A stretch of DNA of 54,809 nt from Sandaracinaceae bacterium (GCA_044220955.1 JBGAQA010000041.1:1-54809), one strand, 5' to 3'. Positions 1 to 54,809 are shown, counted from the first letter of the stretch. Numbers and translations are program-made. Notes: a model not told the origin generated them from the letters alone.

Positions 1-163
1 GGGGGCCAATGGTTTCTGCCCCGCGTTGGGGCCAACGACGCGGCCCCGCCGCTTCGCGTCGGCGAGGGGCGCCCCCCTCGCGCTCCCCGATCTCGACTCG
101 GTAACCCTGTGCCGATTGACCTCCACGCCGATCGCTGGCCTCATCGTCCTGGACGCGGAGGTC

Positions 164-179
164 TGGCATGCGCTCTGCT
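164..179 (+). promoter_or_regulatory. sigma54 (-24/-12) promoter of the RHS toxin gene
   Basis: TGGCATGCGCTCTGCT: GG 165-166, 10 nt, GC 177-178; close to consensus TGGCAC-N5-TTGCW; 77 nt upstream of GTG 256. Confidence 0.65.
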
Positions 180-201
180 CGTTCGTTCGTTCGTTCGTTC
201 G
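179..201 (+). repeat. (TCGT)n tetranucleotide microsatellite, ~5.75 units
   Basis: tcgttcgttcgttcgttcgttcg read directly, immediately after the -12 element. Confidence 0.9.
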
Positions 202-255
202 AAGAAGCCCCCGACCGCGCTTGCTGCGAGCGTCGCCTCGCGTCGCGGTGGTCCC

Positions 256-3200
256 GTGAGCGTCGTTCGCCGAGCCTTCCCGTTCGCGCTCGCGACCCTC
301 ATCGCGTGTGCGGGTGAGCTCCCCGAGATCGCGGGCACGGCGGCGAATCTGGACGGGTTGCCGGAGGACTGGCTCACGAACGCCGTGGTCGCGCCCGAGG
401 GCCACCCCGGCTGGACGTCGGGAGTCCTCGAGGTGACGGCCGATGGCGCCGCGACCTACGACGTGCCGATCTGGGCGCCTCCCGGTCGCGCGGGCGTGCA
501 GCCGAACCTCGCGCTGCACTACTCGAGCCGCGCCGGTGACAGCTCCCTCGGTGTGGGCTGGAGCCTCGCGGGGCTGTCCGCGATCACGCGCTGCGGGCGG
601 ACCGTTGCGATCGATGGAAGCGCGTCGCCGGTCGCCTGGGACGAGGACGTCTACTGCCTCGAGGGCCAGCGCCTCGTGCCTGCGGATCTCGGCCCCATCC
701 AGGGTCCGACCGGGAGGCTGAGGCCGCTGCAGAACGGGACCGAGTCCATCGAGATCATCGGCTCTTCGAGCGAGCCCACGGGGTTCGTCGTCCATCACGA
801 CAACGGTGTCGCGTACCACTACGGCCCGACGCTCGAGGGCGCTCCGCACGGGACGTCAGCGGGCATCCTGCGCGGCGCGCTGTGCGACCGGAACGGCGCA
901 GCGGGCACGTACGGATGGCTGCTTACGCGGGTGGAGGACCTCGCCGGAAACTTCATGACCGTCGAGTACGACGCGGTGGCTCCGTCGAGCGCGTCGCCCG
1001 TCAACGCAGTCATCGCGACCTTGAACGCGGCCGGGTGCCCGCCCGTCGAGGTGATCCCGACGCTCATGACCTACACCGGACACCAGGCGGTCGACAGCCA
1101 GGTCGTGCCCGGGCAGAGGAGCGTGCGCCTCCGGTACGAGTCCACGGGATTCCGGCAGCAGCTCCGGATGGTCAGCGGCCTGAGCCTCGCGACCACACGA
1201 TATCTCACGAGCGTCGAGAGCTACGGCCCCGATGGCCACCAGGCGAGGCGCTACGAGATCGGCAGCCCCGTCGGCGGTCCGACCGATCGCCGCACGATCA
1301 CCACCGTCCGCGAGTGCGCGGACGCCGTGTGCCGCGAGGCGCTGGAGTTCACGTACTCGACGTCGCGCTTCGCGAGCGGCGACATCGACCTGAACGCGAG
1401 CATCGCCACACAGGCCGCGGGGCTCGGCTACGTCGATGCCTACACGCAGACGAACTGGCCTGGCAATCAGGTCGCGCACGCCGACATCGACGGCAACGGC
1501 TCCGAGGAGATCCTCGTCCCCGGCAGCGCGCTGCTCCCGAGCTCGCCTAGCTGGATCGCGCTTCGCTACGAGCCGGCGCCGAGCCCGGCGCTGGTGCCGG
1601 ACTCGATCGACGTCCCCGCTGCGCGCTCTCTGATCCCGCTCGACGTCGATGCGGACGGCAGGCCGGAGATGCTCACTGCGGACACGTCCGGCGTCTCCAC
1701 GCTCTCGCTCGCGCGAGTCGGGGCGATCTCCGACACGATTCCGCGCTTCCGGCGCCGGTACCACGCATCGCCGGCCGGGGCCGCCTCGTCTCTCTGCCCC
1801 GCGGGCCAGGCGATGACGCTCGGGACGGTCGACCTGCAAGCGCTCGGGTTTCCGACCGTGCTGCGGCAGTGCGCGGCCCACACACCGGTCATCGGCTCGC
1901 CCGCCCTGCTCAGGCGCTCGCTCACGTGGTTCGCCGGTCTCTCGGGCGTGCCCATCGCGAACGAAGCGGACGCGATCGTCCCGGTCGACGACGCACTGCC
2001 GTCGCCTCTCGTGGCGTTCAACACGATCAGCCTCCGCGGCGATGGCCGCACGAGCACGCTCTATCAGCACCGGGTCGACACGATCAGTCCAGCATCCTCG
2101 ACCTCGTCCATCGTCGAGCTCGGCGCGGACCTCGTGCCGACCAACCTCGATCCCGCCGGGAGCTGGGTCTTCCTCGACGTCAACGGCGACGGCCTCACCG
2201 ACGCGCTCGACATCCAGAATGCGAGCCACGATCCCGCGGCGCGCTGGTCGCTGCGCCTCAACATGGGCGGCTACTTCGGCCCCGCAGTCGCCGCACTGCC
2301 GGTCGCATCGAGACCCGCCGAGTACGGCTACGTCATTCCTGCAGCCGTCCGGGTGGCCGACTTCGACGCGGACGGGTTCGCCGATCTCGGAGTCATCCTT
2401 CATCAGCGCACCTTCACGGGCGACACGCCTCCGCTCGACACGCTGGACGTGTACCGATGGACCGGCGCGGGCTACGCCCTGCTCGCCTCGCGACTGCCCG
2501 GCGGCTTCGCCGCGTTCAGCCGGCCGAACACGGGCTTCATCGGCGCGCTCCCCGAGCCGATCTCCTGGCCGCTGACGGAGGTGCTTGATGCCGACGGCGA
2601 CGGCGTCGCCGAGCTGATGTACGCGGTGCCGCGCGACCACTCGCTCCACCTCCGCCGGGTGTTCGAGGGTCGTCCCGGTCTGCTCGTGCGGGTGGAACGG
2701 TCGGGCCGTCAGCAAGTAGCGGTCACGTACGCGACGGCTCGCACCGCGCAAGGATCGTGCGCCCCGCTGAGCGACTCCGTGGCGTGCGGCGCGTCCGCGC
2801 TCGCGGTCGCGACGCACACGGACGAGCGCGGACTTCCCTATCGACACGAGTACGCGGGACCGCGCTTCGACGTCGCCGGCGGCGGGTGGCTCGGCTTCCT
2901 CCGGCACACCGTCATCGAGCCCTCGGCGTCGCCCTCCGAGGTTCGACGGACCGATACCTTCTACGAGGCGCCGGAGGACGATCTCGGTCCGGGGCCCGCG
3001 ACCGACGCTCGCCTCGGGAGGCGCTACGTCCGTGCGCGCCGCCCTCGCGCGGTGATCCAGACCACCGGCACGATCGGGCGCGGCGGCACCGTCGACGTGA
3101 GCGCGCGCTTCATCGAGTACTCGGTCGCGCCGGGGCCTTATCCGATCGCCCAGATCAGCGCGGTCCACGTCCGGCACTGGACCGACGTGCCGGGCTGGTC

Positions 3201-6200
3201 ACCGCCCGCCGTGGGCGATGCCGCGTACCTCACGGCGGACGATCCGCGCTCGCCGAATGCGGTGTACCTGAGCGGCTCGGCCGATCGGACGTTCCAGTAC
3301 GCGAGCTACGGCTTCGGTGTTCCGAGCGGGCCGGAGGCGGTCCGCGAGGTGACGGACGGCGTGGGCACGGTCACCGTCGGCATCGAGGCGTTCATGGACG
3401 TGGACCACTGGCTGCCCGCCGTGGTCACGCGCGCGAGCCTGACGAGCGAGACGCCCGACCACTTCTTCGAGACACGCACGACCGCGTTCGAGTGGGGCTA
3501 CGACGATCGTGCGAGGTGTCCCGCATCCTTGCGCGCGACCACGCGAGAGCCCGAGCCCGACGACGACAGCACCTACTACCAGCGTACCGAGCTGGGCCGC
3601 GACGAGTACTGCATGGTCACCTCGTCGAGGACGAGCGAGCTGACCGGCGCCGCGCCGCAGGAGAGCACCGTCGAGTACGACGAGGAGCGCCTCTTCCCCA
3701 GGCACCTCACGAGCGTGGCGGACGACGACACGCTGCTGGAGCACCTCGTCGGCGTCGAGCCGACGCTGGGCGTCCCGGTCATCACGGTCGACGCCAACGG
3801 CATCGCGACGCGCACCAGGTACGACGCGCTGGGCCGCGTGCGCAGCTCGGAAGGGCACGGACACAGGGTCGATATCGACTACCTCGGGATGACCAGCGGC
3901 GAGAGCGGCGACCGGATGGACATCCGCCGCATCCCGCGTGGAGGTGCGGAGGATCACACCTTCATCGACCAGTTCGGCCGCTCGCTCTCGCACACCGTGC
4001 GGGGCTTCGACGGCGTGATGGTGGCTGCCGCGAGCTACGATCCGCTCGGTCGCGTCAGCGGCGTCGCGGCGCCCTACTACGTCGGGCAGCGGCCCGGGGT
4101 GTCGCACTCCTTCACCTACGACGCGCTCGATCGCATCACGCGCGTCGACTTCAGCGATCACGGGCCGCCGATCCAGGTGAGGTACAAGGGCAACGTCGCC
4201 ATCTACACGGATCGGCGCGGGCACGTGTCGTTCACGCAGTCGGACGGCGCGGGCCGGCTGCTGATGACGGTGGACGGCGCGGCGGACTCCGCATCCCACG
4301 CGACGTTCGTGAAGTACACGTACGGGCCGTTCAGCAACATCCGCGAGATGCGAGACCAGTCGGGCTTCCTGTGGACGTGGCGGCACGATCGGTACGGCCG
4401 ACGGAGGCGCTCGCACGACCCCGACTCCGGCGACCGGTTCTACGGGTACGACGGCTTCGATCGGCTGGTCGAGGAGCTCGAGTCGGACGGCGGGCCGCGT
4501 CGCACGGCGTACCACTACGACCAGGTCTCGCGCGTGACGTCGATCGAGAGCGGCAACGACGGCGACACCGCGATGGTGTGGGACGACCCCGACGTCGGCC
4601 TGGGCCTGCTCGCGCGCACGGAGCGCGCGGGCAACGCCGAGCTCGATCGCGACGCGGTGGTCCGCAGCTACCTCTACGACGAGCTGGGGCGTCTCTCGAC
4701 CGAGACGACGACGGTGAACGAGGCCGAGACCTACCTGCTCGGCTATCGCTACGACGACGCGGGTCGGCTCGGCTCGATCACCTACCCCGGCGCGAGCGGC
4801 GGGCCCGGCCGCGAGATCACGTACGCGTACGAGACGTACTCGGGCATGGTGGAGGAGGTGCGCGAGGGCGAGCGGAGCCTGTGGACCGCGGAGGCGTACG
4901 ACGGGCAGGGCAGGCTGACGGCGGAGACGCTCGGAAACGGGACGCACACGTTCTACACGTACGGCGACGCGCACCAGGTCCCGTGGCTCGAGGACGTGCA
5001 GACGGTCGACGCGAGCGGGCGGCCGCTGATGGAGGTGGCCTACGACCACGACGAGGGCGGCAACGTCGTGTCGCGCGTGCACACGCTCGACCGGCCGGCG
5101 CGCGGCGCGGCGACGCGCTTCGACGAGCGCTACACGTACGACTCGCTCTCGCGCGTGCGGACACACCGCACGATCGGACGGCCGACCGAGTCCTTCGTGT
5201 ACGACGACCTCGGGAACCTCACCTACAACGCGGGGCAGACGCAGACGTACTCGCCGAGCGCGCCGCACCAGCTCGCCACCGCAGCCGGCACGACCGCCGT
5301 TCACGACGAGCGCGGACGGATGGAGATCGGCCCCGGCTTCACCGCGACGTACACGGACTTCGATCTGCCGCAGACGATGACGTCGACCGCGGCCGGCGGG
5401 ACGAGCGCCTCGTTCAGCTACGACGCGATGGGCGAGCGCGTGGTGAAGAACGAGCCGGGCGTCGCGCGCACGACGTACGTGCACGGCCTCTTCGAGCGAC
5501 GTCAGGTCGGCAACGCCGCGACCGACACCGTGAACGTCAGCGTGGGCGGCAGGGTGATCGCGCAGATCACGACCGCTCCGAGCGGTACGACGACGACGAG
5601 GTACGTGCACACCGACGGGCTCGGCTCGCCCACCGCCGTGACCGACGAGGGCGGCCTCGTGAGCGAGCGCTACCGCTACGGCGTGTTCGGCGCGCGCACG
5701 AGGGTCACGGCCAACGGCGCCCCGGTCGCGGAGTCGGCGCCCGCGGAGCGCGACGGCTTTACGAGCCACGGCGTCGACCCCGAGCTCGGCGCGATCGACA
5801 TGGGCGGCAGGATCTACCTCCCGTCCGTCGGCCGCTTCGCGACCCCGGACCCGCTCGTCGGCCAGCACAACCGCCAGGCCTGGAACAGCTACAGCTACGT
5901 CCTCAACAACCCCCTCACGTACACGGACCCGACGGGCCTGCAGTACGTCGACGACCTCTCGCACCCGGAGGATCTCTGGAACGCGGCGTGGGCGACCGCG
6001 GCCAGCTTCGTCGCCGGCTTGTGGGGCGGGGGAAGCAGCGGCTCGACGCAGGCGACGTCCGACCCGATGTCGGCCCGGACCGGCGGCGGAACCGGCCCAT
6101 CGACGGCGGCCCCGGTCGAGCCGCGGGCACCGAGCCCGGTCCCCATCACGCTCGACTCCGGCGGCTCCGGAAGCACCCTCCAGGGCGCGGACGCCGCGAT

Positions 6201-6933
6201 GCGATCGCCAGCGACCCAGGTCGCCGCCGTCCATCGCGAGGAGCGGCACGCGGCGGACTCCTTCGCCGACGGCGTGCTCGACGTCATCTCCGTGCCCGCT
6301 CAGAGCCCGGAGGAGGTCGTCCAGCGACTGCTCCACGCGGCGGTACCCGCGCTCGGTCCGATCGAGCAGGCGTACGCGGACTACCGAGACCCAGCCGCAG
6401 CAGAGGCGCGCGCGGACCAGCACCTCGTGAGAGCGGGCGTGATGGTCGACGCGATCGCAGCCGGCGACGTCGGGAACCCGACGCTGGTGAACACGGCCGC
6501 CGAGCTGCTGGGCACGGGCACCGTGATGGTCCTGACCGCGGCCCTCGGAGGCGCAGGTGGAGTCGAGGGAGAGCTCGCGGCCGCTGAAGGCGGGACGGCG
6601 GCGCGAGTCGGGGCGCTCCGCGACGCGATTCCGGCGGGCAGCCGTGGACGGATCACCATCGGCGTCGGCGTTGCGGAGGATGCAAGCGGGACTCGTCGGG
6701 TGCTCGTGGGCACCAGCGAGCCGCGAGGCTATCTGCGACCAGGCGTGACACTCGCGCCCGGCGAGACTCTTGCTCCCGGTCTGGGCCATGCCGAGATGGA
6801 CATCGTGACCTACGCAGACCAGAACGGACTCCGGCTTCTCGAGGTGGGCGCGACCCGACCCATTTGTCCGGCGTGTGCCGCTGCGATCGAGGCGGCCGGA
6901 GCAAGAGCGATTACTCCATTGAAGGTGCCGTGA
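256..6933 (+). CDS. Lipoprotein SpvB/FG-GAP/YD-RHS polymorphic toxin with C-terminal zinc-dependent deaminase-like domain
   Basis: GTG 256 gives signal peptide with lipobox LIAC (Cys codon 307). SpvB-like motif GAATYDVPIWAPPGRAGVQPNLALHYSS...LGVGWSL. FG-GAP-type DIDGNG/DVNGDG/DFDADG motifs and many YD repeats. RHS core end PDPL...SYVLNNPLTYTDPTG (to 5937). Tip has HAE (6787-6795) and PICPAC (Cys 6865, 6874). Confidence 0.9.
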   Translation: MSVVRRAFPFALATLIACAGELPEIAGTAANLDGLPEDWLTNAVVAPEGHPGWTSGVLEVTADGAATYDVPIWAPPGRAGVQPNLALHYSSRAGDSSLGVGWSLAGLSAITRCGRTVAIDGSASPVAWDEDVYCLEGQRLVPADLGPIQGPTGRLRPLQNGTESIEIIGSSSEPTGFVVHHDNGVAYHYGPTLEGAPHGTSAGILRGALCDRNGAAGTYGWLLTRVEDLAGNFMTVEYDAVAPSSASPVNAVIATLNAAGCPPVEVIPTLMTYTGHQAVDSQVVPGQRSVRLRYESTGFRQQLRMVSGLSLATTRYLTSVESYGPDGHQARRYEIGSPVGGPTDRRTITTVRECADAVCREALEFTYSTSRFASGDIDLNASIATQAAGLGYVDAYTQTNWPGNQVAHADIDGNGSEEILVPGSALLPSSPSWIALRYEPAPSPALVPDSIDVPAARSLIPLDVDADGRPEMLTADTSGVSTLSLARVGAISDTIPRFRRRYHASPAGAASSLCPAGQAMTLGTVDLQALGFPTVLRQCAAHTPVIGSPALLRRSLTWFAGLSGVPIANEADAIVPVDDALPSPLVAFNTISLRGDGRTSTLYQHRVDTISPASSTSSIVELGADLVPTNLDPAGSWVFLDVNGDGLTDALDIQNASHDPAARWSLRLNMGGYFGPAVAALPVASRPAEYGYVIPAAVRVADFDADGFADLGVILHQRTFTGDTPPLDTLDVYRWTGAGYALLASRLPGGFAAFSRPNTGFIGALPEPISWPLTEVLDADGDGVAELMYAVPRDHSLHLRRVFEGRPGLLVRVERSGRQQVAVTYATARTAQGSCAPLSDSVACGASALAVATHTDERGLPYRHEYAGPRFDVAGGGWLGFLRHTVIEPSASPSEVRRTDTFYEAPEDDLGPGPATDARLGRRYVRARRPRAVIQTTGTIGRGGTVDVSARFIEYSVAPGPYPIAQISAVHVRHWTDVPGWSPPAVGDAAYLTADDPRSPNAVYLSGSADRTFQYASYGFGVPSGPEAVREVTDGVGTVTVGIEAFMDVDHWLPAVVTRASLTSETPDHFFETRTTAFEWGYDDRARCPASLRATTREPEPDDDSTYYQRTELGRDEYCMVTSSRTSELTGAAPQESTVEYDEERLFPRHLTSVADDDTLLEHLVGVEPTLGVPVITVDANGIATRTRYDALGRVRSSEGHGHRVDIDYLGMTSGESGDRMDIRRIPRGGAEDHTFIDQFGRSLSHTVRGFDGVMVAAASYDPLGRVSGVAAPYYVGQRPGVSHSFTYDALDRITRVDFSDHGPPIQVRYKGNVAIYTDRRGHVSFTQSDGAGRLLMTVDGAADSASHATFVKYTYGPFSNIREMRDQSGFLWTWRHDRYGRRRRSHDPDSGDRFYGYDGFDRLVEELESDGGPRRTAYHYDQVSRVTSIESGNDGDTAMVWDDPDVGLGLLARTERAGNAELDRDAVVRSYLYDELGRLSTETTTVNEAETYLLGYRYDDAGRLGSITYPGASGGPGREITYAYETYSGMVEEVREGERSLWTAEAYDGQGRLTAETLGNGTHTFYTYGDAHQVPWLEDVQTVDASGRPLMEVAYDHDEGGNVVSRVHTLDRPARGAATRFDERYTYDSLSRVRTHRTIGRPTESFVYDDLGNLTYNAGQTQTYSPSAPHQLATAAGTTAVHDERGRMEIGPGFTATYTDFDLPQTMTSTAAGGTSASFSYDAMGERVVKNEPGVARTTYVHGLFERRQVGNAATDTVNVSVGGRVIAQITTAPSGTTTTRYVHTDGLGSPTAVTDEGGLVSERYRYGVFGARTRVTANGAPVAESAPAERDGFTSHGVDPELGAIDMGGRIYLPSVGRFATPDPLVGQHNRQAWNSYSYVLNNPLTYTDPTGLQYVDDLSHPEDLWNAAWATAASFVAGLWGGGSSGSTQATSDPMSARTGGGTGPSTAAPVEPRAPSPVPITLDSGGSGSTLQGADAAMRSPATQVAAVHREERHAADSFADGVLDVISVPAQSPEEVVQRLLHAAVPALGPIEQAYADYRDPAAAEARADQHLVRAGVMVDAIAAGDVGNPTLVNTAAELLGTGTVMVLTAALGGAGGVEGELAAAEGGTAARVGALRDAIPAGSRGRITIGVGVAEDASGTRRVLVGTSEPRGYLRPGVTLAPGETLAPGLGHAEMDIVTYADQNGLRLLEVGATRPICPACAAAIEAAGARAITPLKVP

Positions 6934-7364
6934 TGGAGCGGTTCCGGCTCGATGCCGTGGCGCCGATTGTCGGCGAGCGTTTTCGAAGGGCCGCTTCAAG
7001 CAAGCGTCGTCAGGCCGTGTACGTCGCCTGCGAAGGCGCCGTCGCTGCGGTCTCTCTCGCCGAACCCGAAGTCAGCGCCGCTCTCGCCATCCTTCGCGGA
7101 GCCGCCACCACCGACGTCACGCTTCTTCGCAGCCGGCTGGAGAGCCTTTCTGCCGGCTTCGACGACGAGTACTTCCGCCTGGAGGAAGACGGCGGAGCGT
7201 CTCAGAGACTGCGGGCCCTCCACTGCTTCTCGAAGGCCCGGGCAGCGTCTGCTCTGGCCTTCGCGCTCGATGACAGCAAGCTCCACGAGGCGATATACGA
7301 ATCGATTTCCGCACTCGAGGATCCGGCCGCGCTGGTGCGCCTGGTCGAACGCACCCTTGAGTAG
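6933..7364 (+). CDS. Candidate cognate immunity protein (143 aa, helical)
   Basis: ATG overlaps the toxin stop (TGATG); small gene directly after an RHS tip; shares the less GC-biased codon usage of the tip. Confidence 0.75.
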   Translation: MERFRLDAVAPIVGERFRRAASSKRRQAVYVACEGAVAAVSLAEPEVSAALAILRGAATTDVTLLRSRLESLSAGFDDEYFRLEEDGGASQRLRALHCFSKARAASALAFALDDSKLHEAIYESISALEDPAALVRLVERTLE

Positions 7365-7457
7365 CGGGTCGTTAGCCGCTGTGGACGCGTTTGCCGTCGA
7401 CCTGGCGTTCGCACCGCCAGCCGGGCGATCTCCGGGCGAACCGCTTGCCGACGGGCC

Positions 7458-7958
7458 GTGGACCGCCGAGGCGTACGACGGGCATGGCCGGCTGACGGCG
7501 GAGACGCTCGGGAACGGGACGCACACGTTCTACACGTACGGCGACGCGCACCAGGTGCCCTGGCTCGAGGACGTGCAGACGGTCGACGCGAGCGGGCGGC
7601 CGCTGATGGAGGTGGCCTACGACCACGACCAGGGCGGCAACGTCGTCTCGCGCGTGCTCACGCTCGACCGGCCGGCGCGCGGCGCGGCGACGCGCTTCGA
7701 CGAGCCCGGGTGGCACCGGGGTCACGAACGCCGCGGCCGGCACGACCGCCGTTCACGACGAGCGCGGGCGGATGGAGATCGGCCCCGGCTTCACCGCGAC
7801 GTACACGGACTTCGATCTGCCGCAGACGATGACGTCGACCGCGGCCGGCGGGACGAGCGCCTCGTTCAGCTACGACGCGATGGGCGAGCGCGTGGTGAAG
7901 GACGAGCCGGGCGTCGCGCGCACGACGTACGTGCACGGCCTCTTCGAGCGACGTCAGG
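7458..7958 (+). pseudogene. Degraded partial duplicate of the RHS core, no toxin tip
   Basis: 7458-7705 matches 4881-5128 and 7731-7958 matches 5279-5506, with scattered substitutions; 150 bp (5129-5278) replaced by 25 nt, causing a frameshift. Confidence 0.9.
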
Positions 7959-8254
7959 CGAAGCGTTCATCGAGCCCGTGAGGGCCTGGGAGCCGGGGCG
8001 GCGCCTGGCCTTCGACGTCGTGGACCGGCCTCGACGCGTCGCTCCGCTCGGTCCGGGGCGAGCTCCGGCTCGTCCCGCTGCCGGACGGCGGCACGCGCCT
8101 CGAGGGGTCCACCTGGTACACGCTCTCCCTCCGCCCCGAGCCCTACTTCCGCGTCCGGTCGGACGCCGTGATCCACCGCGTGCACCTGCGCGTGCTCGAC
8201 CACGTCCGGCACCTGGCCGAAGCCGGACCGGCCGCCTCCGCTCGCGGCGATTGA
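7959..8254 (+). pseudogene. 3' remnant of an SRPBCC/START-like membrane-associated protein gene
   Basis: AFIEPVRAWEPGRRLAFDVVDRP, then a frame change to LDASLRSVRGELRLVPLPDGGTRLEGSTWY...SDAVIHRVHLRVLDHVRHLAE, stop 8252-8254; no start; fused to the RHS fragment. Confidence 0.6.
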
Positions 8255-8293
8255 CCCCGCGCGCCCTCGCGCGTTAGCGTCCTGTCGCACCCG

Positions 8294-8644
8294 GTGGCCG
8301 TGCTGAACGCCCTGCTTCGCGCACTCTGCTTCCTCTTCCTCGCCTCCGCCGCCGCGGGGTGCGGGCCCGTCTGGTACACGGCCGAGATCATCTCCGCGGG
8401 CTCCATCGTGTCCGAGGCGGAGCACGCCGACGCGACCGAGCACGCGCCCTACGAGTACTGGATCGCGCGCGAGTACTACAACAAGGCCCAGGAAGAGGCG
8501 GGCGGCGGCAGCTACGAGGACGCCGTCCACTACGCGCAGGAGGCCCACCGTTACGCGACCGAGGCGCGCGACCACGCACGCGCGCGCATGCGCGACGACC
8601 TCGCCTCCGGCCGCGCCGGGACGCGTCACGGAGACGACGACTGA
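8294..8644 (+). CDS. DUF4398-family lipoprotein
   Basis: Lipobox AAGC; A..HAPYEY..AREY..KA.EEA motif; coupled to the OmpA gene. Confidence 0.8.
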   Translation: MAVLNALLRALCFLFLASAAAGCGPVWYTAEIISAGSIVSEAEHADATEHAPYEYWIAREYYNKAQEEAGGGSYEDAVHYAQEAHRYATEARDHARARMRDDLASGRAGTRHGDDD

Positions 8645-9747
8645 TGACGGCGCGCCTCCTCCGGGTCGCCGGGCCCGCGCTCGTGCTCTTCGCCCTCGCG
8701 TGCGGCCAGGGCGCGGTCCTGCAGGGCCGGATCTCGGGAACGCGCGAGATCGTCGACCAGGCCGAGCGCAACGGCGCGCGCGTCTGTGCCCCGCGCGAGC
8801 TCGCCGTGGCTCGCGCCAACCTCGAGTTCGCCGAGCGCGAGATCGCCCAGGGCGACCCCATCCGCGCGCAGCAGCACTTCGACCTCGCGGAGCCGAACGC
8901 GCGCGCCGCGCTGCACATGACCGATCCGGAGCGCTGCCTCGAGCACGAGCCCGAGCCGCCTCCGCCGCCCGCGCCGGGCGATCGCGACGGCGACGGGATC
9001 CTCGACCCGGACGACCAGTGCCCCGACGTCCCCGAGGATCGCGACGGCTTCCAGGACGAGGACGGCTGCCCCGAGACCCAGGACTCGGACGGCGATGGCC
9101 TCGACGACGACCACGACCTGTGCCCCGCGGAGCCCGAGGACGCGGACGGCTACCAGGACGCCGACGGCTGCCCCGAGCTCGACAACGACGTCGACACCAT
9201 CCTCGACACGGCCGACCACTGCCCGAACGAGCCCGAGGACCGCGACGGCCACCGCGACGACGACGGCTGCCCGGACCTCGACAACGACGGCGACGAGATC
9301 AACGACGCCATCGACCAGTGCCCGAACGAGCCCGGCCTGCCGCCCGAGCAGGGCTGCCCGCGCGTCTACCAGGACGTCGAGGTCACGAGCGAGGGCATCG
9401 TCATCCACCAGCAGGTCTTCTTCGTCACGGATCGCGCCACGATCCGCCCGGAGAGCCACGCGATCCTCGACACGGTCGCGCAGGTCATGCGCGACTTCCC
9501 GGACATCTCGATCGAGGTCCAGGGCCACACCGACAGCCGCGGCAACGACCGCCACAACATGCAGCTCTCGCAGGCGCGCGCCGACTCGGTCCGCACCTAC
9601 CTGATGCAGCAGGGCATCAGCGGCGACCGCATGACCGCGCGCGGCTACGGCGAGACCATGCCGATCGAGGACAACGCGACCGACCAGGGCCGCAGCATGA
9701 ACCGCCGCGTCGAGTTCCACCGCACCGACAGCCGCGCCGCGCAGTAG
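8644..9747 (+). CDS. OmpA-family lipoprotein with DUF4398 domain and thrombospondin type-3 (Ca-binding) repeats
   Basis: ATG overlaps upstream TGA; lipobox ALAC; DxDGDG..D..DxCP..PED repeats; OmpA_C motifs QGHTDSRG...LSQARA...NRRVEF. Confidence 0.92.
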   Translation: MTARLLRVAGPALVLFALACGQGAVLQGRISGTREIVDQAERNGARVCAPRELAVARANLEFAEREIAQGDPIRAQQHFDLAEPNARAALHMTDPERCLEHEPEPPPPPAPGDRDGDGILDPDDQCPDVPEDRDGFQDEDGCPETQDSDGDGLDDDHDLCPAEPEDADGYQDADGCPELDNDVDTILDTADHCPNEPEDRDGHRDDDGCPDLDNDGDEINDAIDQCPNEPGLPPEQGCPRVYQDVEVTSEGIVIHQQVFFVTDRATIRPESHAILDTVAQVMRDFPDISIEVQGHTDSRGNDRHNMQLSQARADSVRTYLMQQGISGDRMTARGYGETMPIEDNATDQGRSMNRRVEFHRTDSRAAQ

Positions 9748-9793
9748 TCGCCGCCCGGGAGTCTGCGGCCGCGGGGTGCGGGAGCCCCGGGGG

Positions 9794-9805
9794 TGTGTAT
9801 ACTCA
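9794..9805 (+). promoter_or_regulatory. -10 box (TATACT) overlapping a palindromic operator of the TA operon
   Basis: TGTGTATACTCA imperfect palindrome with GTATAC core; ATG 9 nt after the -10 box. Confidence 0.55.
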
Positions 9806-9812
9806 GGCGCCT

Positions 9813-10079
9813 ATGCCGCGCCTCCAGGTCTACCTGCCCGACGAGCTCCACCGGAAGGCGAAGGAGCTCGGCCTGCCGGCCTCGAAGCTCCTGCAGGACG
9901 CGATCCGCGACGCGATCCGCCGCCGTGCGCTCGCGACGGAGATGGATCGGTATCTGGCCGGGCTCCGCGCCGAGGTGGGCGAGCCGACCAAGGCACAGAA
10001 GGCCCGGGCGACGGCGAAGGCGAGGCGCATCCTCGGCAAGGACCGGAAGGCGGCCATCCGCTCGACTCGCGCCGCGTGA
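9813..10079 (+). CDS. Type II antitoxin, ribbon-helix-helix (CcdA/VapB-like)
   Basis: MPRLQVYLPDELHRKAKELGLPASKLLQDAI RHH pattern; GTGA overlap with the PIN gene. Confidence 0.8.
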   Translation: MPRLQVYLPDELHRKAKELGLPASKLLQDAIRDAIRRRALATEMDRYLAGLRAEVGEPTKAQKARATAKARRILGKDRKAAIRSTRAA

Positions 10080-10459
10080 GCACCGTCGTGCTCGACTCGG
10101 GTGGCCTCAGTGCGCTCGTCGAGCGCGACCCGGCCGCGCTCGCGCTGATCGAGGCGCTTCGTTCGGAGGGCGCCGACGCGTTCGTCGTGTCCACCGTCGT
10201 GCTTGTCGAGGCGCTGCGGGGCGATGCCCGTGACGCCACCACGAACCGCTTCTTGCGCGGCTGCGAGATCATCGAAGCCGTCCCGGAGCCACTCGCCCGG
10301 CGCGCCGCGCGCCTTCGAGCCCGCGCCCGGCGCGGATCCGCTGTGGACGCGCTGCTCGTGGCGCTCGCCGAGGGCGGCGGCGTGGTCGTGACCTCCGACC
10401 TCGAAGACCTGAGCGCGCTCGCGGCCTACGCCGATCGGGTCCGCGTCGAGCGGGTCTGA
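10076..10459 (+). CDS. vapC: PIN-domain (VapC-like) toxin
   Basis: VVLDSGGL...VLVE...SAVDALLVA...VVTSDLEDL acidic PIN motifs. Confidence 0.85.
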   Translation: MSTVVLDSGGLSALVERDPAALALIEALRSEGADAFVVSTVVLVEALRGDARDATTNRFLRGCEIIEAVPEPLARRAARLRARARRGSAVDALLVALAEGGGVVVTSDLEDLSALAAYADRVRVERV

Positions 10460-10493
10460 GCCAGGTCCCCTTCCTCGACCTCGCCTCCTGGGC

Positions 10494-11795
<1,302 letters not shown>

Positions 11796-11801
11796 CCGGA
11801 C

Positions 11802-13064
11802 ATGGGTGATCTCCGCGACAGCATGTCGGACGCGCAGGGCCCGATCGCGTTCCTGCGATCCCCGTCCACGATCCGCGCGCGCGCCCGCGAGGTGCTCGAC
11901 CTCGGCCTGGCCGGCAAGCTCGATCACTTCGAGGTGAGGCTCGACGCGCTCGACCGCGTCGTCGCGCGGACGCTCGCGGTCACGCGCGCGGCATACCCGA
12001 CCCTGAAGATCCCCTGCCACTCCCGCTGGAACCACTTCCGCGCCGGTGGTGTCGATCGCGTCGCGGACTTCGAGCGGCGGATCGCGCACCTGCCGATCGA
12101 CGAGCAGGCGCGCGCGCGCTTCGCGCTCGCGATCACGAGCGTGCTCCTCGACGCGGGCGCCGGGCCCGAGTGGAAGTACCGCGAGCCGGGCACGGGCCAG
12201 GTGTTCGCGCGCAGCGAGGGGCTCGCGGTCGCGAGCTACCACATGTTCGTGGACGGGCTCTTCTCGTCGGACAAGAAGAGCCCGTACCGCGCCGACGCCG
12301 ACGGCCTGGAGCAGCTCGACGGGATGAAGCTCGGTGCGGCCTTCCAGGCCTCGGGCAAGAACCCGATGGTGGGCCTCGAGGGACGCGCCGACCTGCTCGG
12401 CCGGCTGGGCTCGGCGATGCGCGCGACGCCGCGCTTCTTCGGCGAGGCCGGGCACGAGCCGCCGCGCGTGGGCCGGCTCTTCGACGCTTGCCTCGCGCGC
12501 GTCGAGGATGGACGCATCCCCGCGCGCAGGATCCTCTTCGTCGTGCTCGAGGGCCTCGGGCCCATCTGGCCGGGGCGCATCGAGCTGCTCGGCGTGAACC
12601 TCGGCGACGTCTGGAAGCACGGCAAGGTCGGCGGGCCGACCATCACCATGGGCCTGGTGCCCTTCCACAAGCTCTCGCAGTGGCTGACGTACTCGCTCAT
12701 CGAGCCGCTCGAGCAGGCGGGCGTGCGGGTCATCCGCAGCGACGAGCTCACGGGCCTCGCGGAGTACCGCAACGGCGGCCTCTTCGTGGACGACGGCGTG
12801 CTCGTCCCGAAGCACGCGGACGTGCTGACGAAGGTGTGGGCGCCCGGCGACGAGGTGATCGTGGAGTGGCGCGCGCTCACGGTCGCGCTGCTCGACGAGG
12901 TCGGCCAGGCCGTGCGACGCGAGCTGGCGATGACGCCCCAGGAGCTCCCGCTCGCGAAGGTGCTCGAGGGCGGCACGTGGGCCGCGGGGCGCCAGGCCGC
13001 CCGGGAGAAGCGCGCCGACGGGACGCCGCCCATCACGGTCGAGAGCGACGGAACCGTGTTCTGA
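11802..13064 (+). CDS. URC4/Urg3 family protein (DUF1688)
   Basis: HSRWNHF, SVLLDAGAG, RSEGLAVAS, FHKLSQWLTYSL, LAEYRNGGL, VLEGGTW, SDGTVF motifs. Confidence 0.92.
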   Translation: MGDLRDSMSDAQGPIAFLRSPSTIRARAREVLDLGLAGKLDHFEVRLDALDRVVARTLAVTRAAYPTLKIPCHSRWNHFRAGGVDRVADFERRIAHLPIDEQARARFALAITSVLLDAGAGPEWKYREPGTGQVFARSEGLAVASYHMFVDGLFSSDKKSPYRADADGLEQLDGMKLGAAFQASGKNPMVGLEGRADLLGRLGSAMRATPRFFGEAGHEPPRVGRLFDACLARVEDGRIPARRILFVVLEGLGPIWPGRIELLGVNLGDVWKHGKVGGPTITMGLVPFHKLSQWLTYSLIEPLEQAGVRVIRSDELTGLAEYRNGGLFVDDGVLVPKHADVLTKVWAPGDEVIVEWRALTVALLDEVGQAVRRELAMTPQELPLAKVLEGGTWAAGRQAAREKRADGTPPITVESDGTVF

Positions 13065-13107
13065 GGCCGCGTCGTCCCGCGGTACGCGCGTTGCTGTCGA
13101 TCGGCGC

Positions 13108-13957
13108 ATGACCCGATCCCGGCTCGGCGTGGCACACGTCGGACAGCTCCTCTCGTCCTTGATCCTGGCCTGCTCGGTCGGCGGATGCCTCGCCCACGAG
13201 CGCGACCCGGGCGACGGCGGCGGCGCAATGGCCGACGGCGGCGGCCTGGGCGACTGCGGGGGCGGGCCGGCCTGCACGGCCGGCAACCAGTGCTGGTGCG
13301 GGCGCTGCCTCACCCTCGACCTGCCGCGCCCCGTCTGCGACCCGCCGTGCGCGACCGCCGCCGCCGGTGATTGGTGCAGCGCGCCCGGGCGCACGTGCCC
13401 CCTGGCGGGCTGCGACGAGCTGGTGTGCACGGGCGGGGCCTTCGTCCGCCGGACGAGCGACGCCTGCGACGCCGGGGTGGATCCGGACATGGGCTGGTGC
13501 GAGTGCCCCGCGCCGCCGCCGGGCTGCGTCTACGACGGCTCGCCCTGCTTCTGCTCGCACCTCACGTGCGCGCCCGTGCGCTGCGGGCGCGACGTGTGCG
13601 CAGAAGGCACGTTCTGCTGCAACGCCTCGTGCAGCACGTGCACGCCGCCGGGCACCGGCTGCTTCGACATCGCGTGCGCGCCCGACTGCACGCCGATGGA
13701 CGCGCACTCGAACGGCCGCTGCGCGGGCACGCCTGGCTACGCCTGGGACGGCACCGCGTGCCGTGCCCTCGCCTGCAGCTGCGTCGGCGGCGTCGTCGGG
13801 CGCGTGCGCGGCGGTGCTCGGGTACGCGTTCGGCTCGAGCGGCTGTCTGCCCATCAGCGGCTGCGACTGCGTCGGCGCCGACTGCGCGACGGTGCTCGGC
13901 CGGCCCCAGGCTGCGTGCGAGGATGCGCACGCAGGCTGCCCGATCCTGTTCCCCTGA
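13108..13957 (+). pseudogene. Cys-rich lipoprotein with Kunitz-like repeats, frameshifted near 13789
   Basis: Signal plus lipobox, Cys-rich to ...ACSCVG; homologous repeat continues in the +1 frame (ASSGACAAVLGYAF...CDCVGADC...CEDAHAGC) to TGA 13955-13957. Confidence 0.7.
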
Positions 13958-13975
13958 GCCACGGCGCGCCTCGGC

Positions 13976-13991
13976 TGGCCCCGTGCTTGCA
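13976..13991 (+). promoter_or_regulatory. sigma54 promoter
   Basis: TGGCCCCGTGCTTGCA: GG 13977-78, 10 nt, GC 13989-90; predicted +1 next to ATG 14003. Confidence 0.6.
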
Positions 13992-14002
13992 CACGCGGCG
14001 GC

Positions 14003-14320
14003 ATGCAGAGCGAGCAATCCGACCTCACGGTCATCGGCCAGAACGCACGGACCGAGCGGCTCTTTCGCAGCAGCGAGCTGCTGCGCGCCGAGCTCGCACC
14101 CTTCGTGCACCCGAAGGCGCTGACCGAGATGCTCGATCTCGCGGCGCAGGCCGCCGAGAAGGCGCCCGTCGAGGACGTGCTGCGCGAGATGCGCGCCACG
14201 ATCGCGGGGATGCTCCTGAACCGGGTCGGGGCGTTCATGCTCGCCACGCAGGTCTCGATCGAGCAGCACGCCGAGCGCACCACCAGGCCCCCGGCCGCGC
14301 GCGCCCGAGCGGCGGCATGA
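14003..14320 (+). CDS. Hypothetical helical protein (105 aa)
   Basis: Protein-like composition, fits the intergenic gap, preceded by a sigma54 motif. Confidence 0.65.
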   Translation: MQSEQSDLTVIGQNARTERLFRSSELLRAELAPFVHPKALTEMLDLAAQAAEKAPVEDVLREMRATIAGMLLNRVGAFMLATQVSIEQHAERTTRPPAARARAAA

Positions 14321-14411
14321 GCCGCCACCCGGTGGCTACGCCAGCCGCCGTCCAGAGCCCGATCCCGAGAAACTTCCGCCCCCGACGCCGAGCCGATACC
14401 ATCCGCCTCGG

Positions 14412-14879
14412 ATGTCGACCGACGTCGTCGAGTCGCTGGGGAAGGTCCAGCTCTTCGCGGGCATTCGGCCCGAGGGGCTGAAGCGCGTCGCGTCGATCTG
14501 CTCGGAGGAGAGCTTCCGCCTCGGCGACATCGTCTTCCGCGAGGGCGAGGTCGGGGACAAGCTCTACATCATCCTCGACGGAAAGATCCGCATCTCCCGC
14601 GAGGTGAGCGGCATGGGTGAGGAAGCGCTCGCCGTGCTCGGCATCGGCCAGGCCTTCGGCGAGATGGCGCTCATCGACGACTTCCCGCGCAGCGCCGACG
14701 CGCGCGTGCACGAGCGCTGCCGGCTCCTCGTGCTCAGCAAGGACGCGCTCGAGGATCTCCTCTTCCTCGACAAGGATCTCGGCTACGAGGTGCTCTGGAA
14801 CTTCGTGCGCATCCTCTCGACGCGCCTGCGCGAGACGAACGACAAGATGACGTTCCTCTCGGTCACCGGGAAATTCTGA
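14412..14879 (+). CDS. Stand-alone cyclic nucleotide-binding domain protein
   Basis: IVFREGEVGDKLYIILDG...FGEMALIDDFPRSADA; no HTH. Confidence 0.9.
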   Translation: MSTDVVESLGKVQLFAGIRPEGLKRVASICSEESFRLGDIVFREGEVGDKLYIILDGKIRISREVSGMGEEALAVLGIGQAFGEMALIDDFPRSADARVHERCRLLVLSKDALEDLLFLDKDLGYEVLWNFVRILSTRLRETNDKMTFLSVTGKF

Positions 14880-14893
14880 GCTACGCTCGGGCC

Positions 14894-15110
14894 TTCGTCG
14901 GCGTCCCCGGAGTGACCGGGGACCTCGAGGGAATCCGGTGAGACTCCGGAGCTGCCCCGCAGCGGTGTGATGGAACGAGAGCCTGCACGTCCACTGGTCT
15001 GACCGGCCCTAGCCAGAATTGGCTATAGGCCCGGCAGACCGGGAAGGGCAGGCGAGTAGGAACCGCGACCCCGTCGCGATCGCCATCGAGCCCGAAGACC
15101 TGCCGTCGAC
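14894..15110 (+). ncRNA. Cobalamin (B12) riboswitch
   Basis: AGGGAATCCGGTGAGACTCCGGAGCTGCCCCGCAGCGGT, CCACTG, GGGAAGG and B12-box GAGCCCGAAGACCTGCC in canonical order; -10-like TACGCT at 14882-14887. Confidence 0.9.
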
Positions 15111-15176
15111 GCCGATCGCTCGATCGGTGTATCGCGCCGCGGCCTCGTGGGAGGTCCGTGGGGAAGGTCCGACGCC

Positions 15177-15890
15177 ATGGGTCGATCGATCGTCTGTGCT
15201 CTCTGCTTCTTCTGCGTCGCGGCGTGCGCCGCCCCTGCGTCCAGGGCCCCCGAGGCGCTCGCCGACGAGGTCGTCGACGCGCCCGGCGCCACCGGCGAGG
15301 CGTTCGGCGACCCGCGCCACGCGATCGACGGCGTGCGCGGCGGCGGCGCGCTCGCCGGCAGCACCGACGTGTACTCGCTCGACTACGCGAGTCACCCGTA
15401 CCTCGTGCTCGGCTGGAGCGGCCGGCGCGTCACCAACGGCCCGGGCGCAGACCTCGTCGTGTTCGAGAACCCGTTTCGGACGATGTGGGATCCGGACGCG
15501 TACTTCATGGATCCGATCGTCGTCGCGGTGTCGCTCGACGGCGCGCGCTGGGTGGAGCTGCCCCACCGCTACCTCGCCCCGGACGCGGCGGTGTACTCGC
15601 GCCGCATCGAGGACTGGGAGGGCTTCGCGGGGGTGACGCCGGTCCTCGTGAACGACGACGTGAGCCCGATCGGCTGGTTCGATCCGCGTGCCGGTGGCGA
15701 CGCGTTCGACCTCGACGAGCTGCCCACGGAGGGCGACGCGGCCGAGATCCGCGCGCAGGGCTTTCGCTACGTGCGCCTCACGAGCGCGGCGCTGGTCACG
15801 AACCCCGACACCGGCGCCGTCTATCCGCACGACCCGCTCGCGAACGGCGCCGACGTCGACGGCGTCGCGGCGCGCCACTTCGCCGACTGA
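15177..15890 (+). CDS. B12-riboswitch-controlled surface lipoprotein (resembles LIC_13355-type lipoproteins)
   Basis: Lipobox VAAC; motifs DGVRGGG, NGPGADLVVFENPF, VAVSLDG, GGDAFDL, FRYVRL; family name from memory only. Confidence 0.75.
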   Translation: MGRSIVCALCFFCVAACAAPASRAPEALADEVVDAPGATGEAFGDPRHAIDGVRGGGALAGSTDVYSLDYASHPYLVLGWSGRRVTNGPGADLVVFENPFRTMWDPDAYFMDPIVVAVSLDGARWVELPHRYLAPDAAVYSRRIEDWEGFAGVTPVLVNDDVSPIGWFDPRAGGDAFDLDELPTEGDAAEIRAQGFRYVRLTSAALVTNPDTGAVYPHDPLANGADVDGVAARHFAD

Positions 15891-15947
15891 TCGGGCGAGG
15901 TCCGCGACGTTTTGCCAAGGGGGGGCCACCCGGGTTACTCGTCGGGG

Positions 15948-17234
15948 ATGAACGACCCGACCCGGCTCTCGCCCATCGTTGCGTGCGCAATCGTCTCCTC
16001 GCTGCTGGCGATCGGCTGCAGCTCGCCCGACAACCCCGGCACCGACGCCGGCATGCAGAACGACGCGAGCGGGGGCACCGACGCGGCCGTCGACGCCGCG
16101 CGCGACACGGGCGGGGCCCCGATCGACACGGGCATGGCCGGGATCGACATGGGCACGCCGGCGATGGACATGGGCACGCCCGGGACCGACACGGGCGTGC
16201 TGGACGACGCGGGCGTCGACGCAGCGGCTGCGGACGATGCCGCGACGTCGGTCGACGCGGGCACCGACGCCGCGATGGTCGCGAGCGACGCGGGCACCGA
16301 TGCCGCGACGGTCACGGACGCCGGCTCCGACGCCGGCAGCTCCGCTCCCCAGTTCTGCGACGTCGTCTACGCGATCGGCGGCGGCACGTGCGCGGCGCCG
16401 ACGGAGACGGGGCGCTTCCACACGATCAAGACCGGCCTCGGCTCGAGCAACACCTATTACGACGTCGGCACGAACTGCTCGTCGCCGCACCGGGGCGACG
16501 GGTCCACGGCGGTCGCCTCGCCGTTCACGCCGGCGGCTTTCCCGCGCGGCTACGTCCGCCTGCGCTTCCCCGCCAGCGGCGGCGCTCCCGCGGCGGGCGC
16601 GGTGCAGCTCGTCGAGTACTACCTGCCGATCGAGTTCGTCGTGAGCTCGGTGGGCAGCACGATGGTCACGACGGACGTCGACCACAGCGCGGGCCTGCTC
16701 CGCTACGCGACCACCGGCTGCCCCGGCGGCGTCAGCGGCTGCCTCACCGGCGTGTCGGACACGACCGGCCCCACGCTCGATCGTCGCTGCGCGCCGGTCG
16801 CGTCCGGCACCCTCAGCGGCACGACGCTGACGTGGGACGCGTGCCCGGTCACGCCCCCCGCCGCGTACACGATGACCACGGGCACGCCGAGCAACGCGCA
16901 GCTCCGCTGGACGCCGGCGATGTCGCAGGACAGCGCGTCGAGCGCTGGCTGCATGACCAACGAGAGCACGTGGGGCGGCATCGGCTGCACCGGCACGTTC
17001 TGCGGCGCCGTGCCCGGCACGGGCGCCCCGACGAACGCGACCTGGGACCAGCGCCTGCCGAACCTGACGTTCAGCTCCGCCTCGTACGGCGCCGCGGGAA
17101 CCACCATCACGCTCGGCGAGATGATCATCCCCGACGAGCCGAACGACGTGTACTCCGGCTCGGTCGTCACGACCGCGACGATGGTGCACGTGGAGTGCGG
17201 CGCGCTCGCGGCGCTGACCTGCGACGAGCAATAG
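15948..17234 (+). CDS. Lipoprotein with DAG/DTG low-complexity stalk and Cys/Thr-rich C-terminal domain
   Basis: Lipobox AIGC; repeated DAG/DMG/DTG units; TTGCCA-17/18 nt-(T)TACTC promoter-like element upstream. Confidence 0.8.
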   Translation: MNDPTRLSPIVACAIVSSLLAIGCSSPDNPGTDAGMQNDASGGTDAAVDAARDTGGAPIDTGMAGIDMGTPAMDMGTPGTDTGVLDDAGVDAAAADDAATSVDAGTDAAMVASDAGTDAATVTDAGSDAGSSAPQFCDVVYAIGGGTCAAPTETGRFHTIKTGLGSSNTYYDVGTNCSSPHRGDGSTAVASPFTPAAFPRGYVRLRFPASGGAPAAGAVQLVEYYLPIEFVVSSVGSTMVTTDVDHSAGLLRYATTGCPGGVSGCLTGVSDTTGPTLDRRCAPVASGTLSGTTLTWDACPVTPPAAYTMTTGTPSNAQLRWTPAMSQDSASSAGCMTNESTWGGIGCTGTFCGAVPGTGAPTNATWDQRLPNLTFSSASYGAAGTTITLGEMIIPDEPNDVYSGSVVTTATMVHVECGALAALTCDEQ

Positions 17235-17244
17235 GAGCGCTCGC

Positions 17245-18105
17245 GTGAGCGAGGACCCGCCGGTCGTCGCCGACCTCGGCATCCACCGGCCCATCGTCCC
17301 CGAGGGCACGCGCTGCGAGGAGCACGGGTCCGAGCCGGCGTCGTTCCGTTGCGCGAAGTGCGCGACCTACCGCTGCGAGCGCTGCCTCTGGGGAAGGCGC
17401 GCCGCGCGGGAGGTCTGTCGCGCGTGCGCCGAGGCCGGCCTGCCCGAGCCGATCGCGTGGGAGCGGCGCGGCGAGATCGGCGTCGTGCGGGGCTTCTTCG
17501 GAACGGTGCGCGAGGTGCTCTTCACGCCCGCGCGCTTCTTCCGGACGCCCGCGCTCGAGGACGACGCGGTCGGCGGCTTCGAGCACGGGATGGTCGCGTT
17601 CGGCGTCGGGCAGATCGCGGTGGTGCTGCAGGCGATCGCCACGATGCTCGTGTTCGGGAGCGCCGTCGCGCTCGCGACGCGGGCGCCCGCGCTCGTGGCG
17701 TTCTTCGGCAGCTACACCTGTGTGATCCTCGCGCTCGTCCCCACGATGATGGTGCACGTGCCGGTGACCACGCTCGTGTCGGTGGGGATGGCGTCCGCCG
17801 CGATCCACGGGACCCTGCGACTGCTCGGGGCCGCGAAGGCGCCCTTCTACGCGGGGACCGTGCGGGCGACGAGCTACTCGTTCGCGACGCACGTGCTCTT
17901 CATCGTGCCCGTCCTCGGGCCGCTGATCGCGCTCGTGTGGACGCTCGTCATCGAGATCATCGGAGTGCGCGAGCTTCACCGCACGGGCAACGGTGTGGCG
18001 TGGCTCGCCGTGCTCGGCTACCGCGTGCTCTTCGTGGGCCTCCTGGTCGGTCTCTACGTGATCCTCGGTGCGCTCGCGGTCGGGATGGCGGTCTCGGGCC
18101 GCTGA
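17245..18105 (+). CDS. B-box-like zinc finger plus YIP1-like membrane protein
   Basis: CEEH...CAKC...CERC...CRAC; WERR...FFGTVREVLFTPARFF; about 5 TM segments. Confidence 0.75.
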   Translation: MSEDPPVVADLGIHRPIVPEGTRCEEHGSEPASFRCAKCATYRCERCLWGRRAAREVCRACAEAGLPEPIAWERRGEIGVVRGFFGTVREVLFTPARFFRTPALEDDAVGGFEHGMVAFGVGQIAVVLQAIATMLVFGSAVALATRAPALVAFFGSYTCVILALVPTMMVHVPVTTLVSVGMASAAIHGTLRLLGAAKAPFYAGTVRATSYSFATHVLFIVPVLGPLIALVWTLVIEIIGVRELHRTGNGVAWLAVLGYRVLFVGLLVGLYVILGALAVGMAVSGR

Positions 18106-18110
18106 GCGCG

Positions 18111-18494
18111 TCAGATCACGAGCAGCCCGGCGGCCTCGCACTCGGCGACCATGTCCCCCAGGCTCGGCAGGCGATCGAGCCCGGCGCGGCGTGCGATCTC
18201 CCGCGCCGCGCCACGCAGCTCGTGCGTCGTCGGCACGTCGGACGGAACCGCGGACGTCTTCGCGCGCGCCCACGCGAGGCGGAAGGCGGCGATCGCGACG
18301 CTTCCGCTCTCGTCGAGCAGGCGCCGGTGACCCTCGCGCTCGGCGAGCACGGAGAGGAGCCACTCGATCGGCGCACCCGCGCGCTGTGCGGCACGCTCGG
18401 CCGCAGTGCCCGGCCAGGCCCGGCCGACACGATCGTGTCGCGTCCGTACGGCGGACGCCTCCGGTCGGACACGGACGTCGTGGGTGAGCAGCAT
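18111..18494 (-). CDS. Hypothetical protein
   Basis: GGAGGAGG RBS upstream of ATG 18494; fills the gap after the capA-like gene. Confidence 0.6.
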   Translation of the reverse strand: MLLTHDVRVRPEASAVRTRHDRVGRAWPGTAAERAAQRAGAPIEWLLSVLAEREGHRRLLDESGSVAIAAFRLAWARAKTSAVPSDVPTTHELRGAAREIARRAGLDRLPSLGDMVAECEAAGLLVI

Positions 18495-18566
18495 GCCGGA
18501 CCTCCTCCCACGTGCGTGCGGGACGAGGGGCGATCGCGTCAAGAAATCGTCACGCCCGGACCTGCG

Positions 18567-19694
18567 TCAGCGGTCGACGAGGCGCACCTCGGGGCCGAGC
18601 GCGGCCGCGATCGCGGCGCGCCGCTCGGCGCGCAGCGCGCCGTCGCCCACGTCGCAGAGGCGCTGCACGCGGATGTCCTCGCAGGGCTCGAGGCCCTGAT
18701 CTCGCTCGTGGAAGTTGTTGTAGGTGAAGAGCGGCACGGCCTCGAGCTCCCCGATCGACGTGCGTCCTGCCTCGACGCTCACGCGGACCCGCAGCCACGC
18801 ACCGTCGCGCGCGTCGGGGCGCCAGGTCGCCTCGTGTCCGATGCCGTCGTGTCCGAGGCGATAGGCGAAGCCCTGGTTCGAGACGAGGTTGCCGAGCGAG
18901 TACGCGCAGAGCGCCTCGCCACGCGGCGAGGCCAGGCGCTCGACCGGGTGCAGCACGTGCGGGCCGTGTCCGAGGATCACGTCGGCGCCGTTCTCGACGA
19001 GGAAGCGCGCGCGCTCCCGCTCCTCGCTCCGTGGCCCCTGCCAGAAGTCGTGGCTCCAGTGGATCGACACGACCACGAGGTCGGCAGCGCGGCGCGCTCG
19101 CGCGAGCGCGGCGATCACGCGCTCGTCGTCCCAGGTGGCGATCCGCGCTTGCGGCTCGTCGTGCCCCGGGCCGGCGTTGACGCGGTTGGTGACGGCGACG
19201 AACGCGACGCGGATCGTCCCGCGCGTCACCACCACGGGCGCGATCGCGGCGTCGTCGTCGTCGCCGGCGCCGGCCGTGCGGACGCCCGCCTCGCGGAGCG
19301 CTCGGAGCGTGAGCGCCGCGCCGCGCGCTCCCTGGTCCCAGGCGTGGTTGTTCGCGAGGGACACGACGTCGATGCCCGCGCGCGCGAGCGCGGCGGCCAC
19401 GTCCGCGGGCGCCCCGAGCGTCGGAGGGGAGCCCGACTCCACGGGGATCTCTTCGGAGAGCGGCGACTCGAGGTTGGCGAACGCGATCAGGTCGGCGGGC
19501 GCCATCACGCGCACGGGCGCGAGCACGCGATCGAAGCCCTCCACGGCCGCGCGGCCGGCGCTCACCACGCGCGGCTGCAGCAGGACGTCTCCGCCTGCGC
19601 CGAGCGTCACCGCGCCGCCCCGGACCTGCGCGCCGCCGGGCGGCGTGAGGCACGCGACGCCGACCAGGCACGCTGCGAGGCAGGCCGCGCGCAT
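18567..19694 (-). CDS. CapA/PGA_cap family metallophosphatase-fold lipoprotein
   Basis: GGDVL, ANLESPL, SLANNHAWDQG, SIHW, ILGHGPHVL, YSLGNLV. Confidence 0.9.
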   Translation of the reverse strand: MRAACLAACLVGVACLTPPGGAQVRGGAVTLGAGGDVLLQPRVVSAGRAAVEGFDRVLAPVRVMAPADLIAFANLESPLSEEIPVESGSPPTLGAPADVAAALARAGIDVVSLANNHAWDQGARGAALTLRALREAGVRTAGAGDDDDAAIAPVVVTRGTIRVAFVAVTNRVNAGPGHDEPQARIATWDDERVIAALARARRAADLVVVSIHWSHDFWQGPRSEERERARFLVENGADVILGHGPHVLHPVERLASPRGEALCAYSLGNLVSNQGFAYRLGHDGIGHEATWRPDARDGAWLRVRVSVEAGRTSIGELEAVPLFTYNNFHERDQGLEPCEDIRVQRLCDVGDGALRAERRAAIAAALGPEVRLVDR

Positions 19695-19697
19695 GGG

Positions 19698-21281
<1,584 letters not shown>

Positions 21282-21354
21282 CGCGCCAGGCGTCAGAGGA
21301 TAACCGATCCCCGGCGGCGAGCTTGGTGGCGGTGAATCGCGAGCACTCCGGTCG

Positions 21355-22794
21355 TCAGGTCGGGGCGCGGGGCACGCAGCGCATCTCCCAGCCGGAGTGG
21401 TCGACCGGCGCACAGGTCCCGCCGCCGCACGTCGCGTCGGCGCAGCACGTGTCGGCGCAGAAGCCCCCGAGGCACAGGTTCTCGCGGCAGTCGCCGTCGG
21501 TCGAGCAGGGCTCGCCCTGGCCGCGTCCGCCCCACGCCAGACAGCCCGTGAGCCACTGCCCGTCGACGGGGACGTAGGCGCACGCGGGCCTCGACGAGGA
21601 GCAGTCGGCGGCGCTGCCGCAGGGGTTCACGCAGTACGCGTTGAGGATCGGCTCGCAGATGCCGCTCGCGCAGCCGAAGCCGAGGCCGCACGTCTGATCC
21701 GAGGCGGCCGCGCACTCCCAGGCGCCGCCGCCGCCCGCGGGTGTCGAGAGGGAGTACGCCACGCACGCTCGCCCCGGGCACGCGTTGCGGTTCGTGCAGA
21801 GCGTGAAGCCGAGGTCCACGCTGCTCAGCTCGGTCCGCATGACGCACGAGCGCGCGCCCGTCCCCGGCGCCCAGCAGGTCGAGCCGGCGAACGCCGTGCA
21901 CTCCGTGTCGGTGCAGCACGGCGCGCCGCACACGCTCCCGCTGCCCTGGAGCGCGAGGCTCTGCCGCGTGAAGCAGCGGCCGCTCGCGCAGTCGGCGTTC
22001 GTGGCGCACGCGCCTCCGAGCGGTGTCAGCGGCTGACAGACCCACGTCATCGAGCTCGTCGTCGGCGTGCAGCGCTCGCCCCCCGCGCAGCCCGACGTGC
22101 GGCAGTCCGTGGGCGCGCCGCAGCCCGCGGTGCCCATCGTGCAGCACGTGGAGTCCGCGTTGCAGAGCTGCCCGGCGCCGCAGGGCACCAGGCGGCAGTC
22201 GCGCGGATCGATGCATCGCGGGACGGTCTCCCCGGTCGGCACGGCGCAGAGCGTCCCGACGTCGGGGCAGCGGGCGGACAGGTCGCTGGTCGTCGGATTG
22301 CAGTCGTCGTCGTAGCCGTTGCAGACCTCGGTGCCGCCGGGGTGGATGTCCCTGTCGCGATCGTTGCAGTCGCTCTGGCTCGGCATCGCGACGTTGCACG
22401 CCACGTAGCCGTCGGCGTCGCTGTCGACGTCGAGCATCTCGTCCACGAGCGTGTCGCAGTCGTCGTCCCGCTGGTTGCAGAGCTCGGCGGCGGCGCAGTC
22501 CGTCCGGCACTCGCCGCGGACGCAGAGACCACCGGTGCAGGGCGCGTCGTCGTCGACCATCCCGTTGCAGTCGTCGTCGAGACCGTTGCACGTCTCGGCG
22601 ACGGGGTTCGCGCACGAGCCCACGCAGAAGCCGTCCACGCAGTGCTGCGGCGCAGGGCAGGGATCGGGGTCGGGGGGCGCGAAGTCGCAGGGCGCCGGTC
22701 CGGGGTCGCGCGAGGCGATCGCCGAGCAGCCGGCAAGCGTCGCGAGCGGCAGCGTGGCGAGCAGCGTCGCGATCGCGAGCGATGCGCGCGTCAC
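21355..22794 (-). CDS. Cys-rich lipoprotein with putative metal-binding (E.CNG.DDDC) repeats
   Basis: Lipobox LAGC; ETCNGLDDDCNG, ELCNQRDDDCD, DCND...IHPGGTEVCNGYDDDC. Confidence 0.85.
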   Translation of the reverse strand: MTRASLAIATLLATLPLATLAGCSAIASRDPGPAPCDFAPPDPDPCPAPQHCVDGFCVGSCANPVAETCNGLDDDCNGMVDDDAPCTGGLCVRGECRTDCAAAELCNQRDDDCDTLVDEMLDVDSDADGYVACNVAMPSQSDCNDRDRDIHPGGTEVCNGYDDDCNPTTSDLSARCPDVGTLCAVPTGETVPRCIDPRDCRLVPCGAGQLCNADSTCCTMGTAGCGAPTDCRTSGCAGGERCTPTTSSMTWVCQPLTPLGGACATNADCASGRCFTRQSLALQGSGSVCGAPCCTDTECTAFAGSTCWAPGTGARSCVMRTELSSVDLGFTLCTNRNACPGRACVAYSLSTPAGGGGAWECAAASDQTCGLGFGCASGICEPILNAYCVNPCGSAADCSSSRPACAYVPVDGQWLTGCLAWGGRGQGEPCSTDGDCRENLCLGGFCADTCCADATCGGGTCAPVDHSGWEMRCVPRAPT

Positions 22795-23564
22795 AGCACG
22801 CTCCCGTCCCAGTGGAACGCGATCTCCAGGCCGCTACCGCCGGCACGGACGTCCCACGACTCGTACGTGTGCTCGCGCAGCACGAAGAGCAGCAGCGCCG
22901 CCGCGAAGCCGGCGAGGCTGATCGAGCCCAGCACGTCGGCGGCGAGGCCGACCGAGCTCGCGTCGGCGAGGTACTGCGTGCGCTGCGTCGCGTCGCCCGG
23001 CGCCAGCAGCGTGTAGTGCGATCCGGTGTCGAAGAGCACGAGCGAGCCGATGCCGCAGCCCACCGCCGCCAGGCCCACGAGCCCGCTCGCGGCGAAGGTG
23101 CCCCAGAACGCGTCGTCCGCCACGCCGCGCTCCCGCACGTACGTCGGCCCGCGCTCGTCCGGCTCGCCGGTCTCCTGCGGCGGGGGCTCGCGATGCTCCT
23201 GTGCGCCTTCGAGGCGGTCGATGGTGTCCTGCGTGCGCGCTCGCTCCTCGGTCTGCTCGGGCGGCGTGACCGCCAGCAGGCGACGGTAGGCGCTGATCGA
23301 CTGTGCGTAGTCCCCCTGCAGCTCGTAGACCCGACCGAGGTTGAAGAGCAGGGTCGGCGCCGCCGGGTCGAGGACCAGCGCGTTCTCGAGGTCGTTCGCC
23401 GCCGCGGCGTACTCGCCGGCCCGGTAGTGGGCGCGCGCGCTCTCGAAGAGCGTCATCGCCTCCGGCGGCGGCTCGTGCGCCTGTGCCTCCGCCGTCCGGC
23501 AGACCAGAGCCGTACCGAGCGTGCAAGCCACCACGAGAGCAGCGGAAACCCGCGAGCGAAGCAT
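22791..23564 (-). CDS. Exported TPR protein with C-terminal hydrophobic segments
   Basis: Signal peptide; A..HY.AGEY..A...PTLLFNLGRVYE TPR; 4-nt overlap with the next gene. Confidence 0.82.
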   Translation of the reverse strand: MLRSRVSAALVVACTLGTALVCRTAEAQAHEPPPEAMTLFESARAHYRAGEYAAAANDLENALVLDPAAPTLLFNLGRVYELQGDYAQSISAYRRLLAVTPPEQTEERARTQDTIDRLEGAQEHREPPPQETGEPDERGPTYVRERGVADDAFWGTFAASGLVGLAAVGCGIGSLVLFDTGSHYTLLAPGDATQRTQYLADASSVGLAADVLGSISLAGFAAALLLFVLREHTYESWDVRAGGSGLEIAFHWDGSVL

Positions 23565-23693
23565 GTAACCGGTCGAAGGTAGCGCGCGCGGGCGGACCCT
23601 GGAAAGGGCGAACGCGCCGTCGAGCCGACCGGATCGAAGGCCGTGTGGGCTTTGGTCCGACCCCCGAGCCGGGCTACCCTCGGCCGGCGCCGG

Positions 23694-26255
23694 ATGCGAC
23701 ACGCCCTTCTCGTCTGCCTCGCGCTCGCGGCGCTGCCCTCGATCGCTCGCGCCCAGCTGCGCCGCGCCACCTCCGGGGTGTGGCTGCCGCCGTCCTCGTA
23801 CGCCGCGAGCGACGACGCCTTCGCGCTCTCGCTCGATCCGGCGGCGATGGCGTTCGTCGACGACTGGACGGTCGCGTACGTGCACGCGGACGCCGCGGAC
23901 TCGACCGGTCTGGGGCAGCGCGGGGACGGCGTCTACGGCGCGCTGCCGCTGATCTTCGGTCTCTCGCTCGGCGCATCGGTCGAGAGCGTGCGGCCCGCGA
24001 CGGCGCCCATCGGGCAGGGGATCGAGCACACGATGCTCTCGCTCGGCCTCGCGTACGCGGCCTCGCGCTCGCTCGGCGTGGGCGTGGCGAGCCGCTTCCT
24101 GTGGTCGGGCGATCCGCACCTCTCGGGCCTCTTCACGCTCGACGTCGCCGCGTCGTGGCGGCCGATCCCTCAGCTCGCGTTCTCGTTCGTCGCCCGTGAT
24201 CTGAGCGGTCCCGGGTACAACGGCGGGTGCCTGCCCATCGGCGCGACGAGCACCGGCCCCTGCAGCGTGCCGCGCTCGTTCCTGCTGGCGATCGGACTGC
24301 GGCCCGAGGGGTCGCGCGCGCTGAGCTTCGACCTCGCAGGCGCCGTCGACGAGCGTGGCCGCGTCGGCGCGCGCGTGATGGGCGAGCTCGAGGTGCCCTA
24401 CCTCGGCCGTGCGCTCGCGGCCGTGGACGTGGAGAACCTCGGCGGCAACCAGGTGCTCGGTCCGCTCGGGACGATGGCGACGACGAGCCCCGACGTGCGG
24501 GTGACGGCCGGCCTCGCGATCGACTGGGGCCAGCTCGGCGTGGGCGGCGGCGTGATCGTCGGCGACGGCCTCGACGGCTCGCCCGGCTGGTACGTCACGG
24601 GACACCTCGACGGGCGCATGCGCCGCGGCATCCCCACGGGCGACGTCATCGCCGAGGTCGTGATGGAGGGGCAGGGAGCGCGAAGCATCGTCTCGACGAT
24701 CGGCCGGCTCGATCGCGCTCTGCACGATCCGCGCGTGCGCGGCGTGCTCTTGCGTCCGCTCGGCAGCGGCATCGGCATGGCCTACGCGCAGGAGGTGCGC
24801 CTGCTGATCACGCAGCTCGAAGAGGCCGGCCGACCGGTGGTGTGCATGCTCGAGGACGCGAGCGGCAGCGAGCTCTACATGTGCGCGGGCGCCTCCGCGA
24901 TCGTGGCCGATCCTGCCGGCGGCGTGCGCCTCTACGGGCCGAGCTTCGAGGTCCAGCACTACGGTCAGCTGCTCCGCGAGCTGGGCGTGCGCGCCGACTT
25001 CGTGCGCATCGGCCGCTACAAGAGCGCGATCGAGGAGTACCAGGACGACGCGATGAGCGGCCCGGCGCGGCAGGAGCGCGGCGTGCTGATCGACGAGCTC
25101 TACGGGCGCCTCGTGCACGACCTCGCCGACGACCTCGAGGTCGACGAGGCGCGCGTACGCGCGATCGTCGACGGCGGCCCTTACGTCACTCCGCGCGCGA
25201 TCACGGCGGGCATCGTGCACTCGAGCGGCGACTCGCACGACCTCGACGACGTGCTCCGCCAGACGATGGGCGGCAGCTACGGGCGCGAGCGCAGCACGCC
25301 CGCCGAGGCCACGCGCGGCTGGGGCGAGTCCCCGCACGTCGGCGTCGTCTTCGTCGACGGCGAGATGACCGACGGAACGAACCTCGACGTGCCGCTGCTC
25401 GAGATCCACACCACCGGTGGGCGCACGGCCGTCGACGCGATCGATCGCGTGGCGGGCGATCCGAACGTCGCGGCGATGATCCTGCGGATCGACAGCCCCG
25501 GCGGCTCGGTGCTCGCCGCCGACCAGATCGTGCGGGCCATCCAGCGCGCGCGGCGTCGCATCCCGGTCATCGCGTCGATGGGCGCGGTCGCGGCGAGCGG
25601 CGGCTACTACGTGGCGAGCGCGTGCGACGAGATCTGGGCGGACCCCTCGACCATCACCGGCTCGATCGGCGTGTGGTTCGGCAAGGTCGACTTCGAGCCG
25701 ATCGCCACCCGCTACGGCGTCCACACCGAGCAGATCAGCCGCAGCGCGCACGCGGGCGCGGAGTCGCTCTGGCGGCCCTTCACGCCGGACGAGCGCGCGA
25801 TCCTCGCCGAGAGCGTGCGCGACTGGTACCGCGCGTTCCTGGCGCGGGTCTCGGAGGGGCGCGGCATGACCCTGACCGAGGTGCACGCCGTCGCCCAGGG
25901 CCGCGTGTGGACGGGCGACCACGCGCAGGAGATCGGCCTCGTGGACCGGCTGGGCGGCTTCGGCAGCGCGCTGCAGCGGGCGCGCGAGCTCGGGGGCCTG
26001 CCCGACTCCGCCGGGTTCACCACGACGCCCTCGCGACCGAGCGGCCTGCTCGACTACGTGCTCGCCGGCACTCCGCTCGGCACCGACACGACCGAGACCG
26101 GCTCGGCGACGACGAGCGACGGCGGTCTCGGCGACGTGCTCCGGACGCTCTCGCCCGAGGTGCTGAGCGCGATCCGGTTCGGCTACCTGATGCGCGCGAT
26201 GGAGAGCGCCGAGCCGATGGCCCTCATGCCGATGACGATCGAGGCGGGAATGTGA
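23694..26255 (+). CDS. sppA: Signal peptide peptidase SppA (S49) with N-terminal beta-barrel-like domain
   Basis: GRYKSA (Lys), RIDSPGGS, AASGGYY (Ser), TITGSIGV, QGRVWTG, GLVDRLGG; ~300-aa amphipathic beta-rich N-terminus. Confidence 0.9.
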   Translation: MRHALLVCLALAALPSIARAQLRRATSGVWLPPSSYAASDDAFALSLDPAAMAFVDDWTVAYVHADAADSTGLGQRGDGVYGALPLIFGLSLGASVESVRPATAPIGQGIEHTMLSLGLAYAASRSLGVGVASRFLWSGDPHLSGLFTLDVAASWRPIPQLAFSFVARDLSGPGYNGGCLPIGATSTGPCSVPRSFLLAIGLRPEGSRALSFDLAGAVDERGRVGARVMGELEVPYLGRALAAVDVENLGGNQVLGPLGTMATTSPDVRVTAGLAIDWGQLGVGGGVIVGDGLDGSPGWYVTGHLDGRMRRGIPTGDVIAEVVMEGQGARSIVSTIGRLDRALHDPRVRGVLLRPLGSGIGMAYAQEVRLLITQLEEAGRPVVCMLEDASGSELYMCAGASAIVADPAGGVRLYGPSFEVQHYGQLLRELGVRADFVRIGRYKSAIEEYQDDAMSGPARQERGVLIDELYGRLVHDLADDLEVDEARVRAIVDGGPYVTPRAITAGIVHSSGDSHDLDDVLRQTMGGSYGRERSTPAEATRGWGESPHVGVVFVDGEMTDGTNLDVPLLEIHTTGGRTAVDAIDRVAGDPNVAAMILRIDSPGGSVLAADQIVRAIQRARRRIPVIASMGAVAASGGYYVASACDEIWADPSTITGSIGVWFGKVDFEPIATRYGVHTEQISRSAHAGAESLWRPFTPDERAILAESVRDWYRAFLARVSEGRGMTLTEVHAVAQGRVWTGDHAQEIGLVDRLGGFGSALQRARELGGLPDSAGFTTTPSRPSGLLDYVLAGTPLGTDTTETGSATTSDGGLGDVLRTLSPEVLSAIRFGYLMRAMESAEPMALMPMTIEAGM

Positions 26256-26287
26256 GCCTTGGCCCGCCGGTTGCTGCGGGCGCGCGC

Positions 26288-27073
26288 ATGAGTCGACTGG
26301 CACTCCTTGGCATGGCGGTGGTCCTCCTCGGGCTGGTGGCGGGCTGCCCGACCTCGCACGGCACGGTGCGGAGCTGCGCCGAGGCGGCGAGCGCGCCCGA
26401 CGGCACGCCGTGCGAGGGGTTCACCTTCTGTCCGCCGGGCACCGCCTGCGGGCCGGCGCTGACGTGCAGCGCGGGGACGCTCGTGCGCGAGGTGCCCCGC
26501 TGCGACGGCGGCTCGCTCGACGGCGGGCCGACAGACACGGGTCCGGCGGACGCCGGTCCGCCCGACGCGGGCCCCTGCGCGCCGCACGTGCCTGCGTTCG
26601 GGACGCCCTGCCACACGACGAGCGAGTGCGACCCTGCGCGCTTCGAGATGTGCTTCGCCCCGGGCGCCTCCACCGGCTGCGGCATCTGCGTGATGGCTCA
26701 CCGGACCTGCCTCACCGACGCCGACTGCGCCTCGACGGACTTCTGCGAGTCGTACGTCGAGCCCTGCGCGCGCCCCTTCTCGTGCGGCAACGGCAGCGAC
26801 GTCACGAGCACGCGCTGCGCGCCGCGCTGCAGCGCGACGAGCTGCGGGACCGACGCGACGTGCGAGAGCGACGGGCGCTGTCATCCCGTCCCTTGCTTCG
26901 GAGGCGCGTACAGCTGCCCCGCGCTCACGACGTGCGTCACCTCGCCGACGAGCGACGCGCACGGATGCTCGCGCGACTCCTGCACGACCGACGCGGACTG
27001 CGGCTGCGGCGGAGCCTGCCTCACGGGCTTCTGCTACGACACGCTCGGCAGCTGCATGCCGCCCGCCGCCTGA
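26288..27073 (+). CDS. Cys-rich lipoprotein
   Basis: Lipobox VAGC; C..DADC repeats; DAG linker. Confidence 0.8.
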   Translation: MSRLALLGMAVVLLGLVAGCPTSHGTVRSCAEAASAPDGTPCEGFTFCPPGTACGPALTCSAGTLVREVPRCDGGSLDGGPTDTGPADAGPPDAGPCAPHVPAFGTPCHTTSECDPARFEMCFAPGASTGCGICVMAHRTCLTDADCASTDFCESYVEPCARPFSCGNGSDVTSTRCAPRCSATSCGTDATCESDGRCHPVPCFGGAYSCPALTTCVTSPTSDAHGCSRDSCTTDADCGCGGACLTGFCYDTLGSCMPPAA

Positions 27074-27079
27074 GCGTCG

Positions 27080-27847
27080 TCAAGGCCCTCGGAGACGCAG
27101 GGCGCCCGCGATCGCGAGCGCGTCGTCGCGGTCGAAGACGTCGCGGCGCAGCTGCACGAAGCTCGCGGCGGTCCCGCGGCGCAGCGCCACCACGAAGACG
27201 TCGTCGTTCTCGAGCAGCACCGACTCGTCCGCCGCGAGCGAGAGCGGCGTGCGGCGGTCGGGGTGGAAGCGCGAGAGGAGCGAGCGCCACTCCTGGGCGT
27301 CCGGCGCAGGCCGCTCTCGGACGAGCACCGTGAGCGTCGCGTGCCCCGGCGCCGCGATGCCGACGTCGCAGCCACCGTCCTCGGAGCTCGTGGTCGCGTA
27401 CGAGAGCGGCTCGGAGGTGTAGCGCGCCAGCGTCGCGATCGGGGCGAGGCGGCCGCAGGACGACGCCGACGCGCGCAACGACGTGTACACGCCGAGCGGC
27501 CACGCGAGCACGAGCGCTGCCGCGACCGCGACCAGGGTCACGAAGATCGAGATGCGCGGCCACGGGATCGGCTCCGCGCGCACGAGGCGGCCGGTCGAGA
27601 GCTCGATCTCCCCGACGCGCAGCAGAACCCAGCCGGTCCCGAAGAAGGTGAGGATCATGGGAGCCGCGTAGGCGACGAGGCGGCCGCTGCCCTCGATGCG
27701 CACGAACGACGTACCGCGGAGCGCGAGGCCCACGAACGCGAGCATCGCGAGCGCGAGCCCCCAGCACGCCACGCCGATCCCGAGCCGCCAGCGCATGGTC
27801 TGCGCCGCGAGCTTCGCGCGGTACGCGGCGTCGTCCCCTTCGCTCAT
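27080..27847 (-). CDS. Hypothetical membrane protein (3 TM plus soluble domain)
   Basis: ATG overlaps the tsaB stop; hydrophobic segments. Confidence 0.7.
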   Translation of the reverse strand: MSEGDDAAYRAKLAAQTMRWRLGIGVACWGLALAMLAFVGLALRGTSFVRIEGSGRLVAYAAPMILTFFGTGWVLLRVGEIELSTGRLVRAEPIPWPRISIFVTLVAVAAALVLAWPLGVYTSLRASASSCGRLAPIATLARYTSEPLSYATTSSEDGGCDVGIAAPGHATLTVLVRERPAPDAQEWRSLLSRFHPDRRTPLSLAADESVLLENDDVFVVALRRGTAASFVQLRRDVFDRDDALAIAGALRLRGP

Positions 27848-28551
27848 GCGCGCGAGGCCGGCAGGAGCGCGTCGGCGGGGCGTACGTACACGGGCTCGAG
27901 GCGGGCGAGGTCGCTCGGTCCGCCACTCGCCAGGAGCGCGCAGGCCTCGCGCGCGAGGACGCCCGCCCGCACCACGTCGTCCGCGCTGCTGGCGCTGGCG
28001 GCGGCCTCACCGAGCGCGGGAACGAACGAGGGGTAGGCGCGGGCGCCGGTCCCGACGACGGTGAGCGGTCCTTCGCCGACGACGGCTCGGAGTCGAGCTG
28101 CGGTGACCTCGGGCGCGCCGTGGACGTCCTCGAGGCGGCACACGAGCCGCGATCCGTCGAGGGCCCATGCGCTCGCGAAGACCTCGCCCTTCTTCCCGTC
28201 GATGGCCACCACGCGCAGCGCGCCCGCGACGGCCGCGGCGAGCACGCGGCTCGTGCGGACGCCGACGATCGGCTTGCCGAGGCCGAGCGCGAGCCCCTTC
28301 GCCGTCGCGAGGCCGATGCGCACCCCCGTGAACGAGCCGGGCCCGAGCCCCACCGCGACGAGGTCGATCGCGCCCCGCGCGAGGCCAGCCGTCTCGAGGA
28401 TCTGCGCGACGCGGGGCAGCAGCGTCTCGCCGTGCTGCGCCGAGACCCGCACGCTCGTCTCCGCGCGCACGACACCGCCGTCGACGACGCCCACGCACGC
28501 CGTCTCGGAGCTGGTGTCGATCACGAGGACGCGCACGTCCGCAACGTGCAT
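27844..28551 (-). CDS. tsaB: tRNA t6A biosynthesis protein TsaB
   Basis: VLVIDTS, HGETLLP, VGLGPGSFTGVRIG, LEPVYVR; exact start uncertain. Confidence 0.93.
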   Translation of the reverse strand: MHVADVRVLVIDTSSETACVGVVDGGVVRAETSVRVSAQHGETLLPRVAQILETAGLARGAIDLVAVGLGPGSFTGVRIGLATAKGLALGLGKPIVGVRTSRVLAAAVAGALRVVAIDGKKGEVFASAWALDGSRLVCRLEDVHGAPEVTAARLRAVVGEGPLTVVGTGARAYPSFVPALGEAAASASSADDVVRAGVLAREACALLASGGPSDLARLEPVYVRPADALLPASRA

Positions 28552-28682
28552 GGCTGCCGGTGGTCCCGCAAGCCCGCGCCTCGCCGTCGGGCGCTCACTC
28601 GTCGGCGATGGCGTGCCCGCCGATGCCGGGTTTGGTGGTGCGTGAGATGCGGCGGTATCCGCGTTGCGGCGGTACGTGCCCT

Positions 28683-30128
28683 TCAATCCTGGGAGCGGCT
28701 CCGCTGGAGGTCGACGGAGCGCAGCAGCTCCAGCCGGGCAGCGGACGGCCGCGGGACCTGGACGGTCATCGATGCGACGACGATCGCCACGCTGGACACC
28801 AGCGGGACGGCCGCATCCCGCCAGCGACGCTCGCGAGCCGCCGCGGCGATCGACGACAACGTCAGTGCGCTCGCGATGATCCACGGCGCGCCGAATCCGA
28901 TGCGGTACCTGCCGAGGACGAAGAACCCGAGGAGCGTGCACGCGGGCAGCAGGACGCCGCTGGCCAGGAGCGCACGGCGCGCGGTGGTGTTCCACGAGAG
29001 GACGAGCCCGACCCACCCGAGCGCGAGCAGTGGGGCGACGGACGGAAACACCGGCAGCGCGAGCACGGCGTTGAAGCGCCGCTCCGACGCGTAGTCGCGG
29101 TTGTCCCCGATCTCGCCGTCGGAGAGGCTGAATCGGACCTTGTTCGCCAGGACCGCGAGCCACGCCTGTGGATTGTCGAGCACGCCCTCCATCGTCCGGT
29201 GGACCCAGTAGCCTTGAACGGACCATGAGCTCGTCGCTCCGGAATCTCGAGCAGCGACCTCGCGTGCATACCGGAACAGGTCCTCCGTGCTCTCGCCATC
29301 GAAGCCCGGCGGCGCGCGCCAAGTCCCGGTCGCGCCGGGCCCGTTTCCTATGAAGAGGTCGATGCCTCCCGAGTCGCCCACGACTTGCAGATCGCCGGCT
29401 GCGAGTGCGTTGCGGATCGCGACTGGCGAGAGCACGGCGAGCAGAGCTACGAGCCCCGCGACGGCGCGCTGCGCGCGTTCTCGACGCGAGCCAGGCGCGC
29501 GGGCCACCACCCAGAGGATCCATGGCACCCAGATCAGCGCGGACGCCCGCGCCAAGGACGCGATGCCGACCGCGCCGAGCGCCACCGCCGCCCGTCGGAC
29601 GCTCGGGGAGCGCTCCAGCTCGAGGTGAGCCTGCGTGGCCATCGCGATCGTCAGTCCCACGAGCGCGTCGGGCATCGGAGTGAGCTCGTAGAAGAGCGCG
29701 GGGCCGCAGAGGGTCCCCAGGAGCGCAGCGACGAAGGCGGCGCCGCCGCCGACCAGCCCGGCGGCGATTCGATAAGCAACGAGAGTCGCCCCGACACCAC
29801 AGAGGGCGTTCAGGACGAAGATGGGAAGTAGCGGGTCGCCGAAGATCGCTCGCACGAGCGCGACGACGAGGAGCCAGAGCGGGCTGAGGTGCCAGGCCTC
29901 GCGCCCCGCGACGAGACCGCTGTCGCAGACCGTCGTCGCGAGGTCGAGGTAGGCCTGCTCGTCGAAGCGCGCGACCGCCCACGCTGGGTCCGCGAGCCTG
30001 CCCCAGAGGCACGCGGCTCGAACGCCGAGCGCGATCACCAGCAGCCCGGCCCCGTACTTCTGCTCCCGGCTCAGTGTGCGACGGCCCGTCAGAAAGCGCA
30101 GCTCTGGCTGCAGCGATTGCTCTGGCAC
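28683..30128 (-). CDS. GT-C fold glycosyltransferase (ArnT/PMT-like, family 39-like)
   Basis: FDEQAY after the first TM, SPLW, many TMs, RNALAAG...GGIDLFIGNGPGATG loop; start uncertain. Confidence 0.8.
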   Translation of the reverse strand: MPEQSLQPELRFLTGRRTLSREQKYGAGLLVIALGVRAACLWGRLADPAWAVARFDEQAYLDLATTVCDSGLVAGREAWHLSPLWLLVVALVRAIFGDPLLPIFVLNALCGVGATLVAYRIAAGLVGGGAAFVAALLGTLCGPALFYELTPMPDALVGLTIAMATQAHLELERSPSVRRAAVALGAVGIASLARASALIWVPWILWVVARAPGSRRERAQRAVAGLVALLAVLSPVAIRNALAAGDLQVVGDSGGIDLFIGNGPGATGTWRAPPGFDGESTEDLFRYAREVAARDSGATSSWSVQGYWVHRTMEGVLDNPQAWLAVLANKVRFSLSDGEIGDNRDYASERRFNAVLALPVFPSVAPLLALGWVGLVLSWNTTARRALLASGVLLPACTLLGFFVLGRYRIGFGAPWIIASALTLSSIAAAARERRWRDAAVPLVSSVAIVVASMTVQVPRPSAARLELLRSVDLQRSRSQD

Positions 30129-30712
30129 GCGTACGTGCAGCTGATGCAGTCAGCTCCATCGCACACGATCTGCGACGCGGCGCACGACGCCGCGGTACAG
30201 CCCGGCGCGACGCACGCCTGATCGCACGCATCGACGGCGTCGTACTCGCGCTGGCAACGCGGCCACCGGATGGCCCAGTCGCTCGCCGGATCTCCGAACG
30301 TGGCGCCTGACGTGCACGTCTGCACCGGAAACGAGTCGGCCATGCATTGCACGAAGGCCGCCGACGCCAGCGCGCAGTCGGCCGCGTCGCCGCTGCCGTT
30401 GTGCACGCAATTGGTCACGCAGTCGCCCATCGTGCCCATGCTCGCGCCGAAGATGTAGAGGCCGAAGTAGCCGGGGCCCCAGCGCTCGCCCTGCAGACAG
30501 GACGTCGAGAGGACCCGCGCGCAGAGCGCGGTGCACGCCGTCTGGAGCGGCCCGGGATCCTGCGTGGCGCAGACCCACGCGTCGTCGCCGGCCCCATGGC
30601 CCGCGTCGCGCGTCGCAGCGTCCGGGCCGGTGCCGGTCGTTCTCGACGAGCATGCGATCGAGGCGGCACCGACCGCGAGGAGAACCATCAGCGCTCTCTG
30701 TGTACTGTTCAC
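30089..30712 (-). CDS. Cys-rich lipoprotein
   Basis: Lipobox SIAC; DAG linker; C..LC, C...C patterns; GAGGAG RBS upstream. Confidence 0.75.
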   Translation of the reverse strand: MNSTQRALMVLLAVGAASIACSSRTTGTGPDAATRDAGHGAGDDAWVCATQDPGPLQTACTALCARVLSTSCLQGERWGPGYFGLYIFGASMGTMGDCVTNCVHNGSGDAADCALASAAFVQCMADSFPVQTCTSGATFGDPASDWAIRWPRCQREYDAVDACDQACVAPGCTAASCAASQIVCDGADCISCTYACQSNRCSQSCAF

Positions 30713-30854
30713 GCGAACTCCTCGCCTCTCGGCCGCGAGCGGAAGTTACTCTCGTCGTCGCCTCCGCAGCGGGAGTTTCCTCTCTCCCCCGTGTTCCTCG
30801 CCCCGGAGTCAGAGCGCGCTTCGGTCGCCACCTACGCGGATCTCGGGCTCGTGA

Positions 30855-33077
<2,223 letters not shown>

Positions 33078-33353
33078 TTTGGCCTCGCGCCGGAGGTTCC
33101 GGCGTCTTCGGTGCGAGGGAGCCCCGTCCGGCTCGATACGCGGCAGCGTGGGCTCGTCCTCGCGCACGCCGCAGCACGGGCGGCCGCGGGCTCGGCTGCT
33201 CCACGATCGGCACCCAGGCGGACAGAGGGCGAGGTGGCGGACGGGACCGGTGCGAGGGGCGTGCCCGTGGTCTTTCGCCCCAGGGGGGCCTTCTGCCTCG
33301 CACCGCGCCGTCGAAGGGACGCAGATCTTCGGGAATCCTCGGGTGATCACGCT

Positions 33354-33369
33354 TGGCATGCATCCGGCT
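33354..33369 (+). promoter_or_regulatory. Possible sigma54 promoter of sulP
   Basis: TGGCATGCATCCGGCT: GG 33355-56, 10 nt, GC 33367-68; weak -12; predicted +1 just before ATG 33383. Confidence 0.45.
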
Positions 33370-33382
33370 CTAGGCGGGCTCG

Positions 33383-35062
33383 ATGGTTCCGCCGCCGCCC
33401 TCCGCCTCGAGCCCTCCGCCTTCGCGCTCGCTCCCCCCACCCCCCTCGACTCCGCGCGGGCCCGAGTCGCGCCTCGCCAAGCTGCGCGCCGACGCCCTCT
33501 CGGGCTTCCTCGTCTTCCTCATCGCGCTGCCCCTCTCGCTGGGCATCTCGCTGGCGAGCGGCTTTCCGCCTGTCGCGGGCCTGCTGACCGCGATGGTGGG
33601 CGGCCTGCTCGTCTCGCTCGTCATGGGCGCGCCGCTCACGATCAAGGGCCCGGCCGCCGGGCTCATCGTGATCGCGCTCGGGGCGGTCACCGATCTCGGG
33701 GGCGGCGACGCGACGCTCGGCTATCGACGCGCGCTCGCGTGCATCGTGGTCGCGGGGGCGCTGCAGGCGGGCCTCGGCCTGATGAAGGCGGGTCGGATCG
33801 CCGACTTCTTCCCGTCGTCGGTGGTGCACGGGATGCTCGCCGCCATCGGCGTCATCATCTGCGCCAAGCAGGTCCACGTGATGCTGGGCGTCACCCCGCA
33901 CGGGCACGAGCCCATCGAGCTCTTGCTGGAGATCCCGTCGAGCCTCGCGCAGCTGAACCCCGAGGTGCTCCTCGTCGGCGCCGTCAGCCTCGTGATCCTG
34001 TTCCTGATGCCGATGATCGCGCACCCGCTCGCGCGCAAGATCCCCGCGCCGATGGTGGTGCTCTGCGTGGCCGTGCCCCTCGGGCTCTACTTCGACTTCA
34101 GCCACGAGCACACCTACACGCTGGCCGTCACGCACACGAGCTATGCGATCACGCCGCGCTATCTCGTGACGCTGCCGGACCACCTGATCTCGGCCATCAC
34201 GCTGCCGGACTTCTCCGTGCTCACGTCGACGACGTCCATCCGCTACGTCGTGATGTTCGCGCTCGTCGGCTCGATCGAGTCGCTGCTCTCGGCGCGCGCC
34301 ATCGACCAGCTCGACAAGGAGCGGCACAAGTCCGACTACGATCGCGACCTTCTCGCGGTGGGCCTCGGGAACGTGGTCGCCGGACTCATCGGCGGGCTGC
34401 CGATGATCGCCGAGATCGTCCGCAGCAAGGCCAACCTCGATGCGGGCGCGCGCTCGCGCTGGTCGAACTTCTTTCACGGCGCGTTCTTGCTGGTGTTCGT
34501 GGCGTTCCTGCCCAACCTCATCCACCGCATCCCGCTCGCGGCCCTCGCGGCGATGCTCGTCTACACCGGGACGCGCCTCGCGTCGCCCTCGGAGTTCATC
34601 AAGACGTTCCAGATCGGCCGCGAGCAGCTCGCGGTGTTCGTCGTGACGATGATCGGCTGCATCGGCGTCGATCTCCTCGTCGGCGTCGCGCTCGGGATCG
34701 TCACCAAGCTCACCATCCAGCTCGTGCTCGGGTCTCGCTTCGCCACGCTCGCGAAGGCCGCCATCGAGGAGACCACCGACGGGGCGGTCACCACGCTCAC
34801 CGTGAGGTCCAACGCGACGTTCACCAACTACCTGTCGATCAAGGCGCGCATCTACGCGGCCGCCGCCCGGGGGTCGGTCATCGTCGACCTGTCCGGTGCC
34901 GCCTTCGTCGATCACACGACGCTCGAGCGACTGCACGACCTCGAGGGAGAGCTGAGCCACGAGGGCAAGTCGCTGACGGTGCGCGGGACGGAGCAGCTGA
35001 CGCCGCTGAGCCAGCACCCGATGGCGGCGCGCCGCAGTGTCATGCCCCCGGCCCCCCGGTAG
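33383..35062 (+). CDS. SulP/SLC26 anion transporter with STAS-like C-terminus
   Basis: DALSGFLVFLIALPLSLGISLASG, IKGPAAGL, GSIESLLSA, GGLPMIAEIVRS. Confidence 0.93.
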   Translation: MVPPPPSASSPPPSRSLPPPPSTPRGPESRLAKLRADALSGFLVFLIALPLSLGISLASGFPPVAGLLTAMVGGLLVSLVMGAPLTIKGPAAGLIVIALGAVTDLGGGDATLGYRRALACIVVAGALQAGLGLMKAGRIADFFPSSVVHGMLAAIGVIICAKQVHVMLGVTPHGHEPIELLLEIPSSLAQLNPEVLLVGAVSLVILFLMPMIAHPLARKIPAPMVVLCVAVPLGLYFDFSHEHTYTLAVTHTSYAITPRYLVTLPDHLISAITLPDFSVLTSTTSIRYVVMFALVGSIESLLSARAIDQLDKERHKSDYDRDLLAVGLGNVVAGLIGGLPMIAEIVRSKANLDAGARSRWSNFFHGAFLLVFVAFLPNLIHRIPLAALAAMLVYTGTRLASPSEFIKTFQIGREQLAVFVVTMIGCIGVDLLVGVALGIVTKLTIQLVLGSRFATLAKAAIEETTDGAVTTLTVRSNATFTNYLSIKARIYAAAARGSVIVDLSGAAFVDHTTLERLHDLEGELSHEGKSLTVRGTEQLTPLSQHPMAARRSVMPPAPR

Positions 35063-35095
35063 CGGCGACGCCGCCGAGCAGATCGTTTCCTCGGC

Positions 35096-35133
35096 TCATG
35101 CGTCTCTCCTCGTTCCCGAGGAGAGACGCATGA
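35096..35133 (+). promoter_or_regulatory. Perfect 17-bp hairpin covering the RBS and start codon
   Basis: TCATGCGTCTCTCCTCG-TTCC-CGAGGAGAGACGCATGA; right arm contains GAGGAG and ATG 35130. Confidence 0.75.
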
Positions 35134-35567
35134 CGACGAGCACTGGCCGGACCCTGTTTCTCTGCACCATTCTGCTGTCCGGCTGCAGCGGGGCCGTCCA
35201 CCACGCGGACGAGCCCACGCTCGCTTCGCAGGCCCGGCCCATCTCCGAGTCGGCGCCGGCGCACGGGGAGCTGGCGTCGGCCTGCGACCGAACGGTCTGG
35301 TCGTTCGCGCCGACGACCGCCGGGCTCTATCGTTTCGAGGCACGCAGCGCCGTCCCCCTCTCCATCCGCCTCTTCTCGATGAGCCCCGACCTCTACCTCG
35401 ACACGGGCCGCACCGAAGCGGACGCGGCGAGCGTGGAAGCGAGCCTCGAGCCGGGCGAGTCGTACGCGATCACGCTCGAGGGCACGGACTGCCGTCCGAC
35501 GAGCTACGACATCACGGTCGCCCTCTCACCGGCCGACGTGAGCACCTATCGTCGCGACGCGCTCTGA
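35130..35567 (+). CDS. Small lipoprotein with PPC-like beta-sandwich
   Basis: Lipobox LSGC; WSFAPTTAGLYRF...LEPGESYAITLEG...YDITV. Confidence 0.75.
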   Translation: MTTSTGRTLFLCTILLSGCSGAVHHADEPTLASQARPISESAPAHGELASACDRTVWSFAPTTAGLYRFEARSAVPLSIRLFSMSPDLYLDTGRTEADAASVEASLEPGESYAITLEGTDCRPTSYDITVALSPADVSTYRRDAL

Positions 35568-35621
35568 CGAGGACGCGCACGGCCGTGTCGTGTTCGGCCG
35601 GACGTGGCGGCCCAGGCCCTC

Positions 35622-36899
35622 TCACTCGCTGACGATGTCGTGCACCCGAGGGGCCGGCGTGCGCGCGGGATCGATCGCGTCGATGCGCGGGGGCTCCCAG
35701 CCGGGCACCCAGCCGTCGAGGGGCAGGCCCGCGTGTACCTCGAGCTCGCCGAAGCCCAGGCCCGCCTCGCGGTCGTAGCGCACGTCGCCGGCCACCGTGG
35801 GCTCGCCCTCGCGCGCCAGGAGATAGGGCGCCCGGGAGAAGCGGAGGAACGCGGCGGTGTCCTCGCTCGTCGCGGCGAGCTCGCGCAGGAGCGAGAGCGG
35901 TGTGCGCGTCTCGTCGAAGAACGCGATCGACTCGGTGCTGGAGCGCTCGATCGGCGTGCGCTCGGCGCTCGTCTCCGCCGGCGGCGAGAACCGGCACCCG
36001 GACACGTCCTCCAGCTCGCCCGCGAGCGACACTGCGAGCCGGCGTGTCACGAGATCGTCGCCCTCGATCTCGATCCCGAGCGCCGACCAGCAGAGCGGGT
36101 TGGCCGGCGACGGCGTCATCGCCACGTCGAGCACGATGGCTCGAGGAAACGCGGCGGCGAGCGCGCCGCGAACGTGGATCTCCGCCTCGACGTGCACGGC
36201 GAAGAAGATCAGCTCGATCGCGACGGCGCCGAACACGGCGAGCGCCGGCCGCCCGAGGGGACCGAGCCCGCGCGAGGCGAGCGCGACGAGCGCCGTCACG
36301 AGCACGACGAGCGCCAGGCCGAGCCAGGTCACGAAGGGCACGGTGGCCGAGAGCACGAGGCCGAGCGCAGCGATCGCGCCGAGCGTGATGCGCGCGGCCC
36401 GCGTCTGCGCGGCGAAGGCCAGCGGCACCGCGAGGACCGCCCAGAGCAGCGGCTCGAGGATGAAGATCGAGTCGCCGTAGTGCCAGCGCGACTCGAGGGG
36501 CCAGAGCGGGTGCACGCCGTACGAGTTGCCGAAGTCCATCGCGGTGTGGAGCAGCGCCATCGCGGTCGCGAGCCCGACGAAGAGCGGCAACAGCGTGCGC
36601 GGGATGCCGCCGCGCTGCCGCGCCCAGAGCCACGCGAGGCCGACGGCCATCGCCCCGAGGACGGGAGCGAGCAGGACCGTGTGCGTGTGCCCACGGTGGT
36701 GCAGGAGGTAGCCGAGGGGTGAGCGGATCGCGGGCGCGAGCAGGATGTCGGCGTCCGGCGCGTTGCTCGCCAGCACGGACGTCAGCCAGAGCGCGCCGCG
36801 CAGCGCCGGCACGCGCTCGTCCGGATGGCGCATGGCGCGCACGCGCACGACGAGCTCGGCGACGGCGGCTCCCGCCAGCGTATGCGTGACGTTGTCCAA
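35622..36899 (-). CDS. Inner-membrane metal-dependent hydrolase (YdjM family)
   Basis: MDNVTHTLAG, SNAPDAD, HHRGHTH, LHTAMDFGNSYGVHPLWP. Confidence 0.88.
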   Translation of the reverse strand: MDNVTHTLAGAAVAELVVRVRAMRHPDERVPALRGALWLTSVLASNAPDADILLAPAIRSPLGYLLHHRGHTHTVLLAPVLGAMAVGLAWLWARQRGGIPRTLLPLFVGLATAMALLHTAMDFGNSYGVHPLWPLESRWHYGDSIFILEPLLWAVLAVPLAFAAQTRAARITLGAIAALGLVLSATVPFVTWLGLALVVLVTALVALASRGLGPLGRPALAVFGAVAIELIFFAVHVEAEIHVRGALAAAFPRAIVLDVAMTPSPANPLCWSALGIEIEGDDLVTRRLAVSLAGELEDVSGCRFSPPAETSAERTPIERSSTESIAFFDETRTPLSLLRELAATSEDTAAFLRFSRAPYLLAREGEPTVAGDVRYDREAGLGFGELEVHAGLPLDGWVPGWEPPRIDAIDPARTPAPRVHDIVSE

Positions 36900-36909
36900 G
36901 TCGCGCGAG

Positions 36910-37383
36910 CTACGCCTTCGCGCGCTCGCCGAAGATCACCGCGACCGAGAGGCTCGAGGCGCGTCGCAGGTGCGAGAGCGTGTGCGGCTCGGCCGTGTGG
37001 CCGACCGTGGCGGCGGCCTTCTTGAGCGCGCCGTGCGCCGCGTCGAGATCCTTGAAGATCCAGCCCGGAACGCCGGTGATGCCTCGCGCGGCCTGGAAGT
37101 CGGGGCTCCGGCTCGCCGGGACGAGCACGCAGAGCTCGGCCGCGGCCGCCTCGTCGTCGCTCGCCTTCCCTTCCGGCTCGTCGTAGAGGCGCGCCAGGAG
37201 GTCGACGACGCCCTCGTCGGCCGGCTCGCGCACGAGGATGCTGCCGTCGAGCGTCAGCTCGTAGAAGCGGCCGGCGATGCGCTCGGTGATGCTCGCGACC
37301 TGCATGGCGGCCAGGACCTTGCAGATCTCCTCGTCGTTCAGCCCCGCACCTTCCACGAGCCCGAGCCGCTGCCGTATCGACAT
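36910..37383 (-). CDS. Hypothetical protein
   Basis: GAGG RBS, protein-like composition, operonic position. Confidence 0.7.
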   Translation of the reverse strand: MSIRQRLGLVEGAGLNDEEICKVLAAMQVASITERIAGRFYELTLDGSILVREPADEGVVDLLARLYDEPEGKASDDEAAAAELCVLVPASRSPDFQAARGITGVPGWIFKDLDAAHGALKKAAATVGHTAEPHTLSHLRRASSLSVAVIFGERAKA

Positions 37384-37409
37384 GGCCTCACGATGCCACA
37401 CATCGAGAC

Positions 37410-38342
37410 TCACAGCTCGATGGCCGAGATGCGCCGGTTCTGCGCGCGGCCTTCCTCGGTGTCGTTCGACGCGACCGGCTGCGTGTCGCCGTAGCCGACG
37501 GCCTCGACCCGGCTGCCGTCGATTCCGTGGGACACGATGTAGCTCCGGACGGCCTGTGCGCGCGCCTCGGAGAGCGCCTGGTTTCGCCGCGGGTCGCCGA
37601 CGTTGTCGGTGTGGCCGGCGATCCGGATCCGCACGCTCGGCCGGTGCGTCATGTACTCGACGACGCGATCGATCCGCGGGTTGGACTCCGGGTCGATGGT
37701 GGCGCTCCCGGTCTCGAAGAGGATGCCCTCGAGCACCAGACCCTCCTCGGGCGGCGGCGCAGGCGGCGGAGCATCGGGCGTCGCCGCGACCGGCGGCGGC
37801 GCGGGCCGGGGCGGCGGAGCCCACGGGCGGTAGCGCAGCGTGAGCCGGATGTCCTGGTGCGGCCCGGCGGGCACGTCGACGTGCGCGACCGTGCTGCGCC
37901 GGCCGAGGCTCAGGTACTCGAGATCGTAGCGCTGCCCCGCGGGGACGAGGACCTCGGCGTAGCCCTGCGAGTCGGTCTCGTCCGTGTAGTACTCGTGGCC
38001 GTCCGGCCCGGTCAGCTTGATCACGATGCCGGGCAGCGGCCCGTTCTCCGGGTGCACCACGAAGAGGCGCATCGCGGCCTCGGTCGCCGTGGACGTGATC
38101 TGCGACGCGTGATCGCCGTGGGCCTGCTCCGCGTCGTCGGAGCTCGAGAGGTGGAATTCCCCGTCCGCTCCCGCGGCATCACCGCTCGCGTCGGAGGTCG
38201 TCGTCGCGCTCGCCGTGTCGTCGCCCCCTGCGCTCGTCGCGCCCCCGGACGTCCCGGTCGCGCCTCCCGACGAGCTCCCGCCGCCGCAGGCGGTGGCGAG
38301 GGCGAGGGCGAGGGCGAGGGCGGAGGGCGGAGTCTTCGTCAT
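37410..38342 (-). CDS. OmpA-family lipoprotein
   Basis: Lipobox ATAC; ILFETGSA, AGHTDNVG, LSEARAQAV, NRRI; start 38342 or 38348. Confidence 0.9.
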   Translation of the reverse strand: MTKTPPSALALALALATACGGGSSSGGATGTSGGATSAGGDDTASATTTSDASGDAAGADGEFHLSSSDDAEQAHGDHASQITSTATEAAMRLFVVHPENGPLPGIVIKLTGPDGHEYYTDETDSQGYAEVLVPAGQRYDLEYLSLGRRSTVAHVDVPAGPHQDIRLTLRYRPWAPPPRPAPPPVAATPDAPPPAPPPEEGLVLEGILFETGSATIDPESNPRIDRVVEYMTHRPSVRIRIAGHTDNVGDPRRNQALSEARAQAVRSYIVSHGIDGSRVEAVGYGDTQPVASNDTEEGRAQNRRISAIEL

Positions 38343-38450
38343 GGGCATTCGAGACTACCAGGGCTGGCGTCCGGACGAGAGGCTTCGGTGGTGCCGCGCC
38401 GAGCGATCCGGATCGTCCGGCGCCGCCCCACGGGTGTACGCTGGCGCCAG

Positions 38451-39314
38451 ATGCGTCCGATCGAGAGCGGCCTGCGCGAGATCTACCGCCGCGAGCTCCT
38501 CCCGGCGCCCGCGCGCTGGTGGCTGGCCGCCGACGGGATGCACGCGTGGTACGCGATGCTCCGGCGCGGGCTCGAGGCGCCGCTCGGCGGCCGCGAGGCC
38601 GCGGAGCGCGAGATCGCCAAGGCGGCCGGCAAGGCGTACACCCGCCGCTGGGGGCTCCTGCGCGCGCGCTTCCCCGCGCTGCCCGACGACGTCGACGCGC
38701 CCGCGCGCGTCCTCGGCGCGCTCTCGTTCACGTCGCTGCGGCCGAAGGGGGCGTGGGTCTTCCGCGCGCTCGGCAAGCCACCGCTCCGCAAGCGCGATCA
38801 GCTGCGGGTCGAGGGCGAGCTGCGCACGATCCCGATCGAGGAGCGCTGGCGCGAGGTCACCACGCACCTCGGCGAGGTGCTGATCGAGCTGACGCGCACG
38901 CTGCCTTCGGTGATCCCGGGGGCGAACGCGGTGCTCGGCCAGGTCTGTTTCGAGGGCGGCCGGCGCGCCGGCGAGCACGCGAGGAAGGTGTTCGGCCTGC
39001 CCGACACCCCCGAGAGCGCGATCGAGGTGCTCCGCATGAGCGAGTACGTCTTCCGCGTGAACCCCGAGCACTGGCACGAGGCCGACGCCGCCGCGCACAC
39101 GGGCATGCTCGAGGGGACCGCCTGCCCGTGGTTCACGGCGCCCGGCTGGTCGATGATGCACTGCGGGATCTTCGGCCAATTCCAGTCCGGGATCTCGTCG
39201 GTCTTCGGCCTGCGCTACCAGCTCACGCAGACGATCCCCAAGCACGGCGGCGCGACGTGCAGGATCGACCTCCGACCGATCAAGAAGAAGGACGGGACCG
39301 CGATCGCGACCTGA
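38451..39314 (+). CDS. V4R/ATC-hydrolase-like fold protein
   Basis: C-terminal CPW...HC...TIPKHGGATCRIDL Cys triad typical of V4R-like folds. Confidence 0.6.
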   Translation: MRPIESGLREIYRRELLPAPARWWLAADGMHAWYAMLRRGLEAPLGGREAAEREIAKAAGKAYTRRWGLLRARFPALPDDVDAPARVLGALSFTSLRPKGAWVFRALGKPPLRKRDQLRVEGELRTIPIEERWREVTTHLGEVLIELTRTLPSVIPGANAVLGQVCFEGGRRAGEHARKVFGLPDTPESAIEVLRMSEYVFRVNPEHWHEADAAAHTGMLEGTACPWFTAPGWSMMHCGIFGQFQSGISSVFGLRYQLTQTIPKHGGATCRIDLRPIKKKDGTAIAT

Positions 39315-39368
39315 GGGTCCGGCCCGACGCCAGTCGCCCCGCGACCGGTCGGTGGTAGCGTTCGCGCG

Positions 39369-40753
<1,385 letters not shown>

Positions 40754-40757
<4 letters not shown>

Positions 40758-41743
40758 TCGCGTACGACCCGGCGCGCTTCTCGGCCGCGCTCCTCGCGTC
40801 GGACGCCGCCGCCGGCACGAGCTTGGTCCCGCTCGACGGCGAGGACGCGCTGGCGTTCGCCATCGATGCAGTGCTCGAGCCGATACGCGCACGGGACCCG
40901 AGCACGCCTGCGAACGAGACGTTGATGCGCGAGGTGCTCGAGAGATCTGCCGAGCGGGGGGATCTCTTCGCGATCGTGCTCCGAGAGGGCGTGCGCGCGG
41001 GCTTCGTGTGGACGAGCGCGAACGGTCCGCCGGAGCACACCGAGATCTACTTGAACGAGCTGTCCCTCGTCGCGCCGGCGCGAGGCACGGGGCTCGGGAC
41101 GGCGCTCCTGGCGTCGCTCGAGCGCGCGGCCCGGGCGGCAGGCGTGCGCGCGATCGACCTCGACTTCATGGCCGACAACGAGCGCGTGCGATCGCTCTAC
41201 GTGCGCAGCGGCTACACCCAGGTCGGTGTCGAGGCGATCGGCCCCCTCGGCGAGCCGCGCGGCGTCACGCGCGACATATCGGCAGCCCGCGAGAGCGAGC
41301 GCGAGACGCTCTTGGCACGCGCGGTCACGAGCGGCGCGTTCCGCTCGTTCGCGCGTCCGCACTGGACACAGGCCGAGGTCCAGGCCGCGATCGATCGAGC
41401 GTATGCGGCCCAGACGGTGCTCGTCGCGCGGGAGGGTGGCGAGGTGGCGGGCGCGGCGTTCTGGCGGCTCGCGCCCTCGATCACGTACGGCGACGTACTC
41501 TGCGTGCTGGACGTCCTCGATGCGCCGGCCGCGCTGGCGCCCGAGCTCGTGGACGCCGTGTGCAGCGCGGTGGGGCCGGGCGGAGCGGCACGCGTGTTGG
41601 TGACGATCCCCGAGCCCTCGGCAGGCGTGCTCGCGGAGCTCGCGCCGGTCGGCCTCCGCCCCCATCGCTACAAGCTCGCCAAGCGCCTCGTCCACGGTCC
41701 GCCACCGGTGATCGGAGAGGCTCTGGGCTCCAGCTCAGCGTGA
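40754..41743 (+). CDS. Tandem GNAT acetyltransferase
   Basis: ATGA overlap; ARGTGLGTALL acetyl-CoA motif, N..VRSLY..SGY; second degenerate GNAT half. Confidence 0.8.
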
Positions 41744-42559
41744 GCGAGGATCGAAGCGGTCGCGCAGCTCGTCGCCGGCGAGGTTCAGCGCAAGCACGGT
41801 GAGCGCCAGCGCGCCACCCGAGACGAGCGCGACGTGCGGGAAGCGCAGGATCACCGACGCGCCCTGATCGAGCAGGGCTCCCCACGAGGTCGAGAGGCCC
41901 GGGCCGAGGCCGAGGAACGAGAGGGTCGACTCCGCGAGCACGGCCGCGCCGAGCGCGCTCGTGGCCGACACGACGAGGGGCCCGGCGAGGTTCGGCAGCA
42001 CGTGTCGGAGGACGACGCGCGCTTCGCTCGCCCCGAGCGCGCGGGCCGCGAGGACGAAGTCGCGCTCGCGCAGGGAGAGCGCCTGCGCACGCGCGAGGCG
42101 CGCGTGGGGCGCCCAGCCGTTCGCCGCGAGCGCTAGGATCACCACGACGACGCTCGGCCGCGCGATCAGCGCGACGACGGCGACGTGCAGCACGATCGAG
42201 GGGAAGCTCTGCACCAGGTCGGCGAGCGCCATCACGCCGCGGTCGATCCACCCGCCGCGCGTCCCGGCCAGCGCGCCCAGCGGGGCACCGACGGTGAGCG
42301 AGAGGCCGACGGAGCCGAGCGCCACGAGGGCGGCGAGGCGCGCTCCGTGGAGCAAGACGCTGACGATGTCGATCCCGTTGTCGGCCGTCCCGAGCCAGTG
42401 CGCCGCCGAGGGGAGCTCGAACGCATGCCGCAGATCGATCGCCGAGGGCGCGCGCGGCGCGATCCACGGACCGACGAGCGCGACGGCGAAGAACGCGAGC
42501 GCGAGGAGCGAGCCGGCGTGGGCCGCGAGGCGCCGGGACTTCGCGGGTCGCGCGCTCAT
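41735..42559 (-). CDS. dppC: Peptide ABC transporter permease DppC/OppC-like
   Basis: HWLGTADNG.D, FVLAARALGAS EAA loop, RHVLPN, ESTLSFLGLG. Confidence 0.9.
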   Translation of the reverse strand: MSARPAKSRRLAAHAGSLLALAFFAVALVGPWIAPRAPSAIDLRHAFELPSAAHWLGTADNGIDIVSVLLHGARLAALVALGSVGLSLTVGAPLGALAGTRGGWIDRGVMALADLVQSFPSIVLHVAVVALIARPSVVVVILALAANGWAPHARLARAQALSLRERDFVLAARALGASEARVVLRHVLPNLAGPLVVSATSALGAAVLAESTLSFLGLGPGLSTSWGALLDQGASVILRFPHVALVSGGALALTVLALNLAGDELRDRFDPRSR

Positions 42560-43485
42560 CGCAGCCTCACGCGCGGGTCGAGGCCCGCGAGCACGAGGTC
42601 GAGCGCGAGCTGCACCGTGACGTAGAGCAGCGCCACGACGAGCACCGTTCCCTGCAGCACCGGGATGTCGCGCGCCGCGAAGGCGTCGAGCATCAGCGTG
42701 CCGAGCCCGCGCCGCTCGAAGATCTTCTCCGCGACCACGGCGCCGCCGAGGAGCGCGCCCAGCTGCGAGGCCGAGACCGTCACGACGGGCAGGAGCGCGT
42801 TGCGCAGCCCGTGGGCGAGCGCCGCCCGCGTCCGCGAGAGCCCGCGCGCGCGCGCGGCCGTCACGAAGGGCTCGGAGAGCGCCTCGATCATCGCGCCGCG
42901 TGTCTGGCGCGTCAGCGCGGCCGCGAGCGCCGCACCGATCGTCACCGAGGGCAGCACGAGCGCGAGCAGGCCCCCCTCGTCGTCGCCCGGCATCGGCAGC
43001 ACCCGCAGCTCGACCGCGAAGAGGAGCACGAGCAGCGGGCCGAGCCAGATCGTGGGCAGCGCCACGCCCGAGAGCGCCACGACGCGCGCGACGCGGTCCG
43101 GCGCGCGGCCCCGCGAGAGGGCTGCCGTGACCCCGAGCGGGATCGCGAGGCACCACGCGAGCACGATCGAGACGAGCGCGAGCGCGAGCGTGTCGGGGAA
43201 CACCTCCGCGATGTGCGAGGCCACGGTCTCGTCCGGAGAGCGGAACGAGCGGCCGAGCGAGCCGTCGGCGACGTCGGCCGCGTAGAGCCGGAGCTGCTCG
43301 CCGAGCCCCGCGTCGAGGTGCAGGCGCGCGCGCATCGCCGCGAGGTCCGCCTCGGTCGCCGCGTCGCCCAGGATGAGCCGCGCAGGGTCACCGGGCAGCG
43401 CTCGCACGAGCGCGAACACGAGCAGCACGACGGCCACGACCGTCGCGAGCGCCCGCAGCGTGCGGAGTGCGAGGTAGCGCGCCAT
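42556..43485 (-). CDS. dppB: Peptide ABC transporter permease DppB/OppB-like
   Basis: LPGDPA, GSLGRSF, FVTAARARGLS, HGLRNALLP, LDPRVR. Confidence 0.92.
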   Translation of the reverse strand: MARYLALRTLRALATVVAVVLLVFALVRALPGDPARLILGDAATEADLAAMRARLHLDAGLGEQLRLYAADVADGSLGRSFRSPDETVASHIAEVFPDTLALALVSIVLAWCLAIPLGVTAALSRGRAPDRVARVVALSGVALPTIWLGPLLVLLFAVELRVLPMPGDDEGGLLALVLPSVTIGAALAAALTRQTRGAMIEALSEPFVTAARARGLSRTRAALAHGLRNALLPVVTVSASQLGALLGGAVVAEKIFERRGLGTLMLDAFAARDIPVLQGTVLVVALLYVTVQLALDLVLAGLDPRVRLR

Positions 43486-43511
43486 CGCGCCGCGATACTA
43501 CCCGTCGCCGG

Positions 43512-43961
43512 CTATTGCGGCGCGAGGCAGAAGCGCCCGTCGGGGCGGTTCAGGTCGGAGACGGCGAATCGGTGCGCGATCACCGGACCGGGCAGGCCCG
43601 TCGCGCCGCCGTCGCCGTCCGCGACCACGCCGCCGTCGCCGCGCAGCTCGCCGGTGTCGTTGCCGACGCAGCGGTAGCCCTTGTCCGTGCGGCAGTCACC
43701 GTCGCTCGAGCAGCGGCGCATGCACACGTTGCGCGAGAGGCGCGGCGTGTCCGGCTCGAAGCGCACGCAGACCGCGTCGTCGGGGCACGTGTCGGGGGAG
43801 CAGTCGAAGACCGTGCAGTAGCCGCCGGGCTGGGTGATGTCGCAGACGCGGTCGCCGTTGATCGAGCAGTTCGTCTGGCTGTAGCAGCCGTCGCCGATGC
43901 GAGGCGCGCAGGCCAAGAGCACCAGGCTCGCGAGCGGGAGGACGAAGCGACGGAGCGACAA
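43512..43961 (-). CDS. Small Cys-rich lipoprotein
   Basis: Lipobox LLAC; IGDGC, PGGYCT..DC...CP...C, CMRRCSSDGDCR; start uncertain. Confidence 0.75.
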   Translation of the reverse strand: MSLRRFVLPLASLVLLACAPRIGDGCYSQTNCSINGDRVCDITQPGGYCTVFDCSPDTCPDDAVCVRFEPDTPRLSRNVCMRRCSSDGDCRTDKGYRCVGNDTGELRGDGGVVADGDGGATGLPGPVIAHRFAVSDLNRPDGRFCLAPQ

Positions 43962-44048
43962 GGCGGCGGACCCTAGATCGGCCGCCGATCCCGCGCCAGC
44001 CGGCGCCACGAACTTGCCGCCTGCGTCCGAGACGCGTAGCCCCTCGGC

Positions 44049-45098
44049 ATGGACGAGCGGGAGCGCCTCGCGGGCAGCGTGCTGATGGTCGGTTTCCCGG
44101 GCCGGACGCTCTCGCCGCTCGTCCGGGACTGGCTCGGGGAGGACGCGCTCGGCGGCGTCATCCTCTTCAAGCGAAACCTCGGAGCCCTCGCCGAGGTGAC
44201 GACGCTCGGACGGGCGATCGCGGCCGCCGCGGCGCGCACGCTCGTCGCCATCGACCAGGAGGGTGGCCGCGTCGCGCGGCTCGGCGCTCCGGTCGTGAAG
44301 CTCCCGCCCGCGCGTCGCTTCGGGGCGATCGACGACCCGGCCCTCACCGAGCGTGCCGGCGCGCTCCTCGGCGCGCAGCTGCGCGCGCTCGGGATCAACG
44401 TGGACTTCGCGCCCATCCTCGACGTCGACACGAACCCGGCGAACCCGATCATCGGCGACCGCGCCTTCGGCGCGACGCCCGATACCGTCGTCCGTCACGC
44501 GCGCGCGTTCGCCCGGGGGCTCGGGTCGGCGGGGGTGATCGCGTGCGGCAAGCACTTCCCGGGGCACGGGGACACCGATCTCGACAGCCACCTCGCGCTG
44601 CCGCGCATCGCGCACGACCGGGCGCGCCTGTCGGCGATCGAGCTCGCGCCGTTTCGGTCGCTCGCGGCCGAGCTCCCGACGATCATGACGGCGCACGTCG
44701 TGTTCGACGCGATCGACCGCACGCTGCCCGCGACGCTCTGCCGCGCCGTGATCGAGGGGGTGCTCCGCGAGGAGCTCGGCTACCGAGGCGTGATCGTCAG
44801 CGACGACCTCGAGATGCGCGCGGTGCGTGACCACTGGGGCGTCGGAGGCGCCGCCGTGCGGGCGATCGAGGCCGGCTGCGATCTGCTGCTGGTCTGCGAG
44901 CACGAGGCGAGCGTGGTCGCGGCGCGGGACGCGCTCGCGGCGCGGGCCGCGCAGGACGAGGCGTTCACGGCGCGCCTGCGGGAGGCTTCCGGACGGGTCC
45001 GCGCGCTGCGCGACGGGATCGCGCCGGGCGTGATCGACGAAGGGCGCGTGGACGCGTCGGCCTCGGCGTCGATCGAGGCCGAGATCGCGGCGCGGTAG
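44049..45098 (+). CDS. nagZ: Beta-N-acetylhexosaminidase (GH3)
   Basis: GGVILFKRN, IDQEGGRV, KHFPGHGDTDLDSH, MTAHV, SDDLEM. Confidence 0.95.
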   Translation: MDERERLAGSVLMVGFPGRTLSPLVRDWLGEDALGGVILFKRNLGALAEVTTLGRAIAAAAARTLVAIDQEGGRVARLGAPVVKLPPARRFGAIDDPALTERAGALLGAQLRALGINVDFAPILDVDTNPANPIIGDRAFGATPDTVVRHARAFARGLGSAGVIACGKHFPGHGDTDLDSHLALPRIAHDRARLSAIELAPFRSLAAELPTIMTAHVVFDAIDRTLPATLCRAVIEGVLREELGYRGVIVSDDLEMRAVRDHWGVGGAAVRAIEAGCDLLLVCEHEASVVAARDALAARAAQDEAFTARLREASGRVRALRDGIAPGVIDEGRVDASASASIEAEIAAR

Positions 45099-45104
45099 TC
45101 GGTC

Positions 45105-45554
45105 TCACCGCAGGCGGACGCGCGCGAGCGCCGCGTCGGAGAGGCCGAGCGCGCTGGTGAAGATCAGGCAGCGCGCCTCGAGGTTCTTCGCCCCGGCCGT
45201 CTCGAGCACGGCGACGCACGCGCCGAGCAGGCGCTCGCGATCGCTCGCGCTCCGGAGGAGATCGGCGCGCGCGGCGAGGAAGCGGCGCCGCTCGGCGTCG
45301 CTCGGAAACGGCATGGCCGCTTCGACCGCGGCCATCGCGCGCTGCACCTCCGCCGCCGCCGGCCCCGATCCATGCCGGTCGAGGAGCGCGCGCTCCGACT
45401 CGGAGAGCGCGCCGTCGTCGAGCACGGCCGCCGCGAGCAGCTCGAGCGAGGCGCGGCGCTCGCCGTCGGTGCAGCCGCGGAGCAGCTCGCCGATGCCGTC
45501 GGGGTCGCTCTCGGCCGAGTCGATGTACGCGAGCAGCGCGGAGGCGATGTCCAT
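45105..45554 (-). CDS. TerB-like helical protein
   Basis: LLAAAVLDDGALSESERALL resembles the TerB DG...E motif. Confidence 0.55.
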   Translation of the reverse strand: MDIASALLAYIDSAESDPDGIGELLRGCTDGERRASLELLAAAVLDDGALSESERALLDRHGSGPAAAEVQRAMAAVEAAMPFPSDAERRRFLAARADLLRSASDRERLLGACVAVLETAGAKNLEARCLIFTSALGLSDAALARVRLR

Positions 45555-45599
45555 CCGGCGAGGATGCCCAGCGTCGCGCCCGGCGTCGAGGGGCGGCCG

Positions 45600-45900
45600 A
45601 GCGGGGGCGGCGGCGCTTCGCGACCAGCGCGGCGAGCATCGCGAGCGCGGTGAGCGGCGCGGCGGGGCCATCGCCAGGTGCGCTGCACGCGCACGCGCTC
45701 GAGGTCGAGGGGGGCGGCTGCGCGCTCGGGTCCGGCTCGCAGTGGAAGCCGCCGTGGTGCATCGCGCCGGGCTGCGTCGGGTTCATCACCACCTGCTCGC
45801 CGGGCCCACACGGGCCGATCGCGTCCGCGCGCGCGGGCGGCGCTGCCGAGAGCGCGAGCCCGAGCCCCACGACGCCCCAGGCCATCGCCGTCGTCTTCAT
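45600..45900 (-). CDS. Small secreted protein with MYXO-CTERM tail; stop codon missing
   Basis: Signal ...PPARA/D; ACACSAPG...LTALAMLAALVAKRRR; frame stays open to 44965; 3' end approximate. Confidence 0.65.
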
Positions 45901-45908
45901 CGCGTCCC

Positions 45909-47306
<1,398 letters not shown>

Positions 47307-47478
47307 GCGCGGGAGGGTAACACTCCACGTTCGCAGCGGGACCGCGCGCGACGAAGAGCCACGCGGGCCGGGCGGCCCTGCGACGGCGCGCGCGAAGTCC
47401 TCGATGACCCACGGGCCGCGTCGAGTGCGTCGCCGGGACCGTCGCGGCCCCCCGCCGGGATGTCGCGGCCGGTCTCGC

Positions 47479-49524
47479 TCAGCGCGCGTCGCCGACGCGC
47501 GACTCCTTGGCGTGGAGCAGGAGCGAGCGCACGAAGAACACGGCCGTCGCGAGGATCACGGCGGCCTGTACGAGCAAGACCTCGCGCGTCACGAGGATCG
47601 CGACGGTCCCGACGAGGTAGGCGAGCACGCAGGGCCACACGCGCGGCAGGATGAGGAACTCGCCCAGCAGCGCCACGCCCGCGGAGGCCACCCACGAGAA
47701 CGCCGAGCGCTGGTACGCGGGCAGGTCCAAGTACACGCCCAGGACGGTGCACGCGAACGTCGTGAGCAGGGCGATCGCGAGGAAGATGGCCAGGCGGCGG
47801 GTGGTGGCGTTCGCGTTGATCTGTCGCCGCGCGGCGACGGCGAGCACCGAGTAGGCGCCGATCGGGATGAGCCAGATCATCATCGCCACGCCGCCGGAGA
47901 TGCTCACCGGATCGGGTCCGATCACGAGCCACGCGACCACGAGGACGCAGAGCGCGACGATCGTGCTGACGATGCCGACCATCGCCTGGAGCGAGAGCGA
48001 GGAGTCGGCCTCGCGCCGTGCGCGCTCGCGCTCCTCGGCGGCGGCACGCTCGACGGCGAGCGCGGCTTCGAGCGCCGCGAGGCGCGCCTCGAGGCCCTCC
48101 GGCGCGTGGCTCATCTCCTGGAGCAGCGTCCGCGCGCCGACCGGGCTGCGCAGCACGATCTCGCGCTCGACGAGGTGCTCGAGGCAGCGATCGAGCTCTC
48201 CGCGCGACTCGCTGCTCGCGCTCGCCCGCAGCGTCGAGCTGAGCGCGAAGCGGGCCTCGATGAGGGCCCGGAACGCGGCGGGGGCCGCCGGGCCCTCCGA
48301 GCCGATGATCCCCTCGGCGCGCGCGAGCGCCGCGAGCCCTTCCTGGTGCACGCGCTCGGCCTCGCGCGTGACGAGGTAGCGCGCGAGGCCCTCGCGGAAG
48401 GCCTCCGCGCTCTCCAGCCGGTCTTCGGGATCGCTCTCCATGGCGCTGCGCACGAGCTGCACGAGCTCGCGCGGGGCCTCGTCGGGGAACGAGAGGGGCT
48501 CGCCCACGAGGGCGGCGACGAGCGCGGCCAGGGCGTTGGGCGCGTCGTGCGGCGGCTTGCCGGTGAGCACCTCGTGGAGGGTCGCGCCCAGCAGGTAGAC
48601 GTCCGTGTGCGGACCCACGAGCCGCGGGTCGCCGCGCGCCATCTCCGGCGCGAGATAGCCCGGTGTGCCCACGATCCCGTGCGGCTCCGACGCCCGCTCC
48701 TCCAGCTTCACCGCGACGCCCCAGTCGAGCAGGTACACCTCGCCGAAGCGACCGATCATCACGTTCTGCGGCTTCACGTCGCGATGCACGACGCCGCGGT
48801 CGTGCGCGAACTCGAGCGCACGCGTCACCTGGGTCAGGATCTCGATGTGCGCTCGGAGGCGGTCGCCGTGGCCCGCGAGGAGCGGACGCCAGCCCTCGTG
48901 GGCCTCGTCCTGGATCAGGGTGCGCCACGCGACGCCCTCGACGCGCTTCATGACGAGCACCGGGGCGCCCTCGCCGTCGACGCCCAGCGCGTGGACCGGC
49001 ACCACGTTGGGATGCTCGAGGCCCCCGGTGATGCGCGCCTCCCGGACGAGCGCCCGTATCGCGCGCTCGACCTTGCCGCTCGTCTTGACGGCGACCTCGC
49101 GCTCGAGGGAGCGCTGCAGCGCCAGCCGCACGACGCCCATGCCGCCCCGGCCGAGCACGCCGCGCGTCACGAAGTCGGTGCTCGCGGGCGGCAGGCCCTC
49201 GGTGGCTTCGTCCACGGGCTCCGCCGCGAGGGCGATCGCGGGCAAGCGCGCCGGCCCGGTCTCGGTCTCGTCCCGTCTCGGGAGCGTCGCGGCGGCGTCC
49301 CCCAGCATCGTCTCGGCGACGCCGCGCCGGAGCAGCGTGTCGTGGATCGCGGTGCGCGCCTCGTCCGGCGTCATCGGCGGCGCGCGATCCGTCGTGCGCT
49401 GCGCGCGCTCCACCCGCGCGGTTGCGTGGCCCCCCATGGCGATCGTCGGCCCCATCCTCACTCCGCCCCCTGCGCGCGTCAACGGCGACGACCCACCCGC
49501 GTGGGTGCCGAGCGGCGTGCCCAC
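47479..49524 (-). CDS. Ser/Thr kinase with C-terminal multi-TM domain
   Basis: GRGGMG, VAVK, HRDVKPQN, LDWG, GTPGYLAPE; about 5-6 C-terminal TMs. Confidence 0.9.
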   Translation of the reverse strand: MGTPLGTHAGGSSPLTRAGGGVRMGPTIAMGGHATARVERAQRTTDRAPPMTPDEARTAIHDTLLRRGVAETMLGDAAATLPRRDETETGPARLPAIALAAEPVDEATEGLPPASTDFVTRGVLGRGGMGVVRLALQRSLEREVAVKTSGKVERAIRALVREARITGGLEHPNVVPVHALGVDGEGAPVLVMKRVEGVAWRTLIQDEAHEGWRPLLAGHGDRLRAHIEILTQVTRALEFAHDRGVVHRDVKPQNVMIGRFGEVYLLDWGVAVKLEERASEPHGIVGTPGYLAPEMARGDPRLVGPHTDVYLLGATLHEVLTGKPPHDAPNALAALVAALVGEPLSFPDEAPRELVQLVRSAMESDPEDRLESAEAFREGLARYLVTREAERVHQEGLAALARAEGIIGSEGPAAPAAFRALIEARFALSSTLRASASSESRGELDRCLEHLVEREIVLRSPVGARTLLQEMSHAPEGLEARLAALEAALAVERAAAEERERARREADSSLSLQAMVGIVSTIVALCVLVVAWLVIGPDPVSISGGVAMMIWLIPIGAYSVLAVAARRQINANATTRRLAIFLAIALLTTFACTVLGVYLDLPAYQRSAFSWVASAGVALLGEFLILPRVWPCVLAYLVGTVAILVTREVLLVQAAVILATAVFFVRSLLLHAKESRVGDAR

Positions 49525-49621
49525 GATCCTTCGCGCTCCGCGTCGCGCCGCGTGCCGGCCGGTCGCGTCGCGCGAGGCGTGTGCGCGACACCGTGCGCGC
49601 CCCGCACGCGCCTGCGGCCGC

Positions 49622-51283
49622 TCAGGGGCTCACCCACGCGTCGAGCGTGAAGTCGCCGTACTGGATCGACGCGAACGAGTCGACGACGAGGTAGTACGTC
49701 CCCGCGGCTGTGGCCGTGACGTGGAGCGTCTCGGGCTCGCCGCCGCCGCCGGTCTCGACGCCGCCGATGCAGCGGGAGGCCGTCGCGTCGCACGCCGACG
49801 CGTCGCCCGGGCCGAGGAGATACAGGGCGAGGTTGGCCGTCGCGGGCGTCGCCACGACATCGAGCGACTGTCCGGCACGCAGCGTGAGCGCGTACACGAC
49901 GTCCGGACCGTCGAGGAACACGTCGACGCACGCCCCGGTGCCGCCGCGCGTGGCGTAGTCGTTCGCCGCGCCGCGGGTCGTGCCGGTCGAGCGTGCGGGC
50001 GCCGCGGCGCTCGTGCCGACGGCGAGCGGGAGCGCCGCCCTGCACCCGTCGTTCGCCGGGACGGCCGCGCACTCGTCCAGCGCCGTGCAGATCTCGCCCG
50101 CTCCACACCCCCCGACGGGCGCGCCCGGGAGATCGCAGTCGGTGTCGTGCGCGCCGCAGCCGCAGTCGCAGGTGACGCCGTCCTCGTAGCGCGCGCCCGC
50201 GCACGTCCACGCGGCGGGGTAGCGCGGCGCGCACAGCCCGGCGCCGGTGTCGCCGACGAAGTGCACGCAGTGCTCGAGCGCGGCGAGGTCGCACTCCGCG
50301 TCCATCGTGCAGCGCGGGCGGCACACGCCGTCGTTGCGCGCGAGGAAGTCGCAGATGCCGTCGAAGTACGACGTCCCGACCGGCGCGCAGTACGAGGCCG
50401 TGGACGGGCAGATCTCGCCGAGGCCCACCGTCGAGCGGATCAACGGCGACGGCTCGCAGTACTCGCGCAGCATGTAGTCGAGCGCGCAGACGCCGCGGAC
50501 GCACTCGACGCCGGCCGCGCGGCTGCAGCTCGCCGCGCAGAACGTCGCGCCGATCGGACCGTCGCGGCGGAGCTCGCAGAGCTCGTCCGCGGCGCAGTCG
50601 GCAGGCGCGCGCGCGCCGTCGCAGTCGGGGTCGAAGAGCCCGCAATTGCAGTCGCAGCGCGTGCCGTCCGCATAGCGCGCGTCGGGGCACGTCCAGCCGG
50701 GTGGTGCGAAGCGTCCGCTCGCGGCCACGCTCGCGAGCTCGATGCAGAGCCCGTCCGGGACCGGGGTCGAGACGAGCGTGTCGCCCCCGATGGTGACCTC
50801 GATCATGCGGAGGTCGGTGAGCGTCGCGTCGAGCACCAGCTCGAAGGGATCGCGGTTCAACGTCAGCACGCCCGACTCGGCGAAGAAGCCGTGGTCGCGC
50901 GCGAGGCCGCTGAAGGCCATCACGCAGTGCGCGCACGTCGAGCGATTCGCGTCGCGCGAGCCGTCGATCGTGAACGTGCCGGTGTACGTCGTGTCGCCGT
51001 AGCGCTCGAAGGTCAGGTAGAGCGCGTGCCGCTGTCCCGCGATCGGATCGACGAAGGGCGCGAAGTAGCTGACCGAGACGTCGTCGAAGCTCTCGAGCTG
51101 CCACGCCCCGAGCGTGCCGCGCACGCAGCCGCCGCCCGCGGCATCGGCTCCGGCGTCGAGCGCCGCGTCGATCGAGGCGCCGTCCGCTCCTGCGTCCGCG
51201 GCCGGTGCCGGCGCGCCACCTCCGCACCCCGCCAAGACGAGCATTACGAGCAGCAGCGCTGCGAGCTCCCGACATCCGGCCAC
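49622..51283 (-). CDS. Cys-rich lipoprotein with CDCxCG repeats and C-terminal PPC-like domain
   Basis: GAAGGAGG RBS; lipobox LAGC; two WTC...Y.DG..CDC.CG..D.DC repeats; GPDVVY...GTYYLVVD. Confidence 0.85.
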   Translation of the reverse strand: MAGCRELAALLLVMLVLAGCGGGAPAPAADAGADGASIDAALDAGADAAGGGCVRGTLGAWQLESFDDVSVSYFAPFVDPIAGQRHALYLTFERYGDTTYTGTFTIDGSRDANRSTCAHCVMAFSGLARDHGFFAESGVLTLNRDPFELVLDATLTDLRMIEVTIGGDTLVSTPVPDGLCIELASVAASGRFAPPGWTCPDARYADGTRCDCNCGLFDPDCDGARAPADCAADELCELRRDGPIGATFCAASCSRAAGVECVRGVCALDYMLREYCEPSPLIRSTVGLGEICPSTASYCAPVGTSYFDGICDFLARNDGVCRPRCTMDAECDLAALEHCVHFVGDTGAGLCAPRYPAAWTCAGARYEDGVTCDCGCGAHDTDCDLPGAPVGGCGAGEICTALDECAAVPANDGCRAALPLAVGTSAAAPARSTGTTRGAANDYATRGGTGACVDVFLDGPDVVYALTLRAGQSLDVVATPATANLALYLLGPGDASACDATASRCIGGVETGGGGEPETLHVTATAAGTYYLVVDSFASIQYGDFTLDAWVSP

Positions 51284-51330
51284 TCGAACCTCCTTCGCGC
51301 CGGCTCAGGTTGGCGCGGCTGCGCCAAAGG

Positions 51331-51346
51331 AGCACGTGGCGTGCCC
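51331..51346 (-). promoter_or_regulatory. Possible sigma54 promoter of the Cys-rich lipoprotein
   Basis: Minus strand GGGCACGCCACGTGCT, GG-N10-GC spacing correct. Confidence 0.45.
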
Positions 51347-51402
51347 CACGCTCGGGGCCGAGGGCGGCGCGCCCTCGCCCGATCGGATACGCTGGCCCGC
51401 GC

Positions 51403-51753
51403 ATGGACCTCAAGGACCTCACTCGTGACGAGCAGCTGGCCCTCGGCGGGCTCGTTCGCCTCATGATCCGCGCGGACGGCGTGTTCACCCAGGAAGAAGA
51501 AGAGCGCGTCACCGCCATCGGCGAGGAGCTCGGCGGCGGTGCGCTGCTCTGGCGCATCGTGTCCGACTCCGCGCAGGCCTTCCGGAGCGACGCCGACGTC
51601 CGGCGCGCGGGGGCCGCCGTCCGGCGCAGCGACGCGCGCGAGCTGGTGCTCGGGGTCCTGACGAGCGTCGCCGTCGCCGACACCGTGACCCCCGGCGAGC
51701 AGGGCCTGATCGACGCCCTTCGCGCCGCGTGGCTCGCGGCGGACGGTCGCTGA
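51403..51753 (+). CDS. TerB family protein
   Basis: LMIRADGVFTQEEEERV and VAVADTVTPGEQGLI half-repeats. Confidence 0.75.
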   Translation: MDLKDLTRDEQLALGGLVRLMIRADGVFTQEEEERVTAIGEELGGGALLWRIVSDSAQAFRSDADVRRAGAAVRRSDARELVLGVLTSVAVADTVTPGEQGLIDALRAAWLAADGR

Positions 51754-51754
51754 C

Positions 51755-52099
51755 GTGCGCGGAGACGAGCCCGCACGCACCGGTTCGGACGCGCCGGTCG
51801 CCACCCCGCTCTGGATCCTCCTCGTCGCCGGCGGGGCGTTCCTGGCGCTCAGCCTGTTCGGGTGCCTCGCGACGGGCGTCGCGGCGGCGATGCTGGGTGA
51901 GGGCGACGCGGTGAGCGTCTCGTACCTCTCCGTTCCGCTGGCTCTCGGCGGCCTGGTCGGCGCGGTCGCGGCCGCCGCCGTCCACAAGCAGCAGCCCGCC
52001 ATCGCCACCGGCGTTCCGGTCGGCTGCGGCTGCGCCACGATGGTGGTCGGCGTCGTCGGGCTCGTCGTGTTCTACCAGCTGATCTGGCCGAGCCTCTGA
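51755..52099 (+). CDS. Small membrane protein (3 TM)
   Basis: Three hydrophobic segments; starts directly after the terB-like gene. Confidence 0.65.
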   Translation: MRGDEPARTGSDAPVATPLWILLVAGGAFLALSLFGCLATGVAAAMLGEGDAVSVSYLSVPLALGGLVGAVAAAAVHKQQPAIATGVPVGCGCATMVVGVVGLVVFYQLIWPSL

Positions 52100-52145
52100 C
52101 GCGCGCGCGTGACTCCGATCCCGATGGCGGGTCGCCGTTCAGGAT

Positions 52146-52877
52146 TCAATTGAGCCAGCGGGGCTTGCCGTCCTGCTCGCCGCCGCCACCGCCGCCCTCG
52201 ATCACCGTGAGGCTCGGTCGGCCGGCGCGCTTCTTCGGCGGCGGGCCGGCCTTGCCGGGGCGACGCGGCGCGCGCTCGTAGCGTCCGAAGAGCACGCCCG
52301 CGCCGATGCCGCCGATCGCCTCCACGAGCCCCGACACGTTGTGCGCCCACGCGGCCTGCAGCGCCGAGAGCACGATCATCGCGCCTACCATGGTCCACGC
52401 GGACACGGGGGGGAGCGCCGCGACCCAGAGGCCGACGCGCGCGTTCGGCCGAAGGACGGGCAGCGCGCCGAGCCACGCGTAGAAGATCGGAGAAGGGCCG
52501 GCCGTCACTCCGAACAGCGAGGGCACGATCGCGCCGCCGGCGATCAAGAGGACCGCCGCGCCGACGATGCCGGCGCCGATCAGCCGGAGCAGCGAGGCGC
52601 GCCCGTTCTCGAGCTCGAACGTCGAGAGCGCCCAGTAGAGGACGAAGATCGTCACGAGGTGCCAGACGACGTCGCTCGGCTGCGCCACGTTCGCGAAGAG
52701 CCAGTACGTCGCCCATTCCCAAGCGAGCTCCACGTGCAGGCCCGGCACGAGCGCCGCCCACGTCGTGAGCGGGATGCCGAGCAGGCCCTCGGCGGCGGTC
52801 TGCCCGAGGAAGCAGACGACCAGCACGACGATCAGCGTGCGCACCGTCGGCGTGATCGTCGGGAATTGCGAGGGCAT
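52146..52877 (-). CDS. Rhomboid-like membrane protein, probably inactive
   Basis: Rhomboid topology (WEWATY, WHLV..F.LYW...FE...G), GPS at the GxS position, EAIGG where AHLGG is expected. Confidence 0.7.
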   Translation of the reverse strand: MPSQFPTITPTVRTLIVVLVVCFLGQTAAEGLLGIPLTTWAALVPGLHVELAWEWATYWLFANVAQPSDVVWHLVTIFVLYWALSTFELENGRASLLRLIGAGIVGAAVLLIAGGAIVPSLFGVTAGPSPIFYAWLGALPVLRPNARVGLWVAALPPVSAWTMVGAMIVLSALQAAWAHNVSGLVEAIGGIGAGVLFGRYERAPRRPGKAGPPPKKRAGRPSLTVIEGGGGGGEQDGKPRWLN

Positions 52878-52965
52878 CGCCTGGATCGTACGGCCTGGGG
52901 GCCGTCCCGCAACAGCTCGATCGATGCGCTTGACCGCGCGGCCCGCGGTCCGCAGGTTGCGCCGC

Positions 52966-53634
52966 GTGAGCGCCCCCGAGCCCTACGTGCCGATCGACAC
53001 CCCCGTCGCCGTGCTCTCGGACGTCCACGGCAACGCACGCGCGCTCCGGGCCGTCCTCGACGAGCTCGCGCGCCGCGGCGTCGGTCGAATCTACGTCCTC
53101 GGAGATCATCTCGTCGGTGGCGACGCGCCGCTCGACACCTGGAAGATGCTGATGGACGCACGCGCCAAGCTCGCGCGGGGGCTCGGCGACACGGCGCTCG
53201 CCTCGCTGGTCCCGGAGAAGCTCGCGCCCGAGACCGACGACGAGCGCGCGCGCGCGGAGCGCTTCGTGCGCACGCGCAAGGAGGTCGGCGAGCTCGTGCT
53301 CCGGCACCTGCTCGCGCTCCCGTACGCGCTCCGTGTGCCGCTCGCGGACGGCCGCGAGCTCCTGGTCTCGCACGGCTCGCCGGCCGACCCGACCGTCGAG
53401 ATCACGCACGACCTCGACGACGAGGAGATGCTCTCGCTCGTGGCCAGCGACCCGGCCGACATCGTCGCGACCAGCGGGGGCCACGTCTCGTTCGTCCGCG
53501 ATCTCGGCGAGATCCGGGTCGTGGGCGTCGGATCGGTCGGCGACTCGCCCGAGCGCGACCACGCGCACTTCGTGCTGATCACGCCGGGCTACGACGGAAC
53601 GGTCATCGAGCAGGCACACGTCGAGATCGGCTGA
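52966..53634 (+). CDS. Calcineurin-like metallophosphoesterase, degenerate
   Basis: LSDVHGN, LGDH, HGSP, GSVG present; GLGD and SGGH replace GNHD and GHTH. Confidence 0.8.
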   Translation: MSAPEPYVPIDTPVAVLSDVHGNARALRAVLDELARRGVGRIYVLGDHLVGGDAPLDTWKMLMDARAKLARGLGDTALASLVPEKLAPETDDERARAERFVRTRKEVGELVLRHLLALPYALRVPLADGRELLVSHGSPADPTVEITHDLDDEEMLSLVASDPADIVATSGGHVSFVRDLGEIRVVGVGSVGDSPERDHAHFVLITPGYDGTVIEQAHVEIG

Positions 53635-53736
53635 TCCCACCGACGGGAGGGAAGGTCGGGGCGAGCCGTGCAGGGCCGTTGATCCCGGTTGACCGGGCCG
53701 CCGATGCTCGCCGATGCTTCGGCCCGGAGGCGTCGC

Positions 53737-54255
53737 ATGTCTGGAGGCTTGGGGCTCAGCGGGATCGACACGAAGAACAAGGTGCTGCGCTGCCCGCGCG
53801 ATCACCAGGTGATGGAAGAGGTGAACAAGAACGCCTCGTTCATCGACATCTGCAACAAGTGCGGCGGCATGTTCTTCGACCAGGGCGAGATGTTCGGCGC
53901 CTGCGGCCTCAAGGCCGACCCTTCGTACTGGGATCGCCCGGAGACGGGCGGCGTGATGAAGGAGAGCCCGCTGCACTGCTCGCGCTGCGACGGGCACATG
54001 CTCGCGCAGGACGTGGCCAAGGGCGGCGTGCACGTCGAGATCGATCGCTGCGCGCACTGCGGCGGCATCTGGCTCGACGAGGGCGAGATCGAGAAGATCA
54101 TGGAGATCTCGGAGCACATGGCCCCGCACGTCGAGGCCGAGCGCGACAAGGCCAAGGCCGATCTCGCGAAGCTCGGCGACGACCCGCTCGGGACGTCGAC
54201 GGGCGTCATCGCGAGCTTCCTCAACATGTTCGGCGTCGCGAAGAAGAAGAAGTAA
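53737..54255 (+). CDS. Tandem zf-TFIIB-like zinc ribbon protein
   Basis: CPRD...IDICNKCGGMFFDQGE and CSRC...IDRCAHCGGIWLDEGE; GGAGG RBS. Confidence 0.85.
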   Translation: MSGGLGLSGIDTKNKVLRCPRDHQVMEEVNKNASFIDICNKCGGMFFDQGEMFGACGLKADPSYWDRPETGGVMKESPLHCSRCDGHMLAQDVAKGGVHVEIDRCAHCGGIWLDEGEIEKIMEISEHMAPHVEAERDKAKADLAKLGDDPLGTSTGVIASFLNMFGVAKKKK

Positions 54256-54258
54256 CGG

Positions 54259-54809
54259 GTGCGCGGGCGGGCCCCCGAGCTCGGCGCGGTGTCCGCGCTG
54301 GTCTTCGTCGGGCTCGCAGCGGGCAGCGCCGCGGGCGCGCACCCCTTCGACGTGGGCGAGCTCGCCGCGGCGGCGATCCGGCTGGGCGGCTCCCACGCGC
54401 CCGGGCAGCCGCTGCACGCGTTGCTCGGTCATGCGATCGGGTGGGTCCCGCTCGGCAGCTACGTCGCCCGGCTCTCCTGGCTCTCGGCGCTGGGCGCGGC
54501 GATCGCCTCCTCCGCGGCGGGCCGGACGGTGCTCGCGCTCGCGGACCGGCACGACGCGCCCGCGCGGATCGCGGCGACGCTCGCGGCGGCCTCGATCGTC
54601 CTGACGCCGGCGGTCCTGCGCAGCGCGATGCGGCCCGAGGTGTACGCGCCGGCGCTCGCGTGCGTGCTCGCCGGCGCGTGGGCGCTGGCCGAGCGCGCGC
54701 GAGGCTTCGCGCACGGCCTGCGCGTGGCCGCCATCCTCGCCGGGCTCGCCTTCGCGCTGCACCCGCCTCACGCGCTCGCGCTGGCGGGCGTCGCGATCGC
54801 GGCGTGCGC
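54259..54809 (+). CDS. DUF2723/TMEM260-like GT-C membrane protein (5' part, runs off the window)
   Basis: Hand translation: FDVGELAAAAIRLGGSHAPGQPLHALLG...RPEVYA, matching D.GE...LG..H.PG.PL. Confidence 0.75.
   Translation, partial: MRGRAPELGAVSALVFVGLAAGSAAGAHPFDVGELAAAAIRLGGSHAPGQPLHALLGHAIGWVPLGSYVARLSWLSALGAAIASSAAGRTVLALADRHDAPARIAATLAAASIVLTPAVLRSAMRPEVYAPALACVLAGAWALAERARGFAHGLRVAAILAGLAFALHPPHALALAGVAIAAC

Follow-up and report, generated by a model that had tools for sequence, protein, structure and literature searches.

A probable deaminase toxin-immunity pair of an unnamed clade at the tip of an Rhs protein, and its proposed kinship to EspK and Rv3899c

With fair though not high confidence, we read two genes in a 54,809-nucleotide stretch of Sandaracinaceae DNA (the window; Table 1) as an interbacterial polymorphic toxin and its immunity protein, most likely acting by deamination of DNA cytosine. 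The pair is a clade of its own, belonging with neither DddA, SsdA nor DddB. We think it probable that the pair founds a widespread clade of ~110-aa deaminase toxins that has no name yet, and that the C-terminal 'sea-snail' domain of EspK, Rv3899c and DUF5632/DUF5631 descend from it. Toxin deaminases have been the source of mitochondrial base editors and of enzymes for methylation sequencing and footprinting. The present toxin clade lies outside the Pfam models that supplied candidates to the published screens considered here; it is large and comes with a natural off-switch, the immunity protein, which makes its substrate and sequence preference of interest.

Table 1. Features of the locus, with positions counted from the first base of the window
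Feature	Position	Strand	Basis
Rhs/YD carrier: SpvB-like N-terminus, FG-GAP repeats, RHS repeats	256..5937	+	Pfam
DPTG, end motif of the Rhs core (PxxxxDPxG type)	5926..5937	+	sequence
Gly/Ser/Pro-rich, then helical linker / pre-toxin region of the tip	5938..6588	+	sequence
Moderately hydrophobic segment TAAELLGTGTVMVLTAALGG	6493..6552	+	Kyte-Doolittle
Zinc deaminase toxin domain, 114 aa, unnamed clade	6589..6933	+	motif, homologues, predicted fold
Clade signature TSEPxGYLRPGV: end of strand 2 and insert before helix 2	6712..6747	+	conservation
HAE: zinc-ligand His67, catalytic Glu69	6787..6795	+	conservation
CPAC: zinc ligands Cys93 and Cys96	6865..6876	+	conservation
Cognate immunity protein, 143 aa, all-helical, SsdAI/DUF416-like predicted fold	6933..7364	+	linkage, model
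Two near-identical Rhs core remnants without a new tip	7458..7958	+	sequence self-comparison

Carrier protein and tip

The toxin is the C-terminal end of an SpvB/FG-GAP/RHS protein of about 2,230 residues (open frame 1/109..6933, plus strand), in which SpvB, FG-GAP_3, FG-GAP and RHS_repeat all exceed the Pfam cut-off. No stop interrupts the frame from base 1 onward, and its earliest GTG is at 109; GTG 256 appears the likelier start, and a lipoprotein-signal-like stretch with a Cys at its end (265-309) lies just after it. Third-position GC content (GC3) is 0.63 over positions 1-180, against about 0.9 within the carrier gene.

As is characteristic of Rhs polymorphic toxins, the RHS/YD repeats terminate in a DPxG motif ahead of a variable tip, and in a same-genus relative a related end of the Rhs core bears another tip. 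The DPxG-type motif at the end of Rhs cores has a role in autocleavage. The tip that follows it measures 330-331 aa, in agreement with the original observation of about 330. Downstream, one core remnant (7458-7705) is 96% identical to 4881-5128 and the other (7731-7958) 99% identical to 5279-5506, representing either a recombination scar or an assembly artefact. No second toxin or immunity copy was found in the window's own assembly, which is 87.9% complete.

The linker is not common to other carriers of the same toxin: a blastp search with its 216 residues against 59 homologous frames gave a single weak match (E 7.5e-4). The hydrophobic helix that had been proposed within the tip is present as a segment, but its hydrophobicity is moderate only; with a best 19-residue Kyte-Doolittle mean of 1.41, it is not a clear transmembrane helix, and might at best serve in membrane entry. 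The change in codon usage first noted near 6560 is real. GC3 runs at 0.82-1.0 within the carrier between positions 361 and 5940 (60-codon windows) and at 0.80-0.97 over most of the linker (30-codon windows), falls to 0.57-0.77 from window 6511-6600 onward, and is 0.75 in the gene after the toxin; the drop places the swap boundary at about 6510-6560.

The delivery systems that carry this domain are diverse. It is C-terminal on Rhs, Rhs plus PT-HINT, TPS/haemagglutinin/DUF637 (CdiA-type), PT-VENN and T7SS_signal carriers, in a survey that gave a Pfam match in 15 of the 31 frames scanned. One toxin domain is thus common to unrelated delivery systems, as is typical of polymorphic toxins.

The deaminase domain and its place among known clades

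The terminal domain has exactly 23 residues between HAE and CPAC, as first noted from the sequence. Shuffling the tip 20,000 times produced an HxE-(15-35)-CxxC pattern only 3 times; the motif is beyond chance. Across 143 aligned homologues, Glu69, Cys93 and Cys96 are invariant and His67 is kept in 140, so that all four zinc and catalytic residues are intact together in 140/143; the clade comprises 615 clusters at 50% identity. The AlphaFold2 model (pLDDT 95.8) has the order helix-strand-strand-helix-strand-helix, with helices at 68-78 and 94-102; HxE lies within helix 2, and CxxC opens helix 3. In the VIA structural search, the first 26 rows for this model comprise EspK, SPD_0310 and 24 deaminases or proteins with a recognised deaminase fold, and Z is 5.4-7.5 against more than 20 deaminase-fold entries. 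The zinc motif, the predicted fold and these matches bear out the proposed membership in the CDA superfamily. Foldseek, the suggested check, agreed in that its top rows were all of the CDA fold, but with E values of at least 0.011 none reached 0.001.

The expectation of a poorly characterised clade unlike DddA also held: no Pfam or NCBIfam model captures the toxin clade, the domain having no family match near the curated cut-off in Pfam and nothing relevant in NCBIfam. Searches of PDB sequences with the toxin, toxin profiles and the immunity protein gave no significant match; one to FtsZ at E 0.026 was dismissed as chance. The first ESM Atlas matches for both proteins are unnamed clusters. The clade's motif strings were absent from the literature text searched, and the PMC11754093 supplement contained no relevant row. 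Near-identity to a characterised deaminase, which would have voided the novelty, was not found within these searches. What did not survive is the description of the domain as very compact or miniature. About 110 aa is not unusual for the class and gives no size advantage over DddB, of which a construct of residues 1952-2060 was crystallised, as PMC13346905 describes; the DddB chain used for comparison (9k3e_B) has 108 residues.

SsdA (BaDTF2, DYW-like clade; Pseudomonas syringae) is likewise a polymorphic-toxin deaminase with HxE and CxxC, and its insert after strand 2 meets an all-helical immunity protein (PMC7901873), as is predicted here. It nevertheless aligns with the toxin at a Z of only 6.0 and 14% identity, without a sequence match; SsdA has HxEK, and SGW after strand 2, where the present clade has HAEM/HAEA and TSEPxGY, and the insert is much shorter than that of SsdA. 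With DddA (BaDTF1, SCP1.201 clade; Z 6.1, 20% identity) the toxin shares the CDA fold, Rhs-type tip delivery and adjacent immunity. By the features in Table 1 of Iyer 2011, however, it has neither the [HD]xEx[KQ] motif nor an Asn closing strand 3, its consensus being HAExD and VGATR, and its immunity protein is all-helical where that of DddA is Imm1-type alpha+beta. DddB (BaDTF3, Pput_2613 clade; Taylorella) has the same ~110-aa size and the same 23-residue HxE-CxxC spacing, but a Z of 5.4 over 72 residues; its HTE and PCxxCK are absent (A68 in 140/143, I/V before C93), as is its helix-hairpin-helix insert from the toxin model.

The MafB19 clade of Iyer et al. (2011) shares HxE, +xxCxxC (here R90-P-I-C) and a Gly before strand 4. 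R90 is kept in 139/143 homologues, and the consensus after helix 3 is AGA. Strand 2 does not close with that clade's Asn, T42, S43 and E44 standing there in 140, 142 and 143 of 143, and the clade's immunity proteins are SUFU or SUKH rather than helical, as judged from the published description; by profile, the toxin may still be a member. The Pfam MafB19-deam model is a different, TadA-like profile that retrieved housekeeping TadA-type genes, and served as a control only. OTT_1508_deam gives 15.6 bits against a Pfam cut-off of 27 and matches 27 of 50 clade members with E values no higher than 0.5, the lowest being 0.0011. That clade has GxxK before CxxC where ours has GxxR, and its extended loop after strand 4 and helix 4 are absent, the toxin ending about 12 residues past helix 3. 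Deam_C (PF24241) and MsddA-like (PF24174) matched none of 50 clade members at E up to 0.5. The toxin profile reached Prob 38.7 (E 3e-4) with four Deam_C sequences, on the shared zinc motifs; Deam_C was not found in 5 genomes. The search for MsddA-like in 296 genomes was uninformative, giving no match.

Immunity partner and likely substrate

The gene that follows, whose ATG overlaps the toxin stop, is the immunity partner of the toxin, by observed linkage and predicted binding. A profile search found a homologue at 58/59 toxin loci, and at 40/41 outside the profile's seed; the single protein as query matched at 33/59. The predicted toxin-immunity complex scored 0.89 against 0.00 for the best of three controls, a mark reached by 116/157 solved pairs and 2/215 mismatched pairs, although part of the score may stem from resemblance to the solved SsdA-SsdAI complex. 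Runs share at least 90% of contacts, with a pLDDT of 92 for the partner. On the toxin, the predicted interface comprises residues 44-49 and 51-57, within TSEPxGYLRPGV, which would make this signature the immunity-binding surface; it is also likely to be a substrate-selecting element. The immunity model has the all-helical character of SsdAI-type proteins and resembles the SsdA immunity protein (7jtu_B) with a VIA Z of 8.7, rmsd 3.2 and 120 aligned, a value that for a helical bundle lies within what VIA calls common; DUF416 (Z 9.1) and EspK (Z 8.2) are tied with it. Foldseek missed these similarities, with no match for the immunity model at E 0.001.

By analogy, we favor cytosine in DNA as the substrate. 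DddA, SsdA and DddB, characterised toxin deaminases with immunity genes, are DNA cytosine deaminases, and the insert that they have after strand 2 and before helix 2 holds substrate-selecting elements, according to PMC13346905 and PMC7901873. In the mechanism that we propose, the Rhs shell would enclose the tip, with a signal peptide and a lipid anchor probably serving the protein's export and attachment, and the tip would be cut off at the DPxG motif and then enter a rival cell. Release by cutting at this motif is established for Rhs tips. One zinc would be bound via H67, C93 and C96, and E69 would activate water for hydrolytic deamination, a chemistry general to the CDA superfamily. Conversion of DNA cytosine to uracil may then lead to C-to-T mutation and repair-driven death, while the producer would be shielded by the 143-aa helical protein, predicted to clamp the insert TSEPxGYLRPGV next to the active site.

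With a net charge of +2 (median 0 across 113 nearly full-length homologues), the toxin domain is not basic, which is unusual for a DNA binder. Neutral charge would suit a toxin that poisons the nucleotide pool by deaminating a free nucleoside or nucleotide (e.g., dCTP, CTP, ATP or GTP), and the enzymes with the top structural-search scores do act on small substrates: blasticidin S deaminase (Z 7.5), cytidine deaminase (7.3), guanine deaminase (7.0) and dCMP/dCTP deaminase (6.8) all stand above the DNA deaminase toxins DddA (6.1), SsdA (6.0) and DddB (5.4). However, a higher Z may merely reflect a minimal core without large inserts, invariant Y48/R50 and R90 with conserved R6/R21/K112 near the site would fit a polymeric substrate, and those three characterised toxins act on DNA; we hold poisoning of the pool to be improbable. 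Deamination of RNA by the same pair (tRNA, rRNA or mRNA; C-to-U or A-to-I), blocking translation, is somewhat less so, if still unlikely. TadA/ADAT structures score like DddA and SsdA (2b3j, Z 6.2; 7bv5, 6.0), RNA activity is known for some screened toxin deaminases, and the toxin's insert contains a Pro-Gly pair. Pro-Gly between S2 and H2 is among the features of RNA-editing DYW proteins listed by de Moraes et al. (PMC7901873), though the likeness may be chance. Profile-profile similarity to TadA-type sequences is nevertheless poor (Prob 6.3), the C-terminal helices of TadA are missing from the model, and SsdA, which has the shared immunity fold, shows only residual RNA activity, according to PMC7901873. 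Finally, catalytically dead relatives exist and are conserved, and the tip could in principle be a nonworking relic with a zinc-binding or adhesion role. This we consider very improbable, given that the four residues are present here and in 140/143 homologues, that the immunity gene is intact and that the dead copies group apart, in a long-branched clade of their own.

Relation to EspK and Rv3899c

The more surprising part of our results is a structural link to EspK and Rv3899c. The best structural match of the toxin is Mycobacterium tuberculosis EspK 488-601 (8ako_B; Z 10.3, rmsd 2.5, 101 aligned), the only one with a Z of at least 8 among 48,161 chains. EspK 614-723 is in turn matched by the immunity model (Z 8.2, rmsd 2.9, 98 aligned), and the two matches follow the gene order along a single chain. 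Rv3899c (5imu; DUF5632 plus DUF5631) has the same order, with the toxin at 198-277 (Z 4.3) and the immunity protein at 301-402 (Z 5.4). In both proteins the shell domain corresponds to the toxin fold and the foot domain to the immunity fold. EspK is a single-chain chaperone for EspB, and its C-terminal fold has been described as specific to mycobacteria.

The putative sequence link is transitive and leads to Rv3899c only, via one family (L079-L084) that compares with the toxin profile at Prob 72.9 (E 3.1e-5) and in turn with 5imu at E 9e-4 and with DUF5632 proteins at Prob 96.4. Direct profile comparisons were not significant for toxin with DUF5632 (Prob 1.1), for the dead family with DUF5632 (0.2), or for the immunity profile with the DUF5631 part (0.2) or the L079-L084 family (0.2). 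Sequence and profile searches with the toxin and immunity protein gave no direct match to EspK, nor did L081 and L144 match it in the PDB. A search of 5 actinobacterial genomes did not turn up DUF5631. The DUF5632/5631 proteins were rejected as EspK orthologues, as their match is to Rv3899c (E 1e-48) rather than to EspK, and the DUF5632-type sequences examined are without the zinc ligands.

On balance, EspK's C-terminal domain is rather likely to be a domesticated toxin-immunity fusion. In this scenario, a type VII-secreted deaminase would have lost its zinc site and kept the insert that binds the immunity protein, and the disarmed deaminase, fused to the immunity gene, would have been reused as an ESX-1 secretion chaperone. 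Such a fused, disarmed pair would give an origin for an ESX-1 component and explain its two-domain shape, assign an ancestry to DUF5632/DUF5631, and provide a clear example of a weapon against other bacteria being recruited as a secretion chaperone. Surviving stages of this path may be seen in a one-chain form and in a dead two-gene cassette that has become fixed in Williamsia and its relatives. Catalytically dead two-gene copies do occur in the family of Williamsia, where the one-chain form is a probable toxin-immunity fusion and adjoins eccB on contig G066:C2.

The Rhs carrier and its C-terminal tip

The window opens within, or only slightly ahead of, a long open frame (see table) that matches SpvB, FG-GAP_3, FG-GAP and RHS_repeat, all above the Pfam cut-offs. 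Since GC3 is only 0.63 in positions 1-180, we infer that a downstream GTG is the likelier start; a lipoprotein-signal-like stretch lies there at 256-309. The Pfam scan of the frame returned no PAAR match, so the Rhs protein may be exported otherwise than through the type VI system. Rhs proteins self-cleave at DPxG, and the tip considered here begins after such a motif. The original prediction described this tip accurately, as coordinates, shuffles and GC3 agree: 23 residues separate HAE from CPAC, a motif pair that 3 of 20,000 shuffled tips contained, and GC3 falls from about 0.9 in the carrier to 0.57-0.77 from about 6510-6560, with 0.75 in the next gene. The hydrophobic helix that it had also named is present as a segment, but is only moderately hydrophobic.

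Features of the toxin locus and of a further family member
Feature	Position	Strand	Remark
Rhs carrier frame	1/109..6933	+	long open frame
Likelier start, GTG	256	+	short basic-hydrophobic stretch with terminal Cys follows
DPTG	5926-5937	+	tip starts after it
Gly/Ser/Pro-rich linker	within tip	+	from sequence
Moderately hydrophobic segment	6493-6552	+	best KD 19-mer 1.41
HAE	6787-6795	+	toxin motif
CPAC	6865-6876	+	toxin motif
Immunity ORF	6933-7364	+	start overlaps toxin stop
813-aa further family member	L149:8432-10870	-	about 4 kb upstream of eccB, 199-kb contig

A candidate clade of deaminase toxins and its immunity family

The last 114 residues matched 65 proteins in a word-indexed search and, among 1.84 billion clusters, 615 representatives at E <=0.001 and 314 at 1e-10, with the match at or near the C terminus in nearly all of the 150 matches listed. 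E44, E69, C93 and C96 are invariant across 143 aligned homologues, H67, E69, C93 and C96 occur together in 140 of them, and the clade signature reads TSEPxGYLRPGV, then GxGHAE, then GA(T/G)RP(I/V)CxxC. No Pfam model came near its cut-off (best OTT_1508_deam, 15.6 bits against 27; touched by 27 of 50 clade members at E <=0.5, best E 0.0011), NCBIfam returned nothing relevant, and none of the three nearest ESM Atlas clusters has a name. The AlphaFold2 model (pLDDT 95.8) runs helix, strand, strand, insert, helix, strand, helix. In the Foldseek comparison that had been proposed as a check, all top rows were CDA-fold enzymes, but none reached E 0.001. VIA Z scores were 7.5 for blasticidin S deaminase, 7.3 for cytidine deaminase, 6.1 for DddA, 6.0 for SsdA and 5.4 for DddB.

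We compared the domain with the clade features in Table 1 of Iyer et al. 2011 (PMC3239186). The motifs of the SCP1.201/DddA, DYW/SsdA and Pput_2613/DddB clades are absent from it. The MafB19 clade shares HxE, +xxCxxC and the Gly before strand 4, but has an Asn after strand 2 and SUFU/SUKH immunity, a separation that follows the description rather than the authors' profile; the OTT_1508 clade has GxxK where the toxin has GxxR, and the toxin lacks helix 4. The earlier suspicion of a poorly characterised clade is supported, with no Pfam or NCBIfam model fitting and the DddA motifs failing, whereas compactness, which had also been claimed for it, is no distinction, as DddB is equally small. The domain is predicted to act like the known toxin deaminases, yet is assigned to none of the named clades.

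The immunity protein alone matched 33 of the 59 toxin loci by tblastn, and a profile seeded with it and 18 loci matched 58 of 59, including 40 of the 41 outside the seed; copies are in pieces at two loci (L013, L022). The one locus with no detected homologue was L049, an Actinoplanes Rhs copy (L049:10001-10417) with the altered motifs HAEN and CxxxC. D77, F99, A102, R103 and E123 are invariant in a 45-sequence alignment, and Pfam gave no meaningful match. The model is all-helical (pLDDT 96.9). Its first three VIA matches are DUF416 (Z 9.1), SsdA's immunity protein as solved in complex (8.7) and EspK (8.2); they are tied within 1 Z unit, at values common for helical bundles, although unrelated rows begin at 6.2. 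For the predicted toxin-immunity complex the score was 0.89, whereas the best of its three controls had 0.00. Of 157 solved pairs, 116 attain this mark, as do 2 of 215 mismatched ones; the runs agreed in 90% or more of their contacts, with a partner pLDDT of 92, although this result may partly reflect likeness to the solved SsdA-SsdAI complex. The predicted interface joins toxin residues 18, 21, 44-49, 51-57 and 61, the clade signature region, to conserved R5, D77, F99 and R103 of the partner. Toxin and partner are real and make a good candidate for an unnamed clade of deaminase toxins that has an immunity family to itself; supplements to enzyme screens may already include a member of the clade.

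As a side observation, the DUF416 structural-genomics proteins 2q9r and 3f7c have the SsdAI-type fold (Z 9.1 and 7.6 to the immunity model), and this shared fold suggests that DUF416 is an immunity family. The Sddi inhibitors of PMC13034033 are DddI-like.

With carrier architecture, intact zinc site, fold and linked partner established here, we infer the delivery route of the tip and weigh its substrate by analogy. In CDA enzymes, a zinc-bound water is activated by Glu, as PMC13346905 describes for DddB. DNA cytosine would be the substrate we favour, as probable though far from assured: it is what DddA, SsdA and DddB deaminate, nearly all DNA-active enzymes of a 175-enzyme screen came from five toxin-derived families (10.1101/2023.06.29.547047), the immunity fold is common to SsdA's immunity protein, and the conserved insert sits where PMC13346905 places the substrate-selecting elements of those three enzymes. 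Two findings count against DNA. The domain is not basic (net charge +2; median 0 over 113 homologues), and small-molecule deaminases outscore the DNA deaminases structurally, which argues for the nucleotide pool; action on the pool nevertheless seems to us improbable, somewhat more so than action on RNA, itself unlikely. That the domain is non-enzymatic is the least credible reading.

A possible common origin with EspK and Rv3899c

Among 48,161 chains, the best match of the toxin model, and the only one at Z >=8, was M. tuberculosis EspK 488-601 (VIA Z 10.3, rmsd 2.5, 101 of 114 residues aligned). In a separate search, the immunity model matched what remains of that chain, residues 614-723 (Z 8.2, rmsd 2.9, 98 aligned), and Rv3899c showed the same toxin-then-immunity order more weakly (Z 4.3 and 5.4). 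In the portion of PMC9811218 available to us, this EspK domain is a two-part "shell and foot" with relatives found only in mycobacteria, and deaminases are not mentioned; literature searches that covered few subscription journals listed only a variation survey for EspK together with deaminase, and the two EspK passages of PMC11217815 draw no such link.

In sequence searches, no query matched EspK, and 64 DUF5632/5631 sequences compared directly with the toxin profile and the immunity profile gave nothing significant (Prob 1.1 and 0.2). Weak DUF5632 matches in 6 of 121 genomes yielded a family of six long proteins, one encoded directly upstream of an EccA1-like gene. Alignment of the toxin profile with this family spanned 73 columns (Prob 72.9, E 3.1e-5) and scored 37, whereas the highest of 40 column shuffles was 21.1 and reversal gave 12.5. 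The family itself matches DUF5632 proteins (Prob 96.4) and, among PDB sequences, Rv3899c (E 9e-4). In one genome, G090, the only toxin-profile match at E <=1 was the domain of this family, with E 0.096; of the four genomes searched together, two had no match.

In the 813-aa family member, the toxin profile matches the first half of the C-terminal region at 14.3 bits, a score reached by 0 of 2,000 shuffles, and the immunity profile matches the second half at 9.2 bits, reached by 3 of 2,000 (118 collinear columns, hhalign E 0.039), against 14 and 549 of 2,000 in crossed controls. Because the protein was picked without reference to immunity, the second half is an independent, though weak, match, and from its sequence the protein resembles a single-chain fusion of toxin and immunity. 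It has no Pfam match and lies upstream of NlpC/P60 and eccB, possibly in a plasmid ESX locus. At L048, a Solirubrobacterales MAG locus, a single frame (9767-10831) encodes a toxin with Arg where the zinc His should be and, after it, the immunity homologue, which is either a natural fusion or an assembly error.

Dead copies occur at eight loci (L052-L059, seven from Williamsia), which keep the signature insert and Glu, lack His and both Cys, carry a helical N-terminal region in front and are followed by an immunity homologue. A profile built on these eight together with six active copies from actinobacteria found matches in 35 of the 201 genomes in Williamsia's family, four of them weak and partial. 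Of 20 loci returned, 15 were aligned, five near-duplicates excepted, and all 15 lack His and CxxC and keep Glu. An immunity match was present at 18 of the 20, a count that partly reflects the profile itself, which includes Williamsia sequences, and 18 had a YbaB/EbfC-type gene upstream. The insert may have outlasted the zinc site because it is the predicted immunity interface. In an unrooted tree of 56 rows (15 of the 59 loci omitted as duplicates or broken), a long, well-supported branch separates 40 active copies from the dead ones; with no root and possible long-branch effects, it is neutral on direction. In the eight long loci, trmD and rplS flank the cassette; the Williamsia one at L056:8520-11718 runs from a YbaB/EbfC-type gene through a gene of 116 aa, the dead deaminase and the immunity homologue to a membrane-like 325-aa gene with no Pfam match. 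A YbaB-type domain is likewise predicted for EspL, whose gene immediately precedes espK (PMC6319747).

Two ordered structural matches, the transitive sequence chain and the natural dead and fused forms together incline us towards common ancestry of the toxin/immunity pair and EspK/Rv3899c which, if true, is the part that would surprise a specialist.

Carriers and genomic setting

The 59 loci span Myxococcota, Pseudomonadota, Planctomycetota, Actinomycetota, Cyanobacteriota and others, the closest to the window toxin being from Sorangium (81%). Pfam matched 15 of 31 carrier frames and left 16 without any match; eight are Rhs (three with PT-HINT), three are TPS/haemagglutinin-type, a second Burkholderia-type TPS match being counted among them, and others include one PT-VENN/DUF6862 and one T7SS_signal. 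Longer homologues carry the names of RHS-associated or haemagglutinin proteins. Ten cyanobacterial loci (L031, L032, L037-L040, L042, L043, L045, L051) have short stand-alone toxin frames, 136-210 aa from stop to stop, with immunity present, like orphan cassettes.

The window's own assembly holds one copy each of toxin and immunity gene. Directly after the latter, 7458-7705 and 7731-7958 repeat Rhs core stretches 4881-5128 and 5279-5506 at 96-99% identity without a new tip, either a recombination scar or an assembly artefact. A same-genus Rhs protein (L072) has a related core end (44% over residues 1783-2034) and a different 375-aa tip with another C-terminal domain. A small possible toxin-antitoxin pair lies at about 9870-10460 (one frame tested, no Pfam confirmation), and ordinary neighbours occupy 8294-13064: DUF4398, OmpA with TSP_3 repeats, GTP cyclohydrolase II-like and DUF1688 genes.
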